A program made the position numbers and the translations under genes. 64,000 nucleotides of DNA, taken from Candidatus Neomicrothrix sp. (lineage in GTDB: Bacteria; Actinomycetota; Acidimicrobiia; Acidimicrobiales; Aldehydirespiratoraceae). This document shows positions 1 through 64,000 of the stretch, one piece after another. The stretch is taken from the NCBI GenBank assembly GCA_017852795.1, contig JAFMKU010000006.1, positions 2,448-66,447 on the forward strand, read 5' to 3'. The number at the start of each line of letters is the position of its first letter. Position 1 is the stretch's first letter. The notes beneath the pieces were generated by a model. That model saw nothing but the letters and a program-made list of their open reading frames with translations, made no database searches and was not told where the DNA came from.

Positions 1-1969
1 CGATGGCGGCATGTTCGGCCGCGTGAAGCGACCCACCCGGATCTAGCCCGGCCTCAAGCAAGGCGTTGATCACTTCAGGATCGAATTGGTACCAGAAGGC
101 TCGGGTGATCAGGCGTTCCTCAGGAAGATCGAGTTGATGGTTGCTGATCAACGCTCGGGTGTAGGCGTCGCGAAGCTGGTAGCTGCCGACGGTGGTCGCC
201 ACCTCAACCTCACCGAGGTGCAACGTGGCCCGGCCGATTCGACGTTCGGCGTCGCGGGAACGAACCCGAAGATCGATGGCGCTCTTGGGTTGGGTGTAGG
301 TCGCCCCATCCGATTCGCCGACCAGCGCAACCCCTTCGGTCAGGTTGAGTTCGCTGACCGTGAAGTGACGGCCCTGATGGAGGTACACCGCACCCTGATG
401 CACGGTGGTGTAGGCCCGGGCCGTGTCCACGGTGCCGATCACTCGTCGGGACTCCTGATCGATGATCGCTACCTGTTCGGTACTTCCCGATCGCAGACCG
501 ATCGAGCGCGACGGCCGGCCCGAACCGATCCAGTGGGCCTGCGGAGCTTGTTGTTCCTGGCCGGGGGGTCGGTTCATGCGGAGTTGCCCGGAACTAACCA
601 AGTCACGAACCCCGTTGTGGAGATCTTCTGCTGGCCACCAGCGTTCGTCGGCGACCGAAAGCGGAGACTCGAACGCGGCACAGGCGAGATGGGGGAGCAG
701 GATGAACGGGTTGGATAAGTTGACCACCGACGGTTCCGGTGGTCGGACGAAGACTTCATCGGGGTGCTGCACCAGATAGCGATCGAGTTGGTCGTCGCCG
801 GCGATCAGAACGGCAAGGCTCGGCCCGCGGTCGCGACCAACCCGTCCCGCCTGCTGCCACATCGAGGCGATCGTGCCTGGGAATCCGGTCAGGATGCAGG
901 CGTCAAGTTCGCCAATGTCGATACCCAACTCCAGCGCCGAAGTCGCGACCACACCCCGCAGGGCGCCGGTAGCCAGCAGATGTTCGATCTCGCGTCGTTC
1001 CTCAGGGAGGTAGCCAGCCCGGTACGCCATCACCGTGCCCTGCAGATGGTCGGGCAGGTGGCGGGTCATGTCGGCGCTGATGACCTCGGTGCCTTTGCGG
1101 CTTCGACCGAAGGTGATCGTGTGATGTCCTCGTTCGATCAGGTCTGCACCAAGACGGGCGGCTTGACGAAGCGGTGAGAGACGCTCGCCGGTCGTCTCGT
1201 CGAATACCGGCGGGTCAACAAGCGCAAACGATCGATCGCCGCTGGGTGAGCCGTCGGCGCTGATCGCGGTTACCGGCATGCCGCACAGTGACTTGGCGAG
1301 GCGTTCGGGTTGACCGATGGTGGCCGAAGTAAAGATGAACGTCGGGTTCGCTCCGTGCAGGTCGCAGAGTCGGCGCAGGCGCCGTAAGACGTGGGCCACG
1401 TGAGTTCCGAACACGCCGCGCAGCACGTGCAGTTCATCGATCACGACGTAACGCAGGCGCCGCAGGAAATGCCCCCACTGGGGGTGTTGGCTCAGCATCC
1501 CGTGATGCAGCATTTCGGGATTGGTGAGCAGCACGTTGGCTTGCCGACGCAGCAGACCTCGCAGGTTCGCGGGAGTGTCCCCGTCGTAGGTTCCGGCCAC
1601 CACGGCGTCGAGGTTCAGGTGCTGAAACGATCGAAGCTGGTCCTGGGCGAGCGCCTTGGTCGGGTAGATCAGCAGCGCGGTGCCCGGTTGGTCTGGGTCG
1701 GTGACCGCTTCAGCAATCGGGATCTGGAAACAACGCGACTTGCCCGACGCGGTGCTGGTGGCAATAACCACGTGCTCGCCTTGTCGGATGGCGTTGATGG
1801 CGTCGGCCTGATGACTCCAAAGCTTTTCCGCAACGTCATCCATTCCTAACCGGCTGGGAAGGGGAACGTCGAGTTGTCCGTAGCGGGCCGAGCGGGCTGG
1901 CAGGTGATGAAAACCGATCAGCTCACCGGTTTCGTTGAGGCGCTCAAGGGTGTCGGCAAACGGTGACAT
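1..1969 (-). CDS. DEAD/DEAH (DExH)-box helicase with DUF1998/MrfA-like C-terminal region; 3' end lies outside the window
   Basis: Absent from the ORF track because it has no stop inside the window. Manual minus-strand translation from ATG (complement of 1967-1969) gives MSPFADTLERLNETGELIGFHHLPARS... Motifs: Walker A IATSTASGKS, DExH box YVVIDELH (complement of 1427-1450), TSALELGIDIG. The frame stays open to nt 1, ending ...LLEAGLDPGGSLHAAEHAAI. The + strand ORFs 86-718, 764-1177 and 1391-1849 are its antisense shadows. Confidence 0.85.
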   Translation of the reverse strand, partial: MSPFADTLERLNETGELIGFHHLPARSARYGQLDVPLPSRLGMDDVAEKLWSHQADAINAIRQGEHVVIATSTASGKSRCFQIPIAEAVTDPDQPGTALLIYPTKALAQDQLRSFQHLNLDAVVAGTYDGDTPANLRGLLRRQANVLLTNPEMLHHGMLSQHPQWGHFLRRLRYVVIDELHVLRGVFGTHVAHVLRRLRRLCDLHGANPTFIFTSATIGQPERLAKSLCGMPVTAISADGSPSGDRSFALVDPPVFDETTGERLSPLRQAARLGADLIERGHHTITFGRSRKGTEVISADMTRHLPDHLQGTVMAYRAGYLPEERREIEHLLATGALRGVVATSALELGIDIGELDACILTGFPGTIASMWQQAGRVGRDRGPSLAVLIAGDDQLDRYLVQHPDEVFVRPPEPSVVNLSNPFILLPHLACAAFESPLSVADERWWPAEDLHNGVRDLVSSGQLRMNRPPGQEQQAPQAHWIGSGRPSRSIGLRSGSTEQVAIIDQESRRVIGTVDTARAYTTVHQGAVYLHQGRHFTVSELNLTEGVALVGESDGATYTQPKSAIDLRVRSRDAERRIGRATLHLGEVEVATTVGSYQLRDAYTRALISNHQLDLPEERLITRAFWYQFDPEVINALLEAGLDPGGSLHAAEHAAI

Positions 1970-2051
1970 CGGGTCGACGGAGCGCATCGGTGAGATACTA
2001 CGAGGCGAGGATGACAGAGGCAGGGCTGGCCGTTCCGGTACCGTTCGAGGC

Positions 2052-2390
2052 GTGGACATCGTCGTGCACTCACATCAGGCTGCGGATTTTTCGGTTCTCA
2101 CCGTGGCCGGTGAACTGGACGTGGTTGGGGCCCCCGAACTTCGCCAGCAGGTTCTTGGCCGCATCGCGCAAGGCGATCATCGACTGGTGCTCGACCTGTC
2201 CGGCGTCGACTACATCGACAGTTTCGGGGTTGGGGTGGTGATCGGCGCGCTCAAGCGGGTACGCCTGCTCGACGGTGAACTTCGGCTGGTGGTTCCAGAA
2301 CGTCAGGTGCGGAGAGTGTTTGAGCTCTGCGACCTTGACCGGATCTTTAAGCTTCACGAAACGCTGGAGCAAGCTTTGGAGGGCCGGTGA
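2052..2390 (+). CDS. anti-sigma factor antagonist (STAS domain, SpoIIAA/RsbV-like)
   Basis: VDIVVHSHQAADFSVLTVAGELDVVGAPELRQQV...LVLDLSGVDYIDSFGVGVVIGALKR matches the STAS pattern. The GTG at 2052 was chosen because the track start at 1935 would overlap the divergent helicase start. Confidence 0.78.
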   Translation: MDIVVHSHQAADFSVLTVAGELDVVGAPELRQQVLGRIAQGDHRLVLDLSGVDYIDSFGVGVVIGALKRVRLLDGELRLVVPERQVRRVFELCDLDRIFKLHETLEQALEGR

Positions 2391-2839
2391 CCGAACGGCC
2401 GCTTCCGATGACCTTCTCGGTAGAAATCCCGGCCCGAGCCGACTATGTCTCGTTTGTGCGGGTGGTGGTCGCCGCCGCTGCTCTCGACTGGTCCGGTTTC
2501 CCAGCCGACCGGGTTGAAGACTTGAAGCTGGCGGTGTCAGAGGCAACCACCAACGCCATCAACGCCCACCATCGAGTGGGGAGAACCGACGGGATTCACC
2601 TGCGCTGCACCGCCAGCGCGGACGGCATCGAAGTCACCGTCAGCGACCGAGGATCAGGTTTTCACCCAGCCGATCGACAGACGCTGCCCGATCCGGAGGA
2701 TCCGGCCCGCCTCATGCACGAATCGGGTCTCGGTTTGGATCTGATCGAAGCCCTCACCGACGAATTCGAACTCACATCCGATAGAGAAGGTACCGACGTC
2801 CGCATGGTGGTGTATTCGGACCAACGTCGCCGATCGTAG
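2387..2839 (+). CDS. anti-sigma factor / HATPase_c serine kinase (RsbW/SpoIIAB-like)
   Basis: The GTG start overlaps the stop of the STAS gene (GTGA). Motifs: LKLAVSEATTNAINAH (N-box-like), DRGSGF, GLGLDLI (G-box). This is the classic partner-switching pair arrangement. Confidence 0.72.
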   Translation: MTERPLPMTFSVEIPARADYVSFVRVVVAAAALDWSGFPADRVEDLKLAVSEATTNAINAHHRVGRTDGIHLRCTASADGIEVTVSDRGSGFHPADRQTLPDPEDPARLMHESGLGLDLIEALTDEFELTSDREGTDVRMVVYSDQRRRS

Positions 2840-2868
2840 TTTCTGCACCGCTAACGTCACCTCTCGAA

Positions 2869-4233
2869 ATGGCTCAATCACCGATAGACCTCTCCCCACT
2901 GACCTGGCTTGGCGGCGATCGTCGCCTCGCTCGACGCATCGGACGCCCAGTGCGCCGGTTCCTCCGCGTGGAAGCCGCAGGTGGCATCTTGCTCATCGTG
3001 GCCACCGTGGTAGCGCTGGCCTGGGCGAACTCACCGTGGAGCGACGGGTACTTCTCGCTGATCCACACCGAGATCACGTTGAAGTTCGGTGATCTCCTGA
3101 CCATCTCGGAAGATTTCGAGCACTGGGTGAACGACGCCTTGATGGTGCTGTTCTTCTTTGTGGTGGGAATCGAAATCAACCGTGAACTCGTAACCGGTGA
3201 ACTTCGTGACCGACGAGCGGCGGCGCTACCGGCGATTGCCGCGGTTGGTGGCATGGTTGTTCCGGCCCTCGTCTACGCCCTCATCAACTTTGGTGGCGAA
3301 GGAGCCCACGGCTGGGGAGTTCCGATGGCGACCGACATCGCTTTCGCCGTGGGTGTTGTCTCGTTGCTGGGCAACCGGGTTCCGGGAGCAATGAAGGTCT
3401 TCCTGTTGACCCTGGCCATCGTCGACGACATCGGCGCCATTTTGGTGATCGCAGTCTTTTACACCGACCAGTTGTCGCTGGGCTGGCTGGCGATCGCCGG
3501 GGTGACGGTGGTGGTGGTGATAGTGATGCGCGCGGTTCGTATCTGGTACATCCCGGTGTATGTCGTGGTCGGGTCGTTCCTCTGGCTGGCCGTGTTCGAG
3601 TCGGGGGTGCATGCCACGATCGCCGGTGTGGTGCTGGGCCTGATCGCCCCCGCCCGCCCCTTGAAAGACCTTGACGAGCATCCCCCGTTGGATGTTCACC
3701 TCGGTTCGGCGATCGGTGGGCAGCCCAACGCGGGCCTGATCCGTCGGGCTCATTTCGAGATCCGAGAGACGGTTTCGGTCGCTGAACGGCTTGATGATGT
3801 GCTTCACCCGTTCACGTCGTTCCTGATCGTTCCCTTGTTTGCCTTCGCCAACGCCGGCATCAAAGTGTCGGGCGAGACGATCAGCGAAGCCGCCACCAGC
3901 CCGGTCACGCTCGGGGTGGTGTTCGGGTTGGTCGTCGGCAAGCTCGTCGGTATCTCGCTGTTCACCTATCTCGGGGTCAAGCTGGGCATTGCCCGGATGC
4001 CGAGAGGCGCGACCTGGACTCATGTGGTTGGGCTCAGCGCAGTGGCCGGTATCGGGTTTACGGTGGCGTTGTTCATCTCGAACCTGGCCTTCACCGATCC
4101 GGTGCTCGTCGAGGACGCCAAGATCGGGATTCTGGCGGCGTCGGTTGTGGCTGCGCTGGTAGGTGTAATCATCCTGATGCGGGCATCGAAAGTCGTCGAA
4201 CTTGAGATGGAACCGGCGGAGAGGGATAGCTGA
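2869..4233 (+). CDS. nhaA: Na+/H+ antiporter NhaA
   Basis: Polytopic membrane protein. NhaA hallmarks: LMVLFFFVVGIEINRE, GWGVPMATDIAFAVGV, LTLAIVDDIGAILVIAVFY. Confidence 0.9.
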   Translation: MAQSPIDLSPLTWLGGDRRLARRIGRPVRRFLRVEAAGGILLIVATVVALAWANSPWSDGYFSLIHTEITLKFGDLLTISEDFEHWVNDALMVLFFFVVGIEINRELVTGELRDRRAAALPAIAAVGGMVVPALVYALINFGGEGAHGWGVPMATDIAFAVGVVSLLGNRVPGAMKVFLLTLAIVDDIGAILVIAVFYTDQLSLGWLAIAGVTVVVVIVMRAVRIWYIPVYVVVGSFLWLAVFESGVHATIAGVVLGLIAPARPLKDLDEHPPLDVHLGSAIGGQPNAGLIRRAHFEIRETVSVAERLDDVLHPFTSFLIVPLFAFANAGIKVSGETISEAATSPVTLGVVFGLVVGKLVGISLFTYLGVKLGIARMPRGATWTHVVGLSAVAGIGFTVALFISNLAFTDPVLVEDAKIGILAASVVAALVGVIILMRASKVVELEMEPAERDS

Positions 4234-7013
4234 TGGGGAAGTCGTTGGTGATCGTGGAGAGCCCGGCTAAGGCTCGCAAGATCCAGGAGTATCTCGGCGG
4301 AGATTTCGTCGTCGAGTCATCGATCGGCCACATCCGAGACCTCCCCAAAAGTGCAGCTGAGGTTCCTGCCGCCTATCGCAACGAGTCGTGGGCTAAAACC
4401 GGTGTAGATGTCGACAACGGGTTCAAGCCGCTTTATGTCGAAAGCCCAGACAAGAAAGATCAGATTCGGACGTTGCGCCGGCTGGTCAAAGATGCCGACG
4501 AGCTCTATCTCGCGACCGATGAGGATCGTGAAGGTGAAGCAATCGCCTGGCACCTTCTGGAAGTGTTGAACCCGACGGTGCCGGTCCATCGCATGGTGTT
4601 TCACGAAATCACCAAGGACGCGATCCAGGCCGCAGTCAACTCGCCTCGAGAACTCGATCGAAAGATGGTTGACGCTCAGGAAGCGCGGCGAATCATGGAC
4701 CGGCTCTACGGCTATGAGGTCAGTCCGGTGCTCTGGAAAAAGGTCGGCGCGAGTCTTTCGGCTGGCCGGGTGCAGAGCGTCGCTACTCGGGTCGTGGTGC
4801 AGCGAGAACGCGAACGCATGGCGTTCGTGCCTGCCGCCTACTGGGATGTCAAAGGTTCCTTCTCGGGAGCAAACGACGCTGAGGGTCGGGTGTTCGTTGC
4901 TGCGTTGGCGACGATCGATGGCCAGCGTCTTGCCAGTGGCCGGGACTTTGATGACCGAGGCCAACTCACCCGAGCCGACGCCGTGCTGCTCGATCAGGCC
5001 GGGGCTCAGAGTTTGGTGACGTCGCTCGACGGGGTTGCGTTCACGGTTCGGGCCCGCGAAGCAAAGCCGTATCGTCGCCGGCCAGCGGCGCCGTTCACCA
5101 CATCGACGTTCCAGCAGGAAGCCGGTAACAAGCTCGGGTTGAGCGCGCAGATGGCGATGCGGGCTGCTCAGTCGCTCTACGAAAAGGGCCTGATCACCTA
5201 CATGCGAACCGACTCCACGACGTTGTCTGGCGCCGCGGTCAACGCCGCCCGGTCCGCGGTCATGGAGCGTTTCGGTTCGTCGTTTCTTCCCGACGCACCC
5301 CGCCATTACGCAACGAAATCGAAAAACGCTCAGGAAGCCCACGAGGCCATTCGGCCCTCCGGCGACCAGTTCCGTAGCCCGGATGATGTCGCTCGTGAAC
5401 TGGGAAGCTCGAAGTTGGAAGCGTCGGTCTATGGCCTGATCTGGCGCCGCACGGTCGCCTCGCAGATGACCGATTGCGTGGGGGAGACGGTCACTTTGCG
5501 GCTTGGGGCCAACGCCACCGATGGCCGTGACGTGGAGTTCTCGGCTTCGGGAACGGTCATCACCCATCGAGGGTTCCGCGAGGCCTACGAGACAGGCGCC
5601 AGCGACGCTCGCAAGGCCGACAAGACCGACAAATCAAACAAGACCGACAGTGCCGATGACTCCGATGATGACGAGCGACGCTTGCCGCCTCTGAACGAAG
5701 GCGACCGGGTTCAGTTGGCGGGGCCGTTGGAGTTCGAGGGGCACGAAACCCAACCTCCATCACGTTTCACCGAGTCTTCGTTGGTGAAACAACTTGAGGA
5801 ACTCGGTGTAGGTCGGCCGTCAACCTATGCCTCGATCATTGGCACGATCCAAGCGCGGGGTTACGTCTGGAAGAAAGGGTCGGCACTGATCCCGAGCTTC
5901 ACCGCGTTCTCGGTAGTTGCGCTGATGGAAGGGCATTTCCCGAACCTTGTTGACTACGCCTTCACGGCCCGGATGGAAGACGATCTTGACCGGATCGCCG
6001 CTGGTCTCGAAGAAGTTGAACCGTGGCTGGGTCGTTTCTATTTCGGAGAAGGTCCCGAAGGAGAACCGGGTCTGCATGAGAAGGTTTCCACCCGGCTGCC
6101 TGACATCGACGCGCGGCTCGTCAACACCTTGCCGCTGGGGGTCACCGAAGATGGTCGCCCGATCGCGGTTCGTTCCGGCAAGTACGGCCCCTATGTCCAG
6201 CTTGGCGATGGGGCCGTTCCGGAAGAAACAGAAACCGCGTCGATTCCTGATGACATCCCACCCGCGGATCTGACCGTCGAGCTGGCGCTCGAGTATCTGT
6301 CGATGCCCAAAGACGGACGGATCGTCGGGGACGACCCCACGACCGGGCTTCCGATCTTTGCGAAAGCGGGTCGTTTTGGGCCTTACGTGCAGGTGGGGAC
6401 TCACGAGGATTGGGAACCTTCGGGGGAAAAGCCGCCGACCGCGTCGTTGTTTTCGACGATGACGTTGGAGCGCTTGACTCTCGACGATGCGATGGATTTG
6501 TTGTCGTTGCCTCGCACGGTAGGCACTGATCCGGCCGATGGTGAAGCGATTCTGGTCCAGAACGGTCGCTACGGGCCGTACCTCACCAAAGGCAAAGAGA
6601 CCCGTTCGCTCGAAACTGAGGAACAACTGCTGACCGTCACCCTTGATGAGTGTCTGGCGCTTCTAGCTCAGCCCAAACGACGTCGGGGACAGAAGGTCAG
6701 CGCTCCGCTGCGCGAGCTTGGCGATGATCCGGTCACTGGCAAACCAATGGTGATCAAGGACGGGCGGTTCGGGCCGTACGTGACCGACGGCGAGTCCAAC
6801 GCGTCGCTGCGAACCGGCGACACGGTTGAGGAGATCACCGTGGAGCGGGCTGCGGAACTGTTGGTGATCCGCCGGGCCAAGCAGGGCACTAAGAAGAAGG
6901 CCACCAAGAAGAAGGCCACGAAGAAGAAGGCCACGAAGAAGAAAGCGGCCACCAAGAAAGCCGCAGCGAAACGTTCCACCGGCTCAGTGGATCCCTCCCC
7001 ACAGGGGGAGTGA
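4233..7013 (+). CDS. topA: DNA topoisomerase I (type IA), actinobacterial form with GxxGPY C-terminal repeats and a lysine-rich tail
   Basis: TOPRIM start MGKSLVIVESPAKARKI and DEDREGEAIAWH. Active-site region LITYMRTDS. Four C-terminal repeats: SGKYGPYVQLG, AGRFGPYVQVG, NGRYGPYLTKG, DGRFGPYVTDG. Tail is KKKATKKKATKKKATKKKAATKKAAAK. Confidence 0.97.
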   Translation: MGKSLVIVESPAKARKIQEYLGGDFVVESSIGHIRDLPKSAAEVPAAYRNESWAKTGVDVDNGFKPLYVESPDKKDQIRTLRRLVKDADELYLATDEDREGEAIAWHLLEVLNPTVPVHRMVFHEITKDAIQAAVNSPRELDRKMVDAQEARRIMDRLYGYEVSPVLWKKVGASLSAGRVQSVATRVVVQRERERMAFVPAAYWDVKGSFSGANDAEGRVFVAALATIDGQRLASGRDFDDRGQLTRADAVLLDQAGAQSLVTSLDGVAFTVRAREAKPYRRRPAAPFTTSTFQQEAGNKLGLSAQMAMRAAQSLYEKGLITYMRTDSTTLSGAAVNAARSAVMERFGSSFLPDAPRHYATKSKNAQEAHEAIRPSGDQFRSPDDVARELGSSKLEASVYGLIWRRTVASQMTDCVGETVTLRLGANATDGRDVEFSASGTVITHRGFREAYETGASDARKADKTDKSNKTDSADDSDDDERRLPPLNEGDRVQLAGPLEFEGHETQPPSRFTESSLVKQLEELGVGRPSTYASIIGTIQARGYVWKKGSALIPSFTAFSVVALMEGHFPNLVDYAFTARMEDDLDRIAAGLEEVEPWLGRFYFGEGPEGEPGLHEKVSTRLPDIDARLVNTLPLGVTEDGRPIAVRSGKYGPYVQLGDGAVPEETETASIPDDIPPADLTVELALEYLSMPKDGRIVGDDPTTGLPIFAKAGRFGPYVQVGTHEDWEPSGEKPPTASLFSTMTLERLTLDDAMDLLSLPRTVGTDPADGEAILVQNGRYGPYLTKGKETRSLETEEQLLTVTLDECLALLAQPKRRRGQKVSAPLRELGDDPVTGKPMVIKDGRFGPYVTDGESNASLRTGDTVEEITVERAAELLVIRRAKQGTKKKATKKKATKKKATKKKAATKKAAAKRSTGSVDPSPQGE
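6891..6953 (+). repeat. in-frame 15-bp tandem repeat (aagaagaaggccacS x3 plus a degenerate copy) encoding the KKKAT tail of TopA
   Basis: Direct reading: aagaagaaggccacc / aagaagaaggccacg / aagaagaaggccacg / aagaagaaagcggccacc. Confidence 0.9.
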
Positions 7014-7049
7014 CCGCACCCGGCCCCACCGGCCTCTAGTCTCGTCAAC

Positions 7050-8474
7050 GTGTCCTGGCTCTCCGCCCGTCGCTCCACCACTGCTCGCGGTGAGACGTCC
7101 CACTCGGCTGAAGGGGTGGTCGAACGCGTCTTTGGCTCGGTCGGGTTTTTCCGGTTGTGGATCGCCCAAGTCATCTCGGCAACCGGTGACTGGCTGGGCT
7201 TGATTGCCATCATCTCGCTGGCCGAACGACTCAATGACGGCTCGGAGGGAACCGCGATCGCTCTGGTGCTCACCGCTCGCATCCTGCCCGGTTTTTTCCT
7301 AGCCACCGCAGCCGGAATCATTGTCGACCGGTTCAATCGTCGTCGGGTGATGATGGTCGCCGACGTGGGCCGGGCGTTGGTGTTGATGGCCCTGCCGTTC
7401 GTCGATTCGCTGGCTGGTCTGGTGCTGGCGTCGTTCGTGCTGGAACTGCTGACCATGCTCTGGTCTCCGGCCAAAGAAGCGCTGGTACCGAGTTTGGTCC
7501 CGGCCGACAAGTTGACGTCGGCGAACTCGCTGAACGTGGCCGCGGCCTACGGCATGTTCCCGGTAGCAGCCGGGCTGGCCGCATTGCTGGCCAAGATCGC
7601 CGAGTCGCTAGCGGACACTGGATGGATCGACACGCTGCGTCTCAATCAAGAAGGTCTGGCGTTCTACGTGGACGCGTTGTCGTTCCTCGCCACCGCGCTG
7701 ATCGTGTCGACCATCGTGATCCCGAAAGCGGCCCGGGAACGCGAAGACACCGGTAACGCCAAGGGATGGGACTTTGGTGGTGCGGTTCGGGACCTGAAAG
7801 AAGGGTGGCGAGTTATTGCCATGAACCCGGTGGTTCGCTCGGTCAATGTCGGCCTTGCTACCGGGGTGATCGGCGGTGGAATGCTGGTGCCGCTCGGAGC
7901 GATCTTTGTCAGCGAAGTCATCTCCGGCGACGAAGCGGATTTCAACCTTGTTCTGTTCGCGCTGGGGACCGGTATGGCTTTTGGGGTTGGCTCCGCCTCG
8001 GTGTTCCAGAACCGGATGAACCGGTCGAAAGCGTTCCCGTTGGCGCTGCTCACCGCGGGGGTTGGGTTGCTGGCGGCGGGTTCATCCTCGGTGCTGTGGC
8101 TGGTCGTCCCGGCCATCGGCCTCGTAGGGTTCGCGGCGGGCCCGGTGTATGTCCTCGGGTTCACGCTGCTTCACGAAAATGTTGACGACGAATTCCGGGG
8201 GCGAATCTTCGCGGCCCTCCTGGTAGTGGTGCGGTTCTGTGTGCTGCTGGCGTTGGCAGCCGCACCGCTTTTGTCGGAACTCTTCGATCGTTTGAGCGCG
8301 GCCTTGTGGGATCGGCAGCTCGACATCGCCGGTATTTCAGTCTTTGTTCCGGGGGTTCGTTTGACCATCTGGTTGGCATCAATCATCGTCTCGTTGGCCG
8401 GGTTCCTCGCTCTGGCCAGTCTTCGGGAACACAGCGGCACTCCAAGCTCTGACACTGCGGGCCGGGCAAGCTGA
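7050..8474 (+). CDS. MFS transporter
   Basis: About 12 hydrophobic segments. MFS-type loop DRFNRRRVMMVADVGRALVLMALPF. GTG start. Confidence 0.72.
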   Translation: MSWLSARRSTTARGETSHSAEGVVERVFGSVGFFRLWIAQVISATGDWLGLIAIISLAERLNDGSEGTAIALVLTARILPGFFLATAAGIIVDRFNRRRVMMVADVGRALVLMALPFVDSLAGLVLASFVLELLTMLWSPAKEALVPSLVPADKLTSANSLNVAAAYGMFPVAAGLAALLAKIAESLADTGWIDTLRLNQEGLAFYVDALSFLATALIVSTIVIPKAAREREDTGNAKGWDFGGAVRDLKEGWRVIAMNPVVRSVNVGLATGVIGGGMLVPLGAIFVSEVISGDEADFNLVLFALGTGMAFGVGSASVFQNRMNRSKAFPLALLTAGVGLLAAGSSSVLWLVVPAIGLVGFAAGPVYVLGFTLLHENVDDEFRGRIFAALLVVVRFCVLLALAAAPLLSELFDRLSAALWDRQLDIAGISVFVPGVRLTIWLASIIVSLAGFLALASLREHSGTPSSDTAGRAS

Positions 8475-8475
8475 C

Positions 8476-9084
8476 ATGGCCGGTCTTCTCATTGCTTTCG
8501 AAGGGGCGGATGCGTCGGGGAAATCGACGCAGGCCCGGCGCCTAGCTCAACGAATCGGGGCGACACTAACTTTCGAGTTTGGTGCCACCCCGGTTGGTTC
8601 GGCCATTCGATCCATCCTGCTTGACCCAGCCCATACCTCAATGGATGACCGAGCCGAAGCCTTGTTGGTGATTGCAGACAAAGCACAGCACGTGGCCGAA
8701 CTGGTTGGTCCGGCGTTGGCGCGTGGCGAGACGGTGATCTCTGATCGGTTCACTGCTTCGAGCACCGCCTATCAGGGGTACGGGCGGGGTCTTGACCGGG
8801 CCGTGATCGAATCGATCATGGACTTTGCTACCCATGGGTTGCGGCCCGACCTGACCGTGCTGCTCGATGTTGATTTGGCACTGGCCCGTGAACGCCTCGG
8901 TGATGACATCGACCGTATCGAAGGAGCGGGCGCCGAATTTCATCGGCGGGTCCGAGACGGTTATCTCGAGTTGGCCGCGGCCGATCCGGATCGCTGGCTG
9001 GTGATCGACGCCGGAGGGTCTGTTGAGCAGGTGGCCGCTCGGGTAGATGCCGCGGTCGATTCCTGGCTGGCGGCGAACCGGTGA
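8476..9084 (+). CDS. tmk: dTMP (thymidylate) kinase
   Basis: P-loop LIAFEGADASGKSTQ. DRFTASSTAYQGYGRGL. LID-like region. Confidence 0.9.
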   Translation: MAGLLIAFEGADASGKSTQARRLAQRIGATLTFEFGATPVGSAIRSILLDPAHTSMDDRAEALLVIADKAQHVAELVGPALARGETVISDRFTASSTAYQGYGRGLDRAVIESIMDFATHGLRPDLTVLLDVDLALARERLGDDIDRIEGAGAEFHRRVRDGYLELAAADPDRWLVIDAGGSVEQVAARVDAAVDSWLAANR

Positions 9085-10121
9085 GCTGGGAACGGCTGAT
9101 CGGCCAACCCGAAGCCCAACGCCGTCTGGAACTGGCGGTGCAGTCACCGGTTCACGCCTACTTGTTTGTGGGTCCGGCCGGGTCCGGTAAGCGCCGGGCG
9201 GCCACGATTTTCGCGGGAGAACTGCTGGCGGGTGCCGACCCGGACCGGGCCGAGCGGCACCGCCGTCTCGCCGGGGACGAACACCACCCTGATGTGCACA
9301 TCGTTGACCCGGTGGGAAACAACCTTCGGCGTGAGGAGGAGGCAGAACCGCTGATTGTCGAAGCGAGCCGTTCCCCGCTGGAAGGCGCTCGCAAGGTGCT
9401 GATCGTGAACCGGTTCCACACCGCGACTCCTGCGGCCGCGGCGGCGCTGCTCAAAACCGTGGAGGAGCCACCGGGGCAGGCGGTGTTCGTGCTGCTCGCC
9501 GAGGACGTCCCCGATGAACACATCACCATCGAAAGCCGCTGTACCCGAGTGGATTTTTCGCCGGTTGCCGCCGACGCGATCGCCGAAGCGCTGATCGCTG
9601 AAGGGCTTTGTGACGCGGATCGGGCGGAGGTGGTGGCGGCGGCCGCCAACGGCAACGTCGATCGGGCTCGAGTCTTGGCCACCGACGAACGGTTAGCGGC
9701 CCGGCGCGATGCCTGGTGGTCGGTTCCCGCTCGGTTGGATGGAACCGGGGCTGCGGTCGCGGTGCTGGTCGAGGAGCTCCGGGGCCTCATCGACGACGCA
9801 GGCGACGCCAAAGAACGGCAGCATCGGGCGGAACTCGATGCCCTTGATGAGCGTGAAGAACGGTTAGGGACCCGCGGCTCGGGTCGGCGTGATCTCGAAG
9901 CTCGTCAACGACGCGAACTCCGCCAGTTTCGGACCGAAGAACTGCGGTTCGGGTTGTCAACGCTGGCCGGGCGCTATCGACAGCAGATGATGACCGGCGA
10001 CGAGCGCCCCAGTTTGCTCGGCGCAGTCGACGCCTTACGAGAAACGCAAACGGCGTTGATCCGCAACCCCAGCGAGGCGTTGGCCCTGCAAGCGTTGCTG
10101 CTGCAACTCCCACCGTTGTAG
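9081..10121 (+). CDS. holB: DNA polymerase III subunit delta-prime
   Basis: 4-bp overlap with tmk. AYLFVGPAGSGKRRAA (degenerate clamp-loader P-loop). LLKTVEEPP motif. Conserved tmk-holB order. Confidence 0.85.
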   Translation: MSWERLIGQPEAQRRLELAVQSPVHAYLFVGPAGSGKRRAATIFAGELLAGADPDRAERHRRLAGDEHHPDVHIVDPVGNNLRREEEAEPLIVEASRSPLEGARKVLIVNRFHTATPAAAAALLKTVEEPPGQAVFVLLAEDVPDEHITIESRCTRVDFSPVAADAIAEALIAEGLCDADRAEVVAAAANGNVDRARVLATDERLAARRDAWWSVPARLDGTGAAVAVLVEELRGLIDDAGDAKERQHRAELDALDEREERLGTRGSGRRDLEARQRRELRQFRTEELRFGLSTLAGRYRQQMMTGDERPSLLGAVDALRETQTALIRNPSEALALQALLLQLPPL

Positions 10122-10180
10122 AACCAGGTTGGTTCGCCGTTGAGGATTGGCGCGGTGAGGTTGCTACGGTTCTTGGCTGC

Positions 10181-10253
10181 GCCCGAGTAGCTCAGTTGGT
10201 AGAGCGACGCTCTCGTAAAGCGTAGGTCAGGAGTTCAATCCTCCTCTCGGGCT
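10181..10253 (+). tRNA. tRNA-Thr (anticodon CGT)
   Basis: Hand-folded cloverleaf. Acceptor GCCCGAG/CTCGGGC. D arm GCTC-AGTTGGTA-GAGC. Anticodon arm ACGCT-CTCGTAA-AGCGT (anticodon CGT). Variable loop AGGTC. T arm AGGAG-TTCAATC-CTCCT. Discriminator T. No encoded CCA. Confidence 0.9.
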
Positions 10254-10358
10254 CGGAACAGCATCATCGACATCGGCGGGATCGACCGGTCGGGTCGGGT
10301 TGGAAAGCTCGGCGCCCACGTACCCGGTTCGTGGGTTGACCGGCCTACACTTTCGGCC

Positions 10359-10490
10359 ATGAGTCTTGTTGCTGTCGTCTGGCATTTCTGGATTGCTCCC
10401 GTTCTGGTGGGGTCTGCGGTGTTGGCCGTGATCGCCTCCATCATCGGGTATCTCCAGCAGGTCACCTACAAGCGGTATCCCCGAGACTGA
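10359..10490 (+). CDS. possible 43-aa single-pass membrane peptide (below the ORF-track size cutoff)
   Basis: ATG...TGA reads MSLVAVVWHFWIAPVLVGSAVLAVIASIIGYLQQVTYKRYPRD. It has a hydrophobic core and GC-rich third positions. It ends 1 nt before the GTG of the next gene. No homology support. Confidence 0.3.
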   Translation: MSLVAVVWHFWIAPVLVGSAVLAVIASIIGYLQQVTYKRYPRD

Positions 10491-10491
10491 C

Positions 10492-11559
10492 GTGAGCGGC
10501 GCGGTCGACTGGGACGTTGCCCGCGCTATCGCGGCCAAGGTCGGAGGTCGTGAGCCGTTTCAGTCCTCGGAGTACCGGCACGGATTAGAAGCTGATTTCG
10601 ACCGGTACACGGCTATCGCCGAGGACCTGGTGGCCGAGTGCACCGGGTTGCGGTCGGCCAGCGGCAACGCTCGGGGCCGAGTCACCAGCCGGGCCGGATG
10701 GGTGGACGCCAACCTGGCGTCTTTCCAGCGGTTGTTGCGCCCGATCATCGACAAACTCGACGACCGGGCCGATGGTGAAGGCTCAGATTTGAGCCGCAAA
10801 GTCGCCGGGGTAGAGATGGGCGCCATGCTGGGCTGGATGTCCACCCGGGTACTCGGCCAGTACGACCTGTTGGTGATCGACGATGAAACCGCCGACGAGC
10901 AAGACATCGTCTACTACGTAGCCCCCAACGTGTTGAGCCTTGAGCGTCGCTACGCCTTCCCACCGCAAGAGTTCCGGCTGTGGTTGGCCCTTCACGAGGT
11001 AACCCACCGGGCCCAGTTCACCGGGGTTCCGTGGATGCGGGAACATTTCCTTGGTCTGGTGGAAGCCACCATGGGGTCAGTCGATCCTGATCCGAAACGA
11101 ATCATTGAGGCTGCGCAGCGGTTGCTGGCCGCCCGCCGGGCTGGCGACGACCCGTTGGAACAGGGCGGGATTATGGCGCTGTTCGCGAGCGAAGATCAGC
11201 TCGCGGTGATCAACGAGGTAGCTGGGCTGATGAGCCTGCTCGAAGGGCATGGTGATGTCACCATGGACCGGGCGGGCCGTGGTCTCATCCCGAGCCAAGA
11301 ACGGTTCGCTCGGGTGCTGCGGAACCGCCGGCAGAACGCCAGCGGTTTCACCAAAGTCTTTCAACGACTGGTCGGGCTCGAAGCGAAGATGAAGCAGTAC
11401 GCCGAAGGAGAGCACTTCATCGCTGCGGTGGAACGCCACGGTGGGTCGGATCTGCTCGACTTGGCTTGGGCCGAACCGGCCAACGTCCCTTCGATCGCGG
11501 AGATCCGGGATCCGAGCCTCTGGATTGCCCGAGTCGATCAACCGGTTGCTGCCGGTTGA
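10492..11559 (+). CDS. zinc-dependent metalloprotease, DUF2342 family (HExxH)
   Basis: WLALHEVTHRAQF (HExxH) and overall resemblance to the actinobacterial DUF2342 hydrolase family. It sits directly upstream of tilS, as in mycobacteria. Confidence 0.78.
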   Translation: MSGAVDWDVARAIAAKVGGREPFQSSEYRHGLEADFDRYTAIAEDLVAECTGLRSASGNARGRVTSRAGWVDANLASFQRLLRPIIDKLDDRADGEGSDLSRKVAGVEMGAMLGWMSTRVLGQYDLLVIDDETADEQDIVYYVAPNVLSLERRYAFPPQEFRLWLALHEVTHRAQFTGVPWMREHFLGLVEATMGSVDPDPKRIIEAAQRLLAARRAGDDPLEQGGIMALFASEDQLAVINEVAGLMSLLEGHGDVTMDRAGRGLIPSQERFARVLRNRRQNASGFTKVFQRLVGLEAKMKQYAEGEHFIAAVERHGGSDLLDLAWAEPANVPSIAEIRDPSLWIARVDQPVAAG

Positions 11560-11564
11560 CGTTG

Positions 11565-12449
11565 ATGGACATCCGGGGTCTGCTCACACGGTGTGCGTTT
11601 CCCGAGCCGGGAGACCAACCGCTAGCGCTCGGGGTCAGCGGTGGGGCCGACAGCGTGGCGATGGCCGTGCTGGCCGCCGAAGCTAACCTGTGCTTTGAGA
11701 TCTGGCATGTCGATCATGGTTTGCGGGCCACGTCCCACGCCGATGTTGCCCGGGTGGAAGCGCTCGCCGACCGGTTAGGGGTTGCGTTCATGCTGCGCAC
11801 CGCCACCCTCGACGATGGCCCTGATCTTGAAGCCCGTGCCCGGGCGGTGCGCTACTCGCTGCTCCCCGAACGGGTGTGCGTGGCTCACACCGCCGATGAC
11901 CGGGCTGAGACGGTGTTGATGAACCTGCTGCGTGGCGCGGGACCGACCGGGGTGCGCGCCCGCTTCGACCGGGTCAATCGGCCGCTGCTGGGTTTGCGCC
12001 GGGCCGAAACCGAAGCGGTCTGTCGCTGGTTTGGAATCGATCCGGTCACTGATGAACACAACCAGGACCCCCGGTTTACCCGGGTGCGGGTGCGCCGTGA
12101 GTTGCTGCCGCTGGTCGCTGACATCTTCGACCGCGACCCGGTTCCGATTCTGGGGCGGCACGCGGATCTGGTGGGTGGACTTCTTGACTGGGTTGACCGT
12201 CAGGTCATCGACCTCGACCCGGCCGACGTGGATCAGTTGTTGACGGCGGGGCCGACAGTGGCCGGCGAAGCTCTTCGTCGTTGGATCCAGCAGGAGACCA
12301 ACGCGGACCATCCGGTCGATGCCGCCGCGATCACTCGGGTGTGGTCGGTGGTTACCGGGGCGGTGCGAGCGGCTCAAGTCACCGGCGGCTATCGGGTGTC
12401 CCGGTCGCAGGGTCGGTTGTCGATCTCGGTAGCCTCAGACCATGGATAA
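11565..12449 (+). CDS. tilS: tRNA(Ile)-lysidine synthetase
   Basis: PP-loop LALGVSGGADSVAMAVL. The ATG at 11565 was chosen; the track start at 11466 would overlap the upstream gene by 94 nt. Confidence 0.85.
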   Translation: MDIRGLLTRCAFPEPGDQPLALGVSGGADSVAMAVLAAEANLCFEIWHVDHGLRATSHADVARVEALADRLGVAFMLRTATLDDGPDLEARARAVRYSLLPERVCVAHTADDRAETVLMNLLRGAGPTGVRARFDRVNRPLLGLRRAETEAVCRWFGIDPVTDEHNQDPRFTRVRVRRELLPLVADIFDRDPVPILGRHADLVGGLLDWVDRQVIDLDPADVDQLLTAGPTVAGEALRRWIQQETNADHPVDAAAITRVWSVVTGAVRAAQVTGGYRVSRSQGRLSISVASDHG

Positions 12450-12591
12450 GCCTGTACCTGACGCCGTGAAGCTCCTCGCCTTCTGGGAAGAATGGGAGCG
12501 CGGCGAAACGCCACCAGGAAAGGTGATGAGCAACCTGAAGAAGGCGATGCTCCCCGAGCTGCTCCAGTCGCTCTGCGAGGATCCGTCCTGA
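12442..12591 (+). CDS. possible 49-aa soluble protein (unlisted small ORF)
   Basis: Its ATG overlaps the tilS stop. Sequence: MDKPVPDAVKLLAFWEEWERGETPPGKVMSNLKKAMLPELLQSLCEDPS. Third-position GC is clearly higher in this frame than in the overlapping frame of the track ORF that starts at 12492. Confidence 0.35.
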   Translation: MDKPVPDAVKLLAFWEEWERGETPPGKVMSNLKKAMLPELLQSLCEDPS

Positions 12592-12623
12592 ACCAAGATT
12601 CATCTGCGGTCTTCGGTCCTCCC

Positions 12624-13325
12624 TTGGGCCGCGGTGGTCCGCAGATCATCCCTCGCCCGGCCCGGGCTCGTATCGGTGGGCCGCCTCCATGGGCTGGGAT
12701 CGAACAGCACCAGCGAACCCCGACGCTGGGGCGTCTCGTCGACACCTTGGCTCGTCGCCGTTCACCACAGGTGCTTGGCGCCGTCGCCCCAGACGTCCGA
12801 AGCTCTGCGGTGCTCTGTTTGCTCTACGAAGAAAACAACGAGCCGCACGTCGTGCTCACCCGGCGTTCGCCAACCATGCGTCAACACGCCCATGAGGTGT
12901 CGTTCCCTGGGGGTCGTCACGACGGCGAAGACCTCGACCTCTGGACCACGGCGCTGCGCGAAGCCGAGGAGGAAGTAGCCCTCGACCCGACCACCGTCAC
13001 CCCGGTCGGGGCCTTGGATCGTTTCGTCACCGTCGGATCTCGCACGCTGATCCACCCGTTTGTTGCCGTTTGCGAACGTCGCCCACAGCTCACGGTTGCC
13101 TCACCGGCCGAGGTTGAAGCGATCGTGCACGTTTCGTTCACCGAACTGCTGCGCGACGATGTCTGGCGGGAAGAAATCTGGGAACTCGGCGAACACGGTG
13201 ACCGGGCGCTGACGTTCTTTGAACTGGTGGGCGACACGGTTTGGGGTGCGACCGGCGCCATGCTGCGTCAGCTGCTGGCGGTTGCAACCGGAACCGATGA
13301 AACGATCACCGGTGGCCCGGGCTGA
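12624..13325 (+). CDS. NUDIX hydrolase (CoA pyrophosphatase-like); start uncertain
   Basis: Nudix box SFPGGRHDGEDLDLWTTALREAEEEVALD. Candidate starts are TTG 12624, TTG 12747 and GTG 12771. The track start at 12492 is unlikely because of poor codon bias and the competing small ORF. Confidence 0.72.
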   Translation: MGRGGPQIIPRPARARIGGPPPWAGIEQHQRTPTLGRLVDTLARRRSPQVLGAVAPDVRSSAVLCLLYEENNEPHVVLTRRSPTMRQHAHEVSFPGGRHDGEDLDLWTTALREAEEEVALDPTTVTPVGALDRFVTVGSRTLIHPFVAVCERRPQLTVASPAEVEAIVHVSFTELLRDDVWREEIWELGEHGDRALTFFELVGDTVWGATGAMLRQLLAVATGTDETITGGPG

Positions 13326-13444
13326 AACGCTAGTCTCTTCTCTTTCCGGTACTGGCCAGTCTGGACACCGGGAAGGCTGAAAGGCAGACCGAGACGGTGC
13401 GCAGGCAGACAGTGTTGTCAACGAGAACAGGCAGGTAAGGCACC

Positions 13445-14986
13445 ATGGATATCACCTCCGAAAAAGTCCTGGTGGTTGATTTCGGCGCCCAGTACGCCCA
13501 ACTCATTGCCCGCCGAGTGCGCGAAGCGAAGGTGTACAGCGAGATCGTTTCCTCGTCGTTGTCAGCGGCAGAGATCGCCGAGCGCAAACCCAGTGCGATC
13601 ATCTTCAGTGGTGGTCCGGCGTCGGTACATGCCGAAGGTGCGAAGCTGATCGATCCCGCCGTGTACGACCTTGGGGTTCCGATTCTGGGGATCTGTTACG
13701 GGGCGCAGTTGATCGCGCAACAAAACGGTGGGCGGGTTGGTCGAAACGACCGCGGAGAGTACGGACGCACCACCCTGAGGCTCAACGAAGGTGGTGGCAT
13801 GCTGCTGGCTGGCACCCCGGAAGAACAATCGGTTTGGATGAGTCATTTCGATGCGGTCGTCGAAGCCCCGCCCGGAGTGACCGCCACTGCGTCAACCGCC
13901 GATGCTCCGGTGGCCGCCTTCGAGGATCACCAACGAGGACTGTTCGGGGTGCAGTTCCATCCGGAAGTCATGCACACCACCCATGGGCAGCAGGTAATCG
14001 AACGGTTCCTTCGAGAGGCTTGTGGACTGCATGGCACCTGGACGATGCGTTCGATTATCGACACTGCGGTTGATCAGATCCGGGCTCAGGTAGGGGACGG
14101 TACGGCGCTTTGCGGCCTTTCGGGTGGGGTTGATTCGGCGGTGGCGGCCGCGCTGGTGCATCGGGCGATCGGCGATCAACTGACGTGTGTGTTTGTCGAC
14201 ACTGGCCTGATGAGGCTCAACGAAGGCGAGCAGGTGGTCGAGACCTTCGAGCGCAACTTCGGAGTTCGTCTGATCCACGTTGAAGCTGGAGACCGGTTCT
14301 TCGCAGCATTGGCCGGGGTGACCGAACCAGAAGCGAAACGGCGGGCGATCGGTGAATTGTTCATCCGGGTGTTTGAAGATGCCGAAGCTCAGGTGGAAGG
14401 AGCCCAGTTTCTGGTGCAGGGAACGTTGTATCCCGACGTCATCGAGTCGGGGAGCGAGCACGCCTCAACCATCAAGAGCCATCACAACGTCGGGGGGCTA
14501 CCCGACGATATGGAGTTTGCCCTCGTTGAGCCCCTTCGAAGCCTGTTCAAAGACGAGGTTCGGGCGGTGGGCCACGAACTCGGGCTACCCGACGAGATCG
14601 TTCAGCGGCAGCCGTTCCCAGGCCCCGGACTTGGTGTGCGCATCATCGGCGAGGTGACCCCCGAGAAAGTCGAGACGCTGCAATACGCCGACTTCATCGT
14701 GCGCGAGGAACTCGCCAAGGCTGGCCTCGAACGGGAAATCTGGCAATCGTTTGCGGTGCTGCCCGACATCCGCAGCGTCGGGGTGATGGGTGATGAACGC
14801 ACCTACGGGTATCCGATCATTATCCGAGCGGTTACCAGCGAAGATGCCATGACCGCCGACTGGGCCCGGATCCCCTATGAGGTGCTGGAAACGATGAGCA
14901 GTCGGATCATCAATGAGGTCGCGGGAGTAAACCGGGTGGCCTACGACATCACCAGCAAACCGCCGGGAACGATCGAGTGGGAGTAA
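13445..14986 (+). CDS. guaA: GMP synthase (glutamine-hydrolysing)
   Basis: GATase region [10 protein letters not shown] with HFDAV/HPEV. ATP-PPase SGGVDSAV. C-terminal dimerisation tail ...KPPGTIEWE. Confidence 0.97.
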
Positions 14987-15558
14987 CGCTCAACGTTGAC
15001 GCGTACCGTCGGGCTGCGGCGCAGTTCGGTGAGACGGTGGCCTCGTTGACCGACGACGAATGGGCCCGGCCGACGTTCCCGAACGACTGGACTGCGGTTA
15101 CCTCCACCGCGTGGCTGGTCGCCGGCGACGCCCAGTTGGCGTCGGCAGCCCGTGGCGACGGGATTGCGCCGCTGGTCGAGTTTGACTCGGCGGTTCTGGG
15201 ACCGAACCCGGTGGCGTCGTGGCGGGGAACGGCACTGAGCGTGCTGCGGGCGCTCGACGGGGTTGACCTGACGCAGATGGTTAGCCATCCGCAGGGCACG
15301 ATTCGTTTGGGTGATGTGGTCGCGCAACGGGTGAGCGAAAACCTGATTCGGGCGTTTGACATTGGGCGGGCGGTTGGTCGCCCCATCGAGTTGCCAGCTG
15401 AACTTGCTGAGGCCTGTCTGGATTTCTGGGCCGAGCACGGTGAGGCCATTTTGCGGGGCGGGGTGTTCCCGGACCAGCCTCGAGAACCCGCGGCGGGAGC
15501 CGACAGCGTCGAACGGTTCGTGGCGTTGATGGGGCGAGATCCCGAATCGCAGCCCTAA
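14977..15558 (+). CDS. DinB/mycothiol-maleylpyruvate-isomerase-N-like protein (TIGR03086-like)
   Basis: The pattern [20 protein letters not shown]...[11 protein letters not shown] resembles the actinobacterial TIGR03086 family. This is a by-eye call only. It overlaps the guaA end by 10 nt. Confidence 0.55.
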
Positions 15559-15583
15559 ACCGCTCTGGCGACGTTTTCTTTTT

Positions 15584-15632
15584 GTTCACGGAAACGTTGT
15601 TAACGGTCCATGTTGTGGTTGCTCAACGGAAA
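15584..15632 (+). promoter_or_regulatory. candidate Pho-box-like repeats upstream of pstS-1
   Basis: tttGTTCACGGAAAcgtTGTTAACGGtccatgttgtggtTGCTCAACGGAAAtc. The core GTTCAC matches the actinobacterial PhoP/RegX3-type half-site. ACGGAAA occurs twice (15588 and 15626). The region is AT-richer than its surroundings. Confidence 0.3.
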
Positions 15633-15656
15633 TCTGGACCTTTTACCCTGCGCCGC

Positions 15657-16790
15657 ATGCACAAACCATTGAAGAAGACGTTTCGTACGTTGAGTGTTCT
15701 CCTGCTGGCCATGTCGCTGTTGGCGACGGCCTGTGGTGACGATGGCCAGGACGCGTCCCCGGACACGCCGACCACGACCACGGCCGCCAGCACCGATAAC
15801 TCAACGGTTGATAACGAGACGGTTGATCCTGTTTCCGACCTTGAAGGTGATCTTTTGATCTCCGGATCGTCCACGGTCTTCCCGATCGTGCAACGTCAAG
15901 CTGAGGAGTTCTCGGCCGCGAACCCGGGAGTGGCGATCGCAGTTGAAGGGCCTGGCTCGGGAGACGGCGCCGTCAAGTTCTGCAACGGCGAAGTACCGAT
16001 CGCCAATGCGTCTCGGCTGTACAAGGACTCTGAGATGGAGACCTGTGCCGCCAACGGAATTGAGTTCATCGAGATCCGTCGTGGCATTGACGGCATTACG
16101 GTCGTGACCTCGTCGGCCAATGGCGCCATCGAGTGCCTGTCGTTCAACCAGCTGTATGCGCTGATCTCGGAAGACGCCACCGGGTTTGAGTCCTGGGCCG
16201 ATGCCAACGCGCTGTTGGCCGAGATTGGGAGCACCGCCGAATCCCTGCCCGATGCATCGCTCGACATCTTCGGCCCCGGTGAAGAGTCCGGCACCTTTGA
16301 CAGCTTCGCCGAGATCGTGATGGAAGCGGTCGCCAAAGGCAAGACCGGTCTCGACCCCGAATCTCGCGAGTTCTCCACCGGCATTCGCCCGGATTACACG
16401 TCAAGCCCGGACGACAACATCATCATTGAAGGCATCTCCGATGCGGATTACAGCCTTGGCTGGGTCGGCTTCGCGTTTGGGTCGGCGGCTGCTGACGCCG
16501 GCAGTGTGAAGATGATTCCGGTCGCGAAGGAAGATGGAGGCGAGTGCGTGCTGCCGACCCCCGAGACGATCGCGTCGGCCGAGTTCCCGATCGCTCGTTA
16601 CCTGTACACCTACGTCAGCGTTTCAGCAGCGGCTTCTGATCCGGCGGTTGCGGCCTTTGTTGACTACATGATGAGCGACCAAGGCCTCGAGGCGGTTGCC
16701 GGGGTCGGGTACGTCCCGCTGGCCGATGCCGACCAGCAGTTGGCGCAAGCCATTTGGGCTGATCGCGTCACTGGCCGGACCTGGGGCTGA
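15657..16790 (+). CDS. pstS: phosphate ABC transporter substrate-binding lipoprotein PstS (copy 1)
   Basis: Signal peptide plus lipobox MHKPLKKTFRTLSVLLLAMSLLATAC. PstS-family motifs ISGSSTVFPIV, VEGPGSGDG, GPGEESGTFDSF. Confidence 0.9.
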   Translation: MHKPLKKTFRTLSVLLLAMSLLATACGDDGQDASPDTPTTTTAASTDNSTVDNETVDPVSDLEGDLLISGSSTVFPIVQRQAEEFSAANPGVAIAVEGPGSGDGAVKFCNGEVPIANASRLYKDSEMETCAANGIEFIEIRRGIDGITVVTSSANGAIECLSFNQLYALISEDATGFESWADANALLAEIGSTAESLPDASLDIFGPGEESGTFDSFAEIVMEAVAKGKTGLDPESREFSTGIRPDYTSSPDDNIIIEGISDADYSLGWVGFAFGSAAADAGSVKMIPVAKEDGGECVLPTPETIASAEFPIARYLYTYVSVSAAASDPAVAAFVDYMMSDQGLEAVAGVGYVPLADADQQLAQAIWADRVTGRTWG

Positions 16791-16814
16791 TCGCTGCGGC
16801 CAACGTTCGGAAGG

Positions 16815-16851
16815 GGTGAACACCGCGGTTCCCTCCGCCGCGGTGTTCACC
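16815..16851 (+). terminator. perfect 14-bp stem hairpin after pstS-1 (attenuator/terminator-like)
   Basis: GGTGAACACCGCGG-ttccctccg-CCGCGGTGTTCACC. There is no clear U-tract (gtccgttta follows). Confidence 0.55.
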
Positions 16852-16854
16852 GTC

Positions 16855-16885
16855 CGTTTACCTAAATACCGCTGATCGTTTACCT
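16855..16885 (+). promoter_or_regulatory. direct repeat CGTTTACCT x2 spaced 22 bp, upstream of pstS-2 (candidate Pho box)
   Basis: CGTTTACCT at 16855-16863 and 16877-16885. GTTTACC differs by 1 nt from the Streptomyces PHO-box core GTTCACC. The spacing equals two helical turns. Confidence 0.35.
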
Positions 16886-16947
16886 GGTGCTTTCCAACGT
16901 GACAGGTTCCTGCAATACCTTGTGGGAGTGCCGGTGAGGATCAGTCT

Positions 16948-18078
16948 GTGACCGAAACGATCGGGAGTCGACGCCAGCGTCTGGTGTCAATGGGCTTGGC
17001 GTCGCTCGCCGTGGCGGTGCTCGCCGCAGTCACCTACCAACCGGACGACTCGGCCAGTTCGGCGGCTCCGGTCACCGCGGTCGACGAAGGTTCCGAAGCC
17101 GTCACCATCCCGATTGCCGAGTTGGCGGGCGAGTTCCTGATCTCTGGCTCGTCAACCGTGTTCCCGATCGTGCAGCTCCAAGCCGAACGTTTCGCACAAG
17201 AAGCGAGTTCGGTTGCGATCTCGGTCGAAGGCCCGGGGTCTGGCGACGGTGCACAGAAGTTCTGCAACGGTGAAGCCTTGATCGCGAATGCTTCCCGGCT
17301 GTACAAAGATTCCGAGATTGAACTCTGCGAAGCCAACGGGATCGAGTTCATCGAATTGCGGTTGGCAGTGGACGGCATCACGGTCATTACCTCACCGGAA
17401 AACGACGTTCTGGAGTGCCTGTCGTTCAACGACCTCTACGCACTCACGTCCGGCGAAGCCCAAGGGTTCCAGACCTGGTCCGACGCCAACGCTTTGACCT
17501 CTCTGTGGTCGGGAACCACGTTCGCCGACGGGTTCGAACTCTCGGTGTACGGACCGGGCGAAGAGTCAGGAACCTTCGATAGCTTCGCCGAAGTGGTGAT
17601 CGATTCGGTGGCCAAAGGCAAGACCGGTCTTGACGTGGACGCCCGCGAATTCAGTCGGGAGATCCGCCCCGATTACATCTCCAGCCCCGACGACAACACC
17701 ATTTTGAGCGGCATCGGTTCCCAGCAGTATTCGCTCGGATGGGTCGGGTTTGCCTACGCCTCGCAAGCGGCGGCCGCGGGACAAGCCAAGCTGGTCAGCA
17801 TCTCGTTCGACGACGGCGGCTCCTGCGTGGACCCGACCCCGACGACGATCTCATCGGCGACCTTCCCGATCGCCCGGTTCCTCTACACCTACGTCAATCT
17901 CGAAGCGGTCGAGACCAACCCGGCGTTGGCCGCCTTCGTTGATTACATGCTCAGCGAAGAAGGACTGACCGCAGTAGAGGAAGTGGGATACATCCCGCTC
18001 AGCGAAGAGGACCTGAGCCGAACCCGGCTGATCTGGAAGGTCGGTTTGAATGGGACCGGTCAGTGGAGCAGCGAATGA
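16948..18078 (+). CDS. pstS: phosphate-binding protein PstS (copy 2, paralogue of copy 1)
   Basis: Same motifs as copy 1: ISGSSTVFPIVQ, VEGPGSGDGAQKFCNGE, GPGEESGTFDSF. The N-terminus MTETIGSRRQRLVSMGLASLAVAVLAAV has no lipobox Cys; it could be an RR-containing signal or an anchor. GTG start with GAGGA 8 nt upstream. Confidence 0.9.
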   Translation: MTETIGSRRQRLVSMGLASLAVAVLAAVTYQPDDSASSAAPVTAVDEGSEAVTIPIAELAGEFLISGSSTVFPIVQLQAERFAQEASSVAISVEGPGSGDGAQKFCNGEALIANASRLYKDSEIELCEANGIEFIELRLAVDGITVITSPENDVLECLSFNDLYALTSGEAQGFQTWSDANALTSLWSGTTFADGFELSVYGPGEESGTFDSFAEVVIDSVAKGKTGLDVDAREFSREIRPDYISSPDDNTILSGIGSQQYSLGWVGFAYASQAAAAGQAKLVSISFDDGGSCVDPTPTTISSATFPIARFLYTYVNLEAVETNPALAAFVDYMLSEEGLTAVEEVGYIPLSEEDLSRTRLIWKVGLNGTGQWSSE

Positions 18079-19517
18079 CCGAAACGCTCACTTCGCCGAC
18101 CAGCCTTCTGATGGCACCGGCACGCTCACGCTTCGGCCTTCCCCAACGAGCAATGGTGTTCGTTGTCGAGGCGTTGATGTATCTAGTGGTCTGCTTGTTG
18201 GTGGCGCTGGTTGAATACTTCGTGGCGGGGCCGATCACCGATTTTGGCGTGTCGAACTTCTGGCTTGGTCTCGTGATCTACGCCGGTATGGACGGGTACT
18301 CGTGGCCTTCCAGTCAGTCGTTTGCGCAACGGATGGTTGGCGCCTCGGTCCGTCAGATGAACGGGCGACCAGCCGGTGCCATTCGAACCGCGATCCGACA
18401 GGTCACCCGGTTCGGCGGACTGTACGCCATCCCGGTGTTCGTGTTGGATTTCAACGCGGGCTGGGTGGCGCTGTTCGCGGTGCTGGCCGCTGGGCTATGC
18501 GCGGTGGCGCCATTCGGGCGCGCTCCTTGGGATTTTCTGGCGTCGACGATGGTGGTCGAAGGCGTCGTGGGTGGCGAGGGAACGGAACCGGGCCCGGTCC
18601 GTCAAGCCTCGGACCTCCAGCTCGATCGTGGCCGGGCCAACCGGAACCAACGCGCTCGGCGGCTCATGCTGGGCACGGGCCTGTCTTCGGTGGTCGTTAG
18701 TGGCCTCATTGTTTTTTACATCTTCACCGAGGCGTTCTCGTTCGTTGCCGATCAGGAATTTAGCTGGAGTCTCCTGACCGACATTGGTTGGTTCCCGCGG
18801 CGTGGCCAGTTCGATCTTTCCACGCTGTTCGTCGGTTCGTTGTGGGTCACGCTGATTTCCATGGTGGTAGCGGCCCCGATCGGTATCGGTGTGGCGTTCT
18901 ATCTGGCCGAATACGCATCTTCGAAAGTGCAGCGGATCGTCAAACCGATGATCGAGACGCTGGCATCTATCCCATCGGTGGTGCTTGGCCTGTTCGCCAT
19001 CAGCTTCATTTACCCAAATGTGCTCAAACCGGTATTCCCCGGCATCGGGATCTTCTCGTTGTTAGCGGCCGGGCTCGGGGTCGGGGTGCTGACCGTACCG
19101 ATCGTGGCATCCATCTCCGAAGACGCGATGCGCGCGGTTCCTCGGGAACTTCGCGAAGCCAGCTACGGACTCGGGGCCCGGAAGGTAACTACCGCGCTGC
19201 GGGTGGTCTTCCCGGCCGCGCTGTCGGGGATTTCAGCGGCCATCATCGTGGGGATCTCGCGGGCGATCGGCGAAACCATGGTGGTGTTCATCGCAGCCGG
19301 TGGTTCCGGAGGCGCGCTGTTTGAAAGCAACCCGACCGAACCCGGTCAGACCCTGACCGCGGCGATGGCCTCGTTGGGGGCCGGCACCGATTCGGTGGCT
19401 GGTTCCGGTATCGCCTTCCAGAGTCTCTATTTCCTTGGAGCCTTGCTGTTCCTGGTCACCTTGTTGCTCAACGTCCTGTCGGATCTGGTGGTCCGACGAT
19501 TCCGGCAGGTGTACTGA
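18075..19517 (+). CDS. pstC: PstC permease with a ~170-aa N-terminal RDD-like membrane domain
   Basis: The C-terminal ~300 aa is typical PstC (EAA-like loop EDAMRAVPRELREASYGLGARK). The N-terminus has three or four hydrophobic helices plus QSFAQRMVGASVRQMNGRPAGAIRTAIRQ, resembling the RDD family. The ATG at 18075 overlaps the pstS-2 stop (ATGA); the track start is 18063. Confidence 0.85.
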   Translation: MTETLTSPTSLLMAPARSRFGLPQRAMVFVVEALMYLVVCLLVALVEYFVAGPITDFGVSNFWLGLVIYAGMDGYSWPSSQSFAQRMVGASVRQMNGRPAGAIRTAIRQVTRFGGLYAIPVFVLDFNAGWVALFAVLAAGLCAVAPFGRAPWDFLASTMVVEGVVGGEGTEPGPVRQASDLQLDRGRANRNQRARRLMLGTGLSSVVVSGLIVFYIFTEAFSFVADQEFSWSLLTDIGWFPRRGQFDLSTLFVGSLWVTLISMVVAAPIGIGVAFYLAEYASSKVQRIVKPMIETLASIPSVVLGLFAISFIYPNVLKPVFPGIGIFSLLAAGLGVGVLTVPIVASISEDAMRAVPRELREASYGLGARKVTTALRVVFPAALSGISAAIIVGISRAIGETMVVFIAAGGSGGALFESNPTEPGQTLTAAMASLGAGTDSVAGSGIAFQSLYFLGALLFLVTLLLNVLSDLVVRRFRQVY

Positions 19518-20431
19518 TGGCCCCGTCCGAACTGATCCAGAACACGCTGCGGCACCGCAGGCGATCCGACGTCTCCGGGCGGGTGTTTTATGGTCTCCTC
19601 ATCGCTGCGGTCACCATTGCGTTCCTGCTGGTGCTGGTGGTGATGAGCGATGTGGTTCGAGGATCTCTTGATCTGCTGGGCGAACGGGCCTGGGGGTTCT
19701 TAACCTCCCCATCGTCGTCGGATCAAGGCAAGGCCGGGGTGGTTCAGGGCGTTCGCGGCACACTGGTGATCTCGGTGATCGTGGCGTTGACCTTTCCGAT
19801 CGGGATCGGTGCGGCGGTTTACCTTGAGGAGTACGCCGAGGACAACTGGCTCACCCGGTTGATTCAGGTAGCGGTTCGCAACCTGGCCGGAGTTCCCTCC
19901 ATCGTCTACGGCCTGCTCGGGTTGGCGGTGTTCGTGCAGAGCCTTCGCGGGTTGACCGGTGGTTCGTCGATTATCGCTGGTGGTTTGACGTTGGCCGTCT
20001 TGGTCCTTCCGATTGTGGTGATCACTTCTGCTGAAGCGATTCGGGCGGTACCGGCGGCGTATCGCGACGGTGCTTACGGTCTTGGAGCGACCCAGTGGGA
20101 AACCATCCGAACCCAAGTTCTTCCCGCCGCCATGCCCGGGATCTTGACCGGTACGGTGCTCTCAATCGCCCGCGCCGCGGGCGAAGCAGCACCGTTGTTG
20201 GTGGTGGGAGCGGCCCCGTATTACACGACCGGCAACAACGACTTTCTCGAACAGTTGCGAGGCGCGTTTACTGCGCTACCCATGAACATCGCCACGTTCG
20301 CTCGACTTCCCGCTGAAACTTGGCGAGGGCACGCGGCCTTCGCCAGCCTTGTTCTGCTTGTCCTGGTATTCATGATCAACCTGGTTGCGATTGTGGGACG
20401 AGCCCGAATCGCCCGACGCCTCGGGCGCTAA
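19517..20431 (+). CDS. pstA: phosphate ABC transporter permease PstA
   Basis: 1-nt overlap with pstC. EAA loop SAEAIRAVPAAYRDGAYGLGATQWE. Confidence 0.9.
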   Translation: MAPSELIQNTLRHRRRSDVSGRVFYGLLIAAVTIAFLLVLVVMSDVVRGSLDLLGERAWGFLTSPSSSDQGKAGVVQGVRGTLVISVIVALTFPIGIGAAVYLEEYAEDNWLTRLIQVAVRNLAGVPSIVYGLLGLAVFVQSLRGLTGGSSIIAGGLTLAVLVLPIVVITSAEAIRAVPAAYRDGAYGLGATQWETIRTQVLPAAMPGILTGTVLSIARAAGEAAPLLVVGAAPYYTTGNNDFLEQLRGAFTALPMNIATFARLPAETWRGHAAFASLVLLVLVFMINLVAIVGRARIARRLGR

Positions 20432-20452
20432 CTACCAAGAGGACCGACGACG

Positions 20453-21316
20453 ATGACCGATCTGCCAACCCGGCCCACTATTCCGGCTAACACCGGTGTG
20501 CCAGCCAACACCGCTGAACGAACACCGTCGCAACCTTCCTCGGAGGTGTTCAGGACCAGCAACCTCAGCGTCTCCTACGGCGGGGTGCGGGCCATTGCCG
20601 ACGTCAGCATCGACATTCGCGACCGCGAGATCACCGCGTTTATCGGCCCTTCGGGTTGCGGCAAATCAACGGTGTTGCGCTGCTTCAACCGCATGAACGA
20701 TCTGATCCCCACGGCAACAGTCGATGGGTCGGTTTGGTACCACGGCGTTGATCTTTATGACCCGCAGGTTGATCCGGTCGCGGTTCGGCGCCGCATCGGG
20801 ATGGTGTTTCAGAAACCCAACCCGTTTCCCAAGTCGATTTATGACAATGTGGCCTATGGCCCTCGGGTGGGGGGGATGAAGGCCGATCTTGACGAGGTTG
20901 TCGAATCTTCACTGATCCGCGCTGGCCTCTGGGACGAAGTCAAAGACCGATTGCAGGAGTCGGCGACGGGAATGTCAGGTGGCCAACAGCAGCGCCTCTG
21001 TATTGCCCGAGCGATCGCTGTCAACCCGGATGTGCTGCTGATGGATGAGCCGTGTTCGGCGCTGGACCCGATCGCCACTGGCCGAATCGAGGAGTTGATG
21101 AAAGAAATCCAGAACGATTACACGATTGTCATCGTGACCCACAACATGCAGCAGGCGGCACGAGTTTCGGACCGCACCGCGTTTTTCACTGCGGAACTCG
21201 ACGAGGGAACGGGGCAACGACGTGGACGGCTGGTTGAATACGCTGACACGGTGACGATCTTTTCCGACCCGGAAGATGACCGTACTGAGGCCTACGTGAC
21301 TGGACGTTTCGGATGA
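20453..21316 (+). CDS. pstB: phosphate ABC transporter ATP-binding protein PstB
   Basis: Walker [10 protein letters not shown]. Signature [14 protein letters not shown]-like ([14 protein letters not shown]). Walker [12 protein letters not shown]. PstB-typical [12 protein letters not shown] start. Confidence 0.95.
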
Positions 21317-22764
21317 GCGAGAACCGCAGCCAACTCGATGAGCGGCTTCACATCATTGAAGACCACCTTGTGCAGATGATGGAGATGGTCTCCGAACGAA
21401 TCAGCGACGTCACCTCGGCGATGCTGGAGGGCGATATTGCCAGCGCCGACCGGTTGATTATCGGCGACGATGACATCGATCTGCTCTCCACCCAGGTCGA
21501 AGAAGCCTGCGTGGCGACGCTGGTGCGGGAAGCTCCGGTAGCAACCGATCTGCGGTTTGTCGTCGGCGCTTTGCACGCCAACTCCGACATTGAACGCAGC
21601 GGCGACCTCGTCGCGAACATCGCCAAAGCGGTTGGTCGTTTGCAGGGAGCGAACCCTGACGACCGCATTCGTGAACTCATCGCGCAGATGTCCGATCAGG
21701 CCGGCGAGTTGTTCCGACGGGTGAGCGAGGCGTTTCGGGCCCGCGACACCGCGCTGGCCATTTCGGTGGCTGACATGGATGACGTGCTTGACGACCTTCA
21801 CTACCGCTACATCCATTACGTGATTCAGGAAGCCCGCCGAGCTGACCTCGACCCGCAACATGCCTTGCAGCTGGCGCTGATCGGTCGCTTCTATGAACGG
21901 ATCGGCGACCACGCCGAAAACGTTGGGGAACGAATTCGCTACATCGTCGATGGCTGGGTTCCGGAGGCACAAGCTGCGGAACGGGCGAAAGCTCGCCAGT
22001 CGGGTGAGTTGGCGACACCCAGTCCCCGAGGGGTAGCGGTGATCGGGGCGCTGGCTGCCGAACGTCGCATTGACGCCATCAGACGAGATTTCGTCGCCAA
22101 CGTGAGCCACGAGCTAAAGACTCCGGTCGGCGCGATGTCGCTTCTGGCCGACACTCTGGCGGGCGATGTCAGCGGAGCCGATCGGGAACGGCTCGGCGAG
22201 ATGCTGATGAAGGAAGCCAAACGGGTTGAGGACATTATTGACGACCTGCTGGAGCTCACCCGACTCGAAGAATCCGAGCCGGAAACGGAACTTCTTGACG
22301 TCGATGACATCGTGATGCGGTCGGTGGAAAAGGTGCAAGTGTTTGCCCTTACCCGCAGCGTTGAACTGGCCACGGTGGGTCTTCCTAGCGATCGGCAGGT
22401 GATGGGAGATCGACGGGCACTGGTTCGAGCTATGGCCAACCTGATCGACAATGCGGTGCGTTACAGCGACCCGAACTCGCAAGTCACGATTTCGGTGGTG
22501 GATCTCGGTGGGTCAGTTGAGCTCGGGGTCCGAGATCATGGGGTGGGTATTCCCCGCGCCGAACTGGAGCGGGTCTTTGAGCGCTTCTACCGGGTCGACC
22601 GGGCCCGCAGTCGAGAGACCGGAGGCACGGGGCTTGGGCTCGCGATCGTTCGCCACGTCGCCACCAACCACGGGGGGCGGGTTTCGGTTGATTCCAAGCC
22701 GGGAGAAGGGTCTGAGTTCGTCGTGACCCTGCCCTGCGTTCCCCGAAACTCACCCACTAGCTGA
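21313..22764 (+). CDS. soluble sensor histidine kinase with a complete N-terminal PhoU domain (PhoU-HisKA-HATPase_c fusion)
   Basis: Residues ~1-215 carry two PhoU repeats ([30 protein letters not shown]...[13 protein letters not shown] and [20 protein letters not shown]). H-box [12 protein letters not shown] (His ~266, nt ~22108). [24 protein letters not shown]. No hydrophobic segments. ATGA overlap with pstB and 1-nt overlap with the response regulator. Confidence 0.85.
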
Positions 22765-23465
22765 TGAGTGAACTGGTCAGCGTCCTCGTAGTGGACGATG
22801 AACCATCGTTTCGCGAGGGTCTTCGCCAAGCGCTGAAAAGCGAAGGCTTCCTTGTACACCTCGCGGCCGACGGGGAAGAAGGATTGGAGGCGTTCCATAC
22901 CTTTCACCCTGATTTGGTGCTGCTCGACGTGATGCTGCCTCGGATGTCCGGGATTGACGTCTGCCGCGAAATCCGAGCCATCGCTAACACTCCGGTCATC
23001 ATGGTGTCGGCCCGCAACGAAGAAATCGACGCGGTGGTCGCGCTTGAGGTCGGGGCCGACGATTACATCAGCAAGCCGTACCGGGTCCGCGAACTGGTAG
23101 CCCGGATGCGAACCGTGCTGCGGCGGGCTTCAGCAACCGCACCGACGTACACCGATGACCCGGGGCACACCTTGGAAGTCAACGGCATCTCGCTCGACCG
23201 TGAGCGGCACATTGTTCGGGTTGACGGAGAACTGGTGCAGCTTCCACTCAAAGAGTTCCAGCTGCTGGGGTTGTTGCTGGAAAACGTAGGGATCGTGGTG
23301 ACGCGCCAGACACTGATCGACCGAGTCTGGGGTTATGACTATGTCGGTGACACCAAAACCCTTGACGTTCACATCAAGCGGCTTCGGGCCAAGGTGGAAC
23401 CCAACCCGGACCAGCCGCAACGGATCGTGACGATTCGAGGGCTTGGCTACAAACTCGAAGCGTAA
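22764..23465 (+). CDS. OmpR/PhoB-family response regulator (RegX3/PhoP-like)
   Basis: Receiver VLVVDDEPSF...LDVMLPRMSGIDVCREIR. Winged-helix C-terminus TLDVHIKRLRAKVE...IVTIRGLGYKLE. Confidence 0.9.
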   Translation: MSELVSVLVVDDEPSFREGLRQALKSEGFLVHLAADGEEGLEAFHTFHPDLVLLDVMLPRMSGIDVCREIRAIANTPVIMVSARNEEIDAVVALEVGADDYISKPYRVRELVARMRTVLRRASATAPTYTDDPGHTLEVNGISLDRERHIVRVDGELVQLPLKEFQLLGLLLENVGIVVTRQTLIDRVWGYDYVGDTKTLDVHIKRLRAKVEPNPDQPQRIVTIRGLGYKLEA

Positions 23466-23516
23466 AGGCACCTCCCGGACCGCCGCTGTCCTTGGTGGTC
23501 GCTAGGGTGACAACCG

Positions 23517-25775
23517 ATGCCTGAATCGCTACTCCTCGCCGGCCTGAACCCCGCCCAACATGATGCGGTAGTCCACGATTCCGGGCCGTTGCTGGTGGTG
23601 GCTGGTGCCGGGTCAGGAAAGACCCGGGTCCTCACCCACCGCATCGCCTACCTGATCGAGACCGGGTTGTCGCCGTACGAGATCCTGGCCATCACCTTCA
23701 CCAACAAGGCGGCCGGCGAGATGAAGGAACGGGTCAGCAACCTTGTCGGCCCGGTCGCCGAACGGATGTGGGTTTCGACGTTTCACTCGGCCTGCGTTCG
23801 GATCCTGCGCCGCGACGCCGAACGGCTTGGTTTTCCGTCGACATTCTCGATCTACGACCAGTCTGATGCGGTCCGGCTCGCCGGTTATGTGATCCGCGAC
23901 CTCAACCTTGATCCGAAACAATTCCCGCCTCGAAGTGTGCACGCTCAGATTTCGATGGCGAAGAACGAGAACACCAGCGCCCAACGGTTTGCCGAACGGG
24001 CCGAGCCGGGGAGAAACCAGCAGGTCGCCGAGGTCTACCTCGAATACCAGAAACGACTTCAGGCCGCTGGAGCAATGGATTTCGACGACCTGTTGGTCCG
24101 GACCACTCAGCTCTTTCGCGACCACCCCGATGTGTTGGCGTCATGGCGGCACCGGTTCCGGCATGTGCTGGTCGACGAATATCAAGACACCAACCCGGTG
24201 CAGAACGATCTGGTGTTGATGTTGGCTCAAGAACACCGCCAGGTGACCGTTGTTGGCGACAGCGACCAGTCGGTCTATGCGTTCCGAGGGGCCGACATTC
24301 GCAACATTCTCGAGTTCGAAAGCGCCTTCCCTGATGCCAGCATCGTGGTGCTCGAACAGAACTATCGCTCCACCCAGTCGATCCTTGATGCCGCCAACGC
24401 AGTGATCGCCCAGAACATGGGGCGCAAACCCAAAGAGCTCTGGACCGAACGGGGCGGAGGCGAGAAGCTGGTTCGCCACCACGCCGACGATGAAGCCGAC
24501 GAAGCTCAGTTCGTGGCGACCGAACTCGCCCGCCTGCACGACAGCGACCACCGGCCCTGGCGAGAGATGGCGGTCTTTTACCGCACCAACTCGATGTCGC
24601 GGGTGGTTGAGGAATATCTGGTTCGGGCTGGCATTCCCTATCGGGTGGTTGGCGGTACCCGGTTCTATGACCGCCGCGAAATCAAAGACGCGTTGGCCTA
24701 TTTGCGGGCCGTGGTCAACCCGACCGACGAAGTCAGCGTCAAGCGGGTGCTCAACGTTCCCAAGCGAGGGGTCGGAGACTCGTCGGTTGCCAAACTCGAT
24801 CTCTGGGCGATGCGTCACGGCGAAACCTTCGATCAGGCGCTGCTGCATTTCGATCAGGCGGGGGTTAGTGGCCGGGCCGCGACGGGCATCGAAAAGTTTC
24901 TGGCGGTGACTACCGAGATTCGATCGCTCGATGCCTCACCGGCAGTGATTCTCGAAGAGGTGCTGGAACGCTCGGGGTATCTCGCCGAATTGCAGGCGGA
25001 ACGGTCCATCGAGGCCGAAGGTCGCGTCGAAGCGTTGTCAGAACTGGTCGGGAACGCACGCGAATACGAGACGGTCATCGAGTTCTTGGAGCAGGTGAGT
25101 CTGGTGAGCGACACCGATGTGCTGACCGACGACGATTCCAGTGTCAGCTTGATGACCTTGCACGCAGCCAAAGGCCTTGAGTTTCCGGTGGTGTTCCTGG
25201 TCGGGCTCGAAGATGGTGTGTTCCCGCACGTGCGGGCCCTTGGTGACCCAGCCGAACTCGAAGAGGAGCGGAGATTGGCCTACGTCGGGATTACCCGCGC
25301 CATGGAACGCCTGTATCTCAGCAGCGCCTGGAGTCGGTTGGTGCACGGCCAAACCCAGTACAACCCGCCGAGTCGGTTCCTTGACGAGATCCCGGCTGAG
25401 CTCCTTGATGAACGAAGAGGCCAGCGCCCAAGTGGAGGATCTCGCACCACTGGTGCTGGGTCGTATGGACGGGGCCGGTCCGCTGGGTTTGAACGCAGCA
25501 CCGAAACGTTCGGCCGAACCTTTGGCGGGTCGGGCCGCGGCGATTCCAGCGAAACGTCCCGAGAGCCTTCGCGACCCACCCCGACCGGTCCGGTACCTTC
25601 GGGAGCCGATGCGTTAGGGCTTCGGGTTGGCGACGACGTTCGGCACGCCCAGTGGGGCGACGGGGTGATTCTTTCCATCAAAGGAGAAGGCGACTCGGCT
25701 GAAGCCAGCGTGCATTTCCCGTCGGTGGGGCAGAAGCAGTTGCTGCTGAGTTGGGCACCACTCGAACGGGTCTAG
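23517..25775 (+). CDS. pcrA: ATP-dependent DNA helicase PcrA/UvrD
   Basis: LNPAQHDAV, AGAGSGKTRVLTHR, VLVDEYQDTN, VGDSDQSVYAFRGA, TLHAAKGLEFPVVF, YVGITRA. Confidence 0.92.
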   Translation: MPESLLLAGLNPAQHDAVVHDSGPLLVVAGAGSGKTRVLTHRIAYLIETGLSPYEILAITFTNKAAGEMKERVSNLVGPVAERMWVSTFHSACVRILRRDAERLGFPSTFSIYDQSDAVRLAGYVIRDLNLDPKQFPPRSVHAQISMAKNENTSAQRFAERAEPGRNQQVAEVYLEYQKRLQAAGAMDFDDLLVRTTQLFRDHPDVLASWRHRFRHVLVDEYQDTNPVQNDLVLMLAQEHRQVTVVGDSDQSVYAFRGADIRNILEFESAFPDASIVVLEQNYRSTQSILDAANAVIAQNMGRKPKELWTERGGGEKLVRHHADDEADEAQFVATELARLHDSDHRPWREMAVFYRTNSMSRVVEEYLVRAGIPYRVVGGTRFYDRREIKDALAYLRAVVNPTDEVSVKRVLNVPKRGVGDSSVAKLDLWAMRHGETFDQALLHFDQAGVSGRAATGIEKFLAVTTEIRSLDASPAVILEEVLERSGYLAELQAERSIEAEGRVEALSELVGNAREYETVIEFLEQVSLVSDTDVLTDDDSSVSLMTLHAAKGLEFPVVFLVGLEDGVFPHVRALGDPAELEEERRLAYVGITRAMERLYLSSAWSRLVHGQTQYNPPSRFLDEIPAELLDERRGQRPSGGSRTTGAGSYGRGRSAGFERSTETFGRTFGGSGRGDSSETSREPSRPTPTGPVPSGADALGLRVGDDVRHAQWGDGVILSIKGEGDSAEASVHFPSVGQKQLLLSWAPLERV

Positions 25776-25906
25776 CCGGCTGGATCAACCAACGTGACCG
25801 GACCGCGAACCGGATGGCTCGTCGTGCAACCGGATACTCCGTCGAGTAACGACCTCGGCGGTAAGGGCGCTGGACTGAACGGGAACGGTGACCGGCACGG
25901 TGGTCA

Positions 25907-26458
25907 TCAGCGGTCCTCGTTGTTGTCGTAGTTGAGATCGACCCGTACCCGGCCGGCTTCGTCAACGCTGACCGGGTAGGTGTCGATCACCGTTCCGTCA
26001 CTTAGGTTTCCCCGCTCGTCCATCGTGACGTCACGACAGGTGGTGTCGTCGGCGACGGTGATCAGTTCGAACAGGGCACGGTCGGCGTTCCATTCGAAGA
26101 AACAGTCCCGGGGTTGCCCGGTTGGGCGAGCATCGAAAGCGAACCATCCACCTTCGGAATCTTCGCCCAGATGCTGCAGGATCAGGTCTCGGCTTCGTCC
26201 CGCCACGTCGCTGTACAGGATCGGTCCACGGTCATCGATTTCGGCTGAGATCCGCCCGATCTGCCCGGCATCGAAATCGGTGTCACCCAGTTGGATCTCA
26301 ACGTTGCTGTTTCGGCTGGCCAGCAGCAGCACGCCACCTCCGAGCACTAACGCGATCATCACCCCGGTGATGCCAACCAGCACCGCTGATCGGGCGTTGA
26401 TTCGTGGACCTTTCGCAACCGGCATCTTCACTCCAGATAGGGGACGGGGTTCTGTCAT
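25907..26458 (-). CDS. hypothetical membrane-anchored protein
   Basis: An N-terminal TM segment AVLVGITGVMIALVLGGGVLLLA is followed by an acidic soluble domain. Coding-like third-position GC. No recognisable family. Confidence 0.5.
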   Translation of the reverse strand: MTEPRPLSGVKMPVAKGPRINARSAVLVGITGVMIALVLGGGVLLLASRNSNVEIQLGDTDFDAGQIGRISAEIDDRGPILYSDVAGRSRDLILQHLGEDSEGGWFAFDARPTGQPRDCFFEWNADRALFELITVADDTTCRDVTMDERGNLSDGTVIDTYPVSVDEAGRVRVDLNYDNNEDR

Positions 26459-26492
26459 GCCTAGTATCTCCCCGTAGCCAATCGGGGAGGCA

Positions 26493-27638
26493 ATGCCGGT
26501 GGATTTGTTTGAGCATCAGGGCAAGGAGTTCTTTGCCCAATTCGGTATGCCGGTGAGCCCCGGCGAAGCAGTTTTTTCGGTCGATGAAGCCGTGGCCGCC
26601 GCCGAGCGTCTCGGTACGCCGGTGATGGTGAAAGCCCAGGTTCACACCGGTGGACGAGGCAAAGCAGGGGGCGTCAAGTTCGCGGCCGACATCGACGCAG
26701 TTCGCGAACACGCCAGCAACATCCTCGGCCTTGACATCCGCGGCCACATCGTGAACCGGTTGTGGATCGAGAAAGCTTCCGACATTGCCGAGGAGTACTA
26801 CGCCAGCTTCACCTTGGACCGTTCGGCCAAGAAGCATCTGGGCATGTTGTCTAAAGAGGGTGGCGTCGAGATCGAAACGGTGGCTGAAGAAAACCCGGAT
26901 GCCATCGCCAAGATCTGGGTCGATCCGACGGTTGGGCTCGATGAGGCGACCACCCGAGCCTGGGTGGCAGCCGCGAACCTTCCGGAAGCTGCGGTGGAAG
27001 GCACCGTCGACATTCTCCAGAAGCTCTACGTGGCCTACACCGACGGTGATTGCGATCTGGTGGAAATCAACCCGCTGATCCTGACCCCTCAAGGCAACGT
27101 GCATGTCCTTGACGCCAAGGTGACCTTGGATGGGAACAGCACCTTCCGCCACCCCGACTACGAGCAGTACGACGAGACCCAGCCGCGTGATGAACGCGAA
27201 GCCGCCGCCCACGCCAAAGGCCTGCAATATGTCGGGCTCGAAGGCAGCGTCGGGGTGATCGCCAACGGGGCTGGCCTGGCCATGAGCACCGTGGATGTGG
27301 TCAACCAGGTGGGTGGCAAACCCGCCAACTTCCTCGACATCGGTGGCGGGGCCAATGCCGACGTGATGGCCGGAGCACTCGAAGTCATCAACAATGACCC
27401 GGCCGTGAAGTCGATCCTCATCAACATCTTCGGGGGGATTACCCGTGGCGAAGAAGTCGCCAACGGCATCCTGGAGGCGATGCGTCGGGTCAAGATCGAT
27501 GCCCCCATCGTTATTCGACTCGACGGAACCAACGCCGACGAAGGCCGGGCAATCCTGGCGCCTAACATCAACGAGATGTTGCAGATGGAAGACACCATGC
27601 TCGACGCGGCTCGCCGTGCGGTTGAGCTGGCTGGCTGA
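26493..27638 (+). CDS. sucC: succinate--CoA ligase subunit beta
   Basis: MPVDLFEHQGKEFFAQFGMPV, ATP-grasp region, NIFGGITRGEEVA. Confidence 0.95.
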   Translation: MPVDLFEHQGKEFFAQFGMPVSPGEAVFSVDEAVAAAERLGTPVMVKAQVHTGGRGKAGGVKFAADIDAVREHASNILGLDIRGHIVNRLWIEKASDIAEEYYASFTLDRSAKKHLGMLSKEGGVEIETVAEENPDAIAKIWVDPTVGLDEATTRAWVAAANLPEAAVEGTVDILQKLYVAYTDGDCDLVEINPLILTPQGNVHVLDAKVTLDGNSTFRHPDYEQYDETQPRDEREAAAHAKGLQYVGLEGSVGVIANGAGLAMSTVDVVNQVGGKPANFLDIGGGANADVMAGALEVINNDPAVKSILINIFGGITRGEEVANGILEAMRRVKIDAPIVIRLDGTNADEGRAILAPNINEMLQMEDTMLDAARRAVELAG

Positions 27639-27675
27639 TCGTTAGCGAAGACAAAGCAGAGCAGGAGCATCGAAC

Positions 27676-28587
27676 ATGGCAATCTTCGTAGACGAAACCA
27701 CCAAGGTCATCTATCAGGGTCTGACTGGCTCGCAGGGCAGTTACTACGGCCGCCTCAATCGCGAGTACGGCACCCAAGTGGTGGCCGGTACCCACCCGAC
27801 CAAAGCCGGAACCGATGTCGATGGGGTTCCCATCTTCGCTTCGGTAGCCGAAGCGAAAGAAGCAACCGGTGCTACCGCGTCGTGCATCTTTATTCCCGCC
27901 CCCGGAGTTCAAGGTGCGATCCTTGAAGCGGCCGAGGCGGGGATCGAGTTCATCGTGGCTATCACCGAAGGCGTACCCGCCCACGACGAGGCCAACTTCT
28001 ACAACCGGTTGGTGAACGACTTCCCGAATACTCGACTGCTGGGCCCGAACTGCCCGGGGATCATCAGCCCCGGCCGCTGCAACATCGGCATTACCGCAGG
28101 CCACATCGCCAAGGAAGGCGGCCCGGTGGGGATCGTCAGCCGGTCCGGAACGCTCACCTATCAAGCGCTCTACGAACTCAAGCAGAAAGACATCGGGGTC
28201 ACGACCTGTGTCGGGATTGGTGGCGACCCGGTGCCGGGCACGTCGTTCATTGATTGTCTCAAAGCGTTCGAAGCGGACCCGGAAACCAAAGCGGTCATGA
28301 TGATCGGCGAGATCGGTGGCTCAGCCGAAGAAGAAGCAGCCGAGTTCATCAAGAACCACATGACCAAGCCGGTTTCCAGCTACATCGCTGGGGTTACCGC
28401 ACCGCCCGGGAAAAAGATGGGCCATGCCGGTGCTATCGTCTCGGGCGGCAAAGGCACAGCAGCAGCCAAGATGGAAGCGCTTGCCGATGCCGGAGTTAGA
28501 GTCGGACAGAATCCAACCGAGGCTGGTGATTTGATGGCGGAGATAGTCGCCGGCCTCGCTTCAAGTAGCCCGGGGGTCCCTGGCTGA
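27676..28587 (+). CDS. sucD: succinate--CoA ligase subunit alpha
   Basis: YQGLTGSQGSYY, SRSGTLTYQ, and the phosphohistidine loop GHAGAIVSGGKGTA. Confidence 0.95.
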   Translation: MAIFVDETTKVIYQGLTGSQGSYYGRLNREYGTQVVAGTHPTKAGTDVDGVPIFASVAEAKEATGATASCIFIPAPGVQGAILEAAEAGIEFIVAITEGVPAHDEANFYNRLVNDFPNTRLLGPNCPGIISPGRCNIGITAGHIAKEGGPVGIVSRSGTLTYQALYELKQKDIGVTTCVGIGGDPVPGTSFIDCLKAFEADPETKAVMMIGEIGGSAEEEAAEFIKNHMTKPVSSYIAGVTAPPGKKMGHAGAIVSGGKGTAAAKMEALADAGVRVGQNPTEAGDLMAEIVAGLASSSPGVPG

Positions 28588-28588
28588 A

Positions 28589-29698
28589 ATGACCAAACGG
28601 CGGGATCGACAATCAACGGCGGGCAAGGTCACCTTGACGGTGCTCGTCCTTGTTGCATTGGTGGGTGCGGCAGCCTGCCGTGATTCCACTTCAACGACGC
28701 TGGCCACGGATGCATCTGGCGACCAGACATCGGAAGATGCGGGCGCGGTTGAAGCGCAGGAGTCGGGTGAGGAACCGGCTCCAACGTCAACCCCGACCAC
28801 GCTGCCTGCGACGACGATCCCGGCGGTGCTTCCCCAACTGGCCTTCGACCCCACCGGCAGTCCGGTCAACGGCCAAACCCGTGGAGTTCTGGTTTTCGAT
28901 GAAGGCTGGGTCAGTCCGGTGCTCAGTGCCGTTCAGGGCGGTCATCGAATCTGGACCCCATGCGGGGTACAGGCCGATGCGTCGGGGGGAACGTTTGTCG
29001 AAACGGTCGACGTGGTGATTGACCCGGGGCACGGCGGGGAGATCGAGACTGGCGCAGTTGGGGTCGGTGGGCTGCGAGAAGCCGACCTGAACCTTGGGGT
29101 TGCTCGCCGGGTTGCGGACGAACTTCGAGACGCCGGGTTGACGGTGGTCCTGACCAGAGACAGCGACATTCGACTGCCGATCGTGACTCGCGCCGAAATC
29201 GCTCGTGCCCTGCAACCCAAGTTGTTTCTCAGCATTCATTTCAACGGGGGATCGACCACGTTCAGCCGAACCCCAGGCACCGAGATGTTCTTTCAATACG
29301 GGAACTCCGAGTCTCGGCGGCTGGCTGGTCTGATCTACGAAGAGGTGTTCGCCAAACTCTCCACTTACGACACCCAGTGGGTGGCGTTGAGTGACTCGGG
29401 GGTGATCTATCGCCTGAACCGAGAGAATGAAGATTTCTATGGGGTGCTTCGGCGCACGGGTGATGTGACCACCGTGCTGATCGAGTACCTCTACCTTTCC
29501 AACCCGTCGGAGGAACGCCTCGTTTCGGATTACGCCGTGCAACACGAACTGGCGATCGCAACCCGCAAAGCGGTCGTTCGGTTCCTCGAGACCGACGATC
29601 CTGGTTCCGGGTTCAAGGAGCCGATGTTTCGAGGGTACGGGTCGTCGGGGACCGGCGGATTGGGGGGTTGTGACGATCCGCTAGTGCAGGCGCCGTAG
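28589..29698 (+). CDS. N-acetylmuramoyl-L-alanine amidase (Amidase_3) lipoprotein
   Basis: Lipobox LVALVGAAAC. Low-complexity linker. Catalytic domain VVIDPGHGG...EADLNLGVA...LSIHFN. Confidence 0.8.
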   Translation: MTKRRDRQSTAGKVTLTVLVLVALVGAAACRDSTSTTLATDASGDQTSEDAGAVEAQESGEEPAPTSTPTTLPATTIPAVLPQLAFDPTGSPVNGQTRGVLVFDEGWVSPVLSAVQGGHRIWTPCGVQADASGGTFVETVDVVIDPGHGGEIETGAVGVGGLREADLNLGVARRVADELRDAGLTVVLTRDSDIRLPIVTRAEIARALQPKLFLSIHFNGGSTTFSRTPGTEMFFQYGNSESRRLAGLIYEEVFAKLSTYDTQWVALSDSGVIYRLNRENEDFYGVLRRTGDVTTVLIEYLYLSNPSEERLVSDYAVQHELAIATRKAVVRFLETDDPGSGFKEPMFRGYGSSGTGGLGGCDDPLVQAP

Positions 29699-29729
29699 GG
29701 GCCGAGCCGACCCTGCTAGGTTCCCCACG

Positions 29730-31253
29730 GTGACCGAACCACGCCGTGCTCTTCTCTCCGTCTTCGACAAATCCGGGATCGCCGAATTGGCGGCCGGGTT
29801 AGTGGACTTGGGCTGGGAGTTGATCTCCAGCGGAGGTACCGCGGCGGTGATCGCCAACGCCGGTCTGCCGGTTATCGATGTGGCCGATCACACCGGATCA
29901 CCGATCATGTTGGGGCATCGAGTGGTGACCCTGCACCCCAAAATTCATGGCGGGATCCTCGCTGACCGTTCCGATCCAGAACATCAGGCTGATCTCGAAG
30001 CCAACGGCATCGTGCCGATCGATCTGGTGGTGGTGAACCTCTACCCATTCCGGGAATCTCCAGGGATCGAAACGATCGACATCGGCGGTCCGACCATGGT
30101 CCGGGCCGCGGCGAAAAACCACGCCCATGTCGGGATCGTGGTTGATCCAGCGAGCTACGGCGATGTGATCAGCGAGTTGCGAGCCGAAGGATGGCTCGCC
30201 GAACAAACCCGCCGCCGACTGGCGCGGGCGGCTTTTGCCCATACCGCGGCGTACGACGCCGCCATTGTCGAATGGTTCGACGAGACCGGTTCCGACCCTG
30301 ACCCGCTTCCGCCCACCTTGCATCTGGCGTTAGAACGGGTCGAGTCGCTGCGTTACGGCGAGAACCCGCATCAGGCCGGGGCCCGCTACCGGCGAGCCCA
30401 TCAGCCCGGGATCTGGGACCGGTTGGTGCAACACAGCGGCATGGCGCTCAGCTACCTCAACTTCTTCGATGCTGAAGCGGCGTGGCGACTCGCGCACGAC
30501 CTCGGTGAACGACCGACGGTGGCCATCATCAAACACGCCAACCCGTGCGGGGTGGCGGTCGGAGCCTCGCTTGCTGATGCCTACGAAAAGGCCTTTGCCG
30601 GCGATCCCCGCTCCGCGTTCGGTGGGGTTGTGGCCTGCAACCAATGGGTTGATTTGGACACCGTGGAGGCCATGGAAACCGCGGCGCAAGCCGACGTGAT
30701 CTGTGCCCCGGGCTTTGCCGAGGGAGTAGTTGAGCGGCTGATTGCCAAACGCAAAAACACCCGCCTGTTGACCTTGGAGCCGCCGACCCCACCTCCGGCA
30801 TTGTCGCTCCGTGCGATCGATGACGGCTTTCTGGTGCAGCAACGACACCACTTCGCATCAACCCCCGACCAGTGGCAGGTTGTCAGCGAACGGCAACCAA
30901 CCGAGGCAGAACTCGACGATGCCTGGTTCGCCTGGCGGGTCTGTGGCCACGTGAACTCCAACGCCATCGTGCTGGCTCGCGATCAGGTGGCGTGGGGGAT
31001 TGGTGCCGGCCAGCAGAACCGGGTCGAGTCGGGACAGATCGCGGCCGCGAAAGCGGACGGTCGGGCGGAAGGGGGAGCGTGTGCCAGCGACGCGTTCTAC
31101 CCGTTCCCTGATGGTGTTCACGCCGCGGCGGATGCCGGAGTAGCCATCGTTGTCCAACCGGGTGGTTCGGTAGGCGACGAAGCCACGATCGCAGCAGCCA
31201 ACGAACGGGGGCTCGCCATGGTCTTTACCGGTGAACGCCAGTTCCTGCACTGA
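29730..31253 (+). CDS. purH: bifunctional AICAR formyltransferase / IMP cyclohydrolase
   Basis: RALLSVFDKSGI, GGTA..., VTLHPKIHGGIL, VVVNLYPF, IKHANPCGVA, QPGGSVGD. Confidence 0.95.
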   Translation: MTEPRRALLSVFDKSGIAELAAGLVDLGWELISSGGTAAVIANAGLPVIDVADHTGSPIMLGHRVVTLHPKIHGGILADRSDPEHQADLEANGIVPIDLVVVNLYPFRESPGIETIDIGGPTMVRAAAKNHAHVGIVVDPASYGDVISELRAEGWLAEQTRRRLARAAFAHTAAYDAAIVEWFDETGSDPDPLPPTLHLALERVESLRYGENPHQAGARYRRAHQPGIWDRLVQHSGMALSYLNFFDAEAAWRLAHDLGERPTVAIIKHANPCGVAVGASLADAYEKAFAGDPRSAFGGVVACNQWVDLDTVEAMETAAQADVICAPGFAEGVVERLIAKRKNTRLLTLEPPTPPPALSLRAIDDGFLVQQRHHFASTPDQWQVVSERQPTEAELDDAWFAWRVCGHVNSNAIVLARDQVAWGIGAGQQNRVESGQIAAAKADGRAEGGACASDAFYPFPDGVHAAADAGVAIVVQPGGSVGDEATIAAANERGLAMVFTGERQFLH

Positions 31254-31284
31254 AAACGCCAGCAGCAGAAGGGTTGTGGACTCG

Positions 31285-31965
31285 ATGGGAACAGCGAAAG
31301 ATCAGGAATGGGCGGCTGCGGTTCACCGAACCCGCCGCGCTCGAATCGCGTACGGTCTGACCCGGCGGATCGTCCGGAGCCTGCTGGTGCCGTGGCTACG
31401 AGTGCAGCATCGAGGGATCGAGAAGCTCGGCACTCCGGGCCCGGTGATCGTGGCTCCCGTCCACCGGTCAAACCTCGACGGGCCGCTGGTGGCGTCGCTG
31501 ACCCCCCGCCGGATCCGAGCGTTGGGGAAGCATTCGCTGTTTCGTAACCCGGTGGCAGCCTGGGTGATGGCTGCGCTCGGCACCATCCCGGTGCACCGGG
31601 GCGAAGCGGACCGTGAAGCGATGCGGGTAGCCCGAGACATCGTCGGTGGTGGCGAGCTGATGATCGTCTTTCCTGAAGGGACTCGGCAGTCGGGACGCAC
31701 CGTTGACGGCATGTTTGACGGGGTGGCGTATCTGGCGTCCAAGACCGGGGCTCAAATCATTCCGGTGGGTCTCGCCGGTACCGAACAGGCGATGGGTTCA
31801 GGTTCTCGGGGGATCCGTCGAGTCCGTTGCGCGGTGGTTGTTGGCGATCCGATCCCAGCTCCGGAGGGGCGCTTGAGCCGACCGGCGCTGACCGCGTTCA
31901 GCGAACGGGTGCGTGCCGACCTGCAACAGGCCTTCGACGAAGCGAACGCGCTACTCGACGATTGA
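31285..31965 (+). CDS. 1-acyl-sn-glycerol-3-phosphate acyltransferase family (PlsC-like)
   Basis: HX4D motif VHRSNLDGP and VFPEGTRQ. The ATG at 31285 was preferred to the track start at 31231, which overlaps purH. Confidence 0.8.
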   Translation: MGTAKDQEWAAAVHRTRRARIAYGLTRRIVRSLLVPWLRVQHRGIEKLGTPGPVIVAPVHRSNLDGPLVASLTPRRIRALGKHSLFRNPVAAWVMAALGTIPVHRGEADREAMRVARDIVGGGELMIVFPEGTRQSGRTVDGMFDGVAYLASKTGAQIIPVGLAGTEQAMGSGSRGIRRVRCAVVVGDPIPAPEGRLSRPALTAFSERVRADLQQAFDEANALLDD

Positions 31966-32019
31966 GAAAGCGGATCGGGGAGGAATGTTCCACGGTCTGA
32001 GGCGACTAGTCTCATCGGC

Positions 32020-33202
<1,183 letters not shown>

Positions 33203-33216
<14 letters not shown>

Positions 33217-34951
33217 TCATCTCTGGCGCCGCGGGGCGCGTCTGATCGTCCGCTCGCTCCGGGCCTACCCGGGGCTTCATGCGTTGGCTATGGCCGGGGC
33301 GATGGGTTTTGTTGCGGCGTCGATCGGTGGTGCGTGGGTGCTTCGCGCGGCCACCGACAACCTGGTGGTGCCGGCGTTTGACGATGGCGTTGTCGATGGT
33401 GGCGAGGTGCTCGTGATCGTCGTACTGGTCGTTGCCGTGTCCGTTGGTCGCGGAGTTGGCGTGATCTTTCGCCGCTGGTTCTTGTCGATGGCGGAGAATC
33501 GAACCCAACGAGACTGGCGTCGAAATCTCGTCCACCACTACCTCGACGTTCCCCTGCGTTTTCATCGGGAGCGCGCGGCGGGGACGTTGCTTGCCCACGC
33601 CGACATCGACCTGACCACCGCCACCATGGTGCTCAAACCGTTGGCGTTTTCGGTCAGCGTGCTGGTGTTGGTGCTGCTGGCGGTGGTGACGCTGTTGATG
33701 ATCCATCCGCTAATCGCCACGCTCGGCATCGTGCTCTTTCCTTTGCTGGTCGGGCTAAGCCGGAACTACACGAGTCGGGTCGAGCAGCCATCGGCTCGAG
33801 CCCAGGCCGCGGTTGGTGAAGTTTCGTCGGTGGCGCACGAAAGCTTCGAAGGGGCGTTGGTTGTCAAGACGTTGGGGCTCGAAGACGCCGAGGTGGCTCG
33901 TCTGAAAGGAGCGTCGGAACGGCTCCGCCAGGAACGTCTGGTGGTGGGACGTATTCGAGCCGTGTTCGAACCGACGATCGACGCGTTGCCCAACCTCGGG
34001 GTGGTTCTGCTGTTGTTGATCGGTAGTTGGCTGGTTTCGGAAGGTTCGGCCACTCCGGGCGATCTGGTCCTCGCCGCGGTCGTGTTCGGACTGTTAGCCA
34101 CCCCGTTGCGGGTATTTGGGTTCTTCCTCGAAGAGCTGCCCCGTTCGGTGGTGGCGCTGGATCGGGTTGATGAGGTGATGGCCGCTCCGATCGAGGATCG
34201 TGATGGTGAGCAAACTCTCCCCGAAGGCCCACTTGATGTTCGCGTTCGAGGGTTGGTGGTCCATTACGAGGGCTACGAGGTGTTGCACGGGATCGACGCG
34301 GACGTCGCCGCGGGACAGACGGTGGCGGTCGTGGGATCGACCGGGGCGGGAAAGACGACGTTGCTGGAAGCGGTCGCCGGCCTGCTAGATCCGGTGGCTG
34401 GGAGCATTCAGGTCGGCGGGCGGGATGTCAACGAGGTTTCGGCGGCGGATTGGAGCAGGGACGTCTCGATCGTGTTTCAGGAATCGTTTCTGTTCACCGA
34501 CTCGATCGCAGAGAACGTTGGTTTGGGGCGGGCAACAGCGGCCGACATTGCCTGGGCACTGCAGGTGGCGGGCGCAAAACGTTTCGTGAACGCGCTTCCC
34601 CACGGGGTGGACACGGTGGTTGGCGAACGGGGAGCGACGCTTTCGGGCGGGCAACGCCAGCGAGTCGCGTTGGCTCGGGCCTTGGCCCAACGGCCACGGT
34701 TGCTGCTACTTGATGATGCCACCAGCGCGGTGGATCCTCGGGTCGAAGCCGAGATTCTCGGCGCGCTCCATCAGGCGCTGGACATGACAGTGCTGATCGT
34801 GGCCCATCGTCTGTCCACCATTGCTCTCGCCGACGCAGTGGTCTACGTCGACGACGGACGGGTCGTGGCCGTCGGGCCCCACGAGGACCTGCTGGGGCGC
34901 GAGGACTATCGGGCATTGGTGACCGCCTATGAGCAAGGGTCGAACCTGTGA
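33203..34951 (+). CDS. ABC exporter fused permease/ATPase, subunit 1 (Walker B with Asp in place of the catalytic Glu)
   Basis: Six TM helices plus an NBD. Walker [18 protein letters not shown]. Walker [13 protein letters not shown]. Start is uncertain: TTG 33203 or ATG 33158. Both overlap the icd end, and the conserved N-terminus [13 protein letters not shown] must be included. Confidence 0.82.
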
Positions 34952-36783
34952 GTGAACCCTCAGCGTTCCCGGGGCTCGACGAGGTGGCGTCGTTGATCGA
35001 CGAGGACGTGCCAACCGTTAGCGCCACCGCAGTGTTCCGGCGTGGTGTTGCAGTCTCACCCGAGCTTCGGGCCGGGCTCGGGGTAACCGCAGCCATGGCG
35101 TTGACGGCGGCGGTTGGACGCCTGATCGTCCCGATTCTGGTCCAACAGGTGCTCGATCACGGCATCCTCGGCGAGAGTGGTTATCGGGCCGGGTATGTCT
35201 GGACGGTGAGCCTGATCGCGTTAGCGGTAGTGCTCGCCATCGCCGGATTGAGCCGGGTGGCACTGCTCCGGCTGGTGTGGATGGCCGAGACGGTCCTGAT
35301 GAATCTGCGAGTCACGGTGTTTTCCCATCTGCACCGGCTGAGTCTCGCTGACCACACCGAGAGTCGCCGCGGGGTGCTGGTGGCTCGGGTCACTTCCGAT
35401 GTCGAAACGTTGGCCCGGTTCACCCAATGGGGTCTGATTAGTTGGATTACCGACACCGCGATCATTGTCGGAACGCTGGCGGTGATGACGATTTACAGCT
35501 GGCAACTCACGGTGATGGTGATCCTGGTTCACCTCCCGCTCGTTCCCTTCCTTCGCTGGGTCCAGCGGCAACAGTTCGTCTCGTATGGCCTGGTACGGAC
35601 CCGGGTCGCGGAAACGCTCGGGCAGGTGTCGGAAACGGTGACTGGAGCATCAGTGATCCGGGCCTACGGTTACGACGGGCCGGTCGGGGAACGCCTCGAC
35701 GAGTCGATCGAACGGCAGTACCGGCAGCAACAGCGAAGCCAGATCTGGTTTGCCTGCATGCTCCCGGTGGTGGATCTGGTGTCGTCGGTGTCGTTGGCGG
35801 TGTCGTTGGGCGTTGGTCTGTGGTGGCGAGATGACCTTGGGCTTGAAGCCGGGCAGCTGGTTGCCTTCCTGTTTCTGGTAAACCTCGTGCTGCAACCAAT
35901 TTCGCAGCTTGGCGAAGTACTGGATCAGACCCAGACCGCGTTGGCGGGCTGGTGGAAAGTGCTCCGGGTGCTTGATGTGCCGGTTGACGTGACCGAACCC
36001 GAAGAGGGGACGGTGCTGGCCAGTGGGCCGCTCAGCATCGAGTTCTCCGCGGTGTGTTTCTCTTACCGGATTGGCGGTCTGGTGCTTGACGATGTCACCG
36101 TTCGAATCGAACCGGAAACGGTGGTGGCGGTGGTGGGCGAAACCGGGGCCGGCAAATCGACCTTTGCCCAGTTGGTGACCCGGTTGGCCGACCCGGTGGA
36201 GGGGGTGGTCCGAATCGGAGGTGTTGATCTTCGAACGGTGAGCCCCGAATCGAGACGCGCGGCGATCCGTATGGTGCCCCAAGACGGGTTTCTCTTCGAC
36301 TGTTCGATAGCGGACAACATCGGTTTCGGGCGGGCCGGTTCGAGTCGGGCCGATGCCGAACGGGCGATCGACGAACTGGGGTTGGGTAGCTGGGTTGCCG
36401 GTTTACCAGCCGGGTTGGACACGACGGTCGGGGAGCGAGGTAGTCGGCTTTCGGTCGGTGAGCGCCAACTGGTGGCTCTGGCTCGGGCCCAAGTGGCCGA
36501 TCCAGGCTTGTTGCTGCTTGATGAAGCAACGTCTTCGGTTGATCCCGAAACCGAAGAGGCGTTGGCGTCGGCGCTGGAGCGACTGGCTAGCGGCCGGACC
36601 ATGATCTCGATCGCTCATCGCCTGTCAACCGCGGAGCGAGCCGACCTGGTGCTGGTATTTGACCAAGGTCGGATTGTTCAATCCGGAAGCCACGAAACGT
36701 TGGCCGCAACCCCGGGGGTTTACCAAAATCTGTACCGGTCCTGGTTGGGCAACACCCGCAGCGGGCAGCCTCCGGCAACGTGA
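34948..36783 (+). CDS. ABC exporter fused permease/ATPase, subunit 2 (non-canonical signature LSVGE)
   Basis: GTGA overlap with subunit 1. Walker A GETGAGKST. Signature LSVGERQ. Walker B LLLLDEATSSVD. Confidence 0.85.
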   Translation: MSEPSAFPGLDEVASLIDEDVPTVSATAVFRRGVAVSPELRAGLGVTAAMALTAAVGRLIVPILVQQVLDHGILGESGYRAGYVWTVSLIALAVVLAIAGLSRVALLRLVWMAETVLMNLRVTVFSHLHRLSLADHTESRRGVLVARVTSDVETLARFTQWGLISWITDTAIIVGTLAVMTIYSWQLTVMVILVHLPLVPFLRWVQRQQFVSYGLVRTRVAETLGQVSETVTGASVIRAYGYDGPVGERLDESIERQYRQQQRSQIWFACMLPVVDLVSSVSLAVSLGVGLWWRDDLGLEAGQLVAFLFLVNLVLQPISQLGEVLDQTQTALAGWWKVLRVLDVPVDVTEPEEGTVLASGPLSIEFSAVCFSYRIGGLVLDDVTVRIEPETVVAVVGETGAGKSTFAQLVTRLADPVEGVVRIGGVDLRTVSPESRRAAIRMVPQDGFLFDCSIADNIGFGRAGSSRADAERAIDELGLGSWVAGLPAGLDTTVGERGSRLSVGERQLVALARAQVADPGLLLLDEATSSVDPETEEALASALERLASGRTMISIAHRLSTAERADLVLVFDQGRIVQSGSHETLAATPGVYQNLYRSWLGNTRSGQPPAT

Positions 36784-36871
36784 CGAACTTCTCATAGCCG
36801 CTTCATCGGGCACGGTGGAGCGCTGGTAGCGTTCTTCGGGTTCACCCCTGTCTGTCTTCGGAGATAACGCA

Positions 36872-37858
36872 ATGACCACCCCCGTTCGAGTAGCAGTCAC
36901 CGGCGCCGCCGGCCAGATCGGTTACAGCCTTCTGTTTCGTATCGCCAGCGGCTCCATGCTGGGCCCCGACCAACCGGTGATCCTTCAGCTTCTGGAGATC
37001 CCTCCGGCGATGGGGGCGCTTGAGGGGGTTGCGATGGAACTCGACGACGGCGCCTTCCCGCTGCTGGCCGGGATGACGCTCAGCGACGACCCAAACCAGG
37101 CTTTCGAAGGGGCCAATGTTGCCATGCTGGTCGGGTCGCGACCCCGCTCGAAGGGGATGGAGCGCAAAGATCTGTTGGAAGCCAACGGGGCGATCTTCAC
37201 CGCCCAAGGTGCAGCGCTCAACGGCCACGCCGCCGACGACATCAAGGTGCTGGTGGTCGGAAACCCGGCCAACACCAACGCGCTGATCGCCATGAACAAC
37301 GCCCCCGATATTGCCTCGGAGCGGTTCACCGCTATGACCCGCCTCGATCACAATCGGGCCAAAGCTCAACTCGCGCAGAAGGTAGGGGTGACGGTCAACG
37401 ACATCACCCGCATGACCATTTGGGGAAACCATTCGGCGACTCAATACCCCGACCTGTTTCATTGCGAAGTCAACGGTCAGAACGCGGCGGCGATGGTTGG
37501 CGATCAGGCCTGGCTCGAAGGTTCGTTCATCCCCACGGTGCAGCAGCGGGGAGCCGCGATCATTGAAGCCCGAGGATTGTCCTCAGCGGCGTCAGCAGCC
37601 TCGGCGGCGGTTGACCACGTCCACGATTGGGTGCAGGGAACCCCAGCCGGTGATTGGGTGTCGATGGCGATCCCGTCAGATGGCAGCTACGGCGTGCCCG
37701 AAGGTTTGATGTCTTCGTTCCCGGTGACCTGCAGCGACGGAAGCTATTCGATCGTGCAGGGACTCGAGATTGACGAATTCAGCCAGTCCCGTATCGACGC
37801 CACCGTTGCCGAACTCTCCGAGGAACGTGACACGGTCCGGGACCTTGGTCTGATCTGA
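36872..37858 (+). CDS. mdh: malate dehydrogenase (NAD-dependent, MDH type 2)
   Basis: [52 protein letters not shown]. Confidence 0.95.
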
Positions 37859-37873
37859 TCCGCCCCCGGCTGG

Positions 37874-38248
37874 TCAGGTGTGGCCGGGGTGCAGATGGCT
37901 CAGTGAGAGGCGCTGGTCAATCAGCAATTGAAGGTCGCCACCGATCCGGAGGTTGCCGTCCAGAAATGCCCGTTGGGCCGAGATTTCGCCACCAACAATG
38001 CTGAACGCGGTTTGATAATCGGCTCGGATAGTTACGTCCGGTTGCCGACCACAGGCCGGATCAACGACCATCGTTCCCTCACTGATCTGGACCTGCCAGC
38101 GGATCGGTTGATCGTCCTTGCCGTTGACCGTTTCCGGGTGGTGGTCGACGATCTGTTCAATGGTCAACGTCAACGTCGGGTCGGGTTGGGCCCGCTGCGC
38201 GTCGTCAGCGAGCCGTTCGAACCAGGCGGGGGTTAAGAAATCGCTCAC
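37874..38248 (-). CDS. SCP2 sterol-binding-domain protein
   Basis: The C-terminal pattern ADYQTAFSIVGGEISAQRAFLDGNLRIGGDLQLL is typical of the SCP2 fold. GTG start. Confidence 0.62.
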   Translation of the reverse strand: MSDFLTPAWFERLADDAQRAQPDPTLTLTIEQIVDHHPETVNGKDDQPIRWQVQISEGTMVVDPACGRQPDVTIRADYQTAFSIVGGEISAQRAFLDGNLRIGGDLQLLIDQRLSLSHLHPGHT

Positions 38249-38342
38249 CTCGTCAGGCTAGGAGCAAGCCGCCTAGCATCGCCTAGGTGGACGATCTGGT
38301 TTCCTCGCCGACAACCGTTCGGTCAAGCTTCGGCGGCTCACG

Positions 38343-38999
38343 ATGATCGACACGGAGAAGTTTGATCCTGGGTTCCCGCATCCGGGGACCAACGACACCA
38401 TCGAGTTTGACTGGGTAGCCCGAGACCGCTTGCTCGCTGGCTTCCTGAGGATCTCGGTCCGACCCGCCGACCAGTGTTCTTGGTGCAGCGTGGTGGTTCA
38501 CCCTGTGGGGTCGCAACCGGTCGTGGTTCTTGATTGGAGCCTGCCGACCGCGTCGGGCGGCTTTGCGTTTCGAGCACCCGGGATCTGGGCCGATCTGGTT
38601 TGCGAAACTCCGATCGAGCAGTGGACGGTAGGACTTGAGGCGTTCGGTGTGGCGGTCGAACCGGGGGAGGTACTGACCCCGGATAGTTTCGGAGAGCGCA
38701 CCCCGGTCGGTCTTGATCTCGATGTGGAAGCGATCTCGGCTCCCGACGAGTTGGTGTCAGGGTTCGAGCATCAGGTCAGCGTCCGCGGTGAAGTGTTGGT
38801 CGGCCCCGACGCTTACGAGATCGACGGGCGTGGAACTCGGCGGCGCTGGTGGGGACCATACGAACCGTTGCTCGAACGGCAGCCGCCGGACCTGGAGATC
38901 CAAACTCAGATCGCGATCCAATGGCCTGACCGCCCGACGCCGCATCGCCGCGGCTGGGTGCTCGGCAGCCGTCCCGGTTGGGTTGAACTCTCGTCCTAG
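38343..38999 (+). CDS. hypothetical protein
   Basis: 218-aa ORF with coding-like composition and no motif I can name. Its TAG stop shares the palindrome CTAG (38996-38999) with the stop of the convergent DUF368 gene. Confidence 0.45.
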   Translation: MIDTEKFDPGFPHPGTNDTIEFDWVARDRLLAGFLRISVRPADQCSWCSVVVHPVGSQPVVVLDWSLPTASGGFAFRAPGIWADLVCETPIEQWTVGLEAFGVAVEPGEVLTPDSFGERTPVGLDLDVEAISAPDELVSGFEHQVSVRGEVLVGPDAYEIDGRGTRRRWWGPYEPLLERQPPDLEIQTQIAIQWPDRPTPHRRGWVLGSRPGWVELSS

Positions 39000-39904
39000 T
39001 GGGTGAGGCGTTCGCTGATCCGAGCGAAACCGAGCACCACGAGCAGGCCAAGCACCGCCAGCAACGTGGGACCCAGCCAGGTGTCGGCGGTGGGCCAGTC
39101 AAGACCGGCCCCGTTCACGATCTCGGTGTCGATGTCGCTGATCACCCCAACTCCGTTCGGCCACGGCCACAGCACCCGCAACGAACCGAGCATGAGCCCC
39201 ATCAGAACGGCACTGACCGGTTGCTGGTGGCGTTCGAGTAGCCAACCCAGCAGCGAAGAGAACAACGCCAGACCCAGCACGGCTCCGAAAGCCACGAACA
39301 CCAGATCGCCGAGCGCCCGGTCGTGAACCGCACCGATCACCGCTCCATACATGCCGATCATGAGCAGTAGAAACGAACCGGAAATGCCTGGAAGGATCAT
39401 GGCGCAGATCGCCACGGCGCCGGCCCCGATCAGTACCGGAATGCTGGGATCGGTGACCGGACCGCTGCGAAAGCCCAACAGAACGAACAAGACCGCACCG
39501 GTACCGATCGCAACCAGAAGGTAGCTCCGGCCCGAAGTCGGGAACATCTTCCAGGCAATGATGATCGAGCCGATCACCAAGCCAAGGAACAGGCCGGCCA
39601 TTTCCTCCGGGTTCTGGTTCAGCTGGTGTTCGATTACCCCAGCCAAGGTGCCGATGGCCACCAGAATGCCGGCCAGAAGTGGCAACAGGAACGACAGGTC
39701 AAGGCGTTGCACTTCGGCCCAACTTCCCCGAGGGTTGGCTTTACCCAGCGCAACGAGGGCGCGGGTCCCGGTGCGGAGCGTTTCGATGAGTCGGTCGTAG
39801 ATCCCGAGCACGAGAGCGACCGTCCCACCCGACACCCCCGGGACAACGTCGGCTGATCCCATCAGGAAGCCGCGAACGAATTGGGTTAGGACCTTGGGGA
39901 ACAT
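38996..39904 (-). CDS. DUF368 membrane protein (PopT-type candidate undecaprenyl-phosphate translocase family)
   Basis: FLMGSADVVPGVSGGTVALVLGIYDRLI and a second PGISGSFLLLMIGMY repeat are DUF368 hallmarks. About 8 TM helices. Confidence 0.8.
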   Translation of the reverse strand: MFPKVLTQFVRGFLMGSADVVPGVSGGTVALVLGIYDRLIETLRTGTRALVALGKANPRGSWAEVQRLDLSFLLPLLAGILVAIGTLAGVIEHQLNQNPEEMAGLFLGLVIGSIIIAWKMFPTSGRSYLLVAIGTGAVLFVLLGFRSGPVTDPSIPVLIGAGAVAICAMILPGISGSFLLLMIGMYGAVIGAVHDRALGDLVFVAFGAVLGLALFSSLLGWLLERHQQPVSAVLMGLMLGSLRVLWPWPNGVGVISDIDTEIVNGAGLDWPTADTWLGPTLLAVLGLLVVLGFARISERLTH

Positions 39905-39909
39905 ACCCG

Positions 39910-40812
39910 GTGACGTTACTGTTCGCAGACATGACCGGAGCGCTTCATCCAGAACTTCACGGCCGGTTCGTCACCGCGGGACCAGGTGAGCTCTGGGTCG
40001 AAGTTGCGGGCGCCCACGGTCCGTTGGTGGTGCTCCTGGCCGGTTCCGACGCTCCGGGTTTCTTCTGGCCTGATTCGTTTGTTGCGGCGCTGGTGGCCGA
40101 CGGCTTTCGCGTCGCCCGTCCCGACTACCGAGACTGCGGTCGCTCGGTTCGCATCACGGATCCTCAGGGGTATCGCTTAGCGGATCTTGCCGATGACGTG
40201 GTCGCGATACTGGACGATCTCGGGGCGGCTCAAGCTCACCTGGTGGGGTTCTCGCTTGGGGCGATGGTGAGTCAAGTGTTGGCCCTTGATCACCCGACGC
40301 GGGTGGCCTCGCTGGTGCTGGTGGGTGGTACCCCGGGGGCGGGAGACGACCGGCTCTCAGACCCGGACGAGGCGTTTGTGGAACGGATCGTGACCCGTCA
40401 TCTGGATGGTCCACCGACTGACAAGGCGGGCGCAGTCAGGTGGCAGGTTGAACTGGCCGAGTTGCTGGCCGGTCGGGCGTATGCATTCGATCGACAAGCA
40501 GCCCACCGGAACGCTGAACGCATCGTTGCCGGTGGTTGGACGGCGGCGTCAGGTCACGGAGCGGCAATTCACGAATCGCCTTCCCGCGTTGATCGACTCG
40601 GGGAGATTCACCATCCGACGTTGATCGTGCATGGCACCGAAGATCCGGTGTACCCGGTCGATCATGCCCGAGCGCTCGCGGCCGGGATCGAAGGTTCGAT
40701 ACTCCTCGAGTTTGACGGGCTCGGGCATGAACTACCCGAACCGCTTCTGGCTGTGCTTCGGCCGGCGTTCAGCGAACACCTCAGCGCTGAGAGGCCAGAC
40801 TCCGGTTCTTGA
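39910..40812 (+). CDS. alpha/beta hydrolase
   Basis: Nucleophile elbow [27 protein letters not shown]. Confidence 0.8.
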
Positions 40813-41554
40813 TCTTGGACTTCACGTAGTCCCGGTTCATCATGGCGATGAAATCAAGCGGGATTTCCTTCGGGCAGGCTTCGTGGCATTCGCCGTGGTT
40901 GGTGCACGAACCGAAGAACGATTCCATCGTTTCAACCATGGCCTCGGTGCGCCGGTAGCGCTCGGGCTGACCCTGAGGGAGCACGTTGAGGTGGGCCAGC
41001 TTGGCTGAGGTGAAGAGCTGAGCCGCCGAGTTCGGACAGGCGGCCACGCAGGCCCCACAGCCGATGCAGGCCGCGGCGTCCATCGCGGTGTCCGCGACTT
41101 CCTTCGGGATCGGGATCTCGTTGGCGTCGGGGGCGGTACCGGTTGGGACGGAGATGAACCCCCCGGCTTCAACGATTCGGTCAAAGGCGCGACGATCGAC
41201 CATCAGGTCTTTGAGGATCGGGAACGAAGCGGCCTGCCATGGTTCGACGACGATCTTGTCGCCGTCGTTGAACTTGCGCATGTGGAGCTGGCAAGTGGCG
41301 GTGGCTTTTTCGGGGCCGTGGGCTTGGCCGTTGATCATCACACCGCAGCTACCGCAGATTCCTTCACGGCAGTCATGGCCGAAGGCAACCGGTTCGATGT
41401 CGTCGGCGATCAGGCGTTCGTTGACGATGTCGAGCATCTCCAAAAACGAGGCGTCCTCGGGGATCTCTTTGGCGTCCACATCGAGGAACGATCCGGCATC
41501 ATTGGGTCCGGCTTGACGCCAGATCTTCAGCTTCAGGTTCAGCATCTTGCTCAT
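40781..41554 (-). CDS. sdhB: succinate dehydrogenase/fumarate reductase iron-sulfur subunit
   Basis: Cys clusters [34 protein letters not shown]. Confidence 0.92.
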
Positions 41555-41563
41555 GAGCAGTCC

Positions 41564-43486
41564 TTACTTGTAGCTGCGCTGGGTCAGCTTGACGTTTTCG
41601 AAATGCAGGTCCTCTTTGTGGAGGGTCTGCGGGGTGTCGGGGCCGTTCCATTCCCAGGCACCGACATAGGCGAAGTTCTCGTCGTCACGAAGGGCTTCAC
41701 CTTCGGGGGTCTGAGACTCTTCGCGGAAGTGACCGCCGCAGCTTTCGTTGCGGTGAAGCGCGTCACGAGCTTTGAGCTCGGCGAACTCCATGAAGTCGTC
41801 AACCCGGTTGACTTTCTCCAAGGTGGTGTTCACCCCGTCGGGCGAACCAAGCACCTTGACGTTTTTGCGGAATTCCTCGCGCAGGGCCGGGATCTCCGAG
41901 AGCGCCTTTTCGAGGCCGGTTTCGTTGCGGGCCATGCCGCAGTACTCCCAGACGATCTTGCCGAGTTCACGGTGGTAGTACTCAACCGAGTGAGTGCCAC
42001 CGGTCTTGGACGTCCACTGACGGGTGCGGTCATCGACTTCCTTGATGGCCTGCTGGAACACCGGATCGTCGGTCGGGACCGGCTTCTCGCCGAGTTTCGG
42101 TGCCAGATAATCACCGATCGTGTACGGCAGCACGAAGTAACCATCGGCGAGCCCCTGCATCAGTGCCGAAGCACCGAGACGGTTGGCTCCGTGGTCCGAG
42201 AAGTTGCATTCGCCCAGCGCGTAAAGCCCGGGGATGGTGGTCATCAGGTTGTAGTCAACCCAGAGGCCACCCATCGTGTAGTGGATGGCCGGGTAGATGC
42301 GCATCGGAACCTGATACGGGTTCTCGCCGGTGATCCGCTCGTACATGTCGAACAGGTTTCCGTAACGCTCCCGAACGACCTGCTCGCCGTCGCGGGCGAT
42401 GGCGGCCGCGAAATCAAGGTAGACACCGTTCTTGAGCGGGCCGACCCCGCGACCTTCGTCGACGACGGTTTTGGAGTTGCGGCTGGCCACGTCGCGGGGG
42501 ACAAGGTTGCCGAAGCTCGGATACTTCTCTTCGAGGTAGTAGTAACGCTCCTCGTCAGGGATCTGGCCGGGGGAGCGAAGCTCGTCACGATCCCGAGGAA
42601 CCCAGATGCGGCCATCGTTACGAAGCGACTCGGACATCAAGGTCAGCTTTGACTGGAACTCGTCGCTGGCCGGAATGCAGGTCGGGTGGATCTGGCTGTA
42701 GCAGGGGTTGGCAAAGAGGGCCCCCCGGCGATGCGCCCGCCAGGCCGCGGTGACGTTGGAAGCCATGGCGTTGGTCGACAGGTAGTACACGTTTCCGTAA
42801 CCGCCGGTGGCGAGCACCACGGCGTGAGCACTGTGGGCTTCGACCTGCCCGGTGAGCATGTCGCGCACGACGATGCCCTTCGCTTCGCCGTCTTTGACGA
42901 CCACATCGAGCACGTCCGACTGGTTGTACAGGGTCACCTTGCCAGCGGCGATCTGCCCGGCCAAAGCCTGATAGGCACCGAGCAGCAACTGCTGGCCGGT
43001 CTGGCCTCGGGCATAGAACGTGCGGCTGACCTGAGCCCCACCAAAGGAACGGTTGGCGAGCAGGCCACCGTATTCGCGGGCGAACGGGACACCTTGTGCG
43101 GCGCACTGGTCGATGATGTCAACCGAAACCTGAGCGAGACGGTGCACGTTGGCTTCGCGGCTTCGGTAGTCACCGCCCTTGACGGTGTCGTAGAACAGTC
43201 GGTACACCGAGTCGCCGTCGTTGCGGTAGTTCTTGGCGGCGTTGATGCCGCCCTGCGCCGCGATCGAATGAGCCCGGCGAGGCGAGTCATGGAAGGTGAA
43301 CACCTTCACCTGATAGCCAAGCTCGGCGAGCGAAGCGGCAGCCGACGCACCGGCCAAGCCAGTGCCGACCACGATCACTTCAAAGCGGCGTTTGTTGGCC
43401 GGGTTGACCAACTTGACCGAGAACTTGTGGTTGTCCCATTTCTCGGCGATGGGACCTTCCGGAATTTTTGCGTCGAGCGTGACCAT
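41564..43486 (-). CDS. sdhA: succinate dehydrogenase/fumarate reductase flavoprotein subunit
   Basis: [17 protein letters not shown]-linking [11 protein letters not shown] region (HS.AAQGG). [14 protein letters not shown]. Confidence 0.95.
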
Positions 43487-44286
43487 CAGTTCGCCTCCTC
43501 GGCGTGTTCAAAATCTCCAACCGGAACAGATCGGTTGTCCTCGTTGATGAGCCCGGTCTGCACGGCGATCGGGAAGCTGAGGTTCCCGATCAGGATCAGA
43601 CCGGCGAGTCCGGTCGCGAAGTGGCGGCGAGCCGCGTTGTAACGGGGGTTGTTGATCCCCAGCGTCTGGAACATCGACCAGGCGCCGTGAAAGATGTGCA
43701 CGGCGAGAGCGACGTTGGCCACGATGTAGATCAGTGCCACCGGCAGCGAACTCATCGACTCGGCGACGTTGTGGTAGACGTCGCCGCGGACGTAATCGTC
43801 ACCCAGCCAGGTGCCCCAGGTCAGGTCGGCTAGGTGGAACAGGATGTACAGCAGCACGATCGGCCCTGTCCAGCGCATGGTCCGGCTAGCGAAGTTGGCC
43901 GCGATGTAGTCGCGGGGGCTGGCGTAACGCTGGTTGGCTTTCTGGTTGAGCCGGCTCAACGACCAGGCCGCGTGAATGTGGCCGCCAAACATCACGATCA
44001 AACCGATCCGCAGGACCCAGAGCAGCAGGGTGCGCGGTACGAGGTGCCCACCGAGGTCACGGAGCGCCTCCGCGTATTCGTGGATCTGCACCGGGCCTTC
44101 GTAAATGTGGAGGTTGCCGATCATGTGAACAACGACGAACCCGAGAAGACCGATGCCGGTGACCGCCATCACCCACTTCTTGCCTACCGCGGTTTGGTAG
44201 ACGTTGAGGGGCCAGGGGCGTTCTGGTGACCGGCTTTGGATGGGCGGCACCGAGTGGTCGGTACCGCCAGACATGGTTTGAGCCAT
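43486..44286 (-). CDS. sdhC: succinate dehydrogenase cytochrome b subunit (b558-type, 5 TM)
   Basis: 1-nt overlap with sdhA. Five hydrophobic helices with conserved His residues ([31 protein letters not shown]). The sdhCAB order is as in Bacillus-type complexes. Confidence 0.8.
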
Positions 44287-44352
44287 TAGTAGTGGTCCTT
44301 GCTAAACGAACTTCCTAGGAAAAGTACTGCCCCGGAGGGGTTTCGGCCTACT

Positions 44353-46458
44353 TCAGCGAACAGTTGTCTGATACCGGTTGACCGATGTCACAGGACCGTC
44401 CGGACTGCTTCCGGTCACCCGCAGTTCCAAAACGGCGTCGCCGCGGGGGCCGATCTCGGCTTCGAACCTGCCGATCCGTTCAACACGGTCGGCGGGAATC
44501 GATCCAGCCCAGGCTTGCGTGGCGGTGGTTCCGTCGGCTCGCAGCAGCGTCGCGACCACCTTGCCTTCGGTGAGGGGATGGCGAAGGTCGGAGATGAGTT
44601 GGATCGTCACCGTCAACGGCTGGCCGCTGGTGAACTCGACCGGTACCGGGTCGGCTACGGCCAGCACCGGTTGGCAGGCGGTGGCCGCGGCGCCCAGCGC
44701 AGGTTTGGGTTGGCGGTCGCTGGTGAGCAGCCCAAACCCTCCGGCCGGTCCCGGGTCGGCCCAGTAAAACGCGAAGAACCCGTTAGTTGGTTGGTATTTG
44801 AGCTGGCGAAAGGTCTCGATTGTGGTCCGCAGAAGTTGGGCCTGCTCGGCGAAACCAGCCGCAGCCCAAGTGGGTCCGTCGGGGTACTGCTCGGGGGGAA
44901 CGAAATGGCGCAGCGACGGCGGACGGGCACCGATGCTGGCTCCGATCGCGGCCCAGTCGGCCGCCGGCCAGATCGCATCGACCACCGCGGGGTGCTCCGG
45001 GTTGACGGTGGCCGCACCGAACGCGGTGACCAGGCGAGCCATGCGCGGCAACCGTCGGATGCTTTTCGAAAGATCCCCGGGTCGACGGTCGTGCCAGCCG
45101 AACCAGAGGTGGCTGGTGGTTCCGTCTAACTGCGGAAGGTGCGGGGGAACCGCGGTGTGAAGGACGACGGGTCGGGTGCCGTCGGTGCGTTGCAGCACTC
45201 GGCGAACCGACGTGTCGAGCACGGAACGGTTCCACGAAGGACGTTGTTGGCCGACAATCGGTGGGGTGGTGGTCGGCTTGGCCTGACGTTTGAACGGTTC
45301 GTCGTGGACACACCAGACGGCAACGCTGGGGTGATGGCCGAGCAGATCCACCATCTCGCGGGTTTGCCGGACGGCTTGCGTGCGAACTCCGCGAGCCATC
45401 ACCCCCCGAAGGGGCATCTCCTGCCAGAGCAGCAGGCCGACTTCGTCGGCAGCCCGGTACAGCTCGGGATGAGCGACGTGGGCGGCCAATCGGATCATGG
45501 TGAAACCGGTGTCGCGAGCCAACGCCACGTCGTGGCGAACCTGGTGAGGTTCAGCCAACCCCGGCTGAGGGTTGGTCGGGAGCATGACCACACCGTTCAT
45601 GAAGGTGCGTTCACCGTTGACAAACAACGTCCAGTTCCGCATCGACACCCGCCGGAGCCCGATCCGGCGGGTTCGGTAATCCTGCACGTCACCGTCGACG
45701 ATGAGCTCGCAGCGAAGGTCGTGGAGCACGGCCTGGTCCGGTTTGAGCGCGTGTGGCCACCAGAGTTCCGGGTTCTCAACCTCCACGGTCCATTCGACTC
45801 GGTTCTGTCCGACAGCGGACGGGTGCCGGTAGTCGTGTTCGTGGTCACCGATCCGGGTGCGGAGCACGACCGTCGTGTTAGCCGGACTGTCAAAGACGCA
45901 GCGGAGGGTGACCTGAGCGCGGTTGGGGTTGGCGTCGCTGCATACGGCCCGGAAATGGTGGATCGCCCAGAGGCCGGTTTCTTCCAAGCCGACCGGCTGC
46001 CAGATCCCTCCCGGGTTCTGCTGGGCCGCCCCACTGAGTTGGGGATCTATCAGAGCGCCAAGCAGGTCAGTTCGTTCGTCGGTGTCACCAACCGCCCCAC
46101 AGGTGACGTCGATGGCCAGCGTGTGTTCGGCGCTGTCCTGCATCAGGTCGGTGACTTCAAAGCGGTGGGGTACGAAGTACCCGTCGGTGTCGCCCACATA
46201 CGAGCCGTTCAGCCAGACGTCACCTTGCTGAGCGAGCCCGCCGAGGGTTAACCAGCGGCGCCGATTCTCCGCGGGCGGTTCGGCCTGGAACCGATGACGA
46301 AACAGGACCGCCCGTTCCTCGGACAGTGCAGGGGTTTGCGCCCAGTGGCCGGGAACGGTGACGGGGTGCCATTGGCGATCGTCGAGCGCGGGTTCGTGAA
46401 AGGTCCGACGGAGCTCTTCGCGGGCGGGTGCCGCATACCACTGGCCGGACAGGTCCAT
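44353..46458 (-). CDS. glycoside hydrolase family 2 (beta-mannosidase/galactosidase-like)
   Basis: The N-terminal sugar-binding pattern WHPVTVPGHW...FRHRF...LTLGGLAQQGDVWLNGSYVG...PHRFEVTDL and the TIM-barrel region MIRLAAHVAHPELYRAADEVGLLLWQEMP both match GH2. Confidence 0.72.
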   Translation of the reverse strand: MDLSGQWYAAPAREELRRTFHEPALDDRQWHPVTVPGHWAQTPALSEERAVLFRHRFQAEPPAENRRRWLTLGGLAQQGDVWLNGSYVGDTDGYFVPHRFEVTDLMQDSAEHTLAIDVTCGAVGDTDERTDLLGALIDPQLSGAAQQNPGGIWQPVGLEETGLWAIHHFRAVCSDANPNRAQVTLRCVFDSPANTTVVLRTRIGDHEHDYRHPSAVGQNRVEWTVEVENPELWWPHALKPDQAVLHDLRCELIVDGDVQDYRTRRIGLRRVSMRNWTLFVNGERTFMNGVVMLPTNPQPGLAEPHQVRHDVALARDTGFTMIRLAAHVAHPELYRAADEVGLLLWQEMPLRGVMARGVRTQAVRQTREMVDLLGHHPSVAVWCVHDEPFKRQAKPTTTPPIVGQQRPSWNRSVLDTSVRRVLQRTDGTRPVVLHTAVPPHLPQLDGTTSHLWFGWHDRRPGDLSKSIRRLPRMARLVTAFGAATVNPEHPAVVDAIWPAADWAAIGASIGARPPSLRHFVPPEQYPDGPTWAAAGFAEQAQLLRTTIETFRQLKYQPTNGFFAFYWADPGPAGGFGLLTSDRQPKPALGAAATACQPVLAVADPVPVEFTSGQPLTVTIQLISDLRHPLTEGKVVATLLRADGTTATQAWAGSIPADRVERIGRFEAEIGPRGDAVLELRVTGSSPDGPVTSVNRYQTTVR

Positions 46459-46536
46459 GCCATGACGCTAGCGGCCGGTGGGTTAGGCACGGGGTGGGCT
46501 GGGTTGGAGTGCAGCGGGCCGTGTAGGGTCCGGCTC

Positions 46537-47985
46537 ATGTCAAGTGCGGAAACTTCGTCAGAGGCGACCTTGGGGTCGCGACCAGAAACGCTCGGAGCGC
46601 TGCGGGCCAGCGGCTGGACGTCGGTGCCGATTCGTCACGAGTTGCGGCGCAACGCGATCGACCGGATTCGGGCGGGGGAACCGTTGTTCCCGCAGGTTCT
46701 TGGCTACGAACAAACGGTTACCCCCCAGCTCGAAAACGCGCTGATCGCCGGTCACGACATCATCTTTCTGGGCGAGCGGGGGCAGGCCAAGACCCGCATG
46801 ATCCGTGGTTTGACCGGGCTGCTCGACGAGTGGATGCCGGTGATCGCCGGTTCGGAAATCAACGACGATCCTTTCAACCCAATCTCGCGTTACGCCCGCG
46901 AGTTGGTGGCCGAGCACGGTGACGACACGCCGATCGCGTGGGTGCACCGCGATGACCGGTTTGGCGAAAAGCTCGCGACCCCCGACACGTCGATTGCCGA
47001 CCTGATCGGTGAAGTTGACCCGATCAAGGTGGCCGAAGGTCGCTACCTGTCCGACGAGTTGACACTGCATTACGGACTGGTTCCCCGAACCAACCGCGGG
47101 ATTTTCGCCATGAACGAACTTCCTGATCTTTCCGAGCGCATTCAGGTTGGTCTGCTCAACGTCTTGGAGGAACGAGACGTGCAGATCCGAGGCCACAAGA
47201 TCCGGCTTCCGTTGGACATCATTTTGGTGGCGTCGGCCAACCCGGAGGATTACACCAACCGGGGGCGGTTGATCACCCCGCTCAAGGATCGGTTCGGTTC
47301 CCAGATCCGCACTCACTATCCCCTCGATGTGGACACCGAAGTCGCGATCGTCGAACAAGAAGCCGACCTGTCGGTCGGAGACGGGTTCGACCTGACCGTT
47401 CCGTCGTTCATGACCGAAGTGGTTGCTTCGTTTACCCACGCGGCCCGACGCAGCCAGCAGATTTCCCAACGGTCTGGGGTTTCGGTCCGGCTATCGATCG
47501 CCAACTTTGAGATCATGGTGGCCAATGCGGTGCGCCGAAGCCTCCGCTCGGGGAGCACCGCGGCGGTGCCTCGGATCGTAGATCTTGATGCCTTACCGGC
47601 TTCGACCAGTGGAAAGGTCGAGATCGAAACCCTTGACGAGGGTCGCGATGCGGTCATCCTTGGCGATCTGGTCCGCACCGCGGTGCTGACGGTGTTCCAG
47701 GACCGCGTCCCGAGCGAAACGCTTCCCGAAGTGGTGGCGGCGTTCAGCGGGGATCTGGTGGTTGACACCGGTGAAGATGTCACCGATGCGGCCTATGTCG
47801 CGCTGCTGGAAACGGTGCCGGCCTTGGCGGTGCCGGTCAACGCCCTTCTGGCTGATGAAGACGCCGCGGACTCTCCCGCCATGATCGCCAGCGCCTGTGA
47901 ATTGGTGCTGGAAGGCCTGCACCTTTCGAAACGACTGAACAAAGATTCAGTCGGTGGTCGTTCCCAGTTCCGCAGCCGCGGCTGA
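46537..47985 (+). CDS. AAA+ ATPase, ChlI/MoxR-like (uncharacterised actinobacterial family)
   Basis: Walker A IIFLGERGQAKT. Walker-B-like GIFAMNELPDL. LLNVLEERDVQIRG. ILVASANPEDY. The ATG at 46537 was chosen; the track start at 46294 would overlap the divergent GH2 gene. Confidence 0.8.
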   Translation: MSSAETSSEATLGSRPETLGALRASGWTSVPIRHELRRNAIDRIRAGEPLFPQVLGYEQTVTPQLENALIAGHDIIFLGERGQAKTRMIRGLTGLLDEWMPVIAGSEINDDPFNPISRYARELVAEHGDDTPIAWVHRDDRFGEKLATPDTSIADLIGEVDPIKVAEGRYLSDELTLHYGLVPRTNRGIFAMNELPDLSERIQVGLLNVLEERDVQIRGHKIRLPLDIILVASANPEDYTNRGRLITPLKDRFGSQIRTHYPLDVDTEVAIVEQEADLSVGDGFDLTVPSFMTEVVASFTHAARRSQQISQRSGVSVRLSIANFEIMVANAVRRSLRSGSTAAVPRIVDLDALPASTSGKVEIETLDEGRDAVILGDLVRTAVLTVFQDRVPSETLPEVVAAFSGDLVVDTGEDVTDAAYVALLETVPALAVPVNALLADEDAADSPAMIASACELVLEGLHLSKRLNKDSVGGRSQFRSRG

Positions 47986-49203
47986 ACGACGCTCGGCAAA
48001 CCGACGAAACGTTTCGGCTGCGGGTTTCCGCCGTCGATCGCGGTCGAGAAGCCCGCGGGGACGAGCGAAACCGAGCTTCCAGTCATATCCGTCAATCCCG
48101 CTGTCGTGAAAGTAACCAGCCAACCCGACGTCGTGAACGGCAGTGTCAACGTGACGCAGCGAACGGGCGAGCAGGTCATCACGCCAAGCTTCGTCATCGG
48201 TGGCTACCCCATGACCGGCAACGATCAGCCGATGGTCGGGGAGTGCCTCCCGAGTGCGGTAGATGGCCTGCGCGAGCTCTTCTGGTTCGGGAGCCAAGCC
48301 AGCGCTTCGCCGGGCCGTTTCGGGCCAGGGCCGGATCTCGCCTTGATGGTTGATCCCCATCGGATGGTCATGGACCAACCCCACATAGTCAACGTCGCTG
48401 ACGAACCGGGGCACCTGGATCGTTGCCCGTCCCGGTAGGCCGATCACCCCGTCGGCATGGCCGCGAAGCCAACCCCACCAGAGATCGTCCCAACGTTGGG
48501 TCGCAGTTTTTGTTTCGGTGAGGACGCGGTGATCGGACTCGGCCAAGGCATGGATGGGCTCGGCTCGCCATGTGGTCATCACCGGTTGGCGGCCGGTGGC
48601 TAGCAGGCCGAGGCTGTCGTGAACGGCCAGGATCGCTCCTTCTGCCGCTTCCCGCATCACCTTCGGATCGCTTCGTCCCGGCGGTCGACTTCCGAGGCCG
48701 TAGCCGCGAACCGCCCAACCGATGGGGTCGTCGACGGGAACGAAACCGTCGGCGAGAGCATCGAAGGTTTCGGCTACCCGATCGACATGGGGAAGCCAGA
48801 ATCGTTGTCGGGCGGTTTGATCGCGGTGGCCACCTTCATCGTCGAGGTACCAACCGGGCAGCGAGGTGCTTTGGAAGGTCAGCCAGCTGGCAAGCCCGCA
48901 GGCTCGAGCTTCGTTCAAGATGTCGAGGTACCGGTCGATCGCTTCGTGGTTGATGCGGCCGGGGGCTGGTTCGATCCGAGCCCATTCGATCGTCAGGCGC
49001 CAAGCGTTGCAGCCGAGTTGGACGAATTGTTGGAGATCGTCGCGGTAATCGCTGGCCAACCCGGATCCGTCACCGGAAGTGGGAGCTTGACCGTTGTGTT
49101 CCCATTCAACCCAGTCGGCGGCGGGCGCGACCCCTTCGGTGGAAACCGAGGATGCGCTTACGCCGACAAGGAAATCAGCGGTGGGTGAAGACACCGGCGT
49201 CAA
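47947..49203 (-). CDS. glycoside hydrolase family 1-like protein, apparently lacking both catalytic glutamates
   Basis: GH1 landmarks DFLVGVSASSVSTEG, AWRLTIEWARIEP, GYGLGSRPPG, GYFHDSGIDGYDWKLGF. The NEP position reads VDDP and the ITENG position reads VAGHG. Confidence 0.68.
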   Translation of the reverse strand: MTPVSSPTADFLVGVSASSVSTEGVAPAADWVEWEHNGQAPTSGDGSGLASDYRDDLQQFVQLGCNAWRLTIEWARIEPAPGRINHEAIDRYLDILNEARACGLASWLTFQSTSLPGWYLDDEGGHRDQTARQRFWLPHVDRVAETFDALADGFVPVDDPIGWAVRGYGLGSRPPGRSDPKVMREAAEGAILAVHDSLGLLATGRQPVMTTWRAEPIHALAESDHRVLTETKTATQRWDDLWWGWLRGHADGVIGLPGRATIQVPRFVSDVDYVGLVHDHPMGINHQGEIRPWPETARRSAGLAPEPEELAQAIYRTREALPDHRLIVAGHGVATDDEAWRDDLLARSLRHVDTAVHDVGLAGYFHDSGIDGYDWKLGFARPRGLLDRDRRRKPAAETFRRFAERRSAAAAELGTTTD

Positions 49204-50050
49204 AAACCACGCGATCCCCGACCCGAGTCTGGAACAAGACCGTGCCGTCGTCGTCCCAAAGGTGAACGTCGAGTTGTTCGCCGGGGGTGACCGGCGACCG
49301 GAACCGGCCGCTCAAGGAACCGAAACGGTCAGGGTCGCTGTCACAGAGTGCGTGAAGCAGCAGGCGTCCGGTAACCCCGTAGGTGCAGAGGCCGTGCAGG
49401 ATGGGGGTATCAAACCCGGCGAGTTTGGAAAACGACGGGTCGGAATGAAGCGGGTTGCGGTCGCCGTTGAGCCGGTACAGCAGAGCCTGATCGGTGCGGG
49501 TGATGAAACTCGTGATCTGATCAGCGGGGCGGTCGGGTTGCTGCCAGTCACTGCTGGGGCCTCGATCGCCACCCCAGCCGCCCTCACCGGAGATGAAAAG
49601 GCCGGTGCGAGTAGACCACATCGGTTGGCCAGCCAGATCGCGCACGTTGGTTTCGAGCACCACCAGCGCGGCCTTGCCTTTGTCGTAGATCGCCGCGACT
49701 CGGCCCTGCCCAATCGCCGTGCCTTCCGGGGGAAGGGTCTGATGCAGGGTGATGGCCTGTTCTCCGTGAAGAAGCGCGGCGAGGTTGAACTCACCAAAGT
49801 CAACGCCGCTACCCCCACCGATCACCACCACCTGCGTGGGCAGGGCGCGCTGTTGGGTGTTCTGCGTGTTTTCGGTGGTGAACTCCAGTTCCGCCCCGGT
49901 GGGGTCGGCAACACCCGCGCCGACTCCGAGCGCATACAGCAGGCTTTCTTTGCTGGACCAGGTCACTTCGGTTTCGGGCCCGGTGCTTCCGACGGCTTCA
50001 GGGTTGATCGGCATGGGAACTCCTTGGTGGCGGCACGGCTCGCCTCTCAA
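49175..50050 (-). CDS. MaoC-family (R)-specific enoyl-CoA hydratase/dehydratase, double hot-dog
   Basis: Hydratase-2 motif YRLNGDRNPLHSDPSFS followed by ILHGLCTYG. Confidence 0.8.
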   Translation of the reverse strand: MRGEPCRHQGVPMPINPEAVGSTGPETEVTWSSKESLLYALGVGAGVADPTGAELEFTTENTQNTQQRALPTQVVVIGGGSGVDFGEFNLAALLHGEQAITLHQTLPPEGTAIGQGRVAAIYDKGKAALVVLETNVRDLAGQPMWSTRTGLFISGEGGWGGDRGPSSDWQQPDRPADQITSFITRTDQALLYRLNGDRNPLHSDPSFSKLAGFDTPILHGLCTYGVTGRLLLHALCDSDPDRFGSLSGRFRSPVTPGEQLDVHLWDDDGTVLFQTRVGDRVVFDAGVFTHR

Positions 50051-50129
50051 GCTAGCGAAGTCTGAAGATTCGCGTTACCGGTGCGGTCTCGGTCTGTACC
50101 GGCGCGGCCGTTGGCGCTACCCTCCGCAG

Positions 50130-52175
50130 ATGGTCTTCTCGCGCCGCCGGCCCCGCCGCCACCAACCGGCGCGTTTCTCCTACAGCCGATGGGACGGGAC
50201 CCAGACCGGGTTCGAGATCAGCGCCGACGAACTGTTCGACGAGATGGCCGATGAGTTGCTGTACCACGGAGACGTCAACAGTGCGCTGCGGCGAATGATG
50301 CAGAGCGGAATGCGGGGACCTGACGGCCAGCAAAGCGAAGGGATCCGCGACATGCTCCAGAAGTTGCGGGAGCGACGCCGAGACATTCTGGACAACCACA
50401 ACCTTGGTGGGGTGTTCGACGACATCGCCGACGCCCTCCGGGAACTCGTCGAAACTGAACGGGCCGCCCTCAACGAACTAGCCCAGCGTTCCGAAACGGC
50501 GGATGGGGCAGATTCTCAGGATCGCCAAAACGAACTCCGTTCCGATTCGGCAGCGATGAAGAACCTGGAACTGGATTTGCTTCCTCCGGACCTTGCGGGC
50601 CAGGTAAAGGCCCTCCAGGCCTACGACTTCGAGAGCCCGGAAGCCCAACGCCGGTTTGACGAGCTACTTGAGCAGCTACGGGAACAACTCATGCAGCAGT
50701 TCCTTGACCAGGTGGGCGACGGCATCAACAACATGTCCGAGCAGGATCATCAACGGCTCAAGGACATGATGGCTGAACTCAACCACATGCTGGAGCAGCG
50801 GGCGCAGGGGATCCCCCCCGACTTCGAAGGGTTCATGGAGCGCTTTGGTGACTTCTTCCCAGAGAACCCGCAAACGTTGGATGAGTTGCTGGAGGTGATG
50901 GCCCAACGCATGGCCCAGATGCAGCAGATGCTCAACTCGATGACCCCGGAGCAGCGCCGACAACTTGAGGAGCTCAGCAACCAGCTGCTCGAAGACATGG
51001 ACCTGCAATGGCAGATGGATCAGCTCGCCGAGAACCTTCGCCAGCAGTTCCCGGAGATGGGGTGGGGCCAGTCGTACGATTTCGAAGGGTTCGACCCGCT
51101 GGATTTCCCCGACGCCATGGACATGATGGGGGAGTTGGGCGACATCGACCAGCTCGACAATCTGCTCCGCGGGGCCACCAACCCGGGGGCGTTGGCTGAA
51201 GTTGACCTGGACCGGGCCCGCGAGTTGCTCGGCGACGAGGCGGCGGCCTCGTTGGAGCAAATGGCTGACATGGCCAAACGGCTTGAAGAGCAGGGTCTCA
51301 TTGAAAACCGTGATGGTCGTTATGAGATGACGCCTCGGGCCATCCGAAGGATCGGAAACGGGGCGCTCCGAGAGCTGTTCAAACGGATGTCGGCCGACAC
51401 CCTAGGCAAGCACGCCCGGGAGCAGTCAGGACATGGGCATGAACGGGATTTCGACACGAAACCGTATGAGTACGGCGACCGGTTCAACCTAGATCTCGAA
51501 AAGACGCTACGAAATGCCGTCGCCCGCAACGGTGGTGGGGTCCCGATTCGGCTCCAACCGGACGATTTCGAAGTGGAACGCACCGAACAGTTGGTCCGCT
51601 CCAGCACCGTGCTGATGCTCGATGTGTCGATGTCGATGGCTATGCGGGACAACTTTCTGCCCGCCAAGAAGGTGACGATGGCGTTGCAGTCGTTGATTTC
51701 GAGCCAGTACCCCCGGGATTTCCTTGGGATGGTGTCGTTCAGCGAGATTGCGCGGGAGTTCGATGCTGCCTCGCTACCGGAGGTCAGCTGGGATTACGTC
51801 TACGGCACCAACATGCAGCACGCCTTTCAGTTGGCCCGCCGAATGCTGGGCCGCGAGAGCGGAACCAAGCAGATCATTATGATCACCGACGGGGAACCGA
51901 CCGCGCACCTGACGCCTTCCGGCCAACCGTTCTTTTCGTATCCGCCTTCGCAGGAGACAGTGGACCTCACGTTGGCCGAAGTTGCCCGCTGCACTCGTGA
52001 AGACATCCGAATCAACACCTTTGTGCTTGATGAAACCCCGTATCTGCGTAATTTCGTGGAGCAGATCTCTCGGATGAACGGCGGTCGAGCGTTTTTCGCG
52101 ACGAACGAGAATTTAGGGGACTATGTGCTGATGGATTTCGTCGATCACAAGCATCAGTTGATCCGGGGCCGCTGA
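50130..52175 (+). CDS. VWA-domain protein with a long acidic/Gln-rich coiled-coil N-terminal region
   Basis: MIDAS DxSxS in VLMLDVSMSMAMRD. ...IIMITDGEPTA. The ATG at 50130 was chosen; the track start at 49785 overlaps the MaoC gene. Confidence 0.8.
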   Translation: MVFSRRRPRRHQPARFSYSRWDGTQTGFEISADELFDEMADELLYHGDVNSALRRMMQSGMRGPDGQQSEGIRDMLQKLRERRRDILDNHNLGGVFDDIADALRELVETERAALNELAQRSETADGADSQDRQNELRSDSAAMKNLELDLLPPDLAGQVKALQAYDFESPEAQRRFDELLEQLREQLMQQFLDQVGDGINNMSEQDHQRLKDMMAELNHMLEQRAQGIPPDFEGFMERFGDFFPENPQTLDELLEVMAQRMAQMQQMLNSMTPEQRRQLEELSNQLLEDMDLQWQMDQLAENLRQQFPEMGWGQSYDFEGFDPLDFPDAMDMMGELGDIDQLDNLLRGATNPGALAEVDLDRARELLGDEAAASLEQMADMAKRLEEQGLIENRDGRYEMTPRAIRRIGNGALRELFKRMSADTLGKHAREQSGHGHERDFDTKPYEYGDRFNLDLEKTLRNAVARNGGGVPIRLQPDDFEVERTEQLVRSSTVLMLDVSMSMAMRDNFLPAKKVTMALQSLISSQYPRDFLGMVSFSEIAREFDAASLPEVSWDYVYGTNMQHAFQLARRMLGRESGTKQIIMITDGEPTAHLTPSGQPFFSYPPSQETVDLTLAEVARCTREDIRINTFVLDETPYLRNFVEQISRMNGGRAFFATNENLGDYVLMDFVDHKHQLIRGR

Positions 52176-52224
52176 CCAATCAGGTCAACTTGGGCCAAAT
52201 ATCCGGGTTTTCTGGGCAACGGGC

Positions 52225-52254
52225 TTTACAAGTCCGTGGTTACAGTGATGTAAT
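52225..52254 (+). promoter_or_regulatory. candidate SigA-type promoter of the whiB gene (-35 TTTACA, 18-nt spacer, -10 TGTAAT)
   Basis: Direct reading in an AT-richer intergenic stretch about 60 nt upstream of the whiB ATG. Confidence 0.35.
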
Positions 52255-52316
52255 TACACGGATGACAGCAGCGAGGGGGCCGTTGGGGTCCGCTCTCCTA
52301 TCTGCTGGAGGGACGT

Positions 52317-52607
52317 ATGGCTTTTTCGAGCGAGAGATCGACAGCAGAAAACGAGTGGCAAGATCTCGCCAACTGCCTAGGCGTTGATCCCGATCTGTTC
52401 TTTCCTGAACGCGGGGCGTCAACCAAAGAAGCCAAAGAGGTCTGTCGGGGCTGTGTGGTCCGAGGCGACTGTCTGGAATACGCGCTAGGCAACGGTGAGA
52501 AATTTGGGATCTGGGGTGGCATGAGCGAACGCGAACGTCGCCGGATCCGCCGTCAACGCGCCTTGGCGCGTGCTGCGGTCAGTTCCGCCGATGCCACAAG
52601 CGCCTAG
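52317..52607 (+). CDS. WhiB-family transcriptional regulator
   Basis: Four Cys: C...CRGCVVRGDC. GIWGGMSERERRRIRR (WhiB turn plus basic tail). Confidence 0.85.
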   Translation: MAFSSERSTAENEWQDLANCLGVDPDLFFPERGASTKEAKEVCRGCVVRGDCLEYALGNGEKFGIWGGMSERERRRIRRQRALARAAVSSADATSA

Positions 52608-52690
52608 CCGGAACTGATCGGTCGCGGCCTCGTTGGTTAAGCCTCGGCCCTGATCGGGTTGGGCTCAACCACCCGAGGTAGGCTTCGGAC

Positions 52691-52894
52691 ATGAACTTCA
52701 GCGCTCCGGAACTTCTGATCATTCTGATCATCGTCTTGGTTGTCTTTGGGGGCGCGAAGCTTCCGAAGCTGGCCCGTTCGTTGGGTCAGGCACAAAAGGA
52801 ATTCAAAGACGGGTTGACTGAAGGCGTGAAGTCTGAGTCGGTTCAGCCGGACGCTGAGTCGGTTCAGCCGGACGCTGACGAATCCGGAAACTGA
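52691..52894 (+). CDS. tatA: twin-arginine translocase subunit TatA/E
   Basis: MNFSAPELLIILIIVLVVFGGAKLPKLARSLGQAQKEFKDG. Confidence 0.9.
   Translation: MNFSAPELLIILIIVLVVFGGAKLPKLARSLGQAQKEFKDGLTEGVKSESVQPDAESVQPDADESGN
52833..52874 (+). repeat. perfect 21-bp tandem duplication inside tatA (encodes ESVQPDA x2)
   Basis: ctgagtcggttcagccggacg occurs twice in a row, followed by the partial copy ctga. Confidence 0.9.
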
Positions 52895-52920
52895 GTCGGT
52901 TCCGTCCTCTTTCGACCGGA

Positions 52921-52958
52921 CCGGGTTCGCCCGGGTCAATCCAACCCGGGCGAACCGG
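52921..52958. terminator. GC-rich hairpin between convergent tatA and whiB (possible bidirectional terminator)
   Basis: CCGGGTTCGCCCGGG-tcaatccaa-CCCGGGCGAACCGG (one bulged G). Confidence 0.45.
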
Positions 52959-52995
52959 CCAAGCCATCTCGAGCGACCCGCCGTGACCCAGAGGG

Positions 52996-53232
52996 TCAGG
53001 CTGCGCTCGAAATCCTTCGAGCCCGCAGCAGGCGCCGCCGTTGACGCTCGCTGCAACCTCCCCAAACCCCGTGGTCAATCCGGAGGTTCAACGCATAGTC
53101 GAGGCATCGCTCGCTGACTGCGCATTCCGCACAGATCCGCTTTGCGATCTCAACGCCAACGCCGTCGGACGGAAAGAACACATCCGACGACTCCTCATTG
53201 CAACGGCCATCGGCCATCCATTTCGTGTCCAT
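52996..53232 (-). CDS. WhiB-family transcriptional regulator (second copy)
   Basis: C...CAECAVSERC. GVWGGCSERQRRRLLRARR. No AT-hook. Confidence 0.85.
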   Translation of the reverse strand: MDTKWMADGRCNEESSDVFFPSDGVGVEIAKRICAECAVSERCLDYALNLRIDHGVWGGCSERQRRRLLRARRISSAA

Positions 53233-53469
53233 GATGGACCTCCTTGGCTGGGCCGCCGCCCAACCTCCCGCACGGTGATCAATGCCGAAACCTGATCACC
53301 TGAAGCCTCTCTCGCCGAGACTCTCCGCCAATGAGCCTCACCGTAGCGCGAGGTTTTGGCCGCTTGCAACCACCGGGGCAAGCACTCGGTAAACAAGCAC
53401 TGGGAAATTCAGCAGAGCGATCGCTGGCCGTAGGAACACTCGGGGAAACGCACGAGTACACTTCAGGCC

Positions 53470-53754
53470 ATGAGCGATACCGCCGACATTGACGTTGAAC
53501 AAGAACCAATCGGGCAGGCCACCGTGGTGTATCTCGGGCCGACGGCGCCCCACTGGGAGATTCGCACCGTGTTCGGCGACCGTGAAGTCATGGATTCGTT
53601 TCGCAATCGGGTGAACGCACGGTTGATGCTGCTACCTCCCCACGATCCGCAGTTCCGCCGGAATCGTGAACGGGTGAACCGCGACGGCGAACGTGAACTG
53701 ATCTTGGTCGAGTGGGACCTCGGGTATCCCGAGGACGAACCTGTAGGTAGTTGA
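53470..53754 (+). CDS. hypothetical 94-aa protein, translationally coupled to the ROK kinase gene
   Basis: Coding-like third-position GC. Its stop overlaps the next start by 4 nt. No recognisable motif. Confidence 0.45.
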   Translation: MSDTADIDVEQEPIGQATVVYLGPTAPHWEIRTVFGDREVMDSFRNRVNARLMLLPPHDPQFRRNRERVNRDGERELILVEWDLGYPEDEPVGS

Positions 53755-54707
53755 TCGCAGAGATGAGCGGCGGGCACCGAACCATTGGCATTGATCTCGG
53801 CGGAACCAAAGTGCTGGCTGTTCTCGTAGAAGACGGCCAGATCATCGCTCGCGAAAAGCGGGCAACCCCACGAACCGGAACTCCAGAAAATGTGCTGGAC
53901 ACGCTGGTGACCGCAGTGCAGCGAATCGACCCTGACGGGTCGGTTGAACGGATCGGTATCGGTGTACCTGGGCCGGTTGTGCCAGGGACCGGGGTGCTTC
54001 CGGCGGCACCGAACCTGCCTAACTGGGACCATGACGTTCCTGTTGCGCAGTTGATGAGCGAACGGCTCGATGGACGCAACGTGGTGGTCGGCAACGACGT
54101 GAACCTTGGCACCTTGGCCGAGCATCGTCTGGGGGCTGGTCGCGGGGTTGATGATCTGCTTGGTGTGTTTGTTGGCACCGGGGTTGGAGCCGGCCTGGTG
54201 CTTGACGGCCGGCTTCGCCAAGGGCACCGGGGGTTGGCGGGCGAGATCGGCCACACCTTCGTGGCGTTCGCCGACTTCGTTCACGGTGGAGGAAGTGGCC
54301 GCGGCGAACTTGAGGACTACGCCGGCCGTGCCGCGCTGGAACGACGGGTGCTCACCGCGAACCCGGATCGGGCCGAAACCCTGCTCGGATTTCGCCGGGG
54401 TGGTCGCCTGAAATCCAAAGGTTGGGTCGACGCGCTCGAACGTGAAGACCCGCTGGCCCGCGACCTTGTTGATCAGGCCGCTTCGGCGTTGGCCGCTTCG
54501 ATCGCCAGCGCGGTGGCCCTGCTGGACTTGGAGCTTGTGGTGCTCGGCGGAGGTTTCGCGGGTCGCCTCGGAGAACCATTCCGCCGCCAGGTTGAAGGCG
54601 AAGTTCACAAGCGGGCGTTTGCCGGGGCTTCGGCGGCGGTGGTCCATGCCCAACTCGGAGATGTGGCCGGTGCGCTCGGTGCTGCCTTGATGGTGGATGA
54701 ACCATGA
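53751..54707 (+). CDS. ROK-family sugar kinase (glucokinase / possible polyphosphate glucokinase)
   Basis: IGIDLGGTKV, GNDVNLGTLAE, GTGVGAGLVLDG, GEIGH. The usual CxCGxxGCxE zinc motif reads GGGSGRGELE. Confidence 0.78.
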   Translation: MIAEMSGGHRTIGIDLGGTKVLAVLVEDGQIIAREKRATPRTGTPENVLDTLVTAVQRIDPDGSVERIGIGVPGPVVPGTGVLPAAPNLPNWDHDVPVAQLMSERLDGRNVVVGNDVNLGTLAEHRLGAGRGVDDLLGVFVGTGVGAGLVLDGRLRQGHRGLAGEIGHTFVAFADFVHGGGSGRGELEDYAGRAALERRVLTANPDRAETLLGFRRGGRLKSKGWVDALEREDPLARDLVDQAASALAASIASAVALLDLELVVLGGGFAGRLGEPFRRQVEGEVHKRAFAGASAAVVHAQLGDVAGALGAALMVDEP

Positions 54708-56818
54708 CGAGCGAAGCCGAGTTTTGTGAACAACGGGGCGGGGTTGCTCGGGTAGCCGGCTGGGACGACAACGACACCAACATCTTGAATCGGGAACTCA
54801 GTTGGTTGGCGTTCAACGCGAGGGTGCTGGCGTTGGCCGACGATCCGACGGTGCCGTTGCTGGAACGCACTCGTTTCTTGTCGATCTTTTCGAGCAATCT
54901 TGACGAGTTCTACCAAGTACGAGTCTCGGGGTTGTGGGATCAGAAAGCAGCCGGTTTGGTCACCGCGGCTGCCGACGGGCGCTCGCCATCAGAACAGCTT
55001 GAGCTCGTTCGGAGCACGGTCACAGCGTTGATCGCCGAGCAGGAACGGCTGTTTTCCGAAGGCATTCGGCCCGAACTGGCAGCAGAAGGTATCTGGCTGC
55101 TCGACTGGCCCGAACTCACCGTGGATGAACAAGAAACGATCTCGGTTCATTTCCGCGAACGGATCTTTCCGGTGCTTACCCCGCTGGCGGTTGATCCTGG
55201 ACATCCGTTCCCCTACGTCTCGGACCTTTCGCTCAACCTCGCCGTGGTGGTGCGGTCACCGACCGATGGCCGTGAACTGTTCGCCAGGGTGAAGGTGCCC
55301 GACGCGCTGCCTCGTTGGCAGATCGTCAATCAGGGGCGGTACGTGCCAATCGAACAGGTCATCTCGCAGCATCTCGATCAGCTGTTCCCTGGCATGGAGA
55401 TCGTCGATCACCACCCGTTCCGGGTCACCCGCAACGCCGACCTCTCCGACTCGCTCGATGAAGCCGAAGACTTGCTTTCCGCGGTGGAGTTCGAGCTTCG
55501 CCGTCGACGGTTCGGACGGGCCATCCGCCTTGAGGTCGGATCTTCGATTTCTGAATCGGCGCTTCAGTTGCTCCTGCGAGAGTTCGTGTTGGACGAATCC
55601 GCGGTGTACACCATGTCGACCCCGTTGGACCCGACCTCGCTCGGTGAGATTGCGGGGTTGGAACGCCCCGAACACTGCTGGCCGGAGTGGACCGGTGTGG
55701 TGCCGCCCCGACTGCAAGCCGACGAAGAACCGGTGGATGTCTTTGCCGCGATCCGGGCTGGCGACATATTGGTGCACCACCCCTATGACTCGTTCAGCCA
55801 GTCGGTGGTCGAGTTCATTCATCAGGCCGCGATCGACCCTGATGTGCTGGCCCTCAAACTCACGCTGTACCGAACGGCGGGCGAAAGCCCGATTGTCGAC
55901 GCGTTGATTACTGCGGCTGAACGAGGCAAGCAGGTTGCGGTGCTGGTTGAGCTCAAAGCTCGCTTTGATGAGGCGGCCAACATCGGTTGGGCTCGTCGCC
56001 TAGAACAGGCCGGCGCTCACGTCGCCTATGGCCTGCTGGGGTTGAAGATTCATTCCAAGACCTGCATGGTGGTTCGATCCGATCCGGACGGGATCCGGCG
56101 CTACTGCCACATCGGGACCGGCAACTACAACCATCGGACCGCTCGGCTCTACGAGGACATCGGGATCCTCACCTGCGACCCCGAGATCGGTGATGATCTG
56201 GCGTCGCTGTTTAATCGCCTCACCGGCTACGGACGCAACATCAGCTACCGCCGTCTGCTGGTTGCCCCCGATCATCTGCGGTCCGGGATCGAGAAACTCA
56301 TCGAGCAGGAAATGGCCAGCGAGCAGGGACAGATCATCTTGAAGATGAACAGCCTTGTCGATGTAACGATGATCGAAAAGCTCTACGCCGCCTCGCAGGC
56401 CGGTGTGCAGATCGATCTGATTGTGCGCGGGAGTTGCAGCCTTCGGCCCGGCGTTCCAGGGCTCAGCGACAACATTCGGGTTCGTTCGATTGTGGGCCGC
56501 TACCTCGAACATTCCCGGATCTACTGGTTTGCCAACGGATCAGGTCCCGGTACCGCGTCGGTTTACATCGGCTCGGCTGATCTGATGCAGCGCAACCTTG
56601 AACGGCGCATTGAGGTGCTGGTTCGGATAACGAACCCGCAGTCTCAACAGCGGGTATTGGAGATTCTCGATGCGGGACTAGCCGACGAGGAGTTGGCCTG
56701 GGTTCTCAACGGCGACGGTTCTTGGGTGAAACCGCTTGGAGGAAGTGGTGGAGGGATCCATCAGGCGCTTCAAGGGGCGGCTCTGGAACGGGTCCAACGG
56801 GAACGCGACGATGGGTAA
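54704..56818 (+). CDS. ppk1: polyphosphate kinase 1
   Basis: NRELSWLAFNARVL, PLLERTRFLSIFSSNLDEFYQVRV, the phospho-His region GLKIHSKT, and two PLD-like C-terminal domains. Confidence 0.95.
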   Translation: MTSEAEFCEQRGGVARVAGWDDNDTNILNRELSWLAFNARVLALADDPTVPLLERTRFLSIFSSNLDEFYQVRVSGLWDQKAAGLVTAAADGRSPSEQLELVRSTVTALIAEQERLFSEGIRPELAAEGIWLLDWPELTVDEQETISVHFRERIFPVLTPLAVDPGHPFPYVSDLSLNLAVVVRSPTDGRELFARVKVPDALPRWQIVNQGRYVPIEQVISQHLDQLFPGMEIVDHHPFRVTRNADLSDSLDEAEDLLSAVEFELRRRRFGRAIRLEVGSSISESALQLLLREFVLDESAVYTMSTPLDPTSLGEIAGLERPEHCWPEWTGVVPPRLQADEEPVDVFAAIRAGDILVHHPYDSFSQSVVEFIHQAAIDPDVLALKLTLYRTAGESPIVDALITAAERGKQVAVLVELKARFDEAANIGWARRLEQAGAHVAYGLLGLKIHSKTCMVVRSDPDGIRRYCHIGTGNYNHRTARLYEDIGILTCDPEIGDDLASLFNRLTGYGRNISYRRLLVAPDHLRSGIEKLIEQEMASEQGQIILKMNSLVDVTMIEKLYAASQAGVQIDLIVRGSCSLRPGVPGLSDNIRVRSIVGRYLEHSRIYWFANGSGPGTASVYIGSADLMQRNLERRIEVLVRITNPQSQQRVLEILDAGLADEELAWVLNGDGSWVKPLGGSGGGIHQALQGAALERVQRERDDG

Positions 56819-57266
56819 GACGACCGATCGGTTATTTGCCCTCTACCCGAAGGTGTCGATTTGGGCGGCGGGAGGGATCGTCATCCGAAAACCCAAACGT
56901 CACCCTGAGCTGTTGTTGGTCTACCGTTCCGATCGAAACGATTGGACCTTTCCGAAAGGAAAGATTGACCCGGGCGAAACGTTGCGTCGGTGCGCGCTGC
57001 GGGAGGTGCGTGAGGAAACCGGGATCGAATGTCGGACGTTGGACTACGCAGGTGTGGTCACCTACCGCAGCGGACGGCGTCAGCGAAAAGCGGTGGCGTA
57101 CTGGCTCATGCGGATCGAGTCGGGCACGTTCGAACCCAACGACGAGGTCGATGCCATCGGCTGGTTTGATCCGCTCTCGGCGCGGGCCGCGCTGACCTAT
57201 TCACGGGATCGTGAGCTCCTCGACAGAATCCTTCCCGCCGTCCTTTCGTCTACGATCACGACGTGA
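56811..57266 (+). CDS. NUDIX hydrolase (MutT1-like position downstream of ppk1)
   Basis: Nudix box FPKGKIDPGETLRRCALREVREETGI. The ATG at 56811 overlaps the ppk1 stop by 8 nt. Confidence 0.8.
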   Translation: MGKTTDRLFALYPKVSIWAAGGIVIRKPKRHPELLLVYRSDRNDWTFPKGKIDPGETLRRCALREVREETGIECRTLDYAGVVTYRSGRRQRKAVAYWLMRIESGTFEPNDEVDAIGWFDPLSARAALTYSRDRELLDRILPAVLSSTITT

Positions 57267-58873
57267 ACGATCATGACGACGCCTCCCCGTCGGAGCCGTC
57301 TCGAGAGACACGGGCGGGCGCGGAGGGATCTTCAGCGTCACGTCGGGCTCGCGAACAAGCAAGCAAACCGGTGCGATCACCGTTTCAACGGTATGCCAGA
57401 GTCCATGCCATCGGCGCGGCCTCCGATGCCGCGATCGCGGTAACCCTTGCCGGTTCGATCTTCTTTTCGATCAGCCCCGATGACTCTCGGGGGCGGGTGG
57501 CGCTGTACCTGGCGTTGACCATGGCACCGTTTGCCATCGTGGCCCCGCTCCTAGGCCCGGTCATTGACCGCGCCCGGGGAGGTAGGCGGTTCATGGTGGT
57601 TGCCTCGGCGGCGGGACGTTCAGTGCTGGCCTTTCTGATGATCGATTCGCTTGGGTCGCTCTGGTTGTTCCCGTTGGCGTTCGCCATCTTGGTTCTGCAA
57701 AAGACCTATTCGGTAGCGAAGAGCGCCGTGGTCCCTTCGCTGGTTAGCCGCCACGACGATTTGGTGAGCGCCAACAGCCGACTGGCGTTGATTAGCGCGG
57801 TGTCGAGCATGGTCGGTGGTTCGGTTGCCGGGCTGCTCTCCCTGATTGGGGGGCCACCAATGGCGGCCGGGGTTGCCATGTTTGGGTTTACCGGGATGAC
57901 GATGATGGCGTTGCGGATCGCGCCGGTAGCGGTGACGAGCAACGCATCGGAAGCCGAAGACCGAGCGGCACTTCGGGACGCGTCGGTGCTGCTCGCGGCG
58001 TATGCCATCGCGATTCTTCGGGGGATCGTCGGGTTCGTCACGTTCATGCTGGCGTTCGAGTTCCGCGGCGGTGCTGATGGTCTTGACGTGAGCAGCCCGG
58101 GATCGGCGGCGGGAGCAATGACCGCTACCGTTCGCGGAATCGACATCACCGGTGATCCTGCTGCCCCGGTGTGGCACTTCGGGCTGGTGCTGGTCATGGC
58201 TGGCCTCGGCGCGTTCCTCGGAGCCCGGATCGCCCCGCTGCTGCGGGCCCGGATCAGCGAAGTGCACATGTTGCAGGCCGCGTTGGCTGTGGTGGCGTTG
58301 GCGGCCGTGTTCGCGGCGATCTCGTTTGATCTGTTTGGCGCCATGGTGTTGTCGTTCTCGGTGGCGATCGGTGCGTCAACCGGAAAGCTGGCGTTCGACT
58401 CACAGGTGCAACGGTCAGCTCCCGATGCCAACTACGGCCGGTCGTTCGCTCGGTTCGAGACCCGATTCCAGGGGGCCTGGGTGGTTGGGGCGTTCATCCC
58501 GGTGGTTATCCCGTTGAATCTGGCGGTCGGAGGAACCGGTGTCGCCATCGCAGCGGCGGTGGCGCTGGGATCCTTCGTGATTGGTCGTCCGTTCCATTCG
58601 CTGGTTGCCGTGCCGTTTGGGCGGCGTTGGCCGAGACGGATCGTTGGCAAACGGAATCGAGCCCGAGCCGTCGCACCAACCCCCACCCCGCAGGAGAGCC
58701 AGCTCACCAGCGACGATCTTCGGCCGAGCCAACCCGAGGCTCCGGCGGGGACCACCGAACTCGCTCACGGTTGGGAAACCCCGATGGGTCCGACGTTTTC
58801 CTCAGCCGAAGGGGTGGAGTCTGGATTGCCCGACGACGAGTCGACCGAGGACGGTGGCCGGTCAGCCCGGTAG
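57263..58873 (+). CDS. MFS-like polytopic membrane protein with a Pro/Ser-rich C-terminal tail
   Basis: About 10-12 hydrophobic helices. The loop IDRARGGRRFMVVASAAGRSVLAFLM resembles the loop of the MFS gene at 7050. Confidence 0.6.
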   Translation: MNDHDDASPSEPSRETRAGAEGSSASRRAREQASKPVRSPFQRYARVHAIGAASDAAIAVTLAGSIFFSISPDDSRGRVALYLALTMAPFAIVAPLLGPVIDRARGGRRFMVVASAAGRSVLAFLMIDSLGSLWLFPLAFAILVLQKTYSVAKSAVVPSLVSRHDDLVSANSRLALISAVSSMVGGSVAGLLSLIGGPPMAAGVAMFGFTGMTMMALRIAPVAVTSNASEAEDRAALRDASVLLAAYAIAILRGIVGFVTFMLAFEFRGGADGLDVSSPGSAAGAMTATVRGIDITGDPAAPVWHFGLVLVMAGLGAFLGARIAPLLRARISEVHMLQAALAVVALAAVFAAISFDLFGAMVLSFSVAIGASTGKLAFDSQVQRSAPDANYGRSFARFETRFQGAWVVGAFIPVVIPLNLAVGGTGVAIAAAVALGSFVIGRPFHSLVAVPFGRRWPRRIVGKRNRARAVAPTPTPQESQLTSDDLRPSQPEAPAGTTELAHGWETPMGPTFSSAEGVESGLPDDESTEDGGRSAR

Positions 58874-60061
58874 GTCGATCCGAGCCAACCAGAGCCCGGG
58901 GGCATCAATCTCAGCGGGGGTGGGCAGATGAGCTACGTCGGTGAAGAGACGATGCAACCCTTCGCTTCCCGCTCGTTCAACCACGCCATCAGCGAAGGCG
59001 GTTCCGCGGTCGTAGTGCGCGGCGTCAAGTTCCAGCCCGAGGATGCGTTCCACGAAGCGGTCGTTGGAGTTGGCTTCGACCCGTTGCCGTCGCAGCGCTT
59101 CGGTCACCATCGGGTAGGAGCCGATCAGGTTGGATCCGACGCGATCCATAACCCAGTCGACGTAGCCGGTGATGGCCGCAACCACCGCGGTCAGTTCGGG
59201 TTGGAGTTGTTGTTGAGCCGGCGAGCGAACCGCTCCCAGAATCAGGTCGGGATCGCCGATCATCGACTGCAAGTTGAGCAGCGCTTCGGGACCGGCTTCA
59301 AGGTCGAAGTCGCTGAGCTGTTCAAGCAGACGCTCATGGTTGGGGGAGAAACCCGCAGCGTGCTGGAGTAGCAGTCCATTGAGGTGGGCGTGCACGTGCG
59401 GGATGGACAGGACCGCAGCGTGGGCGACTTCGTGGAGACAAACCCAGAGACGCAGGTCGTCGCGGTCAAGCGACCAGTCGTGGCCGAATTCGTCAACGTT
59501 GCGCAACAAGATGAGGATGGGGCCACCGATCGGCCGAGGAACGGGGAGGCTGTATCCACCGAGTGAGCGACGGGCCAGGTTCCCAATCACTGAACCCATG
59601 GTCATGCCGAGTGTCATCGGCCCCATCAAGTCGGTGAGGCCCGTAAACAACCCGGGCGGTAGGTCGTTGTCGGTGAGATCGTCAGGGAACTCCATCGAAC
59701 TGGCCATGGCGTCGGCCAGCGTCTCGACCAGTGGCCGATAATCGTCGATCGTTTGGTCGGCCCACTGGGTTCGGTTACCGACGTCGACGGTTACTGCGGT
59801 GGTTGGGGATGGAAGGTCAGTGACCGCAGCCACTTGCAGCTCAGCCACCCGAACCAGCTGTTCAACCGCGATACGGTCGGTCGGGTCAATGTTGGGTTCC
59901 GAGGCGCCATCGTTGGCGATGGTGTGGGCCAACTTTCGAGCAGAATCGCTGACGCCAGCCGTTGAACCGCTCAACATCTTGAGAAGCTCGGTGAGGAACT
60001 CCGTACCTTCGAAAGGCCCATCACCGCCAAAAGGATTCTGGGGTGGAAGACCGTCGCTCAT
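58862..60061 (-). CDS. zinc-dependent metalloprotease, DUF2342 family (second paralogue)
   Basis: WVCLHEVAHAAVL (HExxH). Its overall layout matches the gene at 10492. Confidence 0.78.
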   Translation of the reverse strand: MSDGLPPQNPFGGDGPFEGTEFLTELLKMLSGSTAGVSDSARKLAHTIANDGASEPNIDPTDRIAVEQLVRVAELQVAAVTDLPSPTTAVTVDVGNRTQWADQTIDDYRPLVETLADAMASSMEFPDDLTDNDLPPGLFTGLTDLMGPMTLGMTMGSVIGNLARRSLGGYSLPVPRPIGGPILILLRNVDEFGHDWSLDRDDLRLWVCLHEVAHAAVLSIPHVHAHLNGLLLQHAAGFSPNHERLLEQLSDFDLEAGPEALLNLQSMIGDPDLILGAVRSPAQQQLQPELTAVVAAITGYVDWVMDRVGSNLIGSYPMVTEALRRQRVEANSNDRFVERILGLELDAAHYDRGTAFADGVVERAGSEGLHRLFTDVAHLPTPAEIDAPGLWLARIDLPG

Positions 60062-60078
60062 AGGGGCATCGTAGAGGG

Positions 60079-61161
60079 ATGGCCTTGGAAACTGTTGGCA
60101 ACACCACTGCCCCTGCTGGGGCTGTCGTCGCTGTCACCGGCGCCGCGGGGGCGATCGGGACCCGGTTGGTTGAACTGCTGTTGACGGCCAATGGTCCAGC
60201 GACGGTGCGGGCCATCGATCGGGTGGAAATCTCCGAACGGCCAGGGCTCAAAGTGGTGCAGTTAGATCTCGCCACCGACGAACTCGATTCAGCCTTCATG
60301 GGGGTGTCCACGGTCGTGCATCTCGCGACGGCATCAACTCCCCGAGTCGACGAAATGGCGAACGCTCAGGGCGAGCTTGAAATTCTTGACCGGGTGCTTG
60401 CAGCTTCAGCGGCGGCTGAGGTGACGCATCTTGTGGTGCTGTCGACTGCGATGGTCTACGGCGCATGGCCGGGCAACCCGGTACCGCTCACCGAGTCGGC
60501 GCCAATCCGACCCAACCCGGATTTCCCATGGGCCGCGACCCGAGCGCGGGTTGAACGGCGATGCCAGGAGTGGGGTCGTGAACATGGTGTCTCGGTAGCG
60601 GTGTTGCGCCCAACCGCCGTGGTCGCTGACGGCTTGCTGGGGGATCTCGCCCGGGCACTCGATTCGGCCCGTCAGGGAATCGCCGCCGATGGCGACCCTC
60701 CGGTTCAGTACCTGCACATCGACGACCTTGTTTCGGCGGTGGCCACGGTGGTTGGCGCCGCGTTTTCCGGTGTTGCCAACATCGCCCCGGACGGTTGGAT
60801 CCCGCCTGGTGCGCTGGCTGAACTCGAAGGGCCACGGCAGCGGTTACGAGCCCCGATGTGGGTGGTGGGCCAGTTGGCCGAGGTGCGATCTCGTTACGGT
60901 TTGGCTCCGATCTCGGCCGGGGTGCTGCCTTACACCGCGAGTTCGTGGGTGGTGGCCAACGACCAGATTCGTTCTTTGGGTTGGGACGCCAGCTACAGCA
61001 ACGAGGAGGCGTGGGTGGTCTCGCATGAACCGCACGCGTTGGAACGCCTGCCAGCCCGTAAACGCCAAGAGTTGGCTCTGGCCGCGATGGTGGTAGCGGG
61101 ACTGGGTGCCGGGTCGGCGTTGATCGCGGCGATCAGGCGATGGAGCCGACGTCTGACCTGA
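60079..61161 (+). CDS. NAD-dependent epimerase/dehydratase (extended SDR) with a C-terminal TM helix
   Basis: Rossmann motif [25 protein letters not shown]-terminal LALAAMVVAGLGAGSALIAAI. Confidence 0.72.
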   Translation: MALETVGNTTAPAGAVVAVTGAAGAIGTRLVELLLTANGPATVRAIDRVEISERPGLKVVQLDLATDELDSAFMGVSTVVHLATASTPRVDEMANAQGELEILDRVLAASAAAEVTHLVVLSTAMVYGAWPGNPVPLTESAPIRPNPDFPWAATRARVERRCQEWGREHGVSVAVLRPTAVVADGLLGDLARALDSARQGIAADGDPPVQYLHIDDLVSAVATVVGAAFSGVANIAPDGWIPPGALAELEGPRQRLRAPMWVVGQLAEVRSRYGLAPISAGVLPYTASSWVVANDQIRSLGWDASYSNEEAWVVSHEPHALERLPARKRQELALAAMVVAGLGAGSALIAAIRRWSRRLT

Positions 61162-61213
61162 GCAGCTTCCGGTTCGCAGGGCCGGTGAGGGGCATTGATG
61201 TCGACGGTCTACG

Positions 61214-61708
61214 ATGTGGCGGATGCTGAACCCCCCAAACGACACGGATGACTGGTTGGCGCTGACCAACGAACCACTACCGGTTGGCCCCGCGGTCGAT
61301 TGGGTGGTTCGCCCGGACTGTGGTGCATCGGTGGTTTTTAGCGGGACGGCGCGTGACCATGCCCCGGGCCGCAACGGCGTTGATCGGTTGGAGTACGAGG
61401 CTTACGAAGAACAGGTTCTGGTTCGGTTGGCTGCCATCGCAGTGGAGATGCGAACCCGTTGGCCGGAACTCGGCCGGGTTGCGTTGCTGCACCGGATCGG
61501 TCCGCTGGAGATCGGCGAATCGGCAGTGGTAGTGGCGGCATCGTCACCCCATCGGCCGGAGGCGTTCGAAGCAGCCCGTTTTGGTATCGACACGCTCAAG
61601 GGAACGGTTCCGATCTGGAAACGGGAACGGTGGGATGCGGGGGAGTCGTGGGGGCTGGAAGCCCAGCACATCGCCGACGTTCCTTCGCTGAGTGAGACGC
61701 CGCGATGA
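61214..61708 (+). CDS. moaE: molybdopterin synthase catalytic subunit
   Basis: GASVVFSGTARDH...LEYEAYEE...IGESAVVVAASSPHRPEAFEA...LKGTVPIWKRE. Confidence 0.85.
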   Translation: MWRMLNPPNDTDDWLALTNEPLPVGPAVDWVVRPDCGASVVFSGTARDHAPGRNGVDRLEYEAYEEQVLVRLAAIAVEMRTRWPELGRVALLHRIGPLEIGESAVVVAASSPHRPEAFEAARFGIDTLKGTVPIWKRERWDAGESWGLEAQHIADVPSLSETPR

Positions 61709-61914
61709 GCAACGCCCTGCTCTTTCTCGTCATACCGGTGCTGGTTGCTGTCATCGGTTCGCTAGTGCTTTCGGTGGCTTCGAAACAACGCCAGATCGTT
61801 GATCCTCCGTTCACTGAGCAGCTCCGGGCGTTGGCTCCGCAGGCCGACTCCCGCACGGGCGGCCAACCGAGCGGTATTGTCCCCCTTGACGAACCTCTAG
61901 CCGAGGAGGACTGA
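61705..61914 (+). CDS. small single-pass membrane protein (hypothetical)
   Basis: ATGA overlap with moaE. MSNALLFLVIPVLVAVIGSLVLSVA followed by an acidic tail. Confidence 0.4.
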   Translation: MSNALLFLVIPVLVAVIGSLVLSVASKQRQIVDPPFTEQLRALAPQADSRTGGQPSGIVPLDEPLAEED

Positions 61915-61916
61915 CC

Positions 61917-62933
61917 CTGGCACGCGACCTCGCGATCGATCTCGGCACCGCCAATACGTTGGTCTATGCGCGAGGAGAGGGCATCGTCTTGAACGAGCCG
62001 TCGGTTATCGCGCTCAACAGTCGGAGCGGCGAAGTGTTGGCGATGGGCGATGAAGCCTGGCAGATGATCGGCCGCACACCGTCCTACATCGTGGCCGTTC
62101 GGCCGCTGCGCAAAGGCGCGATCACCGACTTTGATGTCACGCAGCGAATGATTCGGTTGCTGCTTCGACGGGTCGGGGTGAGCCGGTTCAACCGTCCGCG
62201 GGTCGTGATCTGCGTACCGTCTGCCATTACCGCTGTTGAGCGGCGGGCGGTTACCGAAGCGGCGAAACGGGCCGGGGCTGCCGATGCTCGGCTGATTGAA
62301 CAACCCGTAGCCGCGGCGATCGGTGCCGACATGCCAATCAACGAACCGATCGGGAACATGGTGATCGACATCGGTGGTGGCACCACTGAGACGGCGCTGA
62401 TCTCGCTAGGTGGAGTGGTGGCGCTTGAAGCGGTCCGAGTTGGTTCGTTCGATATTGACAATGCCATTCAGTCGTTTGTGCGACGCGAATACGGGATCGC
62501 GGTTGGTGAACGAACTGCGGAAGACATCAAAATCGCTATCGGTTCGGCTCATCCGAGCGCGGATGGTAACAACGCCGAGGTTCGCGGTCGGGAACTCATG
62601 AGCGGCCTTCCCAAGACGATTGTGCTGAGTCCTGAAACGGTTCGAATGGCGATCGAAGAACCGATATCGGCCATGGTTGATTCGGTTTTGAGCTGTCTGG
62701 CTCAGGCCCCACCGGAGCTTGCTCAAGACCTGATTGTGCAGGGAATCCATCTGGTGGGCGGGGGAGGCATGCTGCGCGGCATGGACCTGCGCCTGTCCGA
62801 AGCATCCGAAGTGCCAGTTCGCTTGGTCAACGCCCCGTTGGAGTCGGTGGTTCTCGGCGCAGGGAAAGTCATCGAACACTTCGAATCGTTGCAGGCGATG
62901 TTCATGGACAACCCGGCGACTCGCCGGCGTTAG
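61917..62933 (+). CDS. mreB: rod-shape protein MreB (actin-like), probable CTG start
   Basis: DLAIDLGTANTLVY (phosphate-1), EPVAAAIGA, DIGGGTTE, LVGGG. The track start (TTG 61959) truncates the DLGTANT motif. In-frame stop at 61887-61889. No ATG/GTG/TTG between 61890 and 61958. GAGGAGG at 61903-61909. Confidence 0.88.
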   Translation: MARDLAIDLGTANTLVYARGEGIVLNEPSVIALNSRSGEVLAMGDEAWQMIGRTPSYIVAVRPLRKGAITDFDVTQRMIRLLLRRVGVSRFNRPRVVICVPSAITAVERRAVTEAAKRAGAADARLIEQPVAAAIGADMPINEPIGNMVIDIGGGTTETALISLGGVVALEAVRVGSFDIDNAIQSFVRREYGIAVGERTAEDIKIAIGSAHPSADGNNAEVRGRELMSGLPKTIVLSPETVRMAIEEPISAMVDSVLSCLAQAPPELAQDLIVQGIHLVGGGGMLRGMDLRLSEASEVPVRLVNAPLESVVLGAGKVIEHFESLQAMFMDNPATRRR

Positions 62934-62939
62934 CCAGCG

Positions 62940-63557
62940 TTAGTCGGCGTCAACCGGTCCGAGAAGCTCTTCTACCGCGTCGCGGACCTGCCGGTCTCGG
63001 TCGGATCGGGCCCGCTGCCAGGCCTCGTCGACCTCCGGCCCGTCGAAACTGGCGAGCGCCAGCACCGCCCGGCGGCGAATGGCGGGCTTGTCGGTGGTGG
63101 CGGACAGGATGGCACTCAGCCCTCGGTCGTGGCCCAGCGCCCCCAACGCGGCCACCGCCGCTTCCCGAACCAGCGGGTCGTCGTGGTCGCGGGCTAGCTG
63201 GGAGAGGCGGTCGATTGGTGGGTCCTCGGTTTCGGTTCGTTCGCCACAAGCCCAGGCGGCCATTTCGACAACGGTTGGGTCGGTGTCGTCGAGTAGTTGG
63301 GTGATCTCGGGTTCGGCCCGGGGAGCGGCCAGTTCCAACGCAGTGATACGAACCCGCCGGTCTGGATCGCAGAGAGCCTGTTGGACAATGGCAGAGTCGA
63401 GCACACCCAGACGGTCCAGACTTCTGAGTGCCGCCATCCTCACGGCCGGTTCCCGGTCGGAAAGACCTTCGGTGGCGGTCGAAGGATCACCGATGTAACC
63501 CGCCCGGAGCACCGCTAGGCGGCGTACTCGGGAACTCGCTGCGTTCTCTTGGTGCAT
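62940..63557 (-). CDS. HEAT-repeat protein
   Basis: Repeated D.xxVRxxAxxALgxlg units: EPAVRMAALRSLDRLG, DRRVRITALELAA, DPTVVEMAAWACGE, DPLVREAAVAALGALG, KPAIRRRAVLALASF. Confidence 0.7.
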   Translation of the reverse strand: MHQENAASSRVRRLAVLRAGYIGDPSTATEGLSDREPAVRMAALRSLDRLGVLDSAIVQQALCDPDRRVRITALELAAPRAEPEITQLLDDTDPTVVEMAAWACGERTETEDPPIDRLSQLARDHDDPLVREAAVAALGALGHDRGLSAILSATTDKPAIRRRAVLALASFDGPEVDEAWQRARSDRDRQVRDAVEELLGPVDAD

Positions 63558-63586
63558 AGCGGCTCGTTCGGTGCTGGCCCAGTGGC

Positions 63587-63991
63587 TTAGCCGAAGCCCT
63601 GTTCAAGCAGGTAGAGGAACCCGAACAAGGCGATACCGGTAGCGACGGCGAGGACAATCCCAAGGATGGTAACCAGCACGATCAAACCGATCACGGCTCG
63701 GAGTCGTTCCCACCAGCGGGTGTAAGCCTTCGGTCCGGAGACGGGACGTTCGACGCTGCGGCGGGCCAGACCGAGGACGCGTAAGGTGTCCAGCACGATG
63801 CTGTCCTCACGGTTTCCAAAGTTGAGCAGGTGCGACACCAGCGGGTTGCCAGTGGAAGCAAGCTGGTGAGTCCGGCGACGGAATCTCCGGTCGAGCGTGG
63901 CAGGCTGCAATCGATGGTGCGGCGGTTCAACGCTGTAGATCAGAACCGCAAGAACGAAAAGGAAGGTGAGAGTCATGAGTGAGGAGGCCAC
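63587..63991 (-). CDS. hypothetical membrane protein
   Basis: Hydrophobic N-terminal helix (LTFLFVLAVLIY) and C-terminal helices (IGLIVLVTILGIVLAVATGIALFGFLYLL). No family recognised. An alternative ATG lies at 63976. Confidence 0.4.
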   Translation of the reverse strand: MASSLMTLTFLFVLAVLIYSVEPPHHRLQPATLDRRFRRRTHQLASTGNPLVSHLLNFGNREDSIVLDTLRVLGLARRSVERPVSGPKAYTRWWERLRAVIGLIVLVTILGIVLAVATGIALFGFLYLLEQGFG

Positions 63992-64000
63992 GCCTGACGC

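Follow-up and report, generated by a model that had tools for sequence, protein, structure and literature searches.

PhoU fused to a histidine kinase takes the place of the membrane-bound PAS sensor module in a clade of uncultured Acidimicrobiia

The phosphate switch formed by PhoU, PstB and kinases of the PhoR/SenX3 type has been disputed for decades, with the conformation of the transporter held to be sensed on one side and cytoplasmic phosphate on the other, and a membrane-bound kinase together with a transient complex has held back progress. Contact between PhoU and PhoR has already been shown experimentally (PMC4423584, PMC9239213), and in enteric bacteria PAS-independent contacts of PhoU with the kinase domain are indicated by docking and DCA (PMC4423584) and by residue R184 (PMC9239213). 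In M. smegmatis, PAS-deleted SenX3 is phosphate-blind and constitutively ON, and PhoU1 together with Pi moves SenX3 to its phosphatase state in vitro without Pst (PMC12301784). Here we describe a locus in which PhoU and a PhoR-type kinase form a single protein. An initial annotation, made from the sequence alone, knew of no characterised example; consistent with this, no PhoU-kinase fusion was found in the openly accessible full-text literature, and the architecture, though common in one clade of Acidimicrobiia, has no published description that we could find there.

The fusion gene occupies positions 21313..22764 of the window (the whole 64-kb stretch of DNA analysed; all features given here lie on its forward strand) and encodes 483 aa from an ATG start. 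The initial annotation had read it as a complete two-repeat PhoU followed by an ordinary HisKA/HATPase_c core, with neither a hydrophobic segment nor a PAS region, and profile searches and hydropathy bore out this reading; the peptide strings it quoted were all found in the ORF. The PhoU domain (aa 6-214; 21328..21954) scored 162.7 bits against the NCBIfam model TIGR02135 (phoU_full; cutoff 130.25), covering profile positions 1-209 of 212, and was matched by Pfam PF01895 in two stretches (E 7e-33). Both E/DxxxD motifs are present, as E94-R-S-G-D98 and within R192-F-Y-E-R-I-G-D-H200, which includes E195-R-I-G-D199-H200. The HisKA/DHp domain (PF00512, E 2e-14; aa 257-320; 22081..22272) carries the phospho-acceptor H266 (22108-22110) and an H-E-L-K-T phosphatase motif, and the HATPase_c catalytic (CA) domain (PF02518, E 2.5e-31; aa 365-475; 22405..22737) possesses N, G1, F and G2 boxes. 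Among NCBIfam kinase models, PnpS (NF046044; 239.3 bits) and PhoR_proteo (TIGR02966; 225.5 bits) ranked highest, with alignments confined to aa ~241-474; both scores fall below the whole-protein equivalog cutoffs (400 and 334.2, respectively) because the N-terminal sensor part is absent. No Pfam PAS match was obtained in the 483-aa protein, and its 19-residue Kyte-Doolittle mean peaks at only 1.07, compared with 2.93 in the kinase of the unfused locus L017, indicating that it lacks a TM segment and should be soluble. These results confirm a full-length PhoU, a short linker and an intact PhoR/PnpS-type HisKA/HATPase_c core. With its C-terminal kinase core, the 483-aa protein breaks the size norm of stand-alone PhoUs (about 210-260 aa), and since the NCBI pipeline (PGAP) names its relatives simply "phosphate signaling complex protein PhoU", the histidine kinase is hidden behind an annotation gap.

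Structural comparisons gave the same division. The PhoU part matched PDB sequences 1T72, 4Q25, 1XWM, 2I0M and 1SUM, the best Foldseek matches of the kinase part were DHp-CA cores of the HK853 type, and no PDB structure combining PhoU with a kinase was recovered by Foldseek or sequence searches, only these separate matches. An AF2 monomer model, generated from an 88-sequence alignment for the relative P0001 (I50M and A101V with respect to the window protein), predicted PhoU as a bundle of six helices with pLDDT of about 95. Individual domains were confident, and the model (pTM 0.52) showed a flexible hinge with no rigid helix across the junction. No inter-domain contact placing PhoU against the kinase core was predicted, and given the pTM and a linker pLDDT below 50 at aa 235-259, which overlaps only the end of the hinge, the model permits no statement on PhoU-kinase docking.

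The linker of about 45 aa noted in the initial annotation is present, but is not uniform. It begins with the conserved C-terminal tail of PhoU (21955..21999; helix at aa 217-229), homologous to the tail of stand-alone PhoUs, continues through a variable acidic/Pro-rich hinge (aa 230-238; 22000..22026) at the site of the ancestral gene junction, and ends in a conserved junction element (aa 239-256; 22027..22080) that leads into DHp helix 1. Across fused sequences the hinge is weakly conserved, spans 7-17 aa and carries indels, so that the spacing from P217 to R251 varies between 33 and 44 residues. The junction element begins with the pattern RG(L/V)AVI..(A/S).. and aligns with ...GAVAVMADRTDGARVDEV... 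of unfused kinases, where it corresponds to the final strand of PAS together with the connector, and it is what remains of these. Its mean conservation in the fused clade (0.91) exceeds that of DHp (0.84) and CA (0.74); in unfused kinases the same element is the least conserved part (0.57). The alignments point to constraint gained after fusion, such that the junction element is now constrained more strongly than anything else in the kinase half.

Fused and unfused loci separate by PhoU identity. Where PhoU identity is 56% or higher, 39 of 39 GTDB species genomes carry the same PAS-less fusion, with PhoU separated from the kinase core by 18-28 aa in every case; where it is 50% or lower, all 41 Acidimicrobiia loci have a separate phoU and a TM-PAS kinase in the same position. 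Fusions were also recovered in at least 120 clusters (90% identity) from NCBI, JGI, ENA and Logan, and fused genomes include a 5.39-Mb chromosome (OZ244195.1) and a 5.17-Mb contig (CBDCGK010000004.1). In neighbour-joining trees of the PhoU and the kinase domains alike, the fused clade is monophyletic with 100% bootstrap, and the two halves are congruent. The claim that this is a natural PhoU-PhoR-type fusion and not an assembly join was upheld, with no split ORF in the 39 independent species genomes. All carriers are MAGs of uncultured Acidimicrobiia, apparently largely marine, a setting in which phosphate limitation matters ecologically. No second PhoU or kinase was found in the 64-kb window or within 8 kb in loci L001-L003, and at the level of the 80 GTDB loci no fused-genome assembly occurs twice.

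Orthologous unfused loci of Acidimicrobiia follow the order pstB, phoU, a TM-PAS-HisKA-HATPase kinase and a response regulator (RR), with the phoU stop often overlapping the kinase start. In their kinases a TM helix precedes a PAS-like region, for which the weak Pfam PAS matches exceed the cutoff only in L014. Alignment of the fusion to these kinases picks up again at the last PAS strand, such that only this strand and the connector are kept. Judged from these alignments, two genes became one ORF in a single clade with the loss of ~170-190 kinase residues (the TM and nearly all of the PAS region), and PhoU now stands where the entire TM and PAS sensor module used to be; the earlier proposal that the adaptor replaced the entire sensor is thus supported by comparative genomics. 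A stepwise origin, with fusion first and PAS loss later, was considered and rejected: PhoU-PAS-HK proteins exist as singletons (P0123/L081 and P0127), but these branch with unfused lineages and so represent independent events or errors rather than ancestors of the core clade. Another protein, P0223, resembles the product of a frameshifted phoU-kinase pair.

Residue conservation indicates that both halves are still under purifying selection. The metal/phosphate motifs of PhoU are invariant in 88 fused and 30 unfused sequences, and H266, E267 and T270 of the S-H266-E-L-K-T270-P motif are invariant in fused and unfused kinases; the ATP-binding boxes are likewise invariant (N376, N380, D408, G410, G412, F422, F425, G438, G440 and G442). 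Substitutions fixed specifically in the fused clade occur in PhoU (Q73E, R108G, Y111Q, V202E, V185L and others) and in the kinase (R239, G240, D290, E320, R372, K383R and others), falling in both halves at otherwise invariant positions. Neither fused nor unfused Acidimicrobiia conserve the contact residues A147, R148 and R184 of E. coli/Salmonella, the equivalent of R148 being E/D in 94% of unfused sequences and T/S/A in fused ones; R196 of the fusion corresponds to R201 of E. coli PhoU and is invariant here. We also attempted to map E121 (Gardner 2015) as a contact, and discarded it owing to a numbering mismatch, residue 121 of MG1655 being His.

Within the window, the fusion forms part of a pst gene cluster. 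Two pstS paralogs encoding PBP_like_2 proteins lie upstream: the first (15582..16790; E 3.7e-33), a phosphate-binding lipoprotein whose translation reads a lipoprotein-like signal LLATAC/G and which probably begins at the ATG near 15657, and the second (16948..18078; E 4.6e-33). These are followed by pstC (18063..19517), in which BPD_transp_1 covers only aa 274-481 and an RDD-like membrane extension of ~170 aa precedes it (about nt 18063-18620), by pstA (19517..20431), assigned from BPD_transp_1 and synteny, and by pstB (20453..21316). The PstC extension has homologs in the fused loci L001 and L002 and is absent from unfused loci; its matches to RDD (PF06271) are weak and below cutoff (E 0.0055 and 0.0027). 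As the initial annotation had held, the gene upstream of the fusion is a true pstB (TIGR00972, 380.3 bits; cutoff 343.2) whose stop overlaps the fusion start at GGATGAGC (ATGA), and the fusion stop overlaps by 1 nt, at CTGATGAGT (TGATG), the start of an OmpR/PhoB-family RR gene (22764..23465; Response_reg and Trans_reg_C). In all loci compared, fused or unfused, the kinase gene is followed by that of a cognate RR.

A putative PHO-box-like operator (16845..16884) was identified upstream of the second pstS, reading GTTCACCgtcc GTTTACCtaaa ... GTTTACC in an 11-nt register, with the third in-phase GTTYACC unit evident from the sequence. The pattern GTTYACC-N4-GTTYACC matched once in 64 kb, where 0.07 matches were expected and 6 of 100 shuffles gave at least one; 11-nt GTTYACC repeats also occur upstream of pstS in L001, L002, L004 and L017. 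By their likeness to PHO boxes of Streptomyces, these repeats are presumably linked to regulators of the PhoP type. A scan of 15300-23700 for promoters and terminators returned nothing above chance. Another repeat upstream of the first pstS, TTGTTMACGG, was dropped as a motif: the window has just two exact copies, side by side, but one-mismatch copies are not enriched (10 vs 6.3).

Direct placement after pstB, a further feature of the initial annotation, proved typical but not universal in the fused clade. In 28 of the 35 informative GTDB fused loci pstB adjoins the fusion (-18 to +57 bp), whereas about 3 kb upstream of six fused loci are devoid of any pst gene, as is the 1.2 kb of a seventh. 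Three times the pstB beside the fusion is an orphan, and in L178, L179, L189/L241 and L242 neither pstC nor pstA accompanies it; the two orphan PstBs tested pass the TIGR00972 cutoff (357 and 380 bits).

We consider it likely that the fusion is a soluble, bifunctional kinase/phosphatase of the PhoR type, gated in cis by PhoU, formerly its separate partner and now its input module. By default, the DHp-CA core would be kinase-active, like M. smegmatis SenX3 deleted for PAS. Under phosphate sufficiency, the PhoU domain on its tether, carrying phosphate/metal at its RxxERxxDH site, bound to PstB, or both, may dock either in cis or, within the dimer, in trans on DHp/CA and the junction element, and this docking would switch the enzyme to an RR-phosphatase. 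The covalent tether would replace the affinity once given by the PAS-PhoU contact, and the phosphorylated RR would activate its own genes along with the pst operon via the PHO box. We consider it likely that the fusion retains a contact with PstB, though not as an obligatory one. Weighing against this reading, the PAS domain is needed for PhoU control in both studied systems, which makes a PAS-less mechanism an extrapolation, and the PhoU-PhoR contact residues of E. coli/Salmonella are not conserved in the fusion.

It is conceivable, at somewhat less than even chances in our judgement, that the signal comes from the transporter, with PhoU docking on PstB and the kinase/phosphatase state tracking the Pst transport cycle, such that external phosphate is sensed. 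The translational coupling of the fusion to pstB in the window, the adjacency of pstB in most informative loci, the repeated retention of bona fide orphan pstB genes, the occurrence of the PstC extension together with the fusion, and the PhoU-PstB interaction established in E. coli (PMC4423584) would all fit such coupling. However, the six or seven fused loci devoid of upstream pst genes do not, nor does the finding that Pst is unneeded for PhoU control of SenX3 in M. smegmatis, in vivo or in vitro (PMC12301784); moreover, pstB-phoU adjacency is ancestral, so that its retention beside the fusion may be inertia. Direct reading of the state of the Pst transporter, as originally proposed, was not established.

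Alternatively, the PhoU domain might bind phosphate and metal and control the kinase alone, with no signalling role for PstB, a view that we rate as slightly less probable. The orphan pstB genes kept beside the fusion count against it, as does the circumstance that, to our knowledge, direct phosphate binding by PhoU has been shown structurally for no homolog. Its appeal lies in the invariant RxxERxxDH and ExxxD motifs, the predicted solubility of the protein, the fused loci unlinked to pst, and the effect of M. smegmatis PhoU1 and Pi in vitro (PMC12301784). A bolder proposal, in which the fusion is a self-sufficient cytoplasmic phosphate sensor with PAS-independent PhoU gating and orphan PstB is a dedicated signalling partner and not a transporter subunit, strikes us as rather unlikely. 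Were the self-sufficient sensor reading true, PhoU would be the phosphate sensor and the PAS of PhoR/SenX3 a docking adaptor, settling the site of sensing.

That the two functions are joined with no cross-talk, PhoU only braking Pst and the PAS-less kinase being constitutive or transcriptionally regulated, appears improbable. The increased constraint on the junction element (0.91 vs 0.57), the clade-specific substitutions fixed in both halves, and the invariant phosphatase motif, which implies regulated switching, all argue otherwise, and in the bacteria studied it is harmful for the Pho system to be permanently ON. Both the flexible hinge with no predicted inter-domain contact and the constitutive activity of PAS-deleted SenX3 (PMC12301784) would nonetheless be compatible with uncoupled halves. 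Finally, an artefactual merger of neighbouring genes by frameshift or chimeric join, which a single indel could produce where phoU and kinase abut or overlap, and which P0223 seems to exemplify and the singletons P0123/L081 and P0127 could, has virtually no standing and is already refuted for the core clade by the recurrence of the same PAS-less form in 39 species genomes and at least 120 clusters from four data sources, by the monophyly and congruence of its halves, and by a ~170-190-residue deletion impossible by frameshift.

The fusion represents a minimal natural form: a predicted soluble protein of 483 aa whose catalytic core carries a tethered PhoU and no PAS domain. Although control by PhoU is reported to require PAS in E. 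coli and M. smegmatis, this domain is, as far as sequence can tell, dispensable in the fusion. Should the protein still be phosphate-responsive, PhoU can act on DHp/CA directly, and the clade-specific substitutions and hyper-conserved junction element would then mark the interface. It would also open the way to an in vitro assay with a single protein and provide a tractable target for structure work, and whether PstB is a signalling partner has a natural test case in the orphan pstB-fusion-RR modules. As a Rosetta-stone argument for the PhoU-PhoR contact, the use first suggested for it, the fusion is of modest value, since that contact had already been demonstrated by the experiments cited at the outset; the apparent dispensability of PAS, left unstressed in the initial annotation, tells more.

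Compared with the PstSCAB-PhoU-PhoR-PhoB system of E. coli/Salmonella, the locus shares PstB, PhoU, a PhoR-type kinase and the neighbourhood logic of pstSCAB-phoU (PMC4423584, PMC9239213). Enteric PhoR, however, is membrane-bound through two TM helices and has a PAS domain bound by PhoU via A147/R148, all of which the fusion lacks, and phoBR of E. coli is unlinked from pst, whereas the kinase and RR genes stand beside pst in the window. Mycobacterial SenX3-RegX3 with PhoU1/PhoU2 (PhoY) is likewise an actinobacterial phosphate two-component system, with the same type of kinase core, a downstream OmpR-family RR, a dispensable membrane anchor, and a shift from kinase to phosphatase by PhoU and phosphate of the kind we propose for the fusion (Seung et al. 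2025, PMC12301784); there PhoU is separate and PAS essential, while the fusion has PhoU covalently attached and no PAS. The closest kinase-core relatives outside Acidimicrobiia belong to PhoR-PhoP of Streptomyces/Arthrobacter (43-50% identity), where phoU is also adjacent but separate, on the opposite strand and divergently transcribed, and where the kinase carries a hydrophobic segment at its N terminus and is longer by ~150 residues ahead of the H-box (Pfam PAS in 0 of 2 checked). PHO boxes of 11 nt with the unit GTTCACC have reportedly been described by Sola-Landa et al. for PhoR-PhoP systems of the Streptomyces type. NtrB/PII offers a parallel among kinases switched by an accessory protein, in that binding of a small signalling protein to the catalytic core of a soluble enzyme decides its kinase/phosphatase balance; the likeness is one of analogy only, as the accessory protein is separate and the families are unrelated to the PhoU fusion. 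The unfused Acidimicrobiia (for example Ca. Poriferisodalis L017, L014 and L004) have an orthologous locus in the same order, with each half 40-50% identical and, as at fused loci, PHO-box-like repeats upstream of pstS, but they retain two genes, a kinase with TM and PAS, often two tandem phoU genes, and a PstC with no extension.

The open reading frame at 21313-22764 (+) encodes a 483-aa PhoU-histidine kinase fusion, neighboured by two pstS genes, pstC, pstA, pstB and a gene for an OmpR-family response regulator (RR). The initial annotation had described a complete N-terminal PhoU and a HisKA/HATPase_c core within this one ORF, with neither a hydrophobic segment nor a PAS region, and this description is accurate. 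The full-length PhoU equivalog model of NCBIfam, TIGR02135, scored 162.7 bits over aa 6-214 (cutoff 130.25), while Pfam searches identified two PhoU repeats (E 7e-33), HisKA (aa 257-320) and HATPase_c (aa 365-475), and returned no PAS match in the protein. Maximum 19-residue hydropathy was 1.07, and the fusion therefore possesses no transmembrane (TM) segment. Best NCBIfam scores for the kinase core were obtained with the PnpS and proteobacterial PhoR models, limited to aa ~241-474 and below the whole-protein cutoffs of both. The overlaps reported at either end were also seen, the start being shared with the stop of pstB (ATGA), itself a bona fide pstB (TIGR00972, 380 bits), and the stop with the start of the RR gene (TGATG).

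All of the 120 best clusters from a collection of 5.8 billion proteins (59-100% identity; drawn from NCBI, JGI, ENA and Logan, some on Mb-scale contigs) comprised PhoU, HisKA and HATPase_c. NCBI and JGI name these 480-aa proteins only as "phosphate signaling complex protein PhoU" or "phosphate transport system regulatory protein PhoU", so that the histidine kinase half goes unannotated. When an alignment of the PhoU domain from the fused clade was used to scan GTDB species genomes, the loci split cleanly by PhoU identity: at 56% or above, 39/39 loci carried a single fused ORF, each with only 18-28 residues between the PhoU end and the kinase core, whereas at 50% or below, 41/41 loci carried separate phoU and kinase genes. 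Recurrence of the same single ORF in these 39 loci and the 120 clusters excludes the assembly fusion that the initial annotation had raised as a concern; the fusion is a conserved family. The 39 loci all derive from uncultured MAGs labelled Acidimicrobiales, Acidimicrobiaceae, Acidimicrobiia, Ca. Microthrix, Ca. Aldehydirespiratoraceae or simply Actinomycetota/Actinomycetes, and in one case Gammaproteobacteria, probably through mis-binning. Fused loci include the 5.39-Mb chromosome OZ244195.1, and isolate names suggest that many carriers are marine. Two contigs from MAGs labelled Gammaproteobacteria (L003/L196, CAXMSE010000014.1) and Anaerolineaceae (L081, CAZHMF010000156.1) display fusion, RR and uvrD/pcrA synteny of the Acidimicrobiia type, and these labels probably reflect mis-binning or mislabelling.

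When 1.84 billion representatives at 50% identity were searched exhaustively with HMMER, only three full-length PAS-less fusions emerged (P0121, P0122 and P0124), together with two PhoU-PAS-kinase fusions (P0123 and P0127) and what looks like a frameshifted product (P0223). Neighbor-joining (NJ) trees of the PhoU and kinase halves, constructed separately with 100 bootstraps, both resolved a monophyletic core fused clade (100% bootstrap), and the internal order of the first trees of the two halves was largely congruent. P0122 is sister to this clade. The two halves of P0124 differ in placement: its PhoU lies beside P0122 and the core clade, its kinase with unfused kinases of Ilumatobacteraceae type. 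Both halves of P0123 and P0127 branch within unfused lineages. The simplest reading of these sequence relationships would be a single fusion-plus-deletion event followed by radiation, alongside a small number of rare fusions of independent origin or sequencing errors. P0123 (L081 1141-2898, on a 4.6-kb contig) and P0127 lack a TM segment; with P0124, a rare PAS-less fusion, they could represent independent fusion events or, for the singletons among them, possible sequencing errors.

At the same position, other Acidimicrobiia (L017 of Ca. Poriferisodalis, L014, L004 and about 35 others) display the order pstS-pstC-pstA-pstB-phoU(-phoU)-kinase-RR, frequently with overlapping phoU stop and kinase start. 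In their kinases, a hydrophobic helix at the N-terminus usually precedes a PAS-like region, which reached the Pfam PAS cutoff for L014 only and fell below it for L004 and L036. Alignment of fused and unfused kinases revealed that the fusion retains the whole of PhoU, including its C-terminal tail, and that kinase homology restarts at the stretch aligned with the last PAS strand and connector of unfused kinases, GAVAVMADRTDGARVDEVRRDF; approximately 170-190 residues (TM and PAS) are therefore missing. The TM helix is already gone from some unfused kinases (L036 977-2050, L085 6786-8018 and L103 5956-7011), which keep the PAS region without a hydrophobic N-terminus (maximum 19-residue Kyte-Doolittle mean of 0.9-1.2 for L085 and L103). 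This is consistent with the dispensability of membrane anchoring for M. smegmatis SenX3 (PMC12301784). Separately, the L017 kinase (8696-10201) carries a ~70-90-residue Pro/Ala/Asp-rich insertion within HATPase_c relative to all others (alignment columns ~360-430), and Pfam splits this domain in two.

Comparison of 88 fused with 30 unfused PhoU sequences, and of 88 fused with 58 unfused kinase cores, identified the same invariant functional residues in both groups: the PhoU metal/phosphate motifs E94-R-S-G-D98 and R192-x-Y-E-R-I-G-D-H200, acidic clusters D52/53/56 and D156/157/160, and, in the kinase, H266, the E267/T270 phosphatase motif and the N, G1, F and G2 boxes. Judged from sequence, the fusion is predicted to be a live kinase/phosphatase bearing a live PhoU domain. 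Clade-specific residues are fixed at 18 PhoU and 10 kinase positions, of which Q73E, R108G, Y111Q, V185L, V202E and K383R are near-invariant as the other residue in unfused proteins. The linker begins with the conserved tail helix of PhoU (aa 217-229), continues through a variable, indel-containing acidic/Pro hinge of 7-17 aa and ends in a junction element (aa 239-256). Across the fused clade, conservation of the kinase half peaks in this element (0.91 vs 0.84 for HisKA (DHp) and 0.74 for HATPase_c (CA)), and in unfused kinases it is lowest there (0.57 vs 0.71 and 0.65). An AF2 monomer model of P0001, two substitutions (I50M and A101V) away from the window protein, displayed confident domains, but linker residues 235-259 had pLDDT below 50 and pTM was 0.52; rigid helical transmission is thus not predicted, nor a settled domain arrangement. 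Structure and sequence searches of the PDB returned no entry with both halves.

PhoU works via the kinase PAS domain in E. coli, Salmonella and M. smegmatis (PMC4423584, PMC9239213, PMC12301784), and PAS-deleted M. smegmatis SenX3 is locked ON (PMC12301784). PAS-independent contacts have nonetheless been reported, in a docking/DCA model placing PhoU on the CA domain (PMC4423584) and through binding of Salmonella PhoU R184 to the kinase domain (PMC9239213). We therefore propose direct gating of the DHp-CA core by the tethered PhoU domain. In this model, the default state of the core would be kinase-ON, with a switch to phosphatase when PhoU adopts its phosphate-sufficient state, the covalent link and remodelled surfaces substituting for the lost PAS contact.

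As to what the PhoU domain senses, one candidate is contact with PstB: translation of the window fusion is coupled to that of pstB, the two genes are immediate neighbours in 28 of 35 informative loci, and three GTDB loci and L242 keep an orphan pstB beside the fusion without pstA or pstC nearby, both orphans tested (L241 and L242) scoring above the TIGR00972 cutoff of 343 bits (357 and 380). Direct sensing of cytoplasmic phosphate is the other candidate, favoured by 6-7 fused loci with no pst gene upstream, by invariance of the proposed phosphate-site motif RxxERxxDH, and by an M. smegmatis in vitro result that needs no Pst (PMC12301784). The orphan pstB-fusion-RR modules (L241 4728-7688, the same locus as L189; L242 2741-5790; also L178 and L179) follow unrelated metabolic genes, with pstC/pstA not nearby, and their PstB sequences may represent signalling-dedicated paralogs. 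The window pstC also carries an N-terminal membrane extension of ~170 aa (18063-18620), homologous in L001 (4400-6166) and L002 (4732-6243), with weak RDD-family similarity below cutoff (PF06271, E 0.003-0.006). Found in 3/3 fused loci examined and 0/9 unfused loci (pstC of 313-366 aa), the extension may represent another novelty of the fused clade, perhaps tied to the kinase's loss of its membrane anchor.

Directly upstream of pstS2, PHO-box-like repeats occupy 16845-16884 (GTTCACCgtccGTTTACC and, 33 nt from the first unit, a third GTTTACC in the same phase), the sole such site in 64 kb (0.07 expected). Their layout corresponds to that of the Streptomyces PhoP PHO box, and the same 11-nt repeats precede pstS in both fused and unfused relatives. 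The putative PHO box suggests that the RR may autoregulate a pstS2-CAB-fusion-RR operon. Gene spacing from pstS2 onwards is -4 to +21 bp. A scan of the pst-fusion-RR region for promoter/terminator motifs returned none above chance. Directly after pstS1 is a perfect 14-bp inverted repeat, GGTGAACACCGCGG ... CCGCGGTGTTCACC (16815-16851, 9-nt loop), whose right arm and the first PHO-box unit overlap, and whose left arm reads as a PHO unit in reverse; it could form an RNA hairpin setting the pstS1:downstream ratio, or provide additional regulator sites. A direct repeat, TTGTTCACGG-N5-TTGTTAACGG (15582-15606), precedes the probable pstS1 start by ~50 nt; its two exact copies are the only ones in 64 kb, and the motif shows no enrichment when one mismatch is allowed.

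Within the openly accessible full-text literature searched, we found no description of a PhoU-histidine kinase fusion, an architecture certainly visible in Pfam-type tables. Its parts and pathway are already known; the undescribed architecture is new, and dispenses with PAS, a domain considered essential, as known so far from MAG sequences, NJ trees and a monomer AF2 model. Outside the class, the kinase core has its nearest relatives among actinobacterial kinases of the Streptomyces/Arthrobacter PhoR type, for which phoU is adjacent on the opposite strand rather than in the same ORF. In many unfused Acidimicrobiia (e.g. L005, L006, L007, L008, L014 and L085-L099), pstB and the kinase gene are separated by a tandem pair of phoU genes, an arrangement reminiscent of mycobacterial PhoU1/PhoU2, whereas in the fused clade the sole PhoU at the locus is the fused copy.
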